Notes under the pieces: model-generated | Told to the model about the DNA's origin: nothing | Databases searched by the model: none | What the model saw: the letters and a program-made list of their open reading frames with translations, nothing else | In this document: positions 1-64,000 of the stretch, one piece after another | Layout: each line of letters begins with the position of its first letter | How positions within the stretch are numbered: position 1 is the first letter of the stretch | Position numbers and translations under genes: made by a program | Source of the DNA: Rhina ancylostomus | Taxonomy: Eukaryota | Length of the DNA: 64,000 nucleotides | Reading direction: 5' to 3' | Assembly (NCBI GenBank): GCA_030265395.1 | Contig: JARFYF010000112.1 | Coordinates: 62,236,894-62,300,893 of the forward strand

Positions 1-116
1 AGATTCTGTAGATGCTGGAATCTGGAGCAATACACACAGAATGCTGGAGGAACTCAGCAGGTCAGGCAGCATCTACGAAGGGAAATAAACAGTCGACGGT
101 TCAGGTCAAGACTCTT
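1..116 (-). mobile_element. Penelope-like element (PLE) terminal/pLTR fragment, truncated by N-gap
   Basis: Reverse complement of the motif gatgctgcctgacctgctgagttcctccagca...ctccagattccagcatct seen on + at 9043-9110. Confidence 0.75.
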
Positions 117-743
117 NNNNNNNNNNNNNNNNNNNNNNNNNNNNNNNNNNNNNNNNNNNNNNNNNNNNNNNNNNNNNNNNNNNNNNNNNNNNNNNNNNNN
201 NNNNNNNNNNNNNNNNNNNNNNNNNNNNNNNNNNNNNNNNNNNNNNNNNNNNNNNNNNNNNNNNNNNNNNNNNNNNNNNNNNNNNNNNNNNNNNNNNNNN
301 NNNNNNNNNNNNNNNNNNNNNNNNNNNNNNNNNNNNNNNNNNNNNNNNNNNNNNNNNNNNNNNNNNNNNNNNNNNNNNNNNNNNNNNNNNNNNNNNNNNN
401 NNNNNNNNNNNNNNNNNNNNNNNNNNNNNNNNNNNNNNNNNNNNNNNNNNNNNNNNNNNNNNNNNNNNNNNNNNNNNNNNNNNNNNNNNNNNNNNNNNNN
501 NNNNNNNNNNNNNNNNNNNNNNNNNNNNNNNNNNNNNNNNNNNNNNNNNNNNNNNNNNNNNNNNNNNNNNNNNNNNNNNNNNNNNNNNNNNNNNNNNNNN
601 NNNNNNNNNNNNNNNNNNNNNNNNNNNNNNNNNNNNNNNNNNNNNNNNNNNNNNNNNNNNNNNNNNNNNNNNNNNNNNNNNNNNNNNNNNNNNNNNNNNN
701 NNNNNNNNNNNNNNNNNNNNNNNNNNNNNNNNNNNNNNNNNNN

Positions 744-1045
744 CAGGGCACCAATGCTCAATACAAGAGGGCATGGCTTTAAGGTAATGGGTGGGAAGTT
801 CAGGGGAGATGTCAGAGGGATGTTTTTCACCTAGAGAGTGGTTGGTGCATGGAATGTGCTGCCTAGGGTGGCGGTGGAGGCAGATACGTTGGTCAAGTTC
901 AAGAGATTGTTAGATAAGCAAATGGAAGAATTTGAGATAGAGGGATATGTGGGAGGAAGGGGTTAGATAGTCTTAGGCGTGATTTAAAGGTCAGCACAAC
1001 ATGGTGGGCCAAAGGACCTGTATTGTGCTGTATTGTTCTATGGTT
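744..1045 (+). mobile_element. CR1/HER1-like LINE 3' end (ORF2 C-terminus plus tail)
   Basis: Translates TRGHGFKVMGGKFRGDVRGMFFT*RVVGAWNVLP...FKRLLDKQM, the typical CR1 ORF2 end; tail gggccaaaggacctgtattgtgctgtattgttctatg. Confidence 0.85.
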
Positions 1046-2124
1046 TTAATTCCACAGAAATAAGTCTCATTACTGTGGCAGCATCATTGTATACGCTGTC
1101 ATTCCTTACCTGAAAGTTTGCTAATGTCACATGAACATGCTGAAGTTAAACTTAAGCTTTCCTCTTAAAAAGTATAGCCTTGCTGCAACATTGAGAAATA
1201 TTTGCAGTCATGCCATAGCCACTATATTCTGGCAATGATTATACTGTGTATGACCTGCAATGAGAAGTAGATTTCTATCTCCTAATTCCTATTCATTGTG
1301 ATGCTCTATTTTGTCTACTTCAAGGAGGGAGATGGGGGAAGGGTGGAGCAGGGAACCTAGGAGAGGCTTAAAAAAATTGAGGGAAGACTTATCTGCTTGA
1401 GGGACCTCTTTTTTTATTGGAAACAACTGGATTAGTTGAGAATAATCATGAGAAGTAATGGCTTGTGTAGGGAAACAGGGACATCAAATGGAGTAGATCC
1501 AAATGCTTAGAACTGAGTGAAGCATGTTGCTTCCATTACTGAGACTCCATCAGCTGTGTCTCACTGTGTAACTTGATTGGTGCAAACATTTAAAATGAAC
1601 CTTAACTGGAATCTCATGAGGGATTTCTTATTTTGGACTTAATTGGCTCGAATGTTAGCCATTTAATGTATCTCCCTATCCACTGAATTCTAATCTAATC
1701 AAAACACTATTATCTGCACAATGGTTCGATACTGTGGTCACACTGCTGATTAGCTGCCATGAATGCTGACCACCCGTCCTTAGGGTTCAAGATCTTGAAC
1801 AATGTTCAGAACTGCAGAGTGCATGGATCAACAGCATGGATAATGTATTTTGTTCGGTGATCATAATTATTTAAGTAAGAAGCCATTTATCAGCAAATGT
1901 AGATTTGTAACATGCAATTCATAATATAGGGTGAGGGAATTATTCATTGAAGTGTCATATTTGATGAAAGTGGACCTTTACAACAAGAGGTGAGGAGATT
2001 AAATGATCTTTAGGGTTCTCCCAGATGATCATTGGTGTGCTATGTTAGTGTGAAGGACTGGAGTGTGGTGGAGGTCATTTAGTTAGCAATGGGAATTTTT
2101 ATTTTCCATAATCCTGATAAAAAT

Positions 2125-2335
2125 CATGTCCCAGGAGGTAGAAGAGGGAAAAGAGAATGGCCAGGTTGGTAGGCATCCTCGATAATACTGTTAGGCTTCC
2201 TGATGCAACGCACCATGAAGATAGGCCATGAAGGATATGATGAGCAGTGGTGGACTACGCAGAGTTTATCACTTTCTGTAGGTTCTGTCAGTCAAGAACA
2301 GAGCAGTTGCCATACCAGTCTGAGATGCACAGTGA
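2125..2335 (-). mobile_element. Old Rex1/Babar-like LINE ORF2 3' fragment
   Basis: gagcagttgccataccagtctgagatgca (minus strand CISDWYGNCS) matches the CITAWFG motif region of the copy at 22962-23252. Confidence 0.6.
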
Positions 2336-3029
2336 TGATATTAAGTGTACCCATTCTAGAGTCCAAAACTTAAGTCAAGACCTTGAGTCTTAAAGTTTTA
2401 GGATTCTATCAGTACCCTCACTTTAGGGAGATTATACTATATCAAACTGTAATGCAGAGACCAATTCACTTAATTACTTTAGTCTCTTTTCTGAAGGGGT
2501 TTAGCTGTCAATCATCACTATTTTGAGCAGTGGGTCCCTCTTCCCAACCAAGGAGGAAATACTTCCAGCTAACGAAACAGATTTCACACAGTTATTTTAT
2601 TTAAATAGGGCACATTTACTTGAGGAGTAAATTCTAACAGAGATTATAATTCTACAGAGGATTTCCAAATACGAGTATAATTCTTACAGACTATAAAAAC
2701 ATACCAATGAGTTACAGACAAACATGTCGTCTGTCGCAGAAGGAAGGCTCTGGGAAGGGATCCATCTCTGGTCAAGGCTGAGGAGTGGACTCTGTGTCTT
2801 CATCTCAGTAACTCCTCCTCACCCTTACTTCCTTCTAATATTTATATCTTTTCTTGCCAGTCATCTAGTGATGACCTCATCTGTGTGTGATGTTTTCACA
2901 GCTACATTGATCAGATGAGGTGGCTGGAGCTTTAGGTTAACAAAGGCAATGTTGTTTCTTCTGATTAGGTTGCAGTCTCAGTTAAATCAACAATAGACTT
3001 CCTGAGCCTGGACAGCATTGTTTCTCAAG

Positions 3030-3071
3030 AGGATAAGATCAGATATCTTTATTAGTCACATGTACATTGAA
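3030..3071 (-). mobile_element. 3' tail of V-SINE, remainder in N-gap
   Basis: gataagatcagatatctttattagtcacatgtacattga matches the tail at 21377-21412. Confidence 0.7.
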
Positions 3072-3489
3072 NNNNNNNNNNNNNNNNNNNNNNNNNNNNN
3101 NNNNNNNNNNNNNNNNNNNNNNNNNNNNNNNNNNNNNNNNNNNNNNNNNNNNNNNNNNNNNNNNNNNNNNNNNNNNNNNNNNNNNNNNNNNNNNNNNNNN
3201 NNNNNNNNNNNNNNNNNNNNNNNNNNNNNNNNNNNNNNNNNNNNNNNNNNNNNNNNNNNNNNNNNNNNNNNNNNNNNNNNNNNNNNNNNNNNNNNNNNNN
3301 NNNNNNNNNNNNNNNNNNNNNNNNNNNNNNNNNNNNNNNNNNNNNNNNNNNNNNNNNNNNNNNNNNNNNNNNNNNNNNNNNNNNNNNNNNNNNNNNNNNN
3401 NNNNNNNNNNNNNNNNNNNNNNNNNNNNNNNNNNNNNNNNNNNNNNNNNNNNNNNNNNNNNNNNNNNNNNNNNNNNNNNNNNNNNNNNN

Positions 3490-3825
3490 ATGTGCCCAGT
3501 CTTCTGAGATGCCTAAGAAAATAAATACATTGATGCGCTTTTTTGATCACCGTATCAGTGTGAAGGGACCAGATGAGGTTGCAGGTAATATGGATACCAA
3601 AGAACTTGAAGCTGTTGACCATCTCTATGGCAGCTCCATTGATGAGGACAGGGTTGTGTTCATCCTTCCACTTCCTTCAGAACCAACTCTTTCATCTTGC
3701 TGATGTTAAGGGCCAGACAGTTGTTGTTCTGATACCACGACACAAGGTTCACAATCTCTTTCCTGTCCTCCAACTCATTTTTGGTGATCTAGCCAATAAC
3801 GGTTGTATCATCGGTGAAGTGGTAG
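3490..3825 (-). mobile_element. Rex1/Babar-like LINE RT fragment
   Basis: Minus ORF VNSFKFFGIHITCNLIWSLHTDTVIKKAHQCIYFLRHLRRLG. Confidence 0.8.
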
Positions 3826-3908
3826 AAATTCAGCCATGATACCATTCAATGGTGGAGCAGGCTTAAAAGACCAAATGGCCTAAACCTAGACCCAATTTTG
3901 TTCTTATG
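3826..3908 (+). mobile_element. CR1-like LINE 3' tail
   Basis: cagccatgat...aatggtggagcaggctt...aaatggccta...ttcttatg tail motif; its reverse complement is at 33125-33175. Confidence 0.6.
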
Positions 3909-4779
3909 AACGGGGATGAAATTGTTTCTCTGGGAATACAATGTCTGAATGACCTCTCTAATGCAGTGGTGAACAGCAAATCAAAAGACATGGCAGAGAT
4001 CAGCTTGGAATAATCCTGACTGAGGAAGTTGCAAATCAATGTGACCTAGATGGTTACTCAAAGTTGTGGAGGGCCATTCTGAATAGCACTGAGAATCTCA
4101 TGTGGGGAACACAAAAAAGTCCAGTGTNNNNNNNNNNNNNNNNNNNNNNNNNNNNNNNNNNNNNNNNNNNNNNNNNNNNNNNNNNNNNNNNNNNNNNNNN
4201 NNNNNNNNNNNNNNNNNNNNNNNNNNNNNNNNNNNNNNNNNNNNNNNNNNNNNNNNNNNNNNNNNNNNNNNNNNNNNNNNNNNNNNNNNNNNNNNNNNNN
4301 NNNNNNNNNNNNNNNNNNNNNNNNNNNNNNNNNNNNNNGTGGACTTTGAGAAGTGCTTGAGCAGAAAGCAGTAGGTTAAGAAGCTGCAAGTTGGATCTGT
4401 TGGTCAGCAGAGTATCCCATGAAACAGCAGGAAAACAACAAGGTACTGTGATATGCTCCTAGTTTCAGAGATACATTGCAACCGAAGTTGTAGTGTACGC
4501 TGGTGGAAATGGCTGGTGATATTATCTGGGGTTTGTCTGATGCCAGTAAAAAGTCGGGAGCACTAACATAGTTTGGGCCCAGAGTGACTGATTCTATATC
4601 ATAATTGGTATGATTTTGTCTGGTAAAAGTATCTGGTGCAAGCTTCTTTGAGTAAAATCAAAATTGAATTGCATGGCATGAAAAATGATCAACATGCAAT
4701 CTGATTTCTAGACCATTGCGTGAAAATAAAATCAAGTGAAGAATTTGGGAAGATTTTTTTTAACCATAGTAATGCGAGA

Positions 4780-5035
4780 ATTTGGAACTAGCAGCAGGAT
4801 GATTGATGAATATAATATTGATTGCATTCGTAAGCATGAAAATACAGAAGGATCTTAGCGTACAATTGGATGAAATGTATAACATTAATGTGCAGGTACA
4901 GCAAGCAAGTAGGAAGGTAAGTGGTAACTTTTCCTCTGCAAGAGAGATGGGAGTACAAGAGCATACCGAGAGTACTGTGCACAATTTTGGCCTCTGTACC
5001 TAGGAAAAGATACACTTAGCTTGGAAACATTACAA
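4780..5035 (+). mobile_element. Degraded CR1-like RT C-terminal fragment
   Basis: IQKDLSVQLDEMYNINVQVQQASRKVSG resembles VQRDLGVLVQGTRKVSHQVGLVVRKGNA of the copy at 33836-34081. Confidence 0.6.
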
Positions 5036-6236
5036 TTCTGGGTGATACTGTGTGCTGGCATGTTATGCACACAAGACCATGAAGCAAAATCATTAACTTC
5101 AGGGTATGTGTGGTAAATCCAAAACAAGTTGTTTGCTGCAGCAATTGTTAAGGGACCTACACCATAGTTTTTTAGGCAGCAGCTTGATTGTTACACTCCC
5201 ATTGTGAAATAACAATATTTGTGTCACTGCATGAAAGGAACCATGTTGTTCTTTCTGCAGAAAAGTATCGCAATGTTCTGAATATAGAATAGATATAGAT
5301 TATTAGACAGACTAAATAGAAAAAAACATTCTTAATGGTGCACTATTAGAAGTATTCTCTACTGAATATCTGATTCTGCAGCTAGAACAAAATTCCATCT
5401 TTCCTATTGCAAGTAAATACAAGGTAATTGTTATTAGACAGTATTGACGAAGGTCACAACTGACTTCGTCTTCAGGCTACAGGTCACTGCAGTAGATTTC
5501 TACTCTGAATGTGATTGATAAGTTGACAAAAAGATTACAACCACAGTTTCTATGGCAATTGCCAGCTTTTATTCAAAAACATAAGGAACCTTAAGCAATA
5601 ATGAAATGGAATTGCATGTGGACATTTTTTTATATCTTAAGGGCCATTTGATACATTTTTTTTATCAAGGATAGCAAATTGATCTTTCATCCAACCTGTC
5701 TATTTGACAATATTTTTAGGGGTAAAAGATTAAATCTTCTGGGAAACAATCCATGGTAAAACTCAGAAGGGCATTGAAATAACTATGTTTCCCTTTGAAC
5801 ATTTTGGTTATTATTACAAAGGAGAGGTGGCAAAAAAGTTTTTCGGCTAGAGGCGATATTTGGAGGTGGGAGACTGTGACAAGGCAATCAGGAATTCATC
5901 CAGCTATAGCTGGAAACTTGAGGCACATTCCATCTGCTTCTGGTATGTGGTATCCAATAGACACTATGTTACACTCTGTTCAGAAATTGTTGTCAGTCTG
6001 CTCACCAAATTGGAAAACAAAACTACAAAGAGGAAATTAGAAGAATCTAACTAGATAAAACACACAAGCTAGTACGGTAGTGTAGCGGTTAGTGTAACGC
6101 TATTACAGCGCCAGCGNNNNNNNNNNNNNNNNNNNNNNNNNNNNNNNNNNNNNNNNNNNNNNNNNNNNNNNNNNNNNNNNNNNNNNNNNNNNNNNNNNNN
6201 NNNNNNNNNNNNNNNNAACTAGATAAAACACAAAAG

Positions 6237-6536
6237 CTAGTACGGTAGTGTAGCGGTTAGTGTAACGCTATTACAGCGCCAGCGACCCAGGTTCAATTCC
6301 CGCTGCTGTCTGTAAGAAGTTTGTGCGTTCTCTCCGTGTCTGCATGGGTTTCCTCCGGGTGCTCTGGTTTCCTCCCACGTTCCAAAGATATACGGGTTAG
6401 GAAGTTGTGGGCATGCTATGTTGGCGCCGGAAGTGTGGCAACACTTGCAGGCTACCCCCAGAACACTCTACGCAAAGATGTATTTCACTTTGCGTTTCGA
6501 TGTACATGTGACTAATAGAGATCTTAGCTTATCTTA
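6237..6536 (+). mobile_element. Near-complete tRNA-derived V-SINE (HE1-like) with Rex1-type tail
   Basis: A-box-like ggtagtgtagcggttag, B-box ggttcaattccc, V-domain tgggtttcctccgggtgctctggtttcctcccac, tail gtacatgtgactaat...cttatctta. Confidence 0.9.
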
Positions 6537-7889
6537 AATTAGAATGTTTTTATTCAACAACTATTTTTGAATCACAAAAGTATTTTTCAAAAATGATATA
6601 TTGTTTTTATCCATGTTTATTTATCCTAAAGTTCTAAAATTATTCCAAAATTTAGGAAGAATTGTATTGCTTGTGCTGTATAGTTGCTGAGAGGCAACAG
6701 CTCCCTAATCTGCTTGGTTATTTACCCAAGTCACTTTATTTCTTCTGTGAATCTGCTTATGGCATTCACATATTGTCCTCTGCAGTGGAAAGTTCCCAAC
6801 ACACTAACGCCTGCGGTTTCTGTTTCACCACTGCACAGATTAAATTTAAAATCAGCAGCATCATCTGAGAATAAATTAGAATAGGCACTTTGGTGATTCT
6901 TTTAAATACCTTAAGGGCAAAATGAGGTTAGAGAATATCAGCTTCTCCAACAGCAAAGAATTTAAAAGTGACCTGACATAATTACTTATTCAGTTAATGG
7001 ATTTTGAAAAGTAAAAAAAAATGTGTACAGCCTTAACGTAAGGCAAGGTCTGGACTTTAAACTTTACGAGTGACAGAGATTTGTAAAATGTATTAAAGAA
7101 AGAACCATTGAGGAAAGAGAATTATAGAAATACTCCAGGGGTAAAATAAGTGAAAATACTGGGGAAAAAAAAGACACCAAAGTAACGAATCAAAACAAGT
7201 TCCATGATTTTAAAAAAATCAAATTACAAAGCAAGCAAGAAAAAAAGTGGTTTTGGAACTCTACGTTCAAAATGCAGACAAAGAAACAGAGAAAGGAGAC
7301 CGATGTGGATGGAATTTTATTTTTAAATAGAATAAGTGAAATGTGAATTGCCACTTAAATTGGAATATAAATGTTAATCTTCTGCTTTAAGATAAGGCAG
7401 AGTACTGACAACAAGAAGGCCAATTATTACCTTGGTGTCAGATTGGTAACCTTGCTCTGTGGCACATTCAGGTGGCATGAAATTGCTTCAAATTTATTTT
7501 ACAACCTTTAGCATACTTCTTGTTTACCAATATTCATGCAGAGCAGAATTTCGATTTCCACTTTTGGCTCCTCCATTTAATTTTCAGTTCATATTTCTTG
7601 ACACTTCCATGTTTTGTAACGTAGCTATCCATGACATGTACAATTTTTTGAGACCCATATTCAAAAAAAACTCTTGAAGCCCAAACAAATAATCACTTGT
7701 AGTTCAGAATCTCAAATGGTTATTCAAATGGTACTGAGTAAAATAACCCTTGCAGCCAGGTTTTCTGCAGGCCCAAGTTGATCAAGCTTGGCTTCCATTG
7801 TTGTTGAATGTCCATCTGTGAGATGAAGTCTCCTTCAAGAAGACTGCTTCTTATCCTTATGAACTTCTTTTTTGATCGGATCAACAGAG

Positions 7890-8170
7890 TACAATAACAT
7901 AACGGTTAAGCTACTGGACTGGCAGCCAGAGGTCAGGACCCTCAATCTAGAAATCCACTATTGTAAGTGGGAAAGTTATACTCAATGAACAATATTAATC
8001 TGGAATTTAAAAAAACAAAACTTCCAGTGACAAAAAGTCAAAACTAATGGATTGTTGTAAAAACCCACCTGATACAATAATGTCATTTGGAGAATGAAAT
8101 CTGCCATCCTTAGTCAGATCTAGATACAACTGCAAATCCACCCATGCCCATAACTGCCTCTTCAGCCTTG
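7890..8170 (+). mobile_element. Old elasmobranch SINE (second family)
   Basis: ggattgttgtaaaaacccac...aatgtcatttggagaatgaaatctgccatcctta core; related minus copy near 43800-44100. Confidence 0.55.
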
Positions 8171-8990
8171 CCAAAGGACAGTAAATCCAGATCCTGTCAA
8201 CAAATTGCAAACACAACTAACATTTCATTAGGCTTTCTCAGCACAAATTAGAAATGTTTTCTCCTGATCAAAGCACCAGACCTTAGCATAAAGTCCATCT
8301 TGATGGTTTAATTATTAATTAGTTAACCTTGGACTTTCTGAAACCTAGACCATTCCAAATAGTTAATGTGATTACTGGCTAACCTGTTCGTTACCCACAT
8401 TGTTTCAGCCAACCTTTATCACACATGCTTTTATCCGATTGACTTCGATAGAAATCTTGATTTAATTCTGAATGGAACAACTTTCATTTCATGAAAATGA
8501 TGGTTTAACTCCCATCTTTGTAACCAATGTGTACTTAAACACAAACCAGTCAGTGTATGTGATCAACTACATCTTCACTTTTATAAGAGCTCACTGTTTG
8601 GCAAGACTTTACTTAAATGTAACAAAGTCATCTTTGCTATCTGCAGCACCTAAAAACAGCTCCCAATGCAAGACAAATGAAACAGTCTGGCTATCATATT
8701 AACCAGACCAATTCCACTGCAGATCAACTTGTTGACAACCACAACAGTGGACATTTTCACAAATGTCAGTAGTTTGTCTCGGTGTTCTTTTACTACCCAG
8801 TAATGTTCACTGAGTAGCAGAACTGTTTGTTAAAGCATGTGTCCTCTACATAGTGGGAGGATGTGAGACCACCAGCATAGATTGTCATACGCAAATCTTG
8901 AAAGAAGTACAAATTGTGAGATCAGGTGCATTGTGATAACAAATAAGAATGAAGTATCATATTTCTAAATGTTGACTGCCACTGCAATGG

Positions 8991-9131
8991 ATCCTGATGA
9001 GGGGTCTCAGCCTGAAACGTCAACTTTTTGTTTTCCTTCATAGATGCTGCCTGACCTGCTGAGTTCCTCCAGCACTTTTTGTGTTTTGCTCCAGATTCCA
9101 GTATCTGCAGAATCCTTTGTGTCTCTGTTCT
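8991..9131 (+). mobile_element. Short PLE-derived element with hammerhead core and 10-bp TSD
   Basis: CTGATGA (8994-9000), stem II, GAAACGTC (9014-9021), then pLTR body; flanked by actgcaatgg at 8981-8990 and 9132-9141. Confidence 0.8.
8994..9021 (+). ncRNA. Minimal type I hammerhead ribozyme core (stem I disrupted, probably inactive in this copy)
   Basis: CUGAUGA-gGGGUcucaGCCU-GAAAC-GUC matches the minimal PLE hammerhead layout with palindromic ACGU stem III. Confidence 0.6.
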
Positions 9132-10153
9132 ACTGCAATGGGTTGTTGCCCGGATGAAAGGTTTCTGTAGAGGTAACTGATTATTTTCACCTTGCAACTA
9201 TCTATATCCCACTGAATTTTATATCCAATTTCACTTTTTGTTTTCTGGGGAAACTGGACAGTGGGAGATTTCTGATTTGGATCACCATTGGTTCTCCATT
9301 GGCAGCAAAATTCATGCAGCTGATCAGCATTCTATCATTTGCATAATCTGTGTGAAATATGATGATAGAGTATAAAATTCCTGATGGTTCATAGTCCTTC
9401 TCCAGCTGTGTGACAAATGATTATTTTTAAAGCTCACTGTAAGCAAAGATGCCAACACAGAGATTGTTGGAGTTGTAGTAAAATCAAACACATGATTTCC
9501 CAGTAACTTCTGTCTTCACTATAAACTTGGCTTTATTGCCAGTATTATCTTGAAACCTCTAATATGTATTCTGTTAGAAGTATAAGTAGGGGAAATACAG
9601 TAGAAAGGGCGAGGGAACAGAAGAAAGAATGAGTGAAGAGGAACTGACAAAATGAAAAGAGGAAAGACAGTGAAGAAAACACACTGGCCAAAGTGGAAAC
9701 TTAAAGCAGGGTCAAAGAATTTTAACCCCTTGGGCAATGATGGATTTACCATGCATTTGTTCTGTATCAGATTACCCCCATTTTCTTTCATCTATTCTAC
9801 AAAAATTCCTCCCATGACTAGGCTAAATTCCAACATACGGGGCCAGTGGCATTTTTAAAAAATTTACTTTCGATTGTTCAGAAATTTTATGTGCTTGTCA
9901 ATCATTTATACGATATTTGTTGCTGATTGTATGAAAGGTTGTGTAAAAGTGATAGAGAGTATTAGCAGGGCTCTTGCATGGGGCACAACAAAAAAACATC
10001 TTCGAGGAGAGATTGTTATTTCAATGTACATAGTAATATGGGTAAACTAGTATATTGCAACTTGTTGTCATAGTTAAAAGCAAGGTACAAGTTGTGCAAC
10101 AGGGCCATGGCACCCTACAGTCACAAGGGAATGGTCAGCACAATAAATATCAT

Positions 10154-10734
10154 ATCAGACAACTTAAGTTAATATTCATTCACGGAATGTGACAGTCTCT
10201 GTCAAGGTCAGAATTTATTGGCCATCACTAAAGGTGGCATTATGGTACACTCTTGAAACAGTGTTTTCCATGTGGTGAAGATTGGCTCTTGAGGCAGTTA
10301 GACAAAAAGTATAAGGATTTTGACCCTGTAGTGCAAATTTAACTAATATGATGGAGTTGTACCAGACATGACTGTTTAATTGACATTATTGGTAGTGCTG
10401 GACTCAGAGATATAGGACACTATGGGGATCCTATAACAGCAATGCCTCAAACCACAGATAGGGTCTCAGAGTCATGGAGTGATGCAGCACAGAAACAGAC
10501 CCTTTGGCCTGTCAGGACTATGCAGGCCATCAAGCACCTTCTTTATGCTAATCTGCCACTGATCCCAAAATCCTTATACTTGCTGTCTAACGGTCTCAAG
10601 AGCCAATCTTCATCACGTGGAAAACACTGATTCAAGAACATACCTTAATTGCACCTTTAGTGATGGCCAATAAATTCTGACCTTGACGGAGACCATCACA
10701 TTCCATGGATGAATATTAATATAAGTTGTCTGAT
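10154..10734. repeat. 169-bp inverted repeat (arms 10154-10322 and 10566-10734)
   Basis: Manual alignment gives about 20 mismatches in 169 nt with no indels. Confidence 0.9.
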
Positions 10735-10797
10735 CCTATTTTATTCTCTCCACATTCCATCAACTCCCCCCAGACCCCACTCGGATTCTACCACTGT
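10467..10797 (-). mobile_element. V-SINE 3' portion interrupted by the inverted-repeat right arm
   Basis: cagcacagaaacagaccctttggcc...ccatcaagcacc...taatct resumes after the insert as cctattttattctctccacattccatcaactccccc, collinear with 42855-42980. Confidence 0.7.
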
Positions 10798-11029
10798 CAG
10801 TGGAGCCACTGTGCACCCCTCATATGAGGGGGAAAAAATGAAAATCTTGAAAGGTCATTTTAATCTGGCACCATCGGAGATTTTCAAGAGCTACATGTTT
10901 GTCATGTCAAACCAGCAACAAGAGGAAATGACCAGCACTGGTGTGGTCACAATAAAAGATACTGCCCATAAGGTGCAATTTCCAGACCTGCTCTGGTGTT
11001 GAGGGATCACGTTGTGTCCAAATGTGGAT

Positions 11030-11570
11030 CATAAGAAAAAGATGCAGGGTTAAGTCATTAGGTCCTTCATGCCTGCTCCACTGATCAATAATGGCTGATC
11101 TTTTACCTCACAGCCAGTTTCCTGCATTAACCCCATATTCCTTAGTTTTGTTCATATCCAAAATCTATCCATCTCTGTCTTGAACATACACAGGTACTGA
11201 ACCTTCGCAGCTATCTTGGGAAATCAAAAGATTCACTGCTCTCTGAGTGAAGAAACTTATGTTTATCTCAGTTCTAAATGACAAACCACTTATTTTGAGA
11301 CTGTGACCCCTGAATCAGGACATGTTGCAGGGGAAGCATCATCCCTGTCAAGGCCCAACAAGTTTTGGAGGTTTCAATGAGATACCTCTTGGAGACTAGC
11401 CTAGTCTACTTAAACTCTTCACCAAGATCAAGTCCCCCCACCTCCCACACTCCAGCATGTGACCTGGTGGAACTTTGCTGTACTTTTTCTTTTGTAAGTA
11501 TATCTTTTCTTAGTTCAGGAAAACAGACCTGTTGCACATGTTCCAGGTCTCTACTGAGCCCTTTATAATT
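11030..11570 (-). mobile_element. CR1-like LINE 3' region, degraded
   Basis: Tail cctgctccactgatcaataatggctgatc, then ORF2-end motifs (ctctgagtgaagaaa, ttcaatgagatacctct). Confidence 0.7.
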
Positions 11571-12259
11571 GTGGTATGACTGGTGGATGAGAAAATCCAG
11601 GCAAAACTAATTTGCACAATGGAGTTAATGATTGAGTCCATCAGTGTGGAGATGAGGCTTAAAACGTGAGGCAATTTCTGTAAGGGCATGATTCCAAACT
11701 GTAAGTGGGGTACAAGCCCACAGAGATGGTAATATCAGTGCAGCTTTCTTCTTTGCACCAAGTCATATGGACGCCACCGGTGGGTTTGATGGGAAGCCAG
11801 AAAGTTACATCAGTTCAAAAGGTGGGCAGACTGTGATGGAAAAGGCAGGAGGTCAGCTGGTCTTAGAATATCCATTCAAGATGGCCAGAGAATTTAGACC
11901 AGGGTGAAGTTCACCAGAAGAAAAGACATTGTGAATCTGTGGGCAGTGGAAGACAGTCCATTACAAACAGCTCAAGTCAAAGGAATTAATTGCCAAATCA
12001 CTGACCAATCTCACAACAAACAATGTCTTCCCAAAGCTCGATGGAAGGCAGCTCAGAAGAAGTCTACTACAATCGATTTGAACAGTATGAAAGTGTCAGT
12101 TCACAGGAATTTCGTGACCCCATTCAATGTAAGAGTTCACTAACCAGGTGACCGGCACCCTGTGCCAAACCTTTTACCATGGTGAGGTGATATTGATATT
12201 GTGCCAGTATGGTGGCACAAACAATACTTGCAGTATTGACTGCAAACAATACTGATATG

Positions 12260-12462
12260 AAAAACACAGGTGATGCTGGAGGAACTCAGCAGACCAGGCA
12301 GCATGCGTGGAGAAAAGCAAGCAGTCAACATTTTGGGTCAGGAACCTTCTCAGAAGTGTTGACCACCTGCTTTTCTCCATATGCTGTGCAGCCTGTTGAT
12401 TTTCTCCAGCACCATTGTGTTTTTCTTCTAGATTCCAGCATCTGCAGTTCTTTGTTTCTCTA
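12260..12462. mobile_element. Head-to-head pair of PLE pLTR fragments forming a hairpin
   Basis: aaaacaca..tgctggaggaactcagcag..gcagcatg..tggagaaaagcaag pairs with cctgcttttctccatatgctg..ctgttgatttctccagca..tgtgtttt. Confidence 0.75.
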
Positions 12463-12839
12463 ATACTAATATGAAACAGCACAAGGTCAGGAAAGAGTTC
12501 AATGTCTACAATTCACAGAACTTCTGAATGGACTGAATCAAGCACGAATGATTGGATGCTTAAAGAAAGGACTGCATCATGACATGGAGACAATACTCTA
12601 AAGATCCACTGAAGAACACCATTGCCAGTATGGACTTATTAAAGTCAGCCCAATACAGCATAGACAGATTGCAACAGGACAGACTGAAAATAGTCATGTC
12701 AGAGTTGAAAATATTGGACATGATCCAGAAAGGGAAGATCAGAGGAAGTGACATTGTGACACCAAAGCTGTCAGGAGGAAAGAGAAAAGGTTCAGAGTCT
12801 GCAGTGATTCAAAATCAGAGTCTAGATGCAAGCTGGTGG

Positions 12840-13650
12840 ATTAAAGTTAAAGATGCATGTAAATGGGATAATGCAGCAATCAATGGAGACTTTAATCTAA
12901 CACTGAGTGGATGCATCAAATTTGCTGTAATAAAGAGGAAGATGAATTCATGGAATCTATGCCAGATATTTTTTCTGGATCAATATGTTGAGGAATCAAC
13001 TAGGGAAAAGGTTATTTTGCATCTTGCTCTATGCAATGAGAAAGGCTTAATTAATGATCCTGTTGTAAAGGAACCTTTGGTGAAGAGTGACCATTCTTGA
13101 ATTTGACATTGATTTTGAGAGTGATATAGTGCAATGTGAAACTAGGATCATAAATCTAAATGACAGATGTTATGAAAGCATGAGAGGCAAAATTCATGCA
13201 GAGTTATGATAGTTGACGTGCAATGGTTTGCATTTAAAAGAAGTAATGTATAAGTTGAAAGGAAATACATTTCTTTAAGGCACCAATAAACAAAATGAAA
13301 AGTTATTCATCCATGGCTGAAAGAGAAATTAAAGATAGTGTTAAATCGAAAGAAGAGGCTTGTAAGGTTGCCAGAAACAGCAGTAGACCAGAGGATTAGG
13401 AAACTTTCAGAACTCAGCACAGGGGGACCAAGAAATTGATAAAGAAAGGCAAGATAGAAAATGACAGTAGACGAGTAAGAAACATAAACACAAACTGTAA
13501 AAGCTTCTGTAGCGATTATAAAAAGGAAAAGGCAATCAAGGACAAGTGGCAGGCTCTGCACAGACAGAGACAAGGGAAATTATAATGGGAAATAAGGAAG
13601 CAGAGGAATTAAATGATTACTTTGAATCTGTCTTCAAGGATAAGGCACAC
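12840..13650 (+). mobile_element. CR1-like LINE APE endonuclease and linker fragment
   Basis: GDFN...FLDQYVEESTREKVILHLALCNEKGLINDPVVKEPLVKSDH (APE endonuclease GDFN and SDH motifs), followed by linker with stops and frameshifts. Confidence 0.85.
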
Positions 13651-13659
13651 AAAATCTTA

Positions 13660-13948
13660 AATTGGTTTACTATTGTCTCGTACTGAGGTACAGGAAAAAG
13701 TTTGTGTTGCATGCCATTCATACAGATCATTTCATCACATCAGTACATTGAGGTAGTACAAGGGAAAAGCAATAACAGGGTGCAGAATATAGTGTTACAG
13801 TTACAGAGAAAGTGCAGTACAGGCAGACAATAAGGTGCAAGGCCATGATCAGGTAGACTGTAAGATCAAGAGTCCATGTTATTATAAAAGAAGTCCATTC
13901 AATAGTCTTATAGCAGCAGAACAGAGGCTGTCCTTGAGCCTGGTGGTC
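13660..13948 (-). mobile_element. Rex1-like LINE 3' UTR/tail
   Basis: ttggtttactattgtc..tactgaggtacag..cagtacattgaggtagtacaag; same UTR on + at 34830-34945 and 45775-45907. Confidence 0.75.
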
Positions 13949-13954
13949 CATTAA

Positions 13955-14265
13955 CATAGTCAAAGTCTCCTTGATAAAATCCAATATTCCCTCTGACCAT
14001 TAAGAATCTCTGACCCATGGCTACTCAATGTGGAGAAGGAGCATTCAGGATGGTATTGACAACCTGGAGAGCATGTCTCAGGAGAACATAGATGTCCTGC
14101 ATAAGAGGTGGAAGGAGTGCACAACCTCAGAAACTACATACATGGCCACACATTCTGCAAACTGTGGAAGTTTGCAGTTCTTACATATACCTCATTATGA
14201 ACCTCAGAGCCCACAATACCAGTGTAGTAATAAGTCATTCTCAATTCCCAATGAACTATCTAAGA
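13955..14265 (+). mobile_element. RTE-clade LINE ORF C-terminus
   Basis: KVSLIKSNIPSDH*ESLTHGYSMWRRSIQDG...RWKECTT and decayed terminal zinc-knuckle (VCSSYIYLIMNLRAH), typical of RTE C-termini. Confidence 0.65.
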
Positions 14266-14289
14266 GGTGATAGATTCTGGAATTGTTAG

Positions 14290-15110
14290 GTAGTAAATGT
14301 GACCCACTACTCAAGAAAGGAGGAAGAGAAAAAATAGGAAACCACTCACCTGTTAGCTTAACATCAGTGGTAGGGAAAATGTTGGAAGCAAAGAGGGGGA
14401 ATAAACAGATGTTCTCGGGTTGGTAGGCTGTGACTAGTGAGGTACCAAAGGGATCAGTGCTTGGGCCCATCTTTTCACAATCTATTATCAATGGTTTGCC
14501 TGAGGTGACCATCTGTCACATTCCAAAGTTTGCAGATGATATTGAATGAAGTGGGAATGTATATGGAGTAAGATGCAAAGAGGCTTTAGGAGCAAATGGA
14601 CAATCTGAGTGAGTATGTGAAAACATGACAGATGGAATACAACGTGGAAAACTGTGAGGTACTCCACTTTGGTGTGCGTGACAGTAAAGCAGAGAATTTC
14701 TTAAATGATAAAAGGTTGGGTATTGTGCACAAGTCACTGAAGGTCAAGGTGCTTATGTGGCAAACAATTAGGAAGGTAGATGGTATGTTGGCCATTGTAA
14801 TGGGGGGGGGGAGGTTTGATTACTAGAGTGAGGAAGTAGTATTGCAATTATATGGGATTTGGCACCTGGAGTATTAAGTATCAGTTTTCATACCGAAAAA
14901 ACTTATTTGCCATTGCAGAAAAGAGATATTAGACTAGTTCCAGGGATGGCAAATTTGTCATCAGAGATTGAATAGAATGGGACTGTGTTCTCGAGGGTTT
15001 CGACAAATGAAAGGAGGTCTCATTGAAACTTACAAAATTGTTAAAGGGCTTGAGAGACTAGATGCAAATGAGATGCTTCCCCTAGCTGACAACTCTTAGA
15101 ACCAGGGTGA
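14290..15110 (+). mobile_element. CR1-like LINE RT fragment
   Basis: VTPLLKKGGREK.GNHSPVSLTSVVGKMLE, VTSEVPKGSVLGP, SKFADD, QMEYNVENCEVLHFG motifs. Confidence 0.85.
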
Positions 15111-15169
15111 TGATCAAAAATTATGTTGAAGCAGCCATTGCAGAGTTAGAGTAGAATCTAGCCATATAG

Positions 15170-15530
15170 TCATGAGTATCTAGGGAGTAGGAGTTTGGAG
15201 ATGAGTTTGTTTGGAATTATAGTATTGAAGGCAGAGTTGTAGTCAAGAAACAATAGTCCAATGTAGGTGCCTTTGCTGTCCAGGTGCTCCAGAGATGAGT
15301 GTAGGGCCAGGGAGATGGCATCCGTTGTAGACCTGTTTTGGTGGTAGGCAAAGGGTCAAGGTTGTCTGGAATGCTGGAGCTAATGCGTTCCATGACCAGC
15401 CTCTCAAAGCACTTTATGATGGTGGATGTCAGAGTCACCAGTGGTCGTCATTAAGGCACGTTATTTTGTTTTTCTTGGGTACCGGAATGATAGTAGTCTT
15501 CTTAAAGCAGGTGGGAACCTCAGACTGAAG
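15170..15530 (-). mobile_element. Rex1/Babar-like LINE RT fragment
   Basis: Minus [31 protein letters not shown]. Confidence 0.8.
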
Positions 15531-16389
15531 CTAACAAAAAGCTTGAAAATTCCTAAAATGTTACCCAGAGCCTTACTTTAGATCTGTGAATTGTTTGTTT
15601 TTGAGCTGAACGTGAGGGTGCAGGAAACGTGCAGTATTAATGGCTGAAGGACTGTTTCCATAACATAGTTAATCACTGCCCAGCACCACCACCACCACCA
15701 CCCCCACCCCCCGGCCATCCCATAGCTGAAAAATCATAAAATCATTGGGTTTCCAGAAATCATAATGGACAAGGAAAGAATCACCACTAACCTTTGTCCT
15801 ACATATTGTAAATGGCTTTTATTACTCTTCGCCTCAGAGCCGGGACTCCCCCTTTCTGAATTATTTGTTGAAGCTGATTCAGTGTTCTCACCAAACTCTG
15901 TAGAAACTTCAAGTATTACTTAAACAACCCGGGGAAGGAGTAAAACAGTATTGTTATTAATTTCTCAGACATGTCATATCTATCACCTTTTTCCAGAAAG
16001 GGCCCTCCCTTTTCTTTTGAGTTTGAGTCCCAGATAAGCAATTTCAAGCTGCTTCAAATGCATATTCCCTTTCAGCCAGAAAATTTGGGCTTCTGTAAGA
16101 AAGTGAGTACCCTAGACCCTGCCCCACCCTCCAACCCCCAAGTACCTTCAAACATTCTTGTTCAGTCCCTGATCTGATGAGGATATCATGTTGCTGATAT
16201 GGACAAGTTTATACACCATTTTATGAAATCTTCAGGGGACATTCAATTCCACATGGTAGCTCAATGAAAGTATACATACCCTAGAGCATTATTTGCATTG
16301 GATAATTCTAGAGTCCACATTTAAGTGCACAGGCACAAGACTGCTTAAGCTTGCGAAAGTGTCAAGGGCCCATCATTCATATTTCTCAT

Positions 16390-16680
16390 AACATAGAAGG
16401 AAGCCATCCACAACATTCAGTCTATGCTGCCTCTCAGAACAATCTCTATCTCCCACATATTTCTCTCTCATGTGCTCATCAACTGCACTCTAGTTTTCCT
16501 CCCACCAATCTCTACTAGGGAAAATTTACTGTGACCAGTTACCCTACCAACCAGCAAATCTTTGGGATATAGGACGAAACTGGAGCACCCAAGGGAAATC
16601 CACAGGGTAATGGGGAAACATACAAATTCAACACAGTCAGGACCCAAGGTCAGGGTTGAACCCAGATCCTTGGAGCTAAT
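16390..16680 (-). mobile_element. Old V-SINE with CR1-type tail
   Basis: ctttgggatataggacgaaactggagcacccaagggaaatccaca (V-domain reverse complement) and ttgaaccc (B-box reverse complement). Confidence 0.7.
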
Positions 16681-19269
16681 GTAGTGCTTTTGAGTTGTTA
16701 GAAGTGCAAGCCATTACGCAAAGGTAGAGGTGTAAACAGAACTTCCATTTATTGATGCTCGTAACTTTCAACTAAACAGCAGTGAATGGTACAACAATGT
16801 ATCAAAGTCAGACCACAAGGTCTTAAAGATGGACAATGTACTGTGCCTTCCAGTACTCGAAGGAATACAGTCTACTCTTTTTAACTCAAAAGTAACAAAT
16901 TTGAATTATTTGTTAATTCAAATTGAAAAGAATCTCCTACACTGGTATATTAAAATTGTTTAATGTATGATCTCTTGTATTGATTACTGTCAGACTGATT
17001 AATAGCTCAGCCAGCTTAAAATTAAGAAATGGAATAAAATAAATAACATCGGTTGTAATTTTCAATCATAAATTCTGGTGCTATACATTAGCTAATTCTA
17101 TTTGAAGGAAAGCTTTATACCATGGGAGCATTATCAGCACACTCTCAGAAACACATAATCCACTCAAGCTGCTTGTGCAGCAGGAGTTGCTCAGCAGCAA
17201 AAGGAAAAGATTTTTTCCCAAGAGGATGAGACGGTAACAATTTTCATGGCCTTGCAGGAATTACTTGGCTTTTAGTGACACCAATAGAGATTGCATGGTT
17301 TCCCAGGTTCTTTAAGAAATTCTTGTGTAAATTTTCCAGATGCAGTGACTGTGAGTGAATCTCTATAATTTCAGTTGTATTGCGACAGCAGTCAGTATGT
17401 TATGTTCTGCATTGTTTATGGGCCTTGAGTCAGAGATCAGCAACCAGGCCAGATTTGGACCTGGCACTGCCTGAATATCAAAGGGGGATTGAGGTCTGGC
17501 AGGGAGTTGCATTGGTGGGAAGGGACATCTTGGTTTGGTGAAGAATACAAAGCTGAGAATGGCAGCACCTGAGGGGATGAGGTTCAGTAATGCAGGCTGG
17601 AGTGAGGAAGGGGTGGTGGCTGGTGGTCAAAGAATGATTGATAATAATAGCACACCAGTTTCCCCTGCTCCACATTCAGGTAAGTAAATGGGAGAAAATG
17701 TCCGTGTCGCACTGCAGACTATCGTAAATTTCTCTATTAATGAGCTCAGTCAATGCTGTTGACAGTTAGCTGCTGCTGGGCCAAGCATTTGCAGCAGGGA
17801 GTCTCAGCCTAATGCTCGATTCTTCCAAACTACTGTTTCAGACAAGGCGGAGGTTATAGATTTTTCCTTTCCTTGTATGGTGTGTGGAGTGCCTCCAATT
17901 GGAAATGTTAGTGTCACGTCAAGGAAAAATAGCTTTTTGAGTACAGAAATCAGACAATAACTTTGACTGCTCTGGTATCCTTTAAATAGCATATCTCTGG
18001 ATCTTTTAGTGCATAGAATTGCGTTAAGGAAACACAGCAAACCACCTAAGCACCAATCATATTGACATTTGAGGTTGTCTTAGTAGTTTATTCAAGTAGA
18101 ACTTTTGAGATCCCTAANNNTAATATCTGTCAATGTTGGGGACTGCAGTCACAAACATATTTTGGGGGTCCTAAATGTCCATATTCAAGGCCGCATCCAA
18201 AGACCTGTAAAATAAATTCTTGTCTGTAGGTTTAATAGAACAAAACCTGATGCAGTCTTATTTGATTGGTGCATTATCTCATTGTAAACCCTAATTTACT
18301 CTGTAGTCTGTTTTTAACAGAAGTGAGCCAATTGTCCCCTCAAATTTATTCTTCAATAAGGTCCTGAGTGCTCTGCAGTCTAACTCACATGCCCACCTTT
18401 TTCTCATGAACCTTAATATCTTTAATTATGAAGGCATTTCAGATTTCAAGTTAAGAATTGTTACAGCAACTTGCTTCTCACAACCCTCTGCTCAGAGAAG
18501 AAATTCAAGAAATCTCTTGGTGGAGATGAATGCACTATATAGCTGCAGTGATATATTGTATGCTGGCTCTGAACTTCAGTTCCATTTATGAGACTGCACC
18601 TTAGAGGTACTGAACAATGCTTTCTTGCTATCATCTTGCACAATTGCTACTGGAGATGAGGGATGAATTCCTGAATTCACTCGTGAAAGACTTGGCACTA
18701 ACTTTTTAACTATAAATTGCTCAATCAGCTGAAAGCACTTCTCCCCATTTCTGTTTCCAGTTTCCCTTAATGTCATGAAACTTTCAAAGAATGTAACAAT
18801 AATGTAAATATACAGTGATCATCTGAATGAATTGGGTCTATTCAAAAAATGGACATTCCTCACTGGTTAGTGTGTTTTTTTTAGAGAAGTTGTGTTCCTG
18901 CTTTTAAACTAATAAGCACAACTGAGTTTGAGTCAGTTCGATTGTTCCTCTTTTTCTTATAACTAGGTAAGTTATGTTGTATTCATTCAGTGGGTGTTGA
19001 AGCTTTTCCAAATAATACCCACCTCACATCACATGATAATCTTTGATTGAAGATTTTTCCAGTCAACATTTTGATTTTCTTCTTCAGCCTTGCAGTTTTG
19101 TAGAATAAATGTGCTTCTGTGAGGCTGCGCTGCATTTTTGAGATCCAAACATGACCTCCTGCTATTTAATGATTTCTTTTCCCAGAGGATCTCCACAATT
19201 TAACAACGTACATACTTTCCCTTCATAATTTTCCTGGGCATTGTGTTAATTTTCCTATCTTATATTTCC

Positions 19270-19960
19270 ATACAACATACAACAATACAGCACAGAAACA
19301 GGGCCTTTGGCCCAAGATGTCTGTGCCGAACATGATGCCAAATTTAGCTAATCCCTTCTGCCTGCATGTGATCCATATCCCTCTATTCCCTGTATAATCA
19401 TTTGTCTATCTAAAAGCCTTTTAATTGTTGCTATCATATCAGCTTCCACCACTACCTCTGGCAGCACATTCCAGGTACCTACCACTGTCCATGTGGAAAA
19501 AAAGCCTTGCCCTGCACATCTCCTTTAAACTTTTCCCCTCTCATCTTAAAGCTATGCCCTCTAGTATTTGACATTTCTACTCCAGGAAAAAAGATTCTGA
19601 CTGTCTACCCTCTCTATTCCTCTCATAATTTTATAAACTTTGATCAGGTCTCTCCTCGACTTCCAATAGAGGAAAAAATACAAGTTTGTCCAACCTCTTC
19701 TTGTAGCAAATAACCTCTAATCCAGTCAACATCCTGACGGATCTCTCCTGCACCCTCTCCAAAGCCTCCACATCCTTCCTGTAATGGGGCAAGCAGAATA
19801 CACACTCTACACCAAGTGTGGCCGGCCTAAACTAAGTTTGATATAGCTGGGACATGATTTCCTAACTCTCATGCTCACTGCTCTGCCTGATGAAGGCAAG
19901 CATGCCATAAGCCTTGGAACCCAAGATTCCTCTGTATATCAATGCTGTTGAGGGTCCTGC
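19270..19960 (-). mobile_element. CR1/HER1-like LINE 3' region
   Basis: Tail acagcacagaaacagggcctttggccc; ttaaagctatgccctctagt (TRGHSFK reverse complement); tgcaccctctccaaagcc. Confidence 0.85.
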
Positions 19961-19961
19961 A

Positions 19962-20272
19962 TTAGAACAAGACCATTCAGGCATTGAGACTTTACTGGCT
20001 CTCATACCAATCCTATCAATCTGATTCCCCCAGTTATTTCCCTGTAGCTTATTGTCTCTTGCATTTCCATAAGCTTTACACTGATTCTCCTACCACCCAA
20101 CTACACTAGAGCAAATTTACCTAATAATTGGATGTCTTTGAGATGTGGGAGGTAACCAGAACACCAGGGCAAAATCCACACCGTCATGTCGAAAACATAC
20201 AAATTCCACACAGACAACACTGGAGGTTAAAATTGACCTGGGTTGCTGGAGCTGTGAGAAAGCTGTACCATC
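19962..20272 (-). mobile_element. Old V-SINE
   Basis: gtctttgagatgtgggaggtaaccagaacacc V-domain reverse complement. Confidence 0.7.
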
Positions 20273-20934
20273 TGAATCATGATCAAATAATCCAAGTTTA
20301 GGTTGGAGTTACCAAACTGCATGATTTTATTTTGAGAATTGATGAACAATTCAATTTATTGCCAGTGACTTCATTTTCAAGAGTTGCTGTATTAAATACA
20401 GTATTATCATGTTATCAGCAGATTGATGCCTTCTTCCACAAAAACCTTTGGTATCCTCTTAAAAGGAAACCAAATGTCATGAACATACATGATATCAAAA
20501 CTCGGGTAAAGATTTTGTTTCTTCTGCAGTAATTTATGAAATCTAGTAAGATGGTTTTCCATCAGAAAGGTTCAGTCTAATAGCAACTATATTTGTCAGG
20601 AAAGCATTCTTAGCACAAGCAATTGTTCTCTGAAGGATTTAATTTGATACAGAAATAATCCAGAACAAAAAAAACAGATAAAGCATTTTTCTTCAATAAA
20701 TGAAGAAACTTTAACTTGTCAATAATCAAGAAATATGGTATAATTTGGGTGAAGCAATGATCTCCCATTAACATATTCAAAGTAATAACATAGAATGTAC
20801 TCACAAACCCTCCTTCACTATAGTTTTACAGCTAGTTATACTGTCTAGTTTCACAATCTGCTTCAAGGTGAATGAAGAGGGCTCTGGATAATGTAAAACT
20901 AGTTTACTGGTCCGTTTTCAAGTAAGGCCTTGCA

Positions 20935-21195
20935 GAGTGATAAGCACAGTGACACAGCTAGTAAGCAGATACCTCAAAATTCTAGCAACCAGATTCAATT
21001 CTGACCTCTGGTGCTTTTCGTGTGAAGTTGGTAAGACAATTGGCCTCTGTAAATCGTCCCTAGCGTAGGTGGGTGGTAGAATTTGTGGGGAGAATGACCT
21101 GATTCGTGTAGGATTAATGCAGAAGAATACTCTATGGTTGTTGTGGATTCAGTAGGCCAAAGAGTTATGCAGCACAGAAATAGCCCTCTGTCTCT
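20935..21195 (+). mobile_element. Old SINE (tRNA head, CR1-type tail, internal deletion)
   Basis: gcacagtgacacagctagta...gattcaattctgacctctggtgc...aattggcctctgtaaatcgtcccta. Confidence 0.55.
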
Positions 21196-21375
21196 AATGA
21201 TGGGTCCATTCACGTTGTTCAAATGTCTTCTTGAGATCAATGTTAGAATTGAGGCAAAGAATTGATGGAGCTTTCAGCCGGCCTTGATGAAAGTTCTTCT
21301 CAAAGTTTTGGTAATTTCAGTGGAGAGAATGTCCTCTTTTCCATTGTTGGTTATTGTCAGATGTCAATTTTGAGG

Positions 21376-21676
21376 ATAAGATAAGATGTCTTATTAGTCA
21401 CATGTACATCGAACCACACAGTGAAATGCATCTTTGCATAGACTGTTCTGGGGCAGCCCGCAAGCGTCACCATGCTTCTGGCGCCAACATAGTATGCCCA
21501 CGACTTCCTAACCCGTACGTCTTTAGAATGTGGGAGGAAACCAGAGCACCCGGAGGAAACCCATGCAGACAAGGGGAGAACAAACATACTCCTTACAGAC
21601 AGCAGCGGGAATTGAACCCGGGTCGCTGGCGCTGTAATAGCGTTATGCTAACTGCTACACTACCATGCCTGCCCCT
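21376..21676 (-). mobile_element. Young full-length V-SINE with Rex1-type tail
   Basis: Reverse complement of 6237-6536 at high identity; both give SAWVSSGCSGFLP.SKD.RVRK pseudo-ORFs. Confidence 0.9.
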
Positions 21677-22674
21677 GCTATCTAGCAACAGTGACATCTT
21701 CAAGATAAGCAACCAATCACATTAGACAAATTTCAAAGAAGTCAAATTAGGAAGGAAAAAGTACAATGTTTAAAATTTTAGCATATTATGTGTATACATA
21801 ACAAATAATCATTGAACAGACACATGATTATGGTAGAGGAAATAACATAAGCAATCCTTTTAAAATGTATTATGCATTGCAATATTTATTTGAGGGAATT
21901 ACAATATGCATGTATAAAATTTATATGGTAGGGACAGAGAGTTTGCTGAGTTATAATTATGACTTAGTGCATCATTAAAAATTCAATTGGACCTCACATG
22001 ACTGAACATGACATTTTCAAGGTATTTACAGGCAGATGAGCTCATAAATCCTTGAAGTCCATGTCAATTGAACGGATTCCATTTGGAGAAGACTACACAC
22101 AGCGTGGTATGTGAAGGAGCACCAAATTACTGACAGATTTATGATTCCTCTAAAAATCACATAGACACGGAAATCCTATGAATCTTTTCACTTTCATCAT
22201 CATTGCCACTGCAAAATCTGGGCTTTCCATTTGTGTGTTTCATCAATAACCTCCAGCCCCCTCCCCCACCCCTGACCCCCTCCCCAACACACTTCCCACA
22301 ATCAGAACTCCTTTTGTGTAGTTCTCAAATAATTAAGCACTAAAAAGTAAGAAGTGATAATGTAAAGGCTGTGCTGACTGCAGAGCTTTGGAAATACAAT
22401 GGTTAAGGGAATATCCTGTCAGTAATTGTTTGGTTTCACTTTACCTTTACTTGAGAATTAGGAATAAATATTTAGAAGGTCATCATTTGTTTAAGGGGCA
22501 TCCTTTTCTGAGAAATATAATGCACAATTAATAATCAATGAAACATTGATCTTGATTCGACTACCATTAACAACTATGGAGTCATTAAAGAACATTGTAA
22601 AACTCTGATAATCTGCTATCTGACTATTCAGGAATCTTGATTGGCATCTGGCTTACCAGGTAATGTTTGCCTCA

Positions 22675-22813
22675 CTCCCTTCCAACTCACCAGGACTGTG
22701 GTTCTTCCACTTCCTTCTGACTCACCAGGGCACCAGTTCATGTACTCCATTCCAACTCACTGAGACCCCAGCTTCCCCACTCTCTTTCAATTCACCAGCA
22801 CCCTGGTTCCAAG
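22675..22813. repeat. Degenerate 35-bp minisatellite, 4 units
   Basis: Units start at 22675, 22710, 22745 and 22780 with consensus ctcycttccaactcaccaggnmccyrgttc. Confidence 0.75.
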
Positions 22814-22819
22814 TTCTTT

Positions 22820-23890
22820 TTAGAATCAGAATCAGATTTATTATCACTGACTTATATGATGTAAAATTTATTGGTATGCAGCAACAGTATGGTGCAAAGG
22901 CATAAAAATTACAATAAATTACAAAAATGATACAAATAATGTGGTAGTGTTCATGGACCATTCAGAAATCTGATGGCAGAGGGGAAGAAATCAATGAGTG
23001 TGGGTCTTCAGGCTCCCGTACCTCCTCCCCGATGGTAGTAACAAGAATAGGGCATGTCCCAGATGGCAATGGTTCTTTAATGATGGTTGCAGCCTTCTTG
23101 AGGCACCGCATCTTGATGATGTCCTCAATGGCGGTGAGAGTTGTACCCATGATGTAGCTGGCTGAGTCTACAACTCTCTGCAGCCTCTTGTGATCCTGTG
23201 CATTAAAGCATCCAAACCACGCTGTGATGCAACCAATCAGAATGCTCTCCACCGTGCACCTATGGAAATTTGTAAGAGTCTTTGGTGAATCTCCTCAAAC
23301 TCCTAATGAAGTAGAGCCACTTGTGTGTCTTCTTCATGATTGCATCACTGTGTTGAGCTGAGGCTGGATCCTCTGAGATGTTGATGCCCAGGAATTTGAA
23401 GCTGCTCACCCTTTCCACCACTGATCCTTCAATGAGGACTGGTGTGTGGTCTCCCGACTTCCCTTTCCTGAATTCTACAATCAATTCCTTGGTCTTGCTG
23501 ACGTTGAGTGTGAGGTTGTCATTGCGACACCACTCAAACAGCCAAACTATCCCACTCCTGTACTCTATTTAAGATTCTACAAACAACAATGATGTCATCT
23601 GCAAATCTATAGATGGATTTTGAGCTGTACTTAGCCACACAGTCATGAGTGTAAGAGAGTAGTGCAGTGGGCTCCGCTTGTCTCCTTGATGTGCACCTGT
23701 GTTGATTGTCAGCGAGGAGAAGATATTATTACTGATCCACACTGATTGGTCTCCCGATAAGGAAGCCGAGGAACCAGTTGCAGAGGGAGGTACAGAGGCC
23801 CAGGTTTTGAAGCTTGGTGATTAGTACTGAGGGGGCAATGATGTTGAACACCAAGCTGTAATTGATAAATAGCAGCCTTATGTAAACTGA
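22820..23890 (-). mobile_element. Rex1/Babar-like LINE 3' ~1.07 kb
   Basis: ITKLQNLGLCTSLCNWFLGFLIGRP, VERVSSFKFLGINISED, ESILIGCITAWFG...KRLQRVV; (tctgat)n tail. Confidence 0.9.
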
Positions 23891-24307
23891 CTCACTTCCC
23901 ACATTCCCTTTATAATTAACTTTTATTTTGGTACAATTCTGTATTATAATAAATTTCACAATGAATCCAGCAATTTTAAAGTATTCTGGGCTATTAATAA
24001 CATCCAACAGTCCAGAAAATCTGCTTGTCTGGCACTATGATAGTCTCTGCAGTTATTTCACTGTAGTTTACTCTTTGATGTTGTATGTCAGGCTCCATGT
24101 AAAACAAGGGAATATTAAAGAAAATTATTTCATTTATATAACACCTTTTATAGCATCAGGTCAGCCCAAAGGGCTTATCAGCCCATTACTTTCAGATTGG
24201 AGTCATCTCTGCAATATAACAAAACATCTTACAGGAAGCATCCATGTTTAGTGCAAAATGAGGGATTGTCTCAATGTTCTCTGCTACTTGAATTATTCTC
24301 TCTCCTC

Positions 24308-24405
24308 AGTTCTTATGCAGGGTCTCAGACCTGAAATATTGAATGTTTCTCTTTCCATAGATGCTGCTTGACCTGCCGCATTTTCCAGCATTTTCTATCT
24401 TTATT
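24308..24405 (+). mobile_element. PLE pLTR fragment with decayed hammerhead core
   Basis: agttcttatgcagggtctcagacctgaaatattg...atagatgctgcttgacctgc...ttccagca. Confidence 0.7.
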
Positions 24406-26384
24406 TGAGACGTTCCTGTGCCAGCGCTTTTCTTGATATCCCACTTTAAACTCTGTCTGATTTTCTTTCCAACTTAGTCAATTTGATTCTCCCATCCAGC
24501 ATCATACATGATTTGAAATGGAGGATGCTTTAATTTCACAATGTTACCTATTTGCAGTTTACCTTGATCTACACTCATTGACAGATTTCTGGACACAATT
24601 GGACAGCCCTATGCAGTCAGTTTCTGAACTTTGCAACTTTGCAGATTTATAATTTCCATGTAGCCACAAGAGGGTGCTCAGAGTAATGATTACTTCATTA
24701 GGATAACACCGAGCTTGAATTAAGATTGGAAAAAAACAACTAAATGTTTAGTTTTATATGTTGGAATTTTATATTTACATTATAGAATGCACCGATGTTA
24801 AATGAGTTTTAACTGTAAGAACAACAGTTCTCAAGTAATTAAGCACTAGAAATGTTGCAAGTGATAATATGAACATTGTTTTGAGTACAGACATTAATAG
24901 ATTTTGTGCCCTTTGGTCAGGGATCATTTGAGGAAATGCCCTGTAGCCAATTGTTTCAATTCTTCTTATTTTAACTTCAGAATGAGGAATAAATAAAATT
25001 ATTAATATTAAGGCACATTCCACCACTTAAAGAAAAATAATCATTTACTGTCCTACTCATAAGTTAACTTTAGAAATTCCATAANNNNNNNNNGTATTTA
25101 TTGAATGCATTTGATGTCCTCAATATCCAAAAATGCATCAAAACCAAGATGAGTACCCACTGCTGCCATTATGAAAAATAAAGAACCATTTTGCCTCTAT
25201 CAAAGACCTACAAACATGAGTGAATAACAACTAGTTTGTCTGAAATTGCCCTTCTCATTTTTCAATAGTGTGATGTCAATTTTTGACCTGCTTAACGTTT
25301 CACATGAGGAAAGTTATTCTCATTAATGCAGCACTCCCATAGGACTGCACAGATCTGGAACTGAGCTTGAACTTGGAATCTGTCCATTTAAAGGTAAAAG
25401 GGCTACAAATGGACCATCAGAACCTTCATAAAAACAAGTTCTTGGCAAGCTGAGCCTCAACAATCTGCTACAGTCCCTTAAAATTAGATAAATGCCGTTA
25501 GTTGGAGAAACATTTGAGGAAGAAGTATAATTGTAAGGTCTTGAGCATTGGAAAGGAAATGGAAGACACACATATCATTTAATCTCTATAGAAGTAACTG
25601 AAGGTGATGTTAAGAGAAAGCTGGATATTTTGATAGACTTGGCATCAACTCTATCAAATCACTACAGTAAAACAGCAATCACGACAACAAGTTCAGAACA
25701 ACAGTGAGTTTGCAGACGTAAGCAGAAAGTAACGAAGGGAAATAAAAATATTAACAAATGGACAAGATGTGGTAGATGGATCACAATGAGGGCCCATCAA
25801 CTTTGGATCTGTGAAAGATAAATCAGTGTATTTCTTTAATAGTGAATAACTGATACAGCAAAGGCATCCTTGCGAATGAATCCTTAAAAACTGGTCCTCA
25901 ATTGTAAGATTTAATCCAAAGGGCCTTTGATTACAAAAGTGAGGAAATTCTGTTTCAGCTACACTAAGAGTTTGCCTGATCTCATCCAGAGTATTTTCCT
26001 TCGTGTTAGAATACCAGGAAAGATTGAATAACATTGGACAACATAGATTCACCAGAATGATAAAGGAGCCAGCAAGGTTAAATTTTATATTTAGACTGTG
26101 TATATTTTGTTTATATTCTTTTAAGGTTGAATGGTTCAGCGTGATCTAACCAAAATGTTTAAATGCAAAATAACTCAATAGGCCTAATGCAAAAAAACCT
26201 GTTTCTTATCATGGGCAATCCCAAAAATGTGTCCAATTTCTGGCACACTTCTGGATTGCCCCACTATAAGAAATAATTCCATTATATTTAGTTCTGGACA
26301 GTATAGGAATAGAATGAGAAAAATTACTCCATTGAATGTCCCATGTAATAATATTTCCTAAGCTGCTTCAAAGCATTATATCAA

Positions 26385-26800
26385 GCAAAATGTAGAACAT
26401 AAAGAAAGGAGAGAGGAGGAGATCTTTAGTGAGATCATTCCAGAGTTGAGGGAATCCTTATCCACGATAGAAAAATGACATATAAGGATATTAAAGAGAC
26501 TGATTGTGAAGGAGTACAGAGATGTTAGAAAACTGTAAATCTGGAAGAGGTGACAGTAATAGGAAATTTCCAGGCCAGGAAGGGGTTTGAAAACAAAGGT
26601 GAGAATTTTAAAACTTATACTAAAACAGGCAGATCAGGAACCAATGCTGGTCAGCAAACAGTGGGGTGAAAGTGGAATGGGATACGTTGAGCCATGGTTT
26701 AGATGAGTCTAAGATGATGAAGGAAGCACAGGAGGAGAGCAGTGGAACAACTATATTGAAGGATAACAATGCCATGGGTGAGTACTTCAGCCGCAGATCA
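26385..26800 (-). mobile_element. Old L2-like LINE 3' fragment
   Basis: Minus strand TPLFADQHWFLI...FKILTFVFK resembles the L2 motif TPVLADLHWLPV...FKILILVFK. Confidence 0.6.
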
Positions 26801-27389
26801 GCTAATGCTTAGTGGAGGCAAGAAATATTGAGCTGGATCTTGCTTGACTCCGTGTTCTGCCTCCACTGTGGCCGTACTAACTATAGAAGAAAATGAGCTA
26901 CAGAACATGCTTCTGCAGCCATCCAGCAAAGCAGAATGGTCCTTGATCAGCAAAAACGCCTTACATGGTGGATCTTGCGGACCCATCCCCAGCCTGCTCT
27001 GATGGGCTCTTGATGGCTCAAGCTGTCTAAGGTCCTTAAATGTAACCAGCAACAAAGTCACAGAGTTGTACAGCACAGAAACAGGCCCTTTGGCCCACCT
27101 TGTCCATGCCATCCATTTTACCAATCAACACTAATCCCAATGAATCTACAATAGGTTTGTAGCCTTCCATGGTTGACAATTTACAAAGAGTTGAAATAAA
27201 TTTAGATAAGTAAAAGTATATTATTTTTACCCTTTTTAAAATATAACTGTTTTAAATTTAATGACCTGTGCAATACGGTTGGAAACTGAGGTACAGATCT
27301 GTCATTATCTAACCAAACAAGTTCAATGTACTGAATGGCTTTCTCAGGTCCTTGAATGACAAATGGGGAAAACTCTCTGCTAGTTGAAT

Positions 27390-28498
27390 CATATCTAGCA
27401 CAAAGGATGATGGTTGTGGTGGTTGAGTGGAAGGAGTACATCTCTGTACTCCTTCACAATCATCTCAGTCACAGGATATCTCTGCAGGAGTTCTTCAGGG
27501 AGGTGTCCTAGGTCCAACCGTCTTCAGCTGCTTCATCAATGACCTTCCGTCAGTCATAAGGCCAGAAGTAGGGATGTTTACTGATGAATGCACAATGTTC
27601 AGCACCATTTGTGACTCTTCAAATAATGAAGCAGTGCACAACCAAATGCATCGAGACCTAGACCATATCCAGGCCTGTGCTGATAGGTGGCAAGTAACAT
27701 TCACACCACACAAATGCCAGGCAATGATGATATCCAACAAGAGAAAGTCCAGTTANNNNNNNNNNNNNNNNNNNNNNNNNNNNNNNNNNNNNNNNNNNNN
27801 NNNNNNNNNNNNNNNNNNNNNNNNNNNNNNNNNNNNNNNNNNNNNNNNNNNNNNNTGATATCCAACAAGAGAAAGTCCAGTTATAACCCGCTTCATTGTA
27901 TGGCATTACCATCATTGATTGCCCCATTATCAATTTCATGTATGTTACCATTGACCAGAAACTGAACTGGAGTAGCCATATACACAATGTGGCTATAAGA
28001 GCAGGCCAGAGACAAGGAAACCTGTAGCAAGTAACTCACCTCAACTCACTGAAGCCTGTCCACTGTCTACATGGCTCAAGCATGGAGTGTGATGGAATAC
28101 TCTCCACTTGTCTGGATGAGTGCAGCTTCAACAGTACTCAAGAAGCTCCACACCATATAGGACATAGCAGCCTGTTTGATAGGCACCCCATCCACAACCA
28201 TTCACTCACTCCAGCACCGATGCAGACCAGCTGCAGTTGCTGCAACTACAGGATGCACTGCAGCAACTCATCAAGACTCCTTAGACAGCACCGTCCAAAC
28301 CCACAACCTCCACCAGCTAGAAGAACAAGGGCTGAAAAAGCAGGGAAATATTACCACCTGGAAGTTACCCTCTGAGCCACACACCATCCCGACTTGGAAA
28401 TACATTGCAGTTATTTCACTGTCTTTGGGTCAACATCCTGGAACTTCCTCCCTTACAGCACTATGGGCATACCCACAGCTTAAGGACAGCAACAGTTC
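27390..28498 (+). mobile_element. CR1/L2-group LINE RT and C-terminus; its tail lies at 29568-29633
   Basis: QDISAGVLQGGVLGPTVFSCFINDLPSVIRPEVGMFTDECTMF...WQVTFTPHKCQAM; same family on minus at 55070-55490. Confidence 0.85.
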
Positions 28499-28875
28499 AG
28501 AATCAGGCTTATTATCACTGACATATGTCGTGAAATTTGTTGTTTTGTGGCAGCAGTACAGTGCAAGACATAAAGACATAAAATTACTATACGTTACGAA
28601 AATAAGTAAATAGTGCAAAAGAGGAATAATGAGGTAGTGTTCATGGGTTCATAGACCGTTCAGAAATCTGATTGCGGAGGGGAAGAAGCTGTTCTAGAAG
28701 TATTGAGTGTGCGTCTTCAGGCTCCTGTACCTCCTCCCCGATGGTAGTAACGTGAAGAGGGCATGTCCCAGGTGGTGAGGGTCCTTAATAATGGATGTTG
28801 CCTTCTTGAGGCACCGCCTCTTGAAGATGTCCTTGATGGTGGGGAGGGTTGTGCCCGTGATGGAGCTGGCTGAGT
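28496..28875 (-). mobile_element. Nested Rex1-like LINE 3' end
   Basis: Collinear with 22820-23170 (tcagaatcag..ttattatcactga, ttcagaaatctgat, ctcctccccgatggtagtaac). Confidence 0.85.
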
Positions 28876-29029
28876 NNNNNNNNNNNNNNNNNNNNNNNNN
28901 NNNNNNNNNNNNNNNNNNNNNNNNNNNNNNNNNNNNNNNNNNNNNNNNNNNNNNNNNNNNNNNNNNNNNNNNNNNNNNNNNNNNNNNNNNNNNNNNNNNN
29001 NNNNNNNNNNNNNNNNNNNNNNNNNNNNN

Positions 29030-29302
29030 ACCGCAAGAGCTCGGTGAGGAAGGACGACAGTCTAGGGTGCTTCTGCCACCGGCGGGGGAGGGGCGGGGTC
29101 ACCTGAGGAAGCCCCGCAAATATTGTAAATTCGGGATCGGGGTATCCCCCCAGGAAGCCACACGTGTGGCATCAGTGCTGTGTCTTTATATATAAGAAGT
29201 AACGCTATGAACAGAACTGTACATGAATGTAAAGGTTTGAACTGTTTTATTATTGTATATAGTTTCTTTTATTGTGAATAAAGTTTATTTTGTTTAAAAA
29301 AA
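29030..29302 (+). mobile_element. Tx1-like LINE 3' end, copy A
   Basis: ARAR*GRTTV* (decayed Tx1 ORF2 terminus of type ..WGKTTV*), 3' UTR, aataaagtttattttg and poly-A. Confidence 0.65.
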
Positions 29303-29306
29303 AATT

Positions 29307-29569
29307 AGGACTACTGATTAGGGTTCTTCTGCCACTGGTGAGGGAGGGACGGGGTCAGGCGAGGAAGCCCCTTAAATATTGTAAATATGAGATTGGGGTA
29401 GCACCCCAGAGAGCCACGCGAGTGGCTTTGGTGCTGTGTTTTATCGATATATAAAAAGGTAACACTAATGATTGATTCGTATATGAATGTAACAGTTTGC
29501 TCTGTTTTATTATTTTATATAGTTTGTTTTTTTTATGATGAATAAAGTTTATTTTGGAATAATAAAAAA
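29307..29569 (+). mobile_element. Tx1-like LINE 3' end, copy B, flanked by AATTAGG
   Basis: Aligns to copy A along its length; aattagg at 29303-29309 and 29568-29574. Confidence 0.65.
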
Positions 29570-29634
29570 TTAGGGATGGGCAATTAAATGTTGGCTCAGC
29601 CTGCCAAGCGCACATCCCTTGAATGAATAAAAAA
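29568..29634 (+). mobile_element. Displaced 3' tail of the 27390-28498 LINE
   Basis: aattagggatgggcaattaaatgttggctcagcctgccaagcgcacatcccttgaatgaataaaaaa; the minus copy at 55070-55130 shows this tail directly follows the ORF end. Confidence 0.75.
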
Positions 29635-30071
29635 TGTCTTTAACCCTGAAAACAAATGACAGAATAGATCTTACCAAAACTGAAGATTTGAAGTAATTTA
29701 AAAAGGTAAATCCCCAATACTTTTGTTGATACCTGAGTTATGAGTCGTAACACTGAAATTTAATTTTAACACTGAATTCCTTCAACCAAATAATAGCCAA
29801 CACTTTAAAACAAAAAAAGAGGTAGAACTGTGCTGGTAAAAATCTTAAGTTCAATCCTGAGACAACTGGTTGTGTAGTTCTTTTTGATGGATGAGCTAAG
29901 ATGGTCAAGTGACCTTCCTCATCTATATTTACCTTGTGAAATAAAGAAATAACAAACAGTTCAGCAATCTAGAAGGAGCTGGAATTAAACATGATGTTCT
30001 GCAGAATTCAACTGTTGCCACTGAGCTTTTGTCCGTTTCCAGCTGAGCAAGTCAACTTAAATAAATGAAAA

Positions 30072-30205
30072 TCAAAAAAGAACTGCAGATGCTGGAAATC
30101 TAAAATGAAAACAGTAAATGCTGGAAGTATTCAGCAAGTCAGGCCACATCTGTGAGAAGAGAAACAGAATTAAGGCATCAGGTCAAAGCCTCTTCGTCAT
30201 TTCTG
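30072..30205 (-). mobile_element. PLE pLTR fragment
   Basis: aactgcagatgctggaaatc...tgctggaagtattcagcaagtcagg..catc; decayed core tgacgaagagg on minus. Confidence 0.7.
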
Positions 30206-30279
30206 GAGTCCACCAACCGTAGTGTTGTCAGAAGTAATACACTTTGCATAAATTCATGTTTTACATAAATTCTTTCAAA

Positions 30280-30872
30280 GGATATATTTCTTGTTACAGC
30301 TGTACAAGGTGTTTGTCTACAAGGGGCTACATCTGGAGCTGTACAAGGTGTTTGTCTACAAGGGGCTACATCTGGAGTACAGCATGCAGATCTCGTCATC
30401 CTGCTTTGGGAAGGATGTCATTAAGCTGGAAAGGGTGCAAAAAAGATTTCCAAAAATGTTACCGGGACTGAAAGAGTTGAGTTATAAGGAGAAGCTGGAT
30501 AAGCTAAGACTTTTTCCCCTGGAGTATAGGAGGCTGAGGGACGACTTTATTGAGGTTTATAAAATCATGAGCATAGATAAGGTGAATAGCCACAGAGTTT
30601 TCCCCGGGGTCGGAAAATCCAAAACTAGAGGGAACAGGTTTAAAGTGCGAAGGGAATGATTTAAAAGGGACCTGAGGGGCAACAGAGAGTGGAATAAGCT
30701 ACCAATGAAGTGTTAGTGGTGCATACATTATGATATTTAAAAGACACGGATAGGAAATATTTAGAGGGAATGGGCTAAATGCAGGCAAATAGGACTTCTT
30801 TAGTTGGGCAACTTGGTCAGCATGGATGAATTGAGCTGAAGGGTCTGTTTCCATCCTGTATAGCTCTGTGAC
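30280..30872 (+). mobile_element. CR1/HER1-like LINE 3' region with internal 39-bp tandem duplication
   Basis: LQLYK...HLEYSMQ...KDVIKLERVQKRF...LSYKEKLDKLRLFPLEYRRLRDDFIEVYKIM...KTRGNRFKV. Confidence 0.9.
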
Positions 30873-33111
30873 TTTTGTGCTGGTTCCAAGTTCCTGATTT
30901 CATCTGATATTTGTATTCAAGATTATTCATTCTGCTTCTCTGAATCTTTAGCTCATCCTTTTCAGTTATTTGCTCAGTTAATAGGTTTTGATCATCTGCG
31001 TGTTTGTTTGCAATAAATAACCTTGTAATATTTAACTAAGATTTTTTTTACAAATGCTATCATGCATCAGGGTACTACAGATTATACCCATAACAGTTTA
31101 CTTGGTGTTGTAATTATATGAAGCTGTTTAACTGATTATTTGTAACAGGCCAATTAGACAACAGAGCTAATATTTTGTGCTTCAATAACTTTTGCAAATT
31201 GTGGATGACTATTTCATATTAATCACAAGCAAGAAAGGTGAAATGGAGGATGTCTTGTGGTGCACACTTTTTCCATATTTCCTTGTTTTGTGTAAGTAGA
31301 ACATCCATACATCATTCACGCTATTCCATTTTGTCACAATTTCTGCAGTATTACCTATCAACTCACCTATAACACGAAAACATGCCCCATTAGTTTTATG
31401 CTGTGGTCCCCATCCAGATGCTGTTGACTTTTGTTCCACTGAAAAAGTTGGAAATAGTGCATGGTGCTGAAATTGATAGAAAAGTATAGCGATGTCAATG
31501 AAGCTTCTGACTGAGGCATTCCTTTAAATATAAAATACTGCAGATTTATTAGCCAACATTTTTGTTACTCAAATTTCTAAAATGTTTGGTTGACATTATT
31601 GTTTCCAAAGCTTATCCAGCACTTTTCTTAAAGACAAATCTACCAGCACAATGCTATTTGCCAAATTTACTCTAAAAATGCCAAATCAGAAATCTCAATC
31701 TAATTGAATGTTGAACAGGAACATGTATTTTACAGAGCTTTACTAACAAATAAAGTTTGTCAATTTTGCCAGATTTCCACCAAAACATTGCCAAATGCTT
31801 GCCTTTTGCTCAGCTGCTTTCAGCAAAGATTTATTTGGCATTACAGATTTCAAACTCTTATAGAAGACCCCAAGTTCTCTCTGCCAGCGAATATGTATTC
31901 ACTTTTCAAGATATACACTTCTGCAAGGAATATAAAATTCTGCTCTTCAGTTAATTTCAGCTGTCAGTTTTAACCTTTGGTAACCCACAACCCTCCTGGT
32001 CTTCATTAGCTTTGACTGCTAAACTAATAGCTTGCAGTGGCAGTACCATGCACCAGTTAATAGTTATAGTTGAGCTTAACTAGCCATTTATTTCATGCAA
32101 ACTATTTATTATATAATCACTGTTTCAAGCAAAATAGGTCACATTTGATCTCACAATTGTTTTCCCTGATTTGTGTCTGGTCTGGCTGTACCTTCAAGGG
32201 TTCCAGACAAACTTTCCAATTTGACAAACATAAGGTGATAAACATTGAAAAATTACCAGGATCTGGAGAAAATCAAGGTTCAATACAAAAACAGCTGCCA
32301 ATCAAAATCCAATTTGTACAGATCACATAAGATATTTGAATAGAATGGTTTGGACCTTCCCTTGAGCATCTCTGATTCAGCAACAATTGTATCAGATATG
32401 AACTGGAACATTTTGCCAACTCCTTATTGTCCAAAGTTAGAAACAAAGGCACATTTTACTGGTTCAATAACTAACCTTCCTTCATGGCTTGAAAAAGTTT
32501 TGTGTAACTTTTTTTCTTAACCTCGCAGCTGAGAGGATTGTGCATTTAGTAAAAATTAATTTAGTTATGCACACATCATGCACAAAAGTGTTTTAACCCA
32601 GGTTCAATCCTGCTGCCAGTCACTTTTGGGTGAATTTGCACCCATTGGGAAATTGACCTGGATTATTTCATGTTCATTTCACCTTCGCCGTCTAACATTT
32701 TCCTGGCTCCTGTCATGCACCTAATTGATCCACAAGTTGCACATTGAGTATTTTCTTCCTTTTTGACATAATTTGGAGCTTTTGGTGTAATCTCTGGCCA
32801 ACATCGAACAGTCAAGTTTGCATCCGAAGTATGTCCCTTTGTTGCATTTGTGCCTATTTGAAGGGGCTTTCTTCAGAGTCCCAAAGATCTGACTGAACAG
32901 CTTCAAAACTCATTGTTGGTTGCTCAAATACCTTCTATAATCAAGTCCATGCCATGTATTTTAACAGCATTTAGTTGCTGAAATACTTATTCTGTGGGTC
33001 CATCAGTAGTCCAGTGGCAATCTTTCTATATCAGGTACAGCAGCAATGCCTGCACCCACCACAGCAGTGTTACTTACTTTTACATATAAAGGATGTGATT
33101 TAAACCAAATT

Positions 33112-33301
33112 AAGATCACATGATCACAAGATAAGGGAGCAGAAGTAGGCCATTCAGCCCATTGAGTCTGCTCCAGGGACAAGGGGAAAAAGAAATNNNN
33201 NNNNNNNNNNNNNNNNNNNNNNNNNNNNNNNNNNNNNNNNNNNNNNNNNNNNNNNNNNNNNNNNNNNNNNNNNNNNNNNNNNNNNNNNNNNNNNNNCCCC
33301 G

Positions 33302-33350
<49 letters not shown>

Positions 33351-34360
33351 AGAGTCAAGAGGAAAAAAAATATTTTAACCCCAATTTCTGGCCTTATCCC
33401 CATATCCCCCTTGATACCTTGACTAATTAGATATCTGTCTATCTCTTCCTTAAATGTCCCCAATGATCTGGCCTCCACTGCTGTACATGGCAAGGAATTC
33501 CACAAATTCACTACCCTCTGGCTGAAAATTTTCTCCTCATCTCTGTTTTAAACCTGTACCCTCTGATTCTAAGTTTCTGCCCTCTGGTCCTGGACTCACC
33601 CACCAAGGGAAAGAGCTTGGCCACATCCGTTCTATCTATTCCTTTCAACATTTTAAATGTTTCTATGAGGTCCCCTCTCATCCTTCCGTACTCCAGTGAG
33701 TACAGTCCAAGAGCTGACAAACGCTCATCATATGTAAGCCCTTTCATTTCCGAGAACCATCCTCGTGAATCTCCTCTGAACAATCTCCAACACCAGCGCA
33801 TCCTTCCTAAGATTTGGGGCCCAAAACTGCACACACTATTCCAAATGAGGCCTCACCAGTGCCCAGTAGAGCCTCATCAATACTTCCTTACTTTTAAACA
33901 CTATACCTCTCGAAATGAATGCCAACATAGCATTCCCTTTCCTTACCACCAATCCGACCTGGTGGCTAACCTTTCGGGTACCCTGTACGAGTACTCCCAA
34001 GTCCCTTTGTACTTCTGTACTTTGAATTTTCTCCCCTTCTATTTCTGTTTCCAGAGTGTACATCTGCACATTTCTCAACATTGAATCTCATCTGCCATTT
34101 CCTAGCCCAGTCTTCTAAACTACCTAGGTTTCTCTGCAACCTTCTTGTCTTCTCAATACTCTCTATTCCTCCACCTATCTTGGTGTCTTCTGCAAACTTA
34201 GCCACCAAACCATTTACTCCATCATCCAAGTCGTTGATGTACAGGGTAAAAGGAAGCAGCCCCAACACTGACCCCTGTGGAACATCACTCGTAACCGGTA
34301 GCCAACCAGAGCAGGATCTTTTTATTCCCACCCTTTGTTTTCTGCCAAGCAGCCAATGCT
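33112..34360 (-). mobile_element. Relatively young CR1-like LINE 3' ~1.2 kb, with a gap and poly-C run
   Basis: VTSDVPQGSVLG...VAKFAEDTKIGG...WQMRFNVEKC, LYWALVRPHLE, LYSLEYGRMRGDLIETFK, NLWNSLP. Confidence 0.92.
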
Positions 34361-34544
34361 CCTCCCTTAAGATGCATTTGAACAGTGTGTTCATAATCAT
34401 GTATAACTGATAAAAAAATCAAGTGTTACAATCATTAAAAACAGTAAAATTATAAGTATGATCAGTAAAATTACACAGCCTGTGCCCTGGTGGTTTCACA
34501 AGCTGCTGGGTGAGTTTTGGAGTTCTAGTACTATTTTGCTGCTG

Positions 34545-34945
34545 GAAGGCTGCTCCCTTCAGAAAGCTATCAGGAATGCCAAGAGACAATACCGACTCAA
34601 AATAGAGTCCCAGACCAGCCATCAGTTATGGCAGGGCTTACTTGCCATAACAGGCTACAAGACGAAGACAGGCTGCATAGTAAACCACAGCGCATCCCTT
34701 CCTGATGAACTTAATGCATTCTATGCACATTTTGAACAGAAGGGAAGTGAATTGTCATCACCCACCCTGATAGCTTCCAATGCAACTGAACCCGTGGTCA
34801 TCGTTGAGGATGTAAGATCAGTCTTAAGGGATGATCTACCTTGTGACATTGCACCCTATTGTCTACTTGCACAGCACTTTCTCTGCAGCTGTGACACTTT
34901 ATTCTGTACTGTTATTGTTTTTACCTGTACTACCTCAATGCACTG
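34545..34945 (+). mobile_element. Internally deleted Rex1-like LINE (pre-RT ORF2 joined to 3' UTR)
   Basis: LQKAIRNAKRQYRLKIESQ...LWQGLLAITGYK...SLPDELNAFYAHFE, then at about 34830 the 3' UTR also seen at 13660-13870. Confidence 0.75.
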
Positions 34946-35200
34946 CTACAATGAGGCCCAACACAAATTTAATGAGAAAGCACCTCACCTTCCCTTTGGG
35001 CATGTTGCAGCCTGCAAGACTCGAAATCGGATTTTCCAGTTTTAGATAACTTGCTTTCTTATGTTTGTATGAGAACTTGCCATTGTTGTCTGCCATCCAT
35101 TCTTTTTTTCTATTTTGTATGGTCTGGCCTTCTGGGTATAAACCACCATTGTGCTGTTTCTGGCCTGTTGAGTATTCCAGGTTTTACTGCTTTTATTTCA
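34941..35200 (+). mobile_element. Penelope-like GIY-YIG C-terminus plus downstream pLTR remnant
   Basis: HCYNEAQHKF...KHLTFPLGMLQPARLEIGFSSFR*, typical PLE end (E.HLIFRLG.LQP.GLN.EFS.FR*); ctggcctgttgagtattccag downstream. Confidence 0.7.
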
Positions 35201-35949
35201 GTCTGATTTTGTTTATGAAACATTAATGAACGCTGATATAAAAAACAGTAACTTTTATTCACACATTCTGAACCACTAATAACTTACAGCCTTTGTCCTA
35301 TTCACCTGATTGAAGTCATTATAATAAATTATTATTGGAAATATTAACTACTCGATATCAAACTACATTAACCTCCTGACAGATGATTATTCGGCATATG
35401 TTTTCTGTGAAAGCCAGGAGCTGCTAATAAAAAAAATGTGACTTCTCATAACATTGTAATTTCCCTGTACTCCTGGGATATTTCAGTTGCAGGAATGTTC
35501 TTGTAACACAACTGTTCTTTTGTCATAGTTACAACATTGACTCACCAAGATAATATCTTTGTCCATAAGAGGATCCTGGATCCTCACTTATGTACAGTTA
35601 ACAACCTGCTTTCACAATTTAAGCACAAACAAAATAAAAGGAAGACGAAAATTAAACCCTGCTAATTTGAGAGAATTGAACAAATTCCTTCAACTGAAAT
35701 TTAGAAGACTAAAATGATTGGCTTTGGCTTAGGCAACAAGCTCTGCTCATTTGACACTGTTACTATCTTCCTTCTTCACCACTCTTTCCCTCTGTATCAG
35801 AAATTTGACATTCTCACTATCCTTTTCTGAGTTTTAAACTGCAACTCTCTCCCATTGCCAAGTCCATTTGCTTGTCTTTGGTCTATTTTTGTCAGTTTTG
35901 CAACCAATGAATACATACCACTGTCACCTTCAGACTTTGTTTCTCAAAG

Positions 35950-36100
35950 GCAGTAGAAGAGTTTTTGAATATTTTTAAGGCAGAGGCTGATAAACAAGAG
36001 GGTGAAGAGTTACCATGGGTAGACAGAATTGCAGAGTTAACTTTACAATAACATCAGCCGTTATCTTATTGAATAGCAGAGCAGGCTCCTCATACATCAA
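35950..36100 (+). mobile_element. CR1-like 3' tail
   Basis: tttttgaatatttttaaggcagagg...atcagccgttatcttattgaatagcagagcaggctc. Confidence 0.6.
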
Positions 36101-37284
36101 TTCTTATTTTTTTTATTATGTAGAGGCTGTAACATTAGACTTTTTATCTGTTTGCAATAAAAGTAATCTCCTGAACAAAAGTCCTGGATCCTGATATTAT
36201 TAGAATACTGCCTCGGATGGTGCATGACACTTCCTATTTTTAATACATATTTAAAAATTGCTGGCTAATTGTTGCAGATTTGAACATGCACAATTTGCAG
36301 GCCCATTAGAAAATCATGTGATTGACCCCATGCACAAGCCTTTCAGCATTGTGAATTGCCTTCCCATAAATTAGATGCCGGACATGGCAAGAAAATAATG
36401 AACGCAAGGTTTCATTTTGAATAGAAAAGTGTATTTTAATTAGATTCATTGTTAATTTATAGCATTTAAATGTACACCTGAGTGTACTTGTAATCACCTT
36501 TTTAAAAAGTATGTTAATGTCTTCAAACATATAAGGAGATTAGAGATTTTATCGTTGCATTAAAGTTTTAAGAATAAGCAATTAAGGATTTCAAAGACAA
36601 AGTGCATTTGAAGTTTGAAATTACAAAGCCATCCTTTTGATGAAGGACATCTCTGGGTCGACCAGGGAGTAATTACAGTGACCTTCCAATGATTTTGTTC
36701 AGTCTTTGAAAGACATCATACTGAGGATACAAATGCAAAGATTATGAATAGAAACCTAGTGTTTTTGACCTTCAAAACATCAGCACTGTACGGGCTAAAA
36801 TTATGTTGACATGTTGTTGCCACTGTTTCACAAACTTACCAAAGAGTTGCATTTCTAAATTATAATTAGAGTTATGTGCAGCATTCAGCATTATCCAAAA
36901 CATTTTAATCAGATGCTTTCAACTTCACTGTGTGCATAATGATTATACAGCAATTAGAATGTTCTTGCACAGAGCACCTTTTAGAATAAATAGAAGAAAG
37001 AAGTGGCAGGTGCCTCACTGAAATACACATAAAATAAGGATTTAGGAGAAGTTTCGCCAGGTCTCAAAATGAAGGTCCAAAGAAAAGGGGGAAGTAAAGA
37101 AGTGATGGTGTTTGGAAGAGGAATCCAAGTTCCTAGAGTTATTAAATCAAGGTAATGGGGGGTGAGGGGTATGCAGTAGCAAGTGGAGTCAGACACTGAA
37201 AGAGTTCAGGAAATGGGATGAGAGGGATGGAGGAGATTAACCCATGGAAGTGCGTTATACTGAAAGGGATGTAAAAATGTCAGT

Positions 37285-37885
37285 AGAGGCAAGAAGAGGC
37301 CATTCATGCCTGCTCCACAGTTCAATATGATCTTTTACCTCAGTGCCTCATTCCTTCACCAATCACATATCCACTGATTCCATTAATATTTTTTTAAAAA
37401 TCCATTAATTTCTCTCTTAAAATGACTCAGCAACTAAGCCTCCACAATCCTCTTCAGGAATGAATTCTAAAGATCACAAATGTCTGGACAAAGATATTTC
37501 TTCTCATCTCTCCCTGAATGATCAATCCCTTATTTTAATTCTGTGATGTCTGGTTCTGGACCCCTCTAAACCACAAGAAACATCATCTCTGCATCTACCA
37601 TCTACCCTATCAATCTTAGAAGAAATTTGTCTATTTTAATGAGATCACCTCTCATTCTTATAAACTTTAGAGATCATAGGCTTGGTCTGCTTACTCTCTC
37701 CCCATAGGACAACTAACCTACCGTTCTCCCACCCTCATCCTTGGAATCAGTCTGGTGAACTTTCTTTTCAATGCATCTACCATAAAAATGTAATTTCTTA
37801 GAGAGGGAGAGAAATCTACACACAATATTCCAGCAAGACCCAAAAGCTCCAAAAACCCATTTGCCTTCCTAATTTCTGATTAATT
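37285..37885 (-). mobile_element. Old CR1-like LINE 3' region
   Basis: ggccattcatgcctgctccacagttcaatatgatc tail; ttaatgagatcacctctcattctt (RMRGDLIK reverse complement). Confidence 0.7.
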
Positions 37886-38884
37886 GCCCATATTGAACAA
37901 AGCCTCAGTTGAAACAAGGACGTCAACAGTTGTTAATGACGTTATGGAAAGGAAAAGCTGGGGGATCTTGCAGGGTTCCTATGGTCTAGGAGGAGCTGAT
38001 GGAGTTTGATGAAAGCTTCTCTTCAGTGGAGAGTCAGCATGATATAAAGATTGACAAGAGAAGGCTCTGTTTGTAGGATATAGTCTTCATAATTCTGAGC
38101 TTTAAAAGCCAGCATTTTACCCCCTGAGTGAAGAAATTCTCAACACCAATCCTAACTTTGCTTTTTATTAGTATAAAACTGTGATCATCTGTACTATCAT
38201 TACAACTTAATTTGAAGCGTGTTTACCTTCAATGCAGTGATTATCAATTAGAGTGTCACTTTTAATTTGCCTCCTTTTCAGTGTCCCAGGCCTCTGACCA
38301 CAGGGCCCAAAATCATCGCTCTTTACATATCTCCTCAAAGATTTGATCATCTTCTTATGTCCAGTCTCAGTACACATGATGTTGGCTGCCATGCCATTGT
38401 GTAGGTTAAGCATGATTTTATAACACAGGTATCTATCCTTGTCTAGGCATTCAGAATTAAGTGCTCCATCTGGCTTGTTGTTACAAGAAGTCCATGTGGA
38501 TACTGTCTAAAATGATAATTAAATGCTGCCCACACTATTTATTTCTATTTATCTTATCCATTTATTTACTGTTTTTCATGACCCCTCATCAAATGTCACA
38601 GGAAGTACGAGACCTAAAAGTTTTATAGCTGAAAAAGGAATCTATTTCTGAGCATGCACAAGTGAATTCATCAATCTCACTCTCCCAGAGGGGAGTCATA
38701 GGCAAAGAAAGCACAGATCCGAGAATGGTGGAAAATATTTTATCATTGATTCTCTAACTGAAGCTCACTGTCAGCAAATATTCCATTAAAGATATAAAAT
38801 ACAGTAGTTGGATTTACTCTCTCATTGTAAAGAGAATACCTAATCGTATCTCTTGAGCTTCTCAGAGGCTATATGTTTTGTTTA

Positions 38885-39135
38885 GTCATTTATAGTGCGG
38901 GCATTGCTAATAATATCAGGATGTATTGTTTATTTCCTAATTGTCCTTGAAGGTGGTAGTGAGCCACCACCTTCTTGAATCACCAGTGTAAGTACTTCCA
39001 TGATGCTATAGATAGGGAGTTCCAGGATTTAGAACCAGTGCAAATTAAAGGGCAGCAAATCAGGGTTGCTTGGGGCTTGGAGGAAGATGGGAATTCCTTT
39101 GCACTTGCTGCCCTTGTCCTTCTGAGTGGTAGAAA
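38885..39135 (-). mobile_element. 3' end of the 27390-family LINE
   Basis: cctaattgtccttgaaggtggtagtgagccaccaccttcttgaa...gggagttccaggattt. Confidence 0.65.
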
Positions 39136-39849
39136 TGAGCAGTTTGTTGGATAAGATATCCAGCCTTTTTTAATTTAATTAATGAAACTGGCAATAAGAG
39201 AGTGCTAATCTGATGTTAAGAACTAACATTTTGAGAGTCACCTCACCGATAAAGTTGAGAAAGGTTGAGATGTTGCCAATGTGCTCCTGGCTAATTGGAT
39301 TTGGATATATAAATCCATATCAAGGATTTGGGTATGGTGTGGAGGCCTATGATATTGCAGGAATTTTCATCCCAACCTGTCTTAATCCCTTCATTCAAGA
39401 CAAAGATATACAGCAGGTACAGGCCTTAATATAGAGATGAAATCCATAGGTCTTTGTCAGAATTTCATATCACATGCAATAAATATAACAGTTAGATTGA
39501 ATCTATTTTCAGTGCAGTTTTAAACAACTTGTGAGATTTAAAATCAATTTTTGTTTTGTGTTTTTGTGTAAATGCCCAAGATAATTACATTACACAACTT
39601 AATTTACTATACAAATGGACATAATTATATCCCAAACTCCTTAAGCATTTTTTAAAATAAAAACATCATTATCAAATTGAGGTTGAAACTGTTACTCAAT
39701 CAGTTGGATCTGCCTACTGTTATTGGTCTAGTTTCCATGGATGTTTGTAACAGCAGTAGGTGGAGAATGTCAACAACCACTCCTAACACTGAGAACACTG
39801 ACATGACTCTATGAGCTTTGGCAGATTAGTCTCAGAGATGTTTATTCCA

Positions 39850-40026
39850 ATAAACCTACCAACCTGCACATCTTTGGGATGTGGGAGGAAACCAGAACAT
39901 CCAGAAGAAACCCATGCAGTTACTGTGAGAAAGTGCAAACTTCACATAGACAGGATCAGAGGACAGGATCAAATTCTGGTTGCTGGGGCTATGAGACAGC
40001 AGCTCTACTGGCTACACCACAGTGCC
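39850..40026 (-). mobile_element. V-SINE 5' portion
   Basis: catctttgggatgtgggaggaaaccagaacatccagaagaaacccatgcag. Confidence 0.75.
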
Positions 40027-41736
40027 TGAAATCTGAACTTGTTTCCCTTATGGACACAGCACAGAGACCAGCAAACGATGCACAGGAAGTGCAGTTAAAT
40101 AAAAGATGACTTCACTGCAGTTAGAGAAAATCTCATTGAGATGACATACTGCCTCAACAAGGTTTAAGGATTTGTCTGGACCTGCTTTAAGGATGAGGCG
40201 CAGTACAGAGGTCAGGAAACTTCTCTACAATAGGAGAAGGCAGCTTTGCGAGTGTGTGTGATCCTGGGCTGCACTTTCATAACATCTAAAGGGCAGATCA
40301 ATAGCTATGTAAACAAAAACTTTGAGAGAATCTCACCTGTACACCTCCCTAAGGAAGAAATGATTTGTGCCTGTCGTGAGAAGGCCAAGTCAAGAGCAAG
40401 GTTAAATGAAAGCATTTAGAAGCAGGGTTTTGGATGGTACTGCACTGTAATGATGTATACTTAAAGAATACTAATTCTTCTATAACTTCCACAGAAGNNN
40501 NNNNNNNNNNNNNNNNNNNNNNNNNNNNNNNNNNNNNNNNNNNNNNNNNNNNNNNNNNNNNNNNNNNNNNNNNNNNNNNNNNNNNNNNNNNNNNNNNNNN
40601 NNNNNNNNNNNNNNNNNNNNNNNNNNNNNNNNNNNNNNNNNNNNNNNNNNNNNNNNNNNNNNNNNNNNNNNNNNNNNNNNNNNNNNNNNNNNNNNNNNNN
40701 NNNNNNNNNNNNNNNNNNNNNNNNNNNNNNNNNNNNNNNNNNNNNNNNNNNNNNNNNNNNNNNNNNNNNNNNNNNTATGATTATCTAAGATTTGAGTGAT
40801 ATCCAGATCTCTTTGTAATATTTGTACGAACTTTGATGCTACATACCAATTTATATTGATTTGAAAACTAATAAAAAAGATTGAAAAAGAAAGAAAGATT
40901 TCTTTCAGATGCCAACCCTAACTCCTGTGAGTAATAAGAAACATGGAGGTAAATTTCTGTGAGTATTTTTCTGCTGATCAAACACAACTTAACAGAATCA
41001 CTGAGAGAATCCTCTGAATTGTATGAACAGTTATATTATTATATATATATACACGGGTCTTCCATCAAATTAATGGTGGATGACATGAGAATTCCTATGA
41101 AGTTTGTCTCCTTTGATGCATAATCACAAATGGCATCTGTATAAAAATTATTCCTACAGATCCTGGACATTGAAATAAAATTTGCAGAATTGATTGAAGA
41201 TACCCAATAGATCAGGCAGCAATTAAGCTCTCATTTCTAGGCAGGCCAATACAAAGTTATCCATCAAAAACATTAGCTCAGTTTCTCTCTTCCTCAGATG
41301 CTGGCTGACTTGTCAGATATTTGTGGCCATTACTCCTTTCAAAGTGCACCAGGTACAAAGAATTGCTTGAGAATATGGTCACGTCCTAAGAAGGTAATTG
41401 CAGTGGCCATTGCAAGCATAGCTTTCTCCCAGACACAGCCAAAAGATGAATAACCAATTAAAGGAAACTTACTTAACCTCTAGTTTCTAGTGTGTTACAG
41501 CATACTTTTTAATGTTAATTGGTCAAGGGATAATTATTGGCCAGAGCATTAGGTGAATGCTGAATCAATATGTCACCTGGAGAACAGTATCTTTGGCAAT
41601 ACAGAATTAACTCTGCACCAAACTGAATTATTATTGCAGATCCAAATCACTTGAGCCACATTGACATAAGACATATCAGGATCTTTTTTCTTTAGTGCAG
41701 CTTTATCCATATTCAGAGGCTTTGTTTACTTTGCAG

Positions 41737-42215
41737 GTTGGTATTGGTTTATTATTGTTACTTGTACGGAGGTACAGTGAAAAACTTGTCTTACAAACTG
41801 ATTGTACAGGTCAATTCATTACACAGTGCAGTTACATTGAGTCAGTACAGAGTNNNNNNNNNNNNNNNNNNNNNNNNNNNNNNNNNNNNNNNNNNNNNNN
41901 NNNNNNNNNNNNNNNNNNNNNNNNNNNNNNNNNNNNNNNNNNNNNNNNNNNNNAGTGGTATCATCTGCAAACTTGTAGATGGAGTTAGAGCAGAATCTGG
42001 CCACACAGTCGTGAGTGTATAGGGAGTAGACTAGAGGGCTGAGGACGCAGCCTTGTGGGGCACCAGTGTTGAGAATAATTGTGCTGGAGGTATTGCTGTC
42101 TATCCTCACTGATTGTGGTCTATTTGTTAGAAAGTCGAGGATCCAGTTACAGAGGGAGGAGTTGAGTCCTAGGTCTTGGAGTTTGGTGACAAGCTTGCTT
42201 GGAATTATTGTATTG
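41737..42215 (-). mobile_element. Rex1-like LINE (tail, gap, RT fragment)
   Basis: [42 protein letters not shown]. Confidence 0.88.
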
Positions 42216-42849
42216 GAACTATTGCAGCTTTATTATACAACAAAAGAACATGGAAAATTAACATTGATTAGTAAAGCACTTTTATAATAAAAATACATTT
42301 AGAAGCATGCCAGACTGTAACTCCAAGCTAATTGTTTAATGCATTGTACTGTGCTGATATGGGTGAGATACAATGGTTATGTGTCTGCATTGAGTACCTG
42401 ATAATCAAAATCAGTCCAAAAAATGTAGGAAACAGCACCATCTACTGCATGGATTTATCTGCAACAGCTGCTGTTATTAAAACCCCAAAGAGTCCAATCA
42501 TATTAACTACACACAGGAGGAAATTTCTAAGCTTTTGTTTAGTGTGACACCAAAGGAAATTGTACTATAATGCATGGTGCTTAAGGATTTTGCCAGTTAT
42601 ATTAAAAAATGGCTGTTTTATTTACAGTGTTCTGAATTAATAGTCAGACACAATGGGGATATTTTAATTCTACCTCATAGATGTGACTAGAATTGCAGCA
42701 TCAAATAGGGTGAAATGTATCAAAGCTGTTGGTATAGCAAAGTGGGCAAAAGGATATCCCTCAAAAATCTGACACAAATTTATAGAGGAAACTTTAACTC
42801 GAGGTGACAACAGGCAATACTTGGTCATCCCCCAGTAAAATTAAGAGGG

Positions 42850-43190
42850 GAGAAATAGGTTCTTTGGCCCATTAACTCCATATCGACCATCAACCACACC
42901 TTTACTCTAATCCTACATTAATCCAACTTTTGTTTTCTCCCCACATCCCCATTAACTCCCCTACAGATTCCACTATTCACCAACACCAGGGGTAATTTAC
43001 AATGGTGAATTAACCTATCAACCCGCACACTTTTGGGATGTGGGAGGAAACTGGATCATCCAGAAGAGATCTGCTCTGTTATAGGAAAAATGTACACACT
43101 CAACACAGACAGCACCCGAGGTCAGAATTGAACCCACGTCTCTGGTGCTGTGAGACAGTAACTCTGCCAGCTGTGCCACTGTGCTGCCCA
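42850..43190 (-). mobile_element. Full-length V-SINE with CR1-type tail
   Basis: Tail ggttctttggccc, V-domain reverse complement ttgggatgtgggaggaaactgg, B-box reverse complement gaattgaaccc, head gtgccactgtgctgcc. Confidence 0.85.
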
Positions 43191-43804
43191 ATTTTCAGTA
43201 TGACACTTAGCAAATCACAATACAGACATTTGCTATCTAGTAGAGGAATCCATTCCTCTGAGAGGTGGAAAGCCAAGTGTTGAACAATAAAGTTTTAAGT
43301 GATTTTGTGGGAACTCTGTAAGGTATGGAATTCTTTGTCGTCTTAAATTTTGGAGTCAACTCTTCACAACTGATCCGAGGAGAAATCTCTTCACTTTGAA
43401 TTCTCCACCTCGAGGCCATGTCCTCCATATGAATTTTTAGACATTAAAGACTATGAAGATTGAGTCTTAACATGAATTTGAAATTAAGTAGCACCTGAGA
43501 TCTTACCAAATGGCAAAGCAAGCTTATGACCAACTCATCCACTCATTCCTATTGTTCTTCCTTTCTCATGTCTCCAGTAAATCAGCCATGAGAACCTCTC
43601 TTCATGACTTAGCTGAAGGTGAGGCTTGGTGCTGGCTGCAAAAGAGAAGTCTAGTCAGTGGACAATGTGCTTACAGAAAATATACAGGTGCTCTTTGCAG
43701 GCAGGTATATGTATGGAAACGTTTCCTGGCATCTATGTGAAACTGAGCCAGACCATACGCAAACCCCATCTCACATTTACTTGACCTCAGTTTTGGAACA
43801 TTCA

Positions 43805-44105
43805 TTTTTCATTTCTTCAGGAGGTGTGGACTTCACTGGAAAGTGCAATATTTATTGTCCATCCCTAATTACCCTGAACTGAGCCGGCAATTTGGAGTCA
43901 ACCATATTGCTGTGCGTCTGGATATTGACCAGACTGGGTAAGGGTAACAAATTGGATTTTCAGAACAATCCAATAGTTTCATGGTTACCAATATTGCAAC
44001 TTGCTTCTAATTCAAGATATGCTTAAGTATTTGATTCAGATTCACGCTTTTGGATTAATGGTCCTGACCACTAACTGCTGGCCCAGTAGCAACCATTATC
44101 TTACC
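43805..44105 (-). mobile_element. Old SINE (second family) sharing the AATTAGGG-type tail
   Basis: atttattgtccatccctaattaccctgaactgag...gagtcaaccatattgctgtgcgtctgga. Confidence 0.6.
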
Positions 44106-44834
44106 ATATACTTTAACGTTATCTATTTCCACTTCTGTTGTATCACATAATTCTACCGCTGCCTCAGCTAATTCATTGGGGAAACCCTGAGCCATGTTTT
44201 TGTTACCTCTAGATTTAACCTATCTTGCTAGATGGCCTATCTTGCTCTAAAAACATGAGGCCATCAGAAACAATGCTAATTTACAGTTAATCTCATTTGG
44301 ACATCAATTTGTCAAATAAAACTAAATAGTTTATAAAACTGTTTATTTTCTGAAGAAATTTACTTGTAAAGCTGTACTCTATGAAGGAAAAAAATGAGTG
44401 GGTAAAAGAGAAACAGTGTGAATAAAATGCATGCTCCTTGTTTGAGATTTCAACATTGTGATCTGCTTTATATTTTTAAGCATATTCCATCCTGATTCAA
44501 TTACCTTTCAACTTGCAGTACCAAATGGCACATACCCAAGGAAAGATCTGAGATTACTCCATTGGTTTTTTTCTCTCCATAATATTTGGCTTAAATGTGG
44601 ACTCCTTTACTGAATGAAAACAGATCCTGAGCTATCTTTAGTCTTCCCAGCCTAGCAATCCAAGGTCACCTTCCACTGATGCTTTTCATGTTCTGACACC
44701 TCTGACGAGATTTGAGGTTTCATGCCCAGCTATACCAGGCTTTCTGTAGATCTGAGGTCTCATTCTAATTTTCTCCGTCTAATAAAATTTTCAGTTTGTT
44801 TAATTTTCAACTCCTTTGCACTTGGTCCTCTGTA

Positions 44835-45117
44835 CAGACCCATACCTCAAGGTTCAACAGCAGCTTCTTTCCCACTCCCATCAGGTTCTTGAACCAAGCT
44901 GAAAAACCNNNNNNNNNNNNNNNNNNNNNNNNNNNNNNNNNNNNNNNNNNNNNNNNNNNNNNNNNNNNNNNNNNNNNNNNNNNNNNNNNNNNNNNNNNNN
45001 NNNNNNNNNNNNNNNNNNNNNNNNNNNNNNNNNNNNNNNNNNNNNNNNNNAAAAGCTAATTTTTCATGGCATTTCACTGGATATGTATGCCTATGGGAAT
45101 AAACCTGAACTTGAACT
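44835..45117 (+). mobile_element. Rex1-like LINE 3' end spanning a gap
   Basis: THTSRFNSSFFPTPIRFLN ORF terminus; tail aataaacctgaacttgaac. Confidence 0.75.
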
Positions 45118-45468
45118 ACAGAAATAGTTCTTCAAGTCCTACATAGATAATTTCTGAATATTTCTATTATACAACTGCCTGATCAGCAAACTTATGGTTA
45201 TCAAAAAGTACAACATCACTTTTCCTATCCGTGCCACCTGTGTCTCACATACTGGTACCAGGAGAGCAGAACATAGGTTAGAGGGCTAAATTGTACAAGA
45301 AGGGATGTGCATGCTCTGGTCAGGCCCATGATGAATGAAATCTATTGGGTCTGCTTGCTGTAAAGTAACTCCTTTCAGAGGGCTCTGTAAAGTATCTTTT
45401 AACATGGCAAGCTGTTCTTTCTGTAACTGTACATGTGTTCATATTGTGATCCTTTAGACAAGGGATTC

Positions 45469-46043
45469 ATGTGGTCTGCTCTGAGTGTTCGGACTGCTGG
45501 ATTCCGCCAGGAGCATCTGCAGTCTGGGAAAGCTGCTGTGCGGCAAAGGCAAGAGGATTGCTCGAGAGCCTGTGGTGGAGCAGGAGTTCTGACATCATGG
45601 GGATGGACAGAGAGTTCAAAGTCATCAATGCCTCTGGGACTCTCGCGGAACTGGACAGACAATGGTGTGCAGATCTGTTAAGATCCAGTTCATACACTAT
45701 CTCATGTAGCGTTGTCAGAGTCTGTCTCATTCAGTCTGTCAACTTAAAAGTTCAATGTGTTAATAGATTCTGCATTTTGTTATTATTTTACCCTGTACTA
45801 CCTCAATGCACTGTTGTAATCAATTGACCTGTATAAATGGTGTGCAAGGCAAGTTTTCACTGTTCCTTGGTACAAGTGACAATAATAAACCAACACCAAG
45901 ACCAATACCATCCTCATGATGTCAGAACTTCTGCACCACCACAGGCTCTCAGAGAATACCTTTACCTGTGCCACACAGCCAGCTTTCCCAGACTGTAGAC
46001 AGTCCTGGTGGAATGTAGCAGTCTGAAGGCAGCACTTCCACAT
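45469..46043. repeat. ~135-bp inverted repeat (45469-45606 and 45908-46043) with a Rex1 tail in the spacer
   Basis: Arms give matching opposite-strand peptides ESLWWSRSSDIMGM / ESLWWCRSSDIMRM and QEHLQSGKA / QDCLQSGKA. Confidence 0.85.
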
Positions 46044-47884
46044 CAAGAGATTATTGAGATATCTCAAATGCACCCCCTCACCATAGAAAGAGGGCAGCCA
46101 ATAAGAGCCAAGGGGCAAGACATATTGCACTGGATAGAACCATGAAGCCAAAGCAGAAAACTAGAACAATGAGAAAGCAATGTGTTTAATAAAACAGAAT
46201 CTGAATTGTGCAGTGCCCTTAATTTATATTATGTTCACTGACAATCTAAATGAAAGGTAATGTTTAGGCAGTTGTGATTTTCATTTTTTAATGAATGAAG
46301 ATTTGTTCAACCTTGAAATGGAAAAAAATTGGGTCGAACAATGAAAAGGAATGCTCAATGGAGATGATCTAATGTATCGTATAATGTGGATTTTTTATAA
46401 TTAAAAGCAATGGGTTCAGTCCTCACAATGTGGAAGGGAATGACAAATCACTTGCTTTGGTTCTGTCATAATTAAAGGTAAAATGGTCTATCAGCTTTGT
46501 GGGTAACACCACATCTGCCAGATCCCCACATCTTGCCATGTCATCAGAACCTACATAGAGATTCATTTCCCCAACTGGAGGATCATCAGTGCCTTTCGTA
46601 ATGCTGGAAGGAACAGCAAACTTTGTGACTTAGAAATAGTAGCTATCTGGAATGAGCCTGATGCCAGGAAGTTGGGTTTGGCAGTGTCCTTGACCCCCAT
46701 CTAACTGTGTAAAGCCGGCAAGAATGCGAGTCTGGAACTCAGACCATAGATTTTTCAATGAACTTTGGCTTCAGTAGACCCTGCTCCACAGAGAGGTCAA
46801 GATAAGAAGATGGGGTCCTGTAGACTTGTTGGCTCTGTCACCATGAGTGTATAAGTACTTGTGTAGAAATATTTGGTGTCAACGTCAGGCTGCACAGGGG
46901 GTTCAAATTTAAACCCAATATATAATGTGCATGCATCAGTTTTCAATAGCTCTTCTTTGTTCTCGGGAAAGGATGAGAAAGCATCAGTGCACTCATGAAA
47001 CTGATGAGGTCCTTCAAAGTGCCTAGTAAACTTAAGATTTATAACGACACTTATCAGTGCAACAACAACTGATTTATTTTTCACATTGCCTAATAAAAGT
47101 TGAAAAATGTTGCTTTCTCTCATAATTATTTCCATAACACAAACTGTATGTGGTACCTTCCAGACTCATGACTGGATAATATTTAATTCCATCCCATATT
47201 TGTGCAGAGTGTGGTGATATCCCTTTACAGCTCTATATTTATCTCTTTTACATTATGATGTTCTTAATGGAATTTTAGAACGTGTCTGTGAGCAGCAGAT
47301 TGATCACAAGCAGTATGATCTTCATGGGCATCAAGAACACCCTGAATGTGAACAACACAAATAATAGGTGTACTATAAATGATATGGCTAGAAGTGTAGT
47401 ATGTTGCATTTTTTTCTCAACTTGCATTAATCACCTCACACTATATTGTTGCATTTAATTAATCTCCTGCAAAGTTCAGGGGATGGCTATTTAAATGAAT
47501 GTTATTGGAAAGTCTGCAGATTGTAGAAAGCATGTTTGTAAGAATATTTCTAGAAAGTGAAATAGTGTATAATTTTCATCCACAGACTATATCACATCTA
47601 TTATGTTATATATTCTTTCTTATCCATTTATTGGTTTCTGCACTTCCACAATTTCTACCCAATCTTCTCAATGTCCTCCCATGAATCCTGTGCATTCAAC
47701 ATTTTGTGCATTCCAATCCATGGTTTAAATCTCCTGAAGGGAGAATTCTGATTTCTTTTATGACTGACTAAAGAAAAATAGACTGTTTCTATATACCTTT
47801 ACCTCTTTGCATTATAATATTAGTCATTTACTTTATACAGATTTTTACGTCAAAGCATTTAGGTATCAGATTTAACATTCAGTT

Positions 47885-48100
47885 TCCCATCAGGCGTGGT
47901 ACAGTGGTAACATTCCTCTGCCTTGTGGGTTAGAAGGTTGCCTTTTTAATCTTCAAGGAGTATTGAGATATTATCATACTCCAATGTAGTACTGAAGGAG
48001 TACAGCACTGTTGGAAACATCATCTCGCTGATGTGATGTTAAAATGATATCCTGTTTGCACTCTCATGTGAGTATCAGTAACAATGTAAAAGCTATTGTG
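47885..48100 (+). mobile_element. Old Deu-domain SINE (SacSINE1-like)
   Basis: ctccaatgtagtactgaaggagtacagcactgttgga...gatgtgatgttaaa...cctgtttgcactctca resembles the Deu central domain. Confidence 0.55.
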
Positions 48101-48419
48101 AAAAGAAATAAATTTCCATCCTGAGCTAAATTTCTGATTTCAGCAGAAATTGTAATTGTTTCAAGAAGATTTTTTTCTCTAAAGTTCAACTAGGATTATA
48201 CCAAATATTGTATTATATCAAATATAAAATGTATCATGAACTATTGCAAGCCGACAACACATTTAAACTTAGTTCTCTTCTTTTAACAAAATGTTTTAAA
48301 GCTATTCCTTAATGTTGAGCAAGAATTTGACAAAGTTTGATTAGTGCAATTAAAGTTGAGCATGTCACAAAATATTTCTATGTTAATCCACCAGTTGTGA
48401 ATTATATAACTGCAGGGTG

Positions 48420-50400
48420 ACATAAGGAATAGAAGTAGAAGCAAGCCACTTAGCCCCTTTGGCCTGATCAGCCATTCTTTATGATTATAGTTGATCTTCT
48501 CATGGCTTCAGTTCCACTTTCCTGCATGTTTCCCCAAAATCCTTGATTCCACTGTAGTCCAAACTTCTATCAAATATTCAATGACTTAGCCTCTACATTT
48601 CTCTGGGTAGAGCATTTCACTGATTAATGATTCTCTGAGAGAAGAAATTCCACCTCATCTCCACCTTAAGTGGGCAACCACTTATTCCACAACTACATCC
48701 TCTATTTTAAGACCTCCCAAGGGAGAACATCCTCTAAGCATTTTCCCTTTTAAGCCCTCTCAGAATGCCCCATTCTTCTGAACTCCATTGAGTAGAAGAC
48801 CAAACTGCTAAATTCTTCCTCATAAAATAACACATTAATCTCAGGAATCACCCTGGTGTACTTTGCATGAACTATCTCCAATGTAAATATATCCCTCCTT
48901 AAAGAAAGATATCAAAACCGTGTACAATACTCTGGGCAATACAGGGTCTTCAACACCCTGTACACTTGCAACAAGATTTACCTAGTTTTTTACACTATTC
49001 CCCTTGCATTAAATACCAACATTCCATTTTCCTTTCATATTACTTCCTGTATTGGTAAACTAATTTTCTGTTTCTCCTGTACAAGAAAAGCAAATACTTC
49101 TGCAGGCTTTCTCCATTTCAGAAATATTCTGCTCTTCTATTTCTCCTTTCTCACATTTCTTTACATTATATGCCATCTGCCAAAATTTTCTTCATGCACT
49201 TAACCTGTGTCTTTTTGTCTCTTCTTTGTGTCCTCACAATTTGTTTTGTGTCGCCAACAAATTTGGCTACAATACACTGTCTCTTCATCGATGTCTGGAT
49301 TGTAAATAGCTGAGGCCCCAAAACTTTTCCCTGTGGTACTCCACTAATTACATGCCAACCTGAATTTGATTCATTTATCCTAACTCTCTGTTTTCAGTCA
49401 GCTATGCTTCCTATCATGTTATCCATTATGCCATGAACTTTTACCTTTTCTGTGGTACCTTCTCAGTGCCTTGGGGAAATCCAAAAATACCATGCCTACT
49501 GGTTCCCCGTTCTCCACTGGCAAATATGTATTCTAAAAGAACTCCAATAAATTTGTCAAACTCTATTTTCCTTTCTTGCTTAATTATATTATGCTTCTAT
49601 TTCCTTCATAATGGATCCCAGCAATTTCACAGTTTCAGATGTCAGGCTAAGTGGACTNNNNNNNNNNNNNNNNNNNNNNNNNNNNNNNNNNNNNNNNNNN
49701 NNNNNNNNNNNNNNNNNNNNNNNNNNNNNNNNNNNNNNNNNNNNNNNNNNNNNNNNNAGATACCAGCAATTTCACAGTTACAGATGTCAGGCTAAGTGGA
49801 CTGTAGTTTTCTGCTTTCTGTCTCCTTCCTTTCTTGAACATTACACTCCACAAATTCATAACCAAGGCACCCATTAACTTTGCAATCACTTCTTTTCAAA
49901 CTTTTTGATACAGGCCATCAAGTCCAGCAAATGTCAACTTCTAGACCCATTATTTTGCCTAGGATTTTTGTTCTTGTGGCAATGATTGTATTAAATTCCT
50001 CCTTCTCTTTGAGGGCTAATTTTCTAATATTATTGGGATGCTTTTAGTGTCATTGACCATGAGGACAGATACAAAACATTCTAACTGCTGACGCTTCTGA
50101 TTTCCTATTACTAATCCCCAGTGCTATTCTATAAGAAAACAACTTTTACCCAAGTTGGTTTTCCTTTTTATGTACTTGCAGAAGCTCTTGCTATCTCATT
50201 GTATATTCCTTGCCAATTTATTCATAAAATCTATTCCACACACTCCTGCCCCCACCTAATCATTTATAATTGATTAATCATGCTTGCTAGTTTGTAAAAT
50301 GTTCCCAGAATTCTGGTCTACCACTAATCTTTGTAAGATCTTATGCCTTTCAGTATAATTTGAGACCATCCTTATTTTTGATTTTAGCTAGACGCATTTA
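48420..50400 (-). mobile_element. Degraded ~2-kb CR1-like LINE
   Basis: Tail at 48420, minus-strand GVPQGKVLGPQL, FKKGRRQKAENYSPLSLTSVTVKLL, linker motifs to about 50400. Confidence 0.75.
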
Positions 50401-52164
50401 TCATAGTTTTTATTTACTTATAATTAGAAAATATCTTTATCAGCAGTTATAAAATATTTCCTTTTGGAAAGTACTTTTAATAAATACATGGAACTATTTT
50501 CTGCCTTCTTAGTTGTTACATGGTTAGTTATTTATTACATTTTAAAAAAAAGAGATCAAAAGGTTTTAAAGAATTATCTAGTTGTGTTCTTGCACCCAAG
50601 CAGTGCAGTTTAATTCCCTGAGCTGCCCTGAAGGCCTGAAAATGAACACAATTTGCAGAAGCGTGTAAAAGTATTCATGGGGCTGGTTATACACATGCTG
50701 CTCAAACCAATGCAAAGGACTGCAGAAACTCAAATTCCACTATTCACACTTAAAATGTGATTTTTTTTTCATCAGTTACTTCAACATCAGGAAGGCTGTG
50801 TGGATTACAAAGTGCCAAAACCAAGCTGTTATTTGGTCATTATTAAATTGCCATTCATTAGACACTACCTGGTCATTATTAAATTGCTGTATGTTAATTG
50901 ACTGACACATCCCACATCATTTCAAAATTATTATCAGGCTGTCAAACGTTTTAGAATCTCCTGAGCATACCTGTCCCACCGATTCGACTTGCATCTGCTC
51001 TCCCTGAATGCTTATGGCCAAATGAGCTGATAAGATCATAAGGCCCCACCCTGGTAATTGACTGATAGTTTTTGGTGGCTCACTGGCTGTCAAAGTCTTT
51101 TTACATTTTAGTGTCCCAGAGGATCACAGATATTTTAAAACAGATTTGTAATTTTTTAAAAAGTGAAATTTTAGTTTAAATCTGAAACAAATTAAAATCA
51201 CATTAAAATAAGTAAAGAAATTAAATAAGTAAAGAATCTATTTTTTAGAGGGTCAGGGATCCCATTTAAGGCAATGGAATTGCTATTTGTATGTAAGTAC
51301 ATCCTAATGTAAAATTGAAGGGCCAGAGTCATACCGATTATTTCCTCAGCATAGAGTGGATTTAGCAGTGGAACAGATGTGTCAGCTTCTGTTCTCTAAC
51401 ACGCCTTGGACTTTTGCATTTCACTGAACAGGCAATATCTAGCAGTTCCCTTTGGAACTGTTAGCTATCAATCAAATTGGTTTGGGCAATTATATCAATC
51501 AAAGTCTTTGTTTAGGCAACTGTGCAGTGTTGGGAAGTACCATAGCTTTCTAACTATAAGCTGGAACCATTTTAAACACAGTTGGAAGACAGTATCAGAA
51601 TGTCATAAGTAACATTTCAATTAATGCAGTGTAAATATGCATCTGAAATTAAACAATATCGTATTTCTGGTATTGCAACCTTCTTTCAAAAGCAATTAGC
51701 TTGTTTATGATCACATGATCAGCAGAGAACTTCTTTGCAAACTGGTACAGGAAGATTACATTACAAGCATTTTGGTCATTTTGGTTTTACTATGAACTAG
51801 CTTAGACCATTCAATTAGATTTGTTCAATAAGTTGTATCTCTGGGGAGACAAGCTCTGAGTTTAGATTTCTGCTATTTAGCAGTGCAAAGCTCAAGGACA
51901 TGAAACGTTCCAGATAGTTTGAATGGATCCAGGAACATGACATTGGGTAACCTCAGTGTCCTGTGTGCTGGGGCCTCTCTAAGGCATTGCCCAGAAAGTC
52001 AGTAGATCAAAACAGTCTGTGTTATTGTAAACCTTGCACAGAAACTTCAATCACTGAGCTAACTGATTCACTCCTCACTTTGTGCTTTTTCCACTTGGAG
52101 AAACCAAAAGCTGTTTGAGCAACTGCTTTGTAAAACACCTCCATTTAATCTTCAAACGTAACTC

Positions 52165-52580
52165 CAAGCATCACTTTAATTCCCCATTCCACTCCCACTC
52201 TCATCCATCTGACTTCAATCTCCTGAACTACTCCAATGATGCATAACCAAGCCCGAGTAAAAGAGCCTTCTTCATTACTGACTTCCAGGCTCAACACAAA
52301 GTTCAATAATTTTAACTGAAGAACATTTGCATTTCACTTTTCCAGTTTCAAGGTCTTTTTCTTGTAATCTCAGATGTTTATCTGCCATCTGCATCACCAG
52401 GCTGTCACTGTTACCCATTCTTCCTTCCCCTTTTGCTGCATCTTCAGAGTAACTTTATTTCCAATTTATTCCTAGTTCTTATGAAAGATTATTGATCTAA
52501 AGTGTTAATTATTTCTCCCAATACTGTTGCTGTTTGAATTGTTGGGTGTTTCCAACACTTTCCATGTTATTTTCAGCTTT
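52165..52580 (+). mobile_element. Old PLE GIY-YIG end plus pLTR remnant
   Basis: HFNSPFHSHSH...LLNYSNDA resembles the PLE motif HFNS.SHSHSD...LLHCSNEA; decayed core agttcttatgaaag...taaagtgttaa near 52475. Confidence 0.55.
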
Positions 52581-53559
52581 TGTATTCTTACATTTTATCT
52601 GATTCAGGTAATAACAGTGGAAATGGAAATACTGCAGCTTTAATCCCTGTGTAAAATATTAAGTTTTCTATTCTAAATTGTGCTAAAGTACAAATCCCCT
52701 TGTCATGGATCCACAATTGCTGGTAATAGTCTCCAAAAACCAAGCCCAATTCTATTTGTTTCATTAAGCACCTTTCTTCCACCATAAGGCCTGAAGTTGG
52801 GATGTTTATTGATAATTGTACAATGTGCAACTTCATTTGCATTATCAAAAAAATGAGGCAATTCCAGGCAAACTTCAGGCTGACAGAACGTTAAAACTTT
52901 AAAATTTTATTTATACAGCAAGGTAACAGGTCCTTCCAGCCCAACAAGTCCGCACCACCCATTTTACACCCATGTTAACCTACCCATGTGTCTTTAGAAT
53001 ATTTGTGCATCCAATTGCTGGGCTATAACCACCATCAGCTAAAGGACAAGGAACTTGCTCTTGACATCGGTAACACTGCCATCAAGCCTCTGCAGGTGCT
53101 TGGAGCATTCCCAGCAGTCCCTTTCTCCCACTTATTTCCTTGATGCTGTACAAGTGAATATAAAGTGATCTACCCAGCAATGAACAGCACATTTGCATTA
53201 CCCACCCCCAAGAAGGTTACGGTGTTGTTCAGTTGTCCAGTGTTAGGGTTGGGACCACTGATGTTGATGATATCTTCATAATCGCTATTCCTTTTCTTAT
53301 TCCACCTTCTGGTCATCCTAACATCTATGCTGCTGATGACAAAAAAAGTGCATCTCTTATTTTCTGCACTCTCCCTCCTTAACTATTATCATCTCCTCCC
53401 CTTGACAAAGCCTTAGCCTTTTCCATTTCAGAAAACCTGGCCAGATTGTGATGCAGGACCCAGAAGCAGGTGAAGATGAAGGCATATCATTACTTGGTAT
53501 AATGTTCACAGCCACTACTGATGCCATGGAATTTACAAGCTAGTTTGGAAGTGGGATCT

Positions 53560-54200
53560 TCCTGTGGTGAGTCACTGAACAAAGAGGCCTGCAGCCAGTA
53601 CCAGGAGGAGATATACTAAGTACCAGCTTGTTGGAGAGCAAGCCTATACATAGGTTTTGCAGCAGAGAATTCAGGTGAGTATTTGGAATTAATTCGTACT
53701 CCAGAAAATTCCAGAAACAGAACTGCTGGAATGAATCTGGACAGAAGCTGGGTAAGCACCATGGTGCATTGGCAGGCCTGCCTGAAAGTTTACATGCCAT
53801 GCCAAAGAACATGGAGTCCAGCACTAACCTTACACATCGTTTTAACACAAACCTGAAGCATGATCTTTCCAATGTAAAAGCGGTGGCTAATAACATTAAC
53901 ACAATCATGGAGCTAGCCTTGATGCAGTATCTGATGGTCCAACTTCCAGTGCAGCACAGGCAAAAGCCATGCAATACCTGTGTGTTCCAGTTGTATCCAT
54001 TATGGATTTTGATGGTAGTGTTTAGAATGGCTTCCAGGGTTTCATAGCAGTGCAGGAATCAGGTAAGGCCCAGGTACTGCCCTGGGACACAGACAGTGGC
54101 TCGGTTGATAATGAATCTGTTGTCCTCTCTCAGGGTGACTAACACACTGCTACTCCACCAATGCCCTTGCTGCCATTTGCTATTATCCATCGCAGGTCAG
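53560..54200 (+). pseudogene. Decayed coiled-coil-like ORF, possibly the accessory (Myb/SANT-associated) gene of a PIF/Harbinger transposon
   Basis: GALAGLPESLHAMPKNMESSTNLTHRFNTNLKHDLSNVKAVANNI resembles repeat-derived peptides I recall from shark genomes; unverified. Confidence 0.3.
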
Positions 54201-55069
54201 GCAAATTCTGTGGAAAGAGAAGCAGTTAACGTCTCAGGTCCTGGATGGTTACACACCAGCTGGATATTCAGGGAATGGAGTCCCTTTCAGTTGTAGTGAA
54301 TGTTAGAGATGAAACATCAGTGATGACATTGTCACCTTGCTCCCTGGGAAGCCTGCGATCCTGGCAAGTCTGTTCCCACCATTTTCTTCCAAGGGAGATT
54401 GAGATGAATTTAGCTCTCTTAAAAGGGAGCGTGTCTGTGTGACCTACCTTCTGCAAAGTTGTAATGTTGTGGATATCTTCAGCTCCCTCCTTGAAGGAGT
54501 TTAATGCAAAAAATGCATGGCCAACTTGATATCAACTATCACCAGTCCTCTACAATTGTTACTTTGCATGGAACATGTGGCATTTTTCTTTAAGAACCTC
54601 TTTAGCACATTGTATTTGCTTCATGTACATTATTTCTGAGGTAGGCATGGGAAGGATTTCTGTCAGAAGACCTTAGGTCAATTTGGCTGTCTTTTAAAGC
54701 TCCTTCCCTCCTACAGTTCCTCTCTNNNNNNNNNNNNNNNNNNNNNNNNNNNNNNNNACCCTCATTCTCTCTGTCAGGCTGCACTCTGAGAACAATAGTG
54801 CCTAAGGCCCCAGTACTCCAGGCTCAGCATTCCCCATGAAATGTTTAAACTCTAAAGAAGTTGGGAACAACAAATGCAGGTTTTTTCAAATCAACACAAT
54901 GAATTGTGAGGATAATGTGGGTTGAAAGTGATTGCCTGCTGAATATTTGATCCTCCATGCATGTTGAATGCATGATGTTTGGTTGCATCATTGAGATCCA
55001 GTTTGCCAGCACTGACATCAAACCATGTCAGACCCTGATTGACATCACAGTTTTTAAAATATATTCCTT

Positions 55070-55490
55070 CAGCATTTAGTTGCTTATCCCTAGTTGCCTG
55101 TGAGTAGGCACTAGTGAGCTGCCTTCTTGAACTGCTGCAATCCTTCAGGTGTGGGGAAACCAACAATGCTGCTAGGGAGGGAGTGCTAGGATTTTGGCCC
55201 AGTATCGGTGAAAGAACAGCAATATATTTCCAGATCACGATGGTGTGTGGCTCGGAGGGCAATGTCACAATGGTGGTGTTCCCATGTTTTTGCTGCCCTT
55301 TTCCTTCTTGCTGAAAGAGGTCATGGGTTTGGAAGGGGCTGTCTAAGGAGTCTGGGTGAGTTGCTGCAGTACACCCTGAAGATGGTACGAGCTGCTGCGA
55401 CTGTGGTGGAGTGAGATAATGGCGGTGGATGGGATGCCTCTCAAGAGGGCTGCTATGCCCTTATGCTGTCAAGCTTCTTGAGTGTTGTTG
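55070..55490 (-). mobile_element. 3' end of the 27390-family LINE
   Basis: Minus LPSEPHTIVIWKYIAV matches LPSEPHTIPTWKYIAV in ORF 28176-28613. Confidence 0.85.
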
Positions 55491-56649
55491 CTGTTACAAT
55501 CTGCCTGTTCTGCACACTCTCAATATACCAAGCCATACATCTGAGGACTGCTCCTAACATGGCATACAGGGCAACACACACTACAAATGTGTGCACATGT
55601 ATCACACAATGAACTGAACACTAATTGGTGTATACAAGCATTATGCAGCTGGATTTGTTACCTCAACTTTTCACATTAATGCGCATCATTCTCTGGAAAT
55701 AGTTGGGAATGGAGGAGGGTGCAGGGAGTTATGTCCTTTTATTTTGTATAATACTGGCCAATTTGGGATGAAGCTAGCTTGAGATAATGGTTGTGTGTGG
55801 TTGCACTTGCAGACCGAGGCACAGTTTACAAGGGAAATATCTGGAGTATGAAGGGTGATTTAGCTGAGGCTAATCATGCATTGTCTGAAGGTCTTCTGGC
55901 TTGACTTCAATACTCTTCTATTCCCTACTCCAGCTGTTCTTTTAATCTAGCTTTAGTGAAGCAGTTTATCTCAAGTCCACAGAGACAATCTCTATTTAAT
56001 TCAATGAGCTCTGCTAATGAGGAAAACCTCTCTTCAGAAAGGCAAATCAGCTTGCAAAAATTATGGTTCTATCCTCTCTGTAAATTGTGAGATTTGGTTC
56101 ATGTTTGGAGGCTATCTGTTGGAGCTAGACCAAAATTTTAAAAAAAGATGCACAGAATAACTGAATAACAGTGCTGCCTTGTGGGGCAAGCTTATTTAAT
56201 GTATAAACAGGACAGCAAAAGTGCAGTATTGTGGTTGCAATTTCCCTGGGTAATTTGACCAAGTTTACAGTTGGAAAGGGAATCTTGAAATGCAGTGACC
56301 ATTTCAGATGATAAGTGAGTGAAAAGTGACTCGATGAAAATTATATTACTCCTTCCCCACATTCTCCTGGGATGAACCCAGACCAGCTATGCAAGAGTGT
56401 ATTGACAGTATGAAAAGTAAAAAGAAAAAGCTGCAGATAATAGATACTGGCTTAGTTTTTGTCACTCCTTAAACACACCCTGACCTGCTGGGCATGCCTT
56501 GCAGTCTTGCATTTCACAATTTCTCTATTCCTTTGTCTGCATTCTCACTCTCCAACTGCTCTCATTTCACAGCTGTAATAAACAGGATAATGTTCTTTCT
56601 TCCAAATTGCTCCCAGTAACCCCATCAACTGGATAAGCTTATTTACAGC

Positions 56650-56842
56650 TTAACCCCAGATCATCCTTGGTCTCACCCTATCAAAGATTTCCCTTTGTCG
56701 TATCCTACACTCTCCCTGCAATTTAAAACTAACTTATTTTCTCTCCATCTCAGTTCTGACGAAGAGTCCCCATTAACTCTGTTTCTCTTTCCTGAGGTAT
56801 TATCTTACCTGCCGAGTGCTTCTGGCATTTTCTGTTTTTGTT
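56650..56842 (+). mobile_element. PLE pLTR fragment with partial hammerhead core
   Basis: cagttCTGACGAagagtc (GAAAC segment deleted), then ttaactctgtttctct..acctgccgagtgcttctggcattttctg. Confidence 0.6.
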
Positions 56843-57199
56843 ACATTTACAGGATCTCCACAGGAAAAAAAGGGCTTGATAAGCTAAGTCATTGTTCAGA
56901 TCATTTATTAATGAATCAGTTTAAGATGCTATTGGCTTTGTAGAGCTTTTTATGTCTGAGGACCACTCTTCTATATTAGCAAAGGAAATACGATCCTTTT
57001 CATTTATGTAGTCAAAACTTTCAAAGGGTAGCTTATTATGCTCTCCAATTTTTGCTGCATTCAGGCATCATCTGTCGCTCTGATTTTGCCTGAGCAAAAG
57101 AACAGGAGTCCTGGTGTAAATCTCAGAGGTATAAGATGCACCCTCACAGCTTGCATAGAGTGGAACTCTCTTTGTCACTACTTATCATCACTGCCTTGT

Positions 57200-57293
57200 T
57201 TTTTTCATCTTCTTCCTCCCCCTCTCTCCTTTTCCCTCTCCATCTCCATCTCCTACCCTTCCTTCATTCTTTTCCTCTTCCTCCTCCTCCTCT
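57200..57293. repeat. Polypyrimidine (CT-rich) low-complexity tract
   Basis: About 90 nt almost entirely C/T. Confidence 0.85.
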
Positions 57294-57297
57294 TACT

Positions 57298-57562
57298 GGG
57301 ACTAGAGGTCAGAGGCTTAGGGTGAAAGGTGAGATACTTAAGGGGAATCTTCTTCATTCAGAGAGTGGGATGAGTGTGGAACGAGCTGCCAGTGGAAGTG
57401 GCAGATGTGGGTTCAATTGTAACATTTAACAGACATTTGGATAGGTACGTGGATGGGAGAGGTTTGGAGGGATATGGTCCGGGTGCGGGTAGATGATCAG
57501 GTCAGCATGAATTAGAGGGGTCAAAAGGCCTGTTTCCGTGCTGTAATACTCTATGACTCTTC
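57298..57562 (+). mobile_element. CR1/HER1-like LINE 3' end
   Basis: TRGQRLRVKGE...FFIQRVG*VWNELP...FNRHLDRYVD; tail ggcctgtttccgtgctgtaatactctatgactct. Confidence 0.85.
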
Positions 57563-59839
57563 TTCTTCCTTTCCCTTCTGCTGTGCAATGAGGAATATCT
57601 GGTTGCCAGATTGCTTGTTATGCAAAAGGTGATAATGAATCATGTGACCCTCTCTAGAGGGTTCTAGAGGGTGCAAACTAAGCTGCAGAATCCTATCTTG
57701 AGGACCCCAATGGCAGTGTCCATTTAGGTCTATATTCCTTTATGGTAGTAGTGCTATTTGCAAACTCTTGACAGAAGGGAAGAGATAGCTTTTGATCTCC
57801 AAGCGCCATCAATTTTTCCAGCACAGTGCCCAAAGCAACTTCCACAAATTAAAGAGCCATTAAAAACTCTTGCATGCAATGCACTGATGATAAAATAGCT
57901 TTACCTGTGGTCATACACAGTATGAATATTCAAGTGAGGTGAGCTTTCTTCTCTGGATTGATTGGTGGTGGCAGGAACATCATGTGCACTCACTCTACCA
58001 CTTCCTGCACCTGCAGAAAATCTGCAAACTGGGCCAATTTTCCTGCCCTCTCCTTGACTATAGGACATTCGTGAGTTACCACTGTTGAGCTGCAGGCTGT
58101 GATACTGTATGCAGGATATATCAGCTATTGCCATCTGGAATGATCTGGTGGCTGGGTAGTTCAGGGCGACAGTACTCTTTGCCTCTCCTAACACTGATCC
58201 AGGCATAATTGTGGCTGGATCTCCACCTGGAGCAGAGAATACTCCTTCACACTAGGGCCCAGAAGTTCTATTGCATGATACTGAATTTTTGCACTATAAT
58301 GGAAGAATATTTTCAAAACAATCAAGTGCTTAGTGTACTGGTAATACACTTGCAGATTTTCTTCATTCTGCATGTGAATGAGAAGAGTGCCAATCTGAGC
58401 AGAGGTGATGACATCAAACAGATAGTTTAACTCATTTTGATACCATGCATGTAAAATTGTGCTAGATATTTGAAATAGGAAAATAGCTTGTCTGAATGTG
58501 AAAGTGGAATCTTACTTTAATGTTATTTACTGGTGTCCTGATCTTACGTGATTTGTTGTGGAGGAAATTGAACGCCTTCTTAGAGATTAGTTCTTTAAGT
58601 ATTTTTTTGTGATTATTCTCTGCAACTCTCCATTTGAGGGTCAATTATGTTCTCACTGACCCTTCTCCTGATCACACCTATTGCCTCCTTGAATTTTCCC
58701 CATTGGAGCTGAGAGTAGGTGATTCAGTGGGCTAAGTATTCTCAGCATGTCAATGGTTTAGACATTCTCAATAGTGGTAATGAATGACAGCAGTCTAGTT
58801 GCCTGAAGTGGTATCAAAGTGGGCATAGCTTTTTTTTAATCACCTGATGCATATCCACTCTTCCAGCAGGGGTCTCCGATAAGCAATAATGTGCAGCTTT
58901 CTGGCTGATATTTCCAAACTGCAATTACTGAAGTCGACCCTAGCTACTATATGACCAATACATCGGAGATCAATTAAAACTGCATACACTGAAAATTAAA
59001 TTTGGGATTATCTTGATCTGAATGGCAACATCTCACAGGAGACGCAAGAAAATATTTCCGCAGTAATTTCTAGAATTTTATTTTAGGTTTAAAAGAACAT
59101 CACGTCCTTTAAAAAAATACAGTGCGAAGGTCTGATTAATTCCTATTTTAGATTGCCAAAGATACCTGTCAGTAATGTATTATATAGGTAAAAACAAAGA
59201 TTTTCTGCAGTATTGAGCTATTGCTCTGAAAATAGCAAGAGATCTTTGAAATTCACAAATACAATACAAATTCTGGTGTCTTTCTGATTAGTAATTCTGT
59301 TTCTTATTACTCATTAAAAATCATACTAAACAAGAAAAGTTTGATGCACTGTACTTAATTTTTTGAACTACTGTACTCTTTAATGGTTATTTTTCAATTC
59401 TACTTGTCTTGAAGTGACCTGTAGGTGGCAGGAGCTTGCAGTTTTAATCATTTTCAAAAAATCAAAAGGTGACTTTACCTCCAGATAAATATATGAAACA
59501 AAATTAAGTTTCCATCCTGAAAAAAAGATTCAGCTCAAAGTTTGACTTAATTAATACAATTTTGTATGAAGTCTCAGCTCTACTTATCTTAGGTAGTTTA
59601 GAATACTTCTTGGATGTTTAAAAGTTTGGTTTAATTAATTTTCAAAAAAACCTGTACGTTGAACTTTCTTGCTACTTAGGCCAAGTTCTGTGATCAAATA
59701 TTTTGATATTCTTTTTGTGTGCTGCTGATTTGCATTTGATGACATAAGCTTGGAATCAAAGATTCATAGAAAGTCACATTACCAAACACATTCAGAATAT
59801 CAGTCTTTTTGTTTCTCTTTACTTTTCAATGTCCTATCA

Positions 59840-61150
59840 TCATTGAGCATTCCCAGTCCTTATCCTCCTTCCCTTGGTGCATTTCCTTACAGTTCTGTGG
59901 ATTCAATTCCATTTGCCAATTTTCTGTCCACCTGACCAATCTATTGATAAATCCTCAATATCTATAATTTTCTTCCTCACCTCTCAATAACATAGGCACA
60001 TTTTTGTATTACCTATACATTTCTTAAACATCCCCCCCCTTCATTCAATTCTAAATCATTAGTAGCTAAGCATAGCATGCAAATCACCCTGTATTAAGGT
60101 CTGTGGAACACTCAATAAATAGCTTCCAAACACCAAAACACCTGACTGCCCACCACTGAATCAGTTTTCAATTCATCTCGGCACCTTTCCTTGGATTCGG
60201 TAGGATTTTATTTTTCTGATCAGTCCATCTCATTTGAATGTTTCATGAGCCTTGGTAAAATCAATGTAGTTGATATTTATTGTACTCAATGCTTCTTGTT
60301 ACTTTTTCAAAAAATCCATTCAAGGAGATCAAACACAACATTCCCTAAACAAAACCATTAATTAAGTTGTATCCTTCTAAATGATAATTAATGTTGCCAT
60401 CAGAATTTCCTCCATTAATTTTCTAATAATCGAGCCAAAGCTAACTGGTCTGTACTTACATGATTTATCCTTATTCCCTTCTTAGCATAGAGTAATGTTA
60501 CCTGTGCTTTCAGCACCACACCTTTAACCACAGAGGACTGGGCAAATGATAGATATCATTTTGCTTCTCAGCAGTCTGGGATATATTTCCTCTAGGCTTG
60601 ATAATACATGGACTTTCAAAGATGATAAACTTTTGTCTGTCATTATTCCATCCAACATTTCACATGCTTCCTCCTTATATCTTATCCCATACTTCTGTGA
60701 AATTCACACCAAGAGAACCAAAACCATACCTCCTATCTTTAGATGTGGATTATCTTTTTCTCTGATACCTGTTTGCTCATGTATGTAAAATATTTTGGGG
60801 ATTTCCTTGACTTTATCTGACAATAATTTCTGATACCTTCTTTCTGCTGCTCTGATTTCCTTTTCACTTTCATCCCCATACTTTCTATATTCCTCTAGGC
60901 TTTCTTCATTGTTAGTGAGGTATAATAGAAGCTCTCCCATTGACCCCTGTCCCGCCCTGTATGTTAATTTTCATCAATAGGAACCAAGATCTGGGTCTGA
61001 AGAATTTTTCTCTTTGTGAGAATTTTTTTCTGTGAATGCCCCCACAACACTGATTTACATTCCAGTAACTGCTTCCAGACCATCTTATTAACCTTGTTTT
61101 TTTCCCAATAAAGTTTTATTCCTTGTCTATCCCTGTTCTTTTCCAAAGCC
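59840..61150 (-). mobile_element. Very old CR1-like LINE
   Basis: Minus motifs VPQTLIQG, DFTKAHE, YRPVSF and ESLEEYRKY...KEIRAAERRYQKLLSDKVKEIPKIFY. Confidence 0.6.
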
Positions 61151-61884
61151 CTTGAAAATGAGAAGTGGTTTCTTTCAGATTCTCTACCGAGAATTTCTTT
61201 CAGATGTCCCTTTTGGCTGCCCAGCCTTATTCCCTAGCACTCATCTCTGAACTGTCCTTTTTTTTTGGGTCGTTACATGTTGACTTTTGCTCCTATTTTC
61301 TTGTGTTCTTACTGTTCGTCCTTGTACCTCCTTGAAATATTATTATGTAGTAAAATGCAAGTTGTTGTGTTGTCCTTAAGTCCTAACATTACATTCATCA
61401 AAGTGCTTCATTACACCAGAGTTCTAAGAAATAAATTATGAATCTGGATTGAAATTCCCAAATGCCAGTGATTTCTCTGGAGTCATATCACCAATTGACT
61501 TCATTTGTCCAGGACTACAAAACTACTTCACAGCAATGTGGAAATGTCAGTTTAACTGCAGACCTAAATTATTAAACTTCCAAGAACCATGGACAGGCTT
61601 AGCTGCCTGTGCACTGTTGGATTCAGAGATGATTGACAATTTTATTTGGACACGTTTTCCACATTGGGAGTTCCTTTTGGCGTTTTACTTTACTACGTTG
61701 GTTCCAAAACTTGCCTTTTAAGTTGTCCAAAATATATCCTAGTCGCAGATTGGCAAAAGAAAATTAAACACTTTTGAGGAATTAATGGGAATGGATAGAA
61801 AAGAGAAAAACAAGGTCATTTTGAAAATTGGACAAAGAGGAGGAAGAAGAAGGAATGACAGATTAAAAACAGGGGAATAACATA

Positions 61885-61975
61885 AAAATAAAAATGATGA
61901 GAATACTCAGCAGATTAGGCACCACCTGTGAAGAAGAACCAAAATTAATAATTCCAATTAATAAGATTTCAGATT
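61885..61975 (-). mobile_element. PLE pLTR remnant
   Basis: aaatgatgagaatactcagcagattaggcaccacctgtg. Confidence 0.5.
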
Positions 61976-64000
61976 TTTTATTATCAAAACTATTTTTCAC
62001 ATTTGTATTTGTTTTATTTATCTTAATTTTACTGTTGATTATTGCAGTGTAATGCATGAATGCAGATCAAAACTACTCGGAGAGCGAGGAGTCCCCTTAA
62101 GCAAAGTTCAAATTTAGACATTTTCGTTAAGGTTCAAAATTAGTCACATTTTTAGGTAACACTAACAAATTAAAAACAATGTTGGAAATAGACAACAGAA
62201 TTGTCAGTGTCTGAAAATAAACTGGGTTAATAGTTTGGTTTCCCTTTTCAGAAATCAGTGATCCATTTTAGAATGTTCTATTGTTTCATATATCAGTAAT
62301 TTTTAATTCTTCTTTATTTGTCTCAGTCCTTTACACTATTCCCTCATTAACTGCAGAAGATAAAAGTGAATCAGCGGAAATGAGTGCTTGATGGTCAAGG
62401 CAAACTTGGTTGGCCAAAGGACCTGTTTTCTTGCTGTTTGACCCTATTACTCTATATTCAGACTGTGTTGTACGTGTCCAAAATTAGCAGTGCCTGACAG
62501 GCAGTTCCATATTTGTCTGCTTTCTGGATTTTTTTTAATGCATCCGCTGATAAGTGGGAACGATGCTCAGCATGGCCCTTGCACAGTGAATGCAATGCCA
62601 GATGTTCGTTGCTTTTGAAGAATGATGTGGAGCCTCCTTTTCTGACACCAGCTTCCTGTGTCTTGTGGGAATGCTCATGTTAACTACCGCCAGCAGTCAT
62701 CCATAAATAGTTACTTCAGCAATCAAGGTCTCTATTTTCATTCTTCGAAAACAATAGCCTTTGACCAACAAACAAAAATATAACATTACAATAAACAAAA
62801 CACTATTGTTATCATCAACTGAAGCTTTGATTCACATTAAGGTACAGGATGGGATAATGCTGGCCAAAAGAAACTGCCTTCATACAGCTGTTGCAGGACT
62901 CTTGCAGCCCCACTTGGATCAACATGGTATAGCAGATACAGACCAAATGCTGGTCAATAAGGCTAGTATAGATTAGTACAATGATCAACATCTTAATCTT
63001 AATCGTAACATGGACATAGTGGGCTGAGGAACCTGTTTCCTTGCTGCACAATTCTGTGACTCCATGACTTAAGGATGAGCAACAAATGCTGATGTGTCCA
63101 TCACAACCCTTTGTAATTGGACTCCATATGGAAGCTGAAGGGGCCTTCTGGTGTTCAAAGCCTCTTCAAATTCTATGTCCATACACTGCAGTTCAGAAGT
63201 TGGAGATCGGATGTTGGTGCACCTGAACTCCTGTGTCACTGAACCAGCCACTGACACCAGTGGTAGTTCCGGATTGTATTGCATTGAGGCGCTGAATGCA
63301 TTTTGCATCTGGCCCCTCCGTTTCAACCCAGCATGACTGGCATAAAAGCAACACACCCATTCATTTGAATGGAATTGCTGACTTAAGTTCAGGTTCAGGT
63401 TAAATTTCTCACTTTTCATTATTTCACCTTTTTCTTAATTTTTAAATGTAGCAGGGGTTATGTATTTTTAACATAACTTATTATCTTTTCCCTTCTAATA
63501 AATTTTAAAATAATTTTTACATTTAATTATTTAAATCAATTTGAACTGCTTTTAAATGCCTCTGAAGTATAAGTTGCCTTCGACAGTGATAACCTTTCAA
63601 AGCCATCAGGGAAGAACTGGGAGAGATGGAGCCTCAGGTTCCACCACCTGTGGTCTCGTTACCACATGTTGTCGCTATGCCTCATGTAAGGGTTGCGGAG
63701 TGGAGACCTCAAGGGTGGTCCATCCTGTGGATGTCGCAGCAGATTGGAGCGGACATGGGATTAGTGCAGGGACTGGATGTGAGTGCTTTAGTGCATCAGA
63801 GACATTTTAAGTTGTTTCCAAACCTCACAATTTTTTATAAGAGGTCAGGCAAGTCCAAATTAACTATAGCCTTGAAAATCAATCCAAACCAATGACTAGA
63901 GGTAATTCTCATTAGCTTGAAATGACCTTTTTTTTTGGGTCATTCAAGATCTTTATAACCTTTGAGTGTTCTTTATAACCACCATTTTCTTCAAGTAAAA

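Follow-up and report, generated by a model that had tools for sequence, protein, structure and literature searches.

Two Tx1-type LINE copies stacked in the tail of another LINE of Rhina ancylostomus: likely re-use of a target duplicate

Several described retroelements resemble the arrangement reported here. Crocodilian Tx1-Mar families carry 5' heads of the U1/U2 type, and for Tx1-8_Crp as well as Tx1-4_AMi a preferred site lies within an LTR retrotransposon, according to the sections of Kojima (2015; PMC4494074) used here. The same sections describe SINEU-3 tandems that sandwich a duplicate of the target, interpreted as sequential insertion, take more than 20% of flanks as the criterion for target specificity, and are our second-hand source for Keno as a Tx1 element specific for U2 snRNA. 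For R1 arrays in Drosophila 28S rDNA, an excerpt of Stage and Eickbush (2009; PMC2718515) proposes that new copies insert in the duplicate that adjoins a resident copy's 5' end. Tail-to-internal dimers of jockey and DMRT1B, with distinct 5' truncations and double insertion at one site, are described in an excerpt of McGurk and Barbash (2018; PMC5932611), together with P-element dimers that arise at better-matching sites.

The family analysed here was met in a stretch of 64,000 nucleotides (the window) from contig JARFYF010000112.1 of R. ancylostomus. Like Tx1-Mar, Keno-related elements and SINEU, it has snRNA-derived heads, a preferred site in another repeat and tandems around a target duplicate; unlike them, its preference is weak (2/178 flanks at an LTR-like site, <20%) and its stacks lie at unrelated sequences. 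As in Keno, a U2 5' piece of ~40 nt is joined to the 5' end of the element, whereas none of the 178 3' flanks sampled continues as U2. As in R1 arrays, a target duplicate separates the copies and growth on the 5' side is proposed, but R1 inserts strictly at its specific site and its duplicate has a constant length of 14 bp, whereas duplicates here measure 7-17 nt and differ from stack to stack. Two insertions at one site with distinct 5' truncations are shared with jockey and DMRT1B, which were described in an insect from population data, whereas the present case concerns a vertebrate Tx1 element with mixed subfamilies and a visible 5'-ward order. Listings of the open-licence literature showed no paper about the targeting of Tx1 elements in cartilaginous fishes, and none on repeated insertion at one site.

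Two insertions in the tail of a host LINE

Read from the left, the locus begins with a host LINE and an antisense LINE fragment; these are followed by a 154-N gap, then by copy A and copy B, each with AATTAGG behind it, and finally by the host tail (Table 1). As the preliminary description of this DNA had noticed, two diverged 3' ends each finish with poly-A followed by TTAGG. AATTAGG stands directly behind an A-rich tail at 29303-29309 and again at 29568-29574, and brackets copy B as a target duplicate. The second site continues as host tail up to 29634, in an alignment with two intact host tails (L084 and L090) that starts at their AATTAGG/AACTAGG position. Uninterrupted versions of the site on the minus strand are present as that description had stated, although it had placed both one base off. 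The AGG of the left AATTAGG consists of bases of the element itself at the truncation point of B. Other copies read GGGGAAGG|ACTAC at this point, and AGG is therefore a 5' microhomology inside the duplication, belonging to both target and element.

Table 1. Features of the stacked locus and of related empty sites, in window coordinates
Feature	Position	Strand	Remark
Host LINE, 3' part of ORF2, decayed	27350..28502	+	RVT_1 35.8 bits; 5' limit approximate
Reverse transcriptase domain of host LINE	27457-27753	+	Pfam RVT_1
100-N gap within host LINE	27756-27855		
3' end of unrelated LINE, inserted in host	28503..28875, continues into gap	-	75% match to copy at 22829-23167
Assembly gap, 154 N	28876..29029		
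Copy A, 3' end of Tx1-type LINE, subfamily A	29030..29304	+	93% to subfamily A consensus
Copy A, ORF2 stop	29063-29065	+	
Copy A, AATAAA	29277-29282	+	
Copy A, poly-A	29296-29304	+	
Middle target copy AATTAGG	29303..29309	+	AGG also microhomology to 5' end of B
Copy B, 5'-truncated, same family, subfamily B	~29307..29569	+	93% to subfamily B consensus
Copy B, ORF2 stop	29319-29321	+	
Copy B, AATAAA	29541-29546	+	
Copy B, A-rich tail	to 29569	+	
Right target copy and host LINE 3' tail	29568..29634	+	Aligns to intact host tails L084, L090
Empty decayed paralogous host site	38936..38942	-	LINE-type left side
Empty paralogous site	43864..43870	-	Left side differs; likely SINE with common tail

The host LINE, as judged by its alignment to the intact copy L090, stops ~31 bases short of the AATTAGG site. 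From this layout, the 154-N gap is predicted to contain the 5' ends of both the antisense LINE and copy A, with the ~31 host bases and the left copy of the target between them. Contigs assembled from public runs extend the antisense LINE into the gap, as a continuation of that family only. Pfam returned no match for the C terminus of the host LINE or for the antisense piece; from the appearance of its motifs, the host LINE may belong to the CR1/L2 group, and the antisense LINE is presumably Rex1/Babar-like. The host LINE was not found among the shark SINE-LINE pairs in the part of PMC3747384 used here. A second copy of the host family lies at 55128-55490 on the minus strand of the window, and one of the antisense LINE at 22829-23167. 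Another LINE fragment contains a perfect 39-base tandem duplication (30298-30377). The 28 bases at 27728-27755 and 27856-27883, on either side of the 100-N gap, are identical, which reflects overlapping assembly pieces and no true duplication.

Copies A and B are two independent insertions from two subfamilies of one family. Their alignment is identical in 213 of 273 columns (78%). Consensus sequences built from 29 B-like and 29 A-like genome copies are 89% identical, and the two groups split in a tree with a support of 0.999, being separated at the clustering threshold used (0.16) and merged at 0.165. Copy A matches the consensus of subfamily A at 93% and that of B at 84%; copy B matches B at 93% and A at 83%. 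Outside CpG positions, the two are equally diverged from their consensus (7.5%, 17/227, for A; 7.9%, 17/216, for B; p = 1.0). An internal repeat of the 3' UTR, which the preliminary description had listed with tandem duplication among the alternatives, was rejected, nearly all copies being single-tailed (125 copies in 120 loci). We also rejected a 3' transduction at this locus, where the target duplicate sits between the copies.

That the stack is an assembly artefact or a local tandem duplication is barely credible. The locus does adjoin a gap, the 28-base false duplication flanks the gap at 27756-27855, and no contig from runs X9, X10, X1, X2 and X3 bridges the A-B joint or the 154-N gap, with 28880-29019 uncovered both in the set X9, X10, X1, X2 and in the set X9, X10, X1, X3. 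Against this, A and B come from different subfamilies, their joint sits in gap-free sequence with a proper target duplicate, and stacks of the same build occur elsewhere without any N at their junctions. One contig of run X10 (organism code E) spans 29544-29900 with 20 differing letters and 7 gaps, which indicates that the joint of B tail, host tail and flank is present there too, only ~26 of its letters lying in the tail of B.

The Tx1-type family and its 3' flanks

Long copies, recovered by walking 5'-ward from tails, bore out the earlier naming of these elements as Tx1-like. ORF2 contains Exo_endo_phos_2 (31.7 bits), RVT_1 (95 bits) and zf-RVT (39.4 bits) domains in Pfam searches of L167, L113 and L110, copies that carry the tail of the A/B family or share sequence with it. 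ORF1 of L195 scores above the Pfam cut-off for the first and second RBD_ZCCHC3 domains and for zf-CCHC. Short C-terminal pieces had stayed below cut-off in an initial Pfam scan, Pfam gave no match for the N-terminal endonuclease piece of L181, and searching PDB with the endonuclease piece returned weak matches to L1 (E 0.07). The reverse transcriptase aligns with "Transposon TX1 uncharacterized 149 kDa protein" at 264 bits, the sole clade-naming match among the best 120 listed, vs 151 bits for human L1 ORF2. Its best identities, 53-55% in pairwise comparison, are to unnamed and amphibian proteins.

Full-length elements measure 5.2-5.3 kb and the median copy 437 bases, and the family displays the Tx1-clade traits of a poly-A tail, 5' truncation and target duplications of variable length. 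A U2-derived 5' head is present on the full-length copies L195, L171 and L205. A U1-derived head is found on L167 and L180, which have the same flanks on both sides and thus represent one segmentally duplicated insertion, counted once. As assessed by flank listings and flank-to-flank BLAST, U2 continues in 0/178 3' flanks, and the U2 piece is therefore a head rather than an occupied U2 gene. In its heads and its LTR preference, the family resembles the Tx1-Mar/Keno lineage, as far as sequence comparison goes. Mean divergence of the subfamilies is 3.7% for A (n = 47), 6.0% for B (n = 54), 7.9% for C (n = 9) and 9.4% for D (n = 7). An inverted 5' part or an internal inversion, as in twin priming, was seen in L268, L273, L040, L108 and L195.

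The preliminary description had proposed that the endonuclease targets the tail shared by the host LINE and a SINE, or a TTAGGG-like motif, and had named in advance the survey of 3' flanks that would decide against this. We surveyed tails, flanks and sites in a gap-rich assembly of 2.2 Gb. The flank set comprises 178 flanks (28 B-like, 28 A-like, 34 obtained via protein searches and 88 from ordered lists on contig C1), and leaves out two gapped flanks, the window, and loci selected as pairs or for AATTAGG. These flanks are heterogeneous. None of the 178 begins with TTAGG or CTAGG (95% upper bound 1.7%), none lies in TTAGGG repeats, and the host tail or TTAGGG as the target of the family is refuted. 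Host pieces, tested at any position, were found in 3/178 flanks (L119, L134 and L211). Exact tails number 2,016 on both strands, and a tail followed by AATTAGG occurs six times genome-wide, two of these lying in the window and three of the other four outside a host tail. On the plus strand, among 609 poly-A tails, only the two in the window are followed by AATTAGG. Conversely, 4,013 near-intact host sites are empty, and among 16 sites with an A-rich left side a family tail is found only at the site in the window. Loose ends behind tails in four public runs gave an agreement of only 0.36-0.5.

Site specificity of this Tx1 family, through recognition by its endonuclease of AATTAGGGATGGGCAA (or of a motif resembling TTAGGG) in the shared LINE/SINE tail, is thus very improbable. 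Two insertions in the window and an independent one elsewhere (L063) do share the same nick, many Tx1 families are target-specific as described in the relevant sections of PMC4494074, and the assembly may lack true telomeric arrays. Yet 0/178 flanks is far under the 20% named in those sections, only one of ~4,014 near-intact sites is filled, none of the four other tails followed by AATTAGG lies in a TTAGGG array, and the true hot site of the family, with a far higher occupancy, lies elsewhere. A LINE targeting the telomere motif was likewise rejected, given the lack of TTAGGG-repeat flanks (0/178). L063 belongs to subfamily A and entered a decayed host tail at the nick also used in the window; its score is 55.5 vs 24 +/- 4.6 for the bulk (n = 215). 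The rough chance expectation for such copies is 0.03-0.15, which makes a mild side preference for the host site possible; the host tail may be a slightly favoured side target.

Stacking, nick preference and a hot site in an LTR-like repeat

Stacking is a habit of the A/B family, at unrelated sequences. Exact tails on the same strand 30-450 bases apart form 19 pairs vs 0.39 expected, and a control pattern gave none. In the ordered sample from contig C1, 4/88 tails run into the 5' end of another copy vs 0.004 expected (L205, L213, L218 and L236, the last two being old, divergent relatives). Classes were assigned to the 19 pairs by eye, automated scoring of spacers being too noisy (false tail matches) to confirm them. 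A target duplicate, in each case of a different sequence and in some short or imperfect, is held by 12/19 pairs (L184, L185, L186, L192, L193, L194, L195, L197, L199, L200, which is the locus in the window, L201 and L202). Only an outer duplicate is present in three fusion-like pairs (L188, L196 and L198), and four pairs were left unassigned (L187, L189, L190 and L191). Beyond a purine-rich start, the stack duplicates have no motif in common, and no common code was found among the stacked sites. The fusion-like pairs resemble chimeras made by template switching, two or three copies being fused inside one outer duplicate of the target. L197 (G000:C84:62018582-62021857) consists of several old divergent copies with one 15-base target repeated between them. 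L172 was rejected as a stack, its two long copies being part of a larger duplication.

Among single copies, target duplications of 7-17 nt were detected in 18 of the 92 with both junctions readable (out of 170), vs 9/362 shuffled pairings. The information at their nick is confined to C|AR and amounts to 3.4 bits, partly forced by poly-A, with T at -1 in 2/18. The window nick, GGGC|AATT, agrees with this core. Since 3.4 bits are too little for the re-use of one base among 4 billion, other features of site quality are needed.

The real hot target of the family, used by ~1% of copies, is palindromic and lies in a repeat of ~530 bases that is LTR-like (L263-L289; e.g. L275:1408-1616 and L195:401-455). 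Two adjacent 12-base palindromes make up the site in L275. Three loci gave the lead, and a pattern search then identified 14 tails that share one nick to within a few bases; the GGA-type tail that marks subfamilies B and C is not among them. There are 147 such sites genome-wide at <=1 mismatch, and enrichment is thousands-fold. This site nevertheless accounts for only 2/178 sampled flanks (~1%), below a preference of >20%. Such enrichment indicates that the endonuclease is able to discriminate strongly, and suggests that its specificity is loose and that sites vary widely in quality.

Of 12 filled loci fetched, six have the repeat on both sides, three are 3' transductions ending at the poly-A signal of the repeat itself, and three have no visible left part. 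The first 15 sites comprise 11 that are empty, two with a poly-A junction and an intact right part, one transduction with the element and one orphan transduction. These transductions imply that source copies seated in the LTR were active. In L267, L273, L274, L283 and L285, the poly-A of the element is followed by ~45 bases of the LTR-like site and a second poly-A, L285 being an orphan without element. One stack at this site is topped by a U2-headed full-length start.

Order of insertion and competing explanations

Judged by what the junctions contain, new copies seem to be added to a stack on its 5' side. The clearest case is L166 (= L193; minus-oriented, 4814-8092 of G000:C65:13191300-13200000), a triple stack with four copies of one target and four junctions without N. 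Its two left duplicates include five bases from the 5' end of the first copy and share a T-to-C change that the two right ones do not have, which orders the three insertions from right to left. In both of its right-hand copies, the sequence at the truncation point starts with the continuation of the target in reverse complement. In L169, L199 and L201, the left duplicate likewise includes bases from the 5' end of the downstream copy. Subfamily A, the youngest, is leftmost in 7/7 mixed stacks (the locus in the window, L184, L186, L188, L199, L201 and L202; p = 0.016), and copies of type D occupy a downstream position in L189, L201 and L213. In L201 (p = 0.009) and in L192 (p = 0.049), it is the upstream copy that has diverged less, a comparison in which short upstream copies, chosen by an exact match to a conserved tail, are biased towards being young. 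Subfamily C is upstream of B in 4/4 stacks, contrary to their mean divergence, that of C (7.9%) being higher.

In the window, where the 5' junction of A lies inside the gap and order is read indirectly, B then A is the likely sequence of events. Copy A is old for its subfamily and no more diverged than B, which fits insertions that were nearly simultaneous. We favour, with a probability of about three in four, the reading that two 5'-truncated Tx1-type copies entered at the nick GGGC|AATTAGG, the second likely re-using a duplicate made by the first, with no genome-wide targeting of that sequence. Copy B would have inserted first in the host tail by the established process of target-primed reverse transcription, duplicating AATTAGG, and its 5' end would have been joined through the AGG microhomology. 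The upstream duplicate would keep the original left flank and so might stay the better substrate, which copy A would later enter, pushing the stack 5'-ward. The endonuclease involved likely has a loose preference, with a visible core of C|AR and a broad range of site quality; its best known site is the one in the LTR-like repeat, and good sites are hit again.

The arrangement would fit equally well if A had come first and its poly-A had offered an L1-type nick site (TTT|AAAA), B then entering the right duplicate. Insertion of L1 and Alu into poly-A tails occurs, GTTT|AAAAAAAAA is present at 29293-29304, and the divergences of A and B are equal. The nick core of this family is C|AR rather than TT|AAAA, however (the 2/18 given above), all four stacks with a direction readable from their junctions grew 5'-ward, and none of the mixed stacks has subfamily A on the downstream side of another (7/7), which together make an A-first order quite unlikely. 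A single event, our own suggestion, is also an unlikely account, in which the end of a new cDNA would recreate the primer and be used on a second RNA before ligation. Same-nick stacks would then need no common sequence, second cut or memory of the site, and spacers equal to the target duplicate, left duplicates that contain bases of the first copy, the equal age of A and B and the three fusion-like pairs would all be expected. Such an event predicts no relation between age and position, yet A is leftmost in 7/7 mixed stacks and old copies of type D lie downstream in three stacks (L189, L201, L213); moreover, the T-to-C change in the target of L166 arose between the second and the third insertion.

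The locus in the window is real but likely an incidental double insertion, an ordinary re-landing on an earlier site and not a new site-specific element. A stack at a single site is not evidence for sequence-specific targeting without a genome-wide count of flanks. The family looks like a lineage of Tx1-Mar/Keno type placed between specific and promiscuous insertion, ~99% of its copies lying off the LTR-like site. It should be of some use to specialists, and its stacks make the definition of a re-usable nick testable. We put forward only tentatively, and with rather more doubt than belief, that a family with a 3.4-bit consensus revisits its own nicks 50- to 1,000-fold over chance, across subfamilies that differ in age and always on the 5' side. 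If so, the endonuclease would either read a hidden site code (shape, palindromes or degenerate contacts over a long stretch) or prime anew where an insertion is still unsealed, and the stacks together with the hot LTR-like site would form a training set for the loss and re-targeting of Tx1 specificity.

One composite locus stands apart. At L036:1133-2918 (minus-oriented), a 16-base duplicate surrounds a composite that starts with a Tx1 copy and ends with the tail of a second one; between them lie a gap and unrelated sequence that includes another LINE's 5' part, an arrangement that we regard as a candidate 3' transduction or nested insertion.
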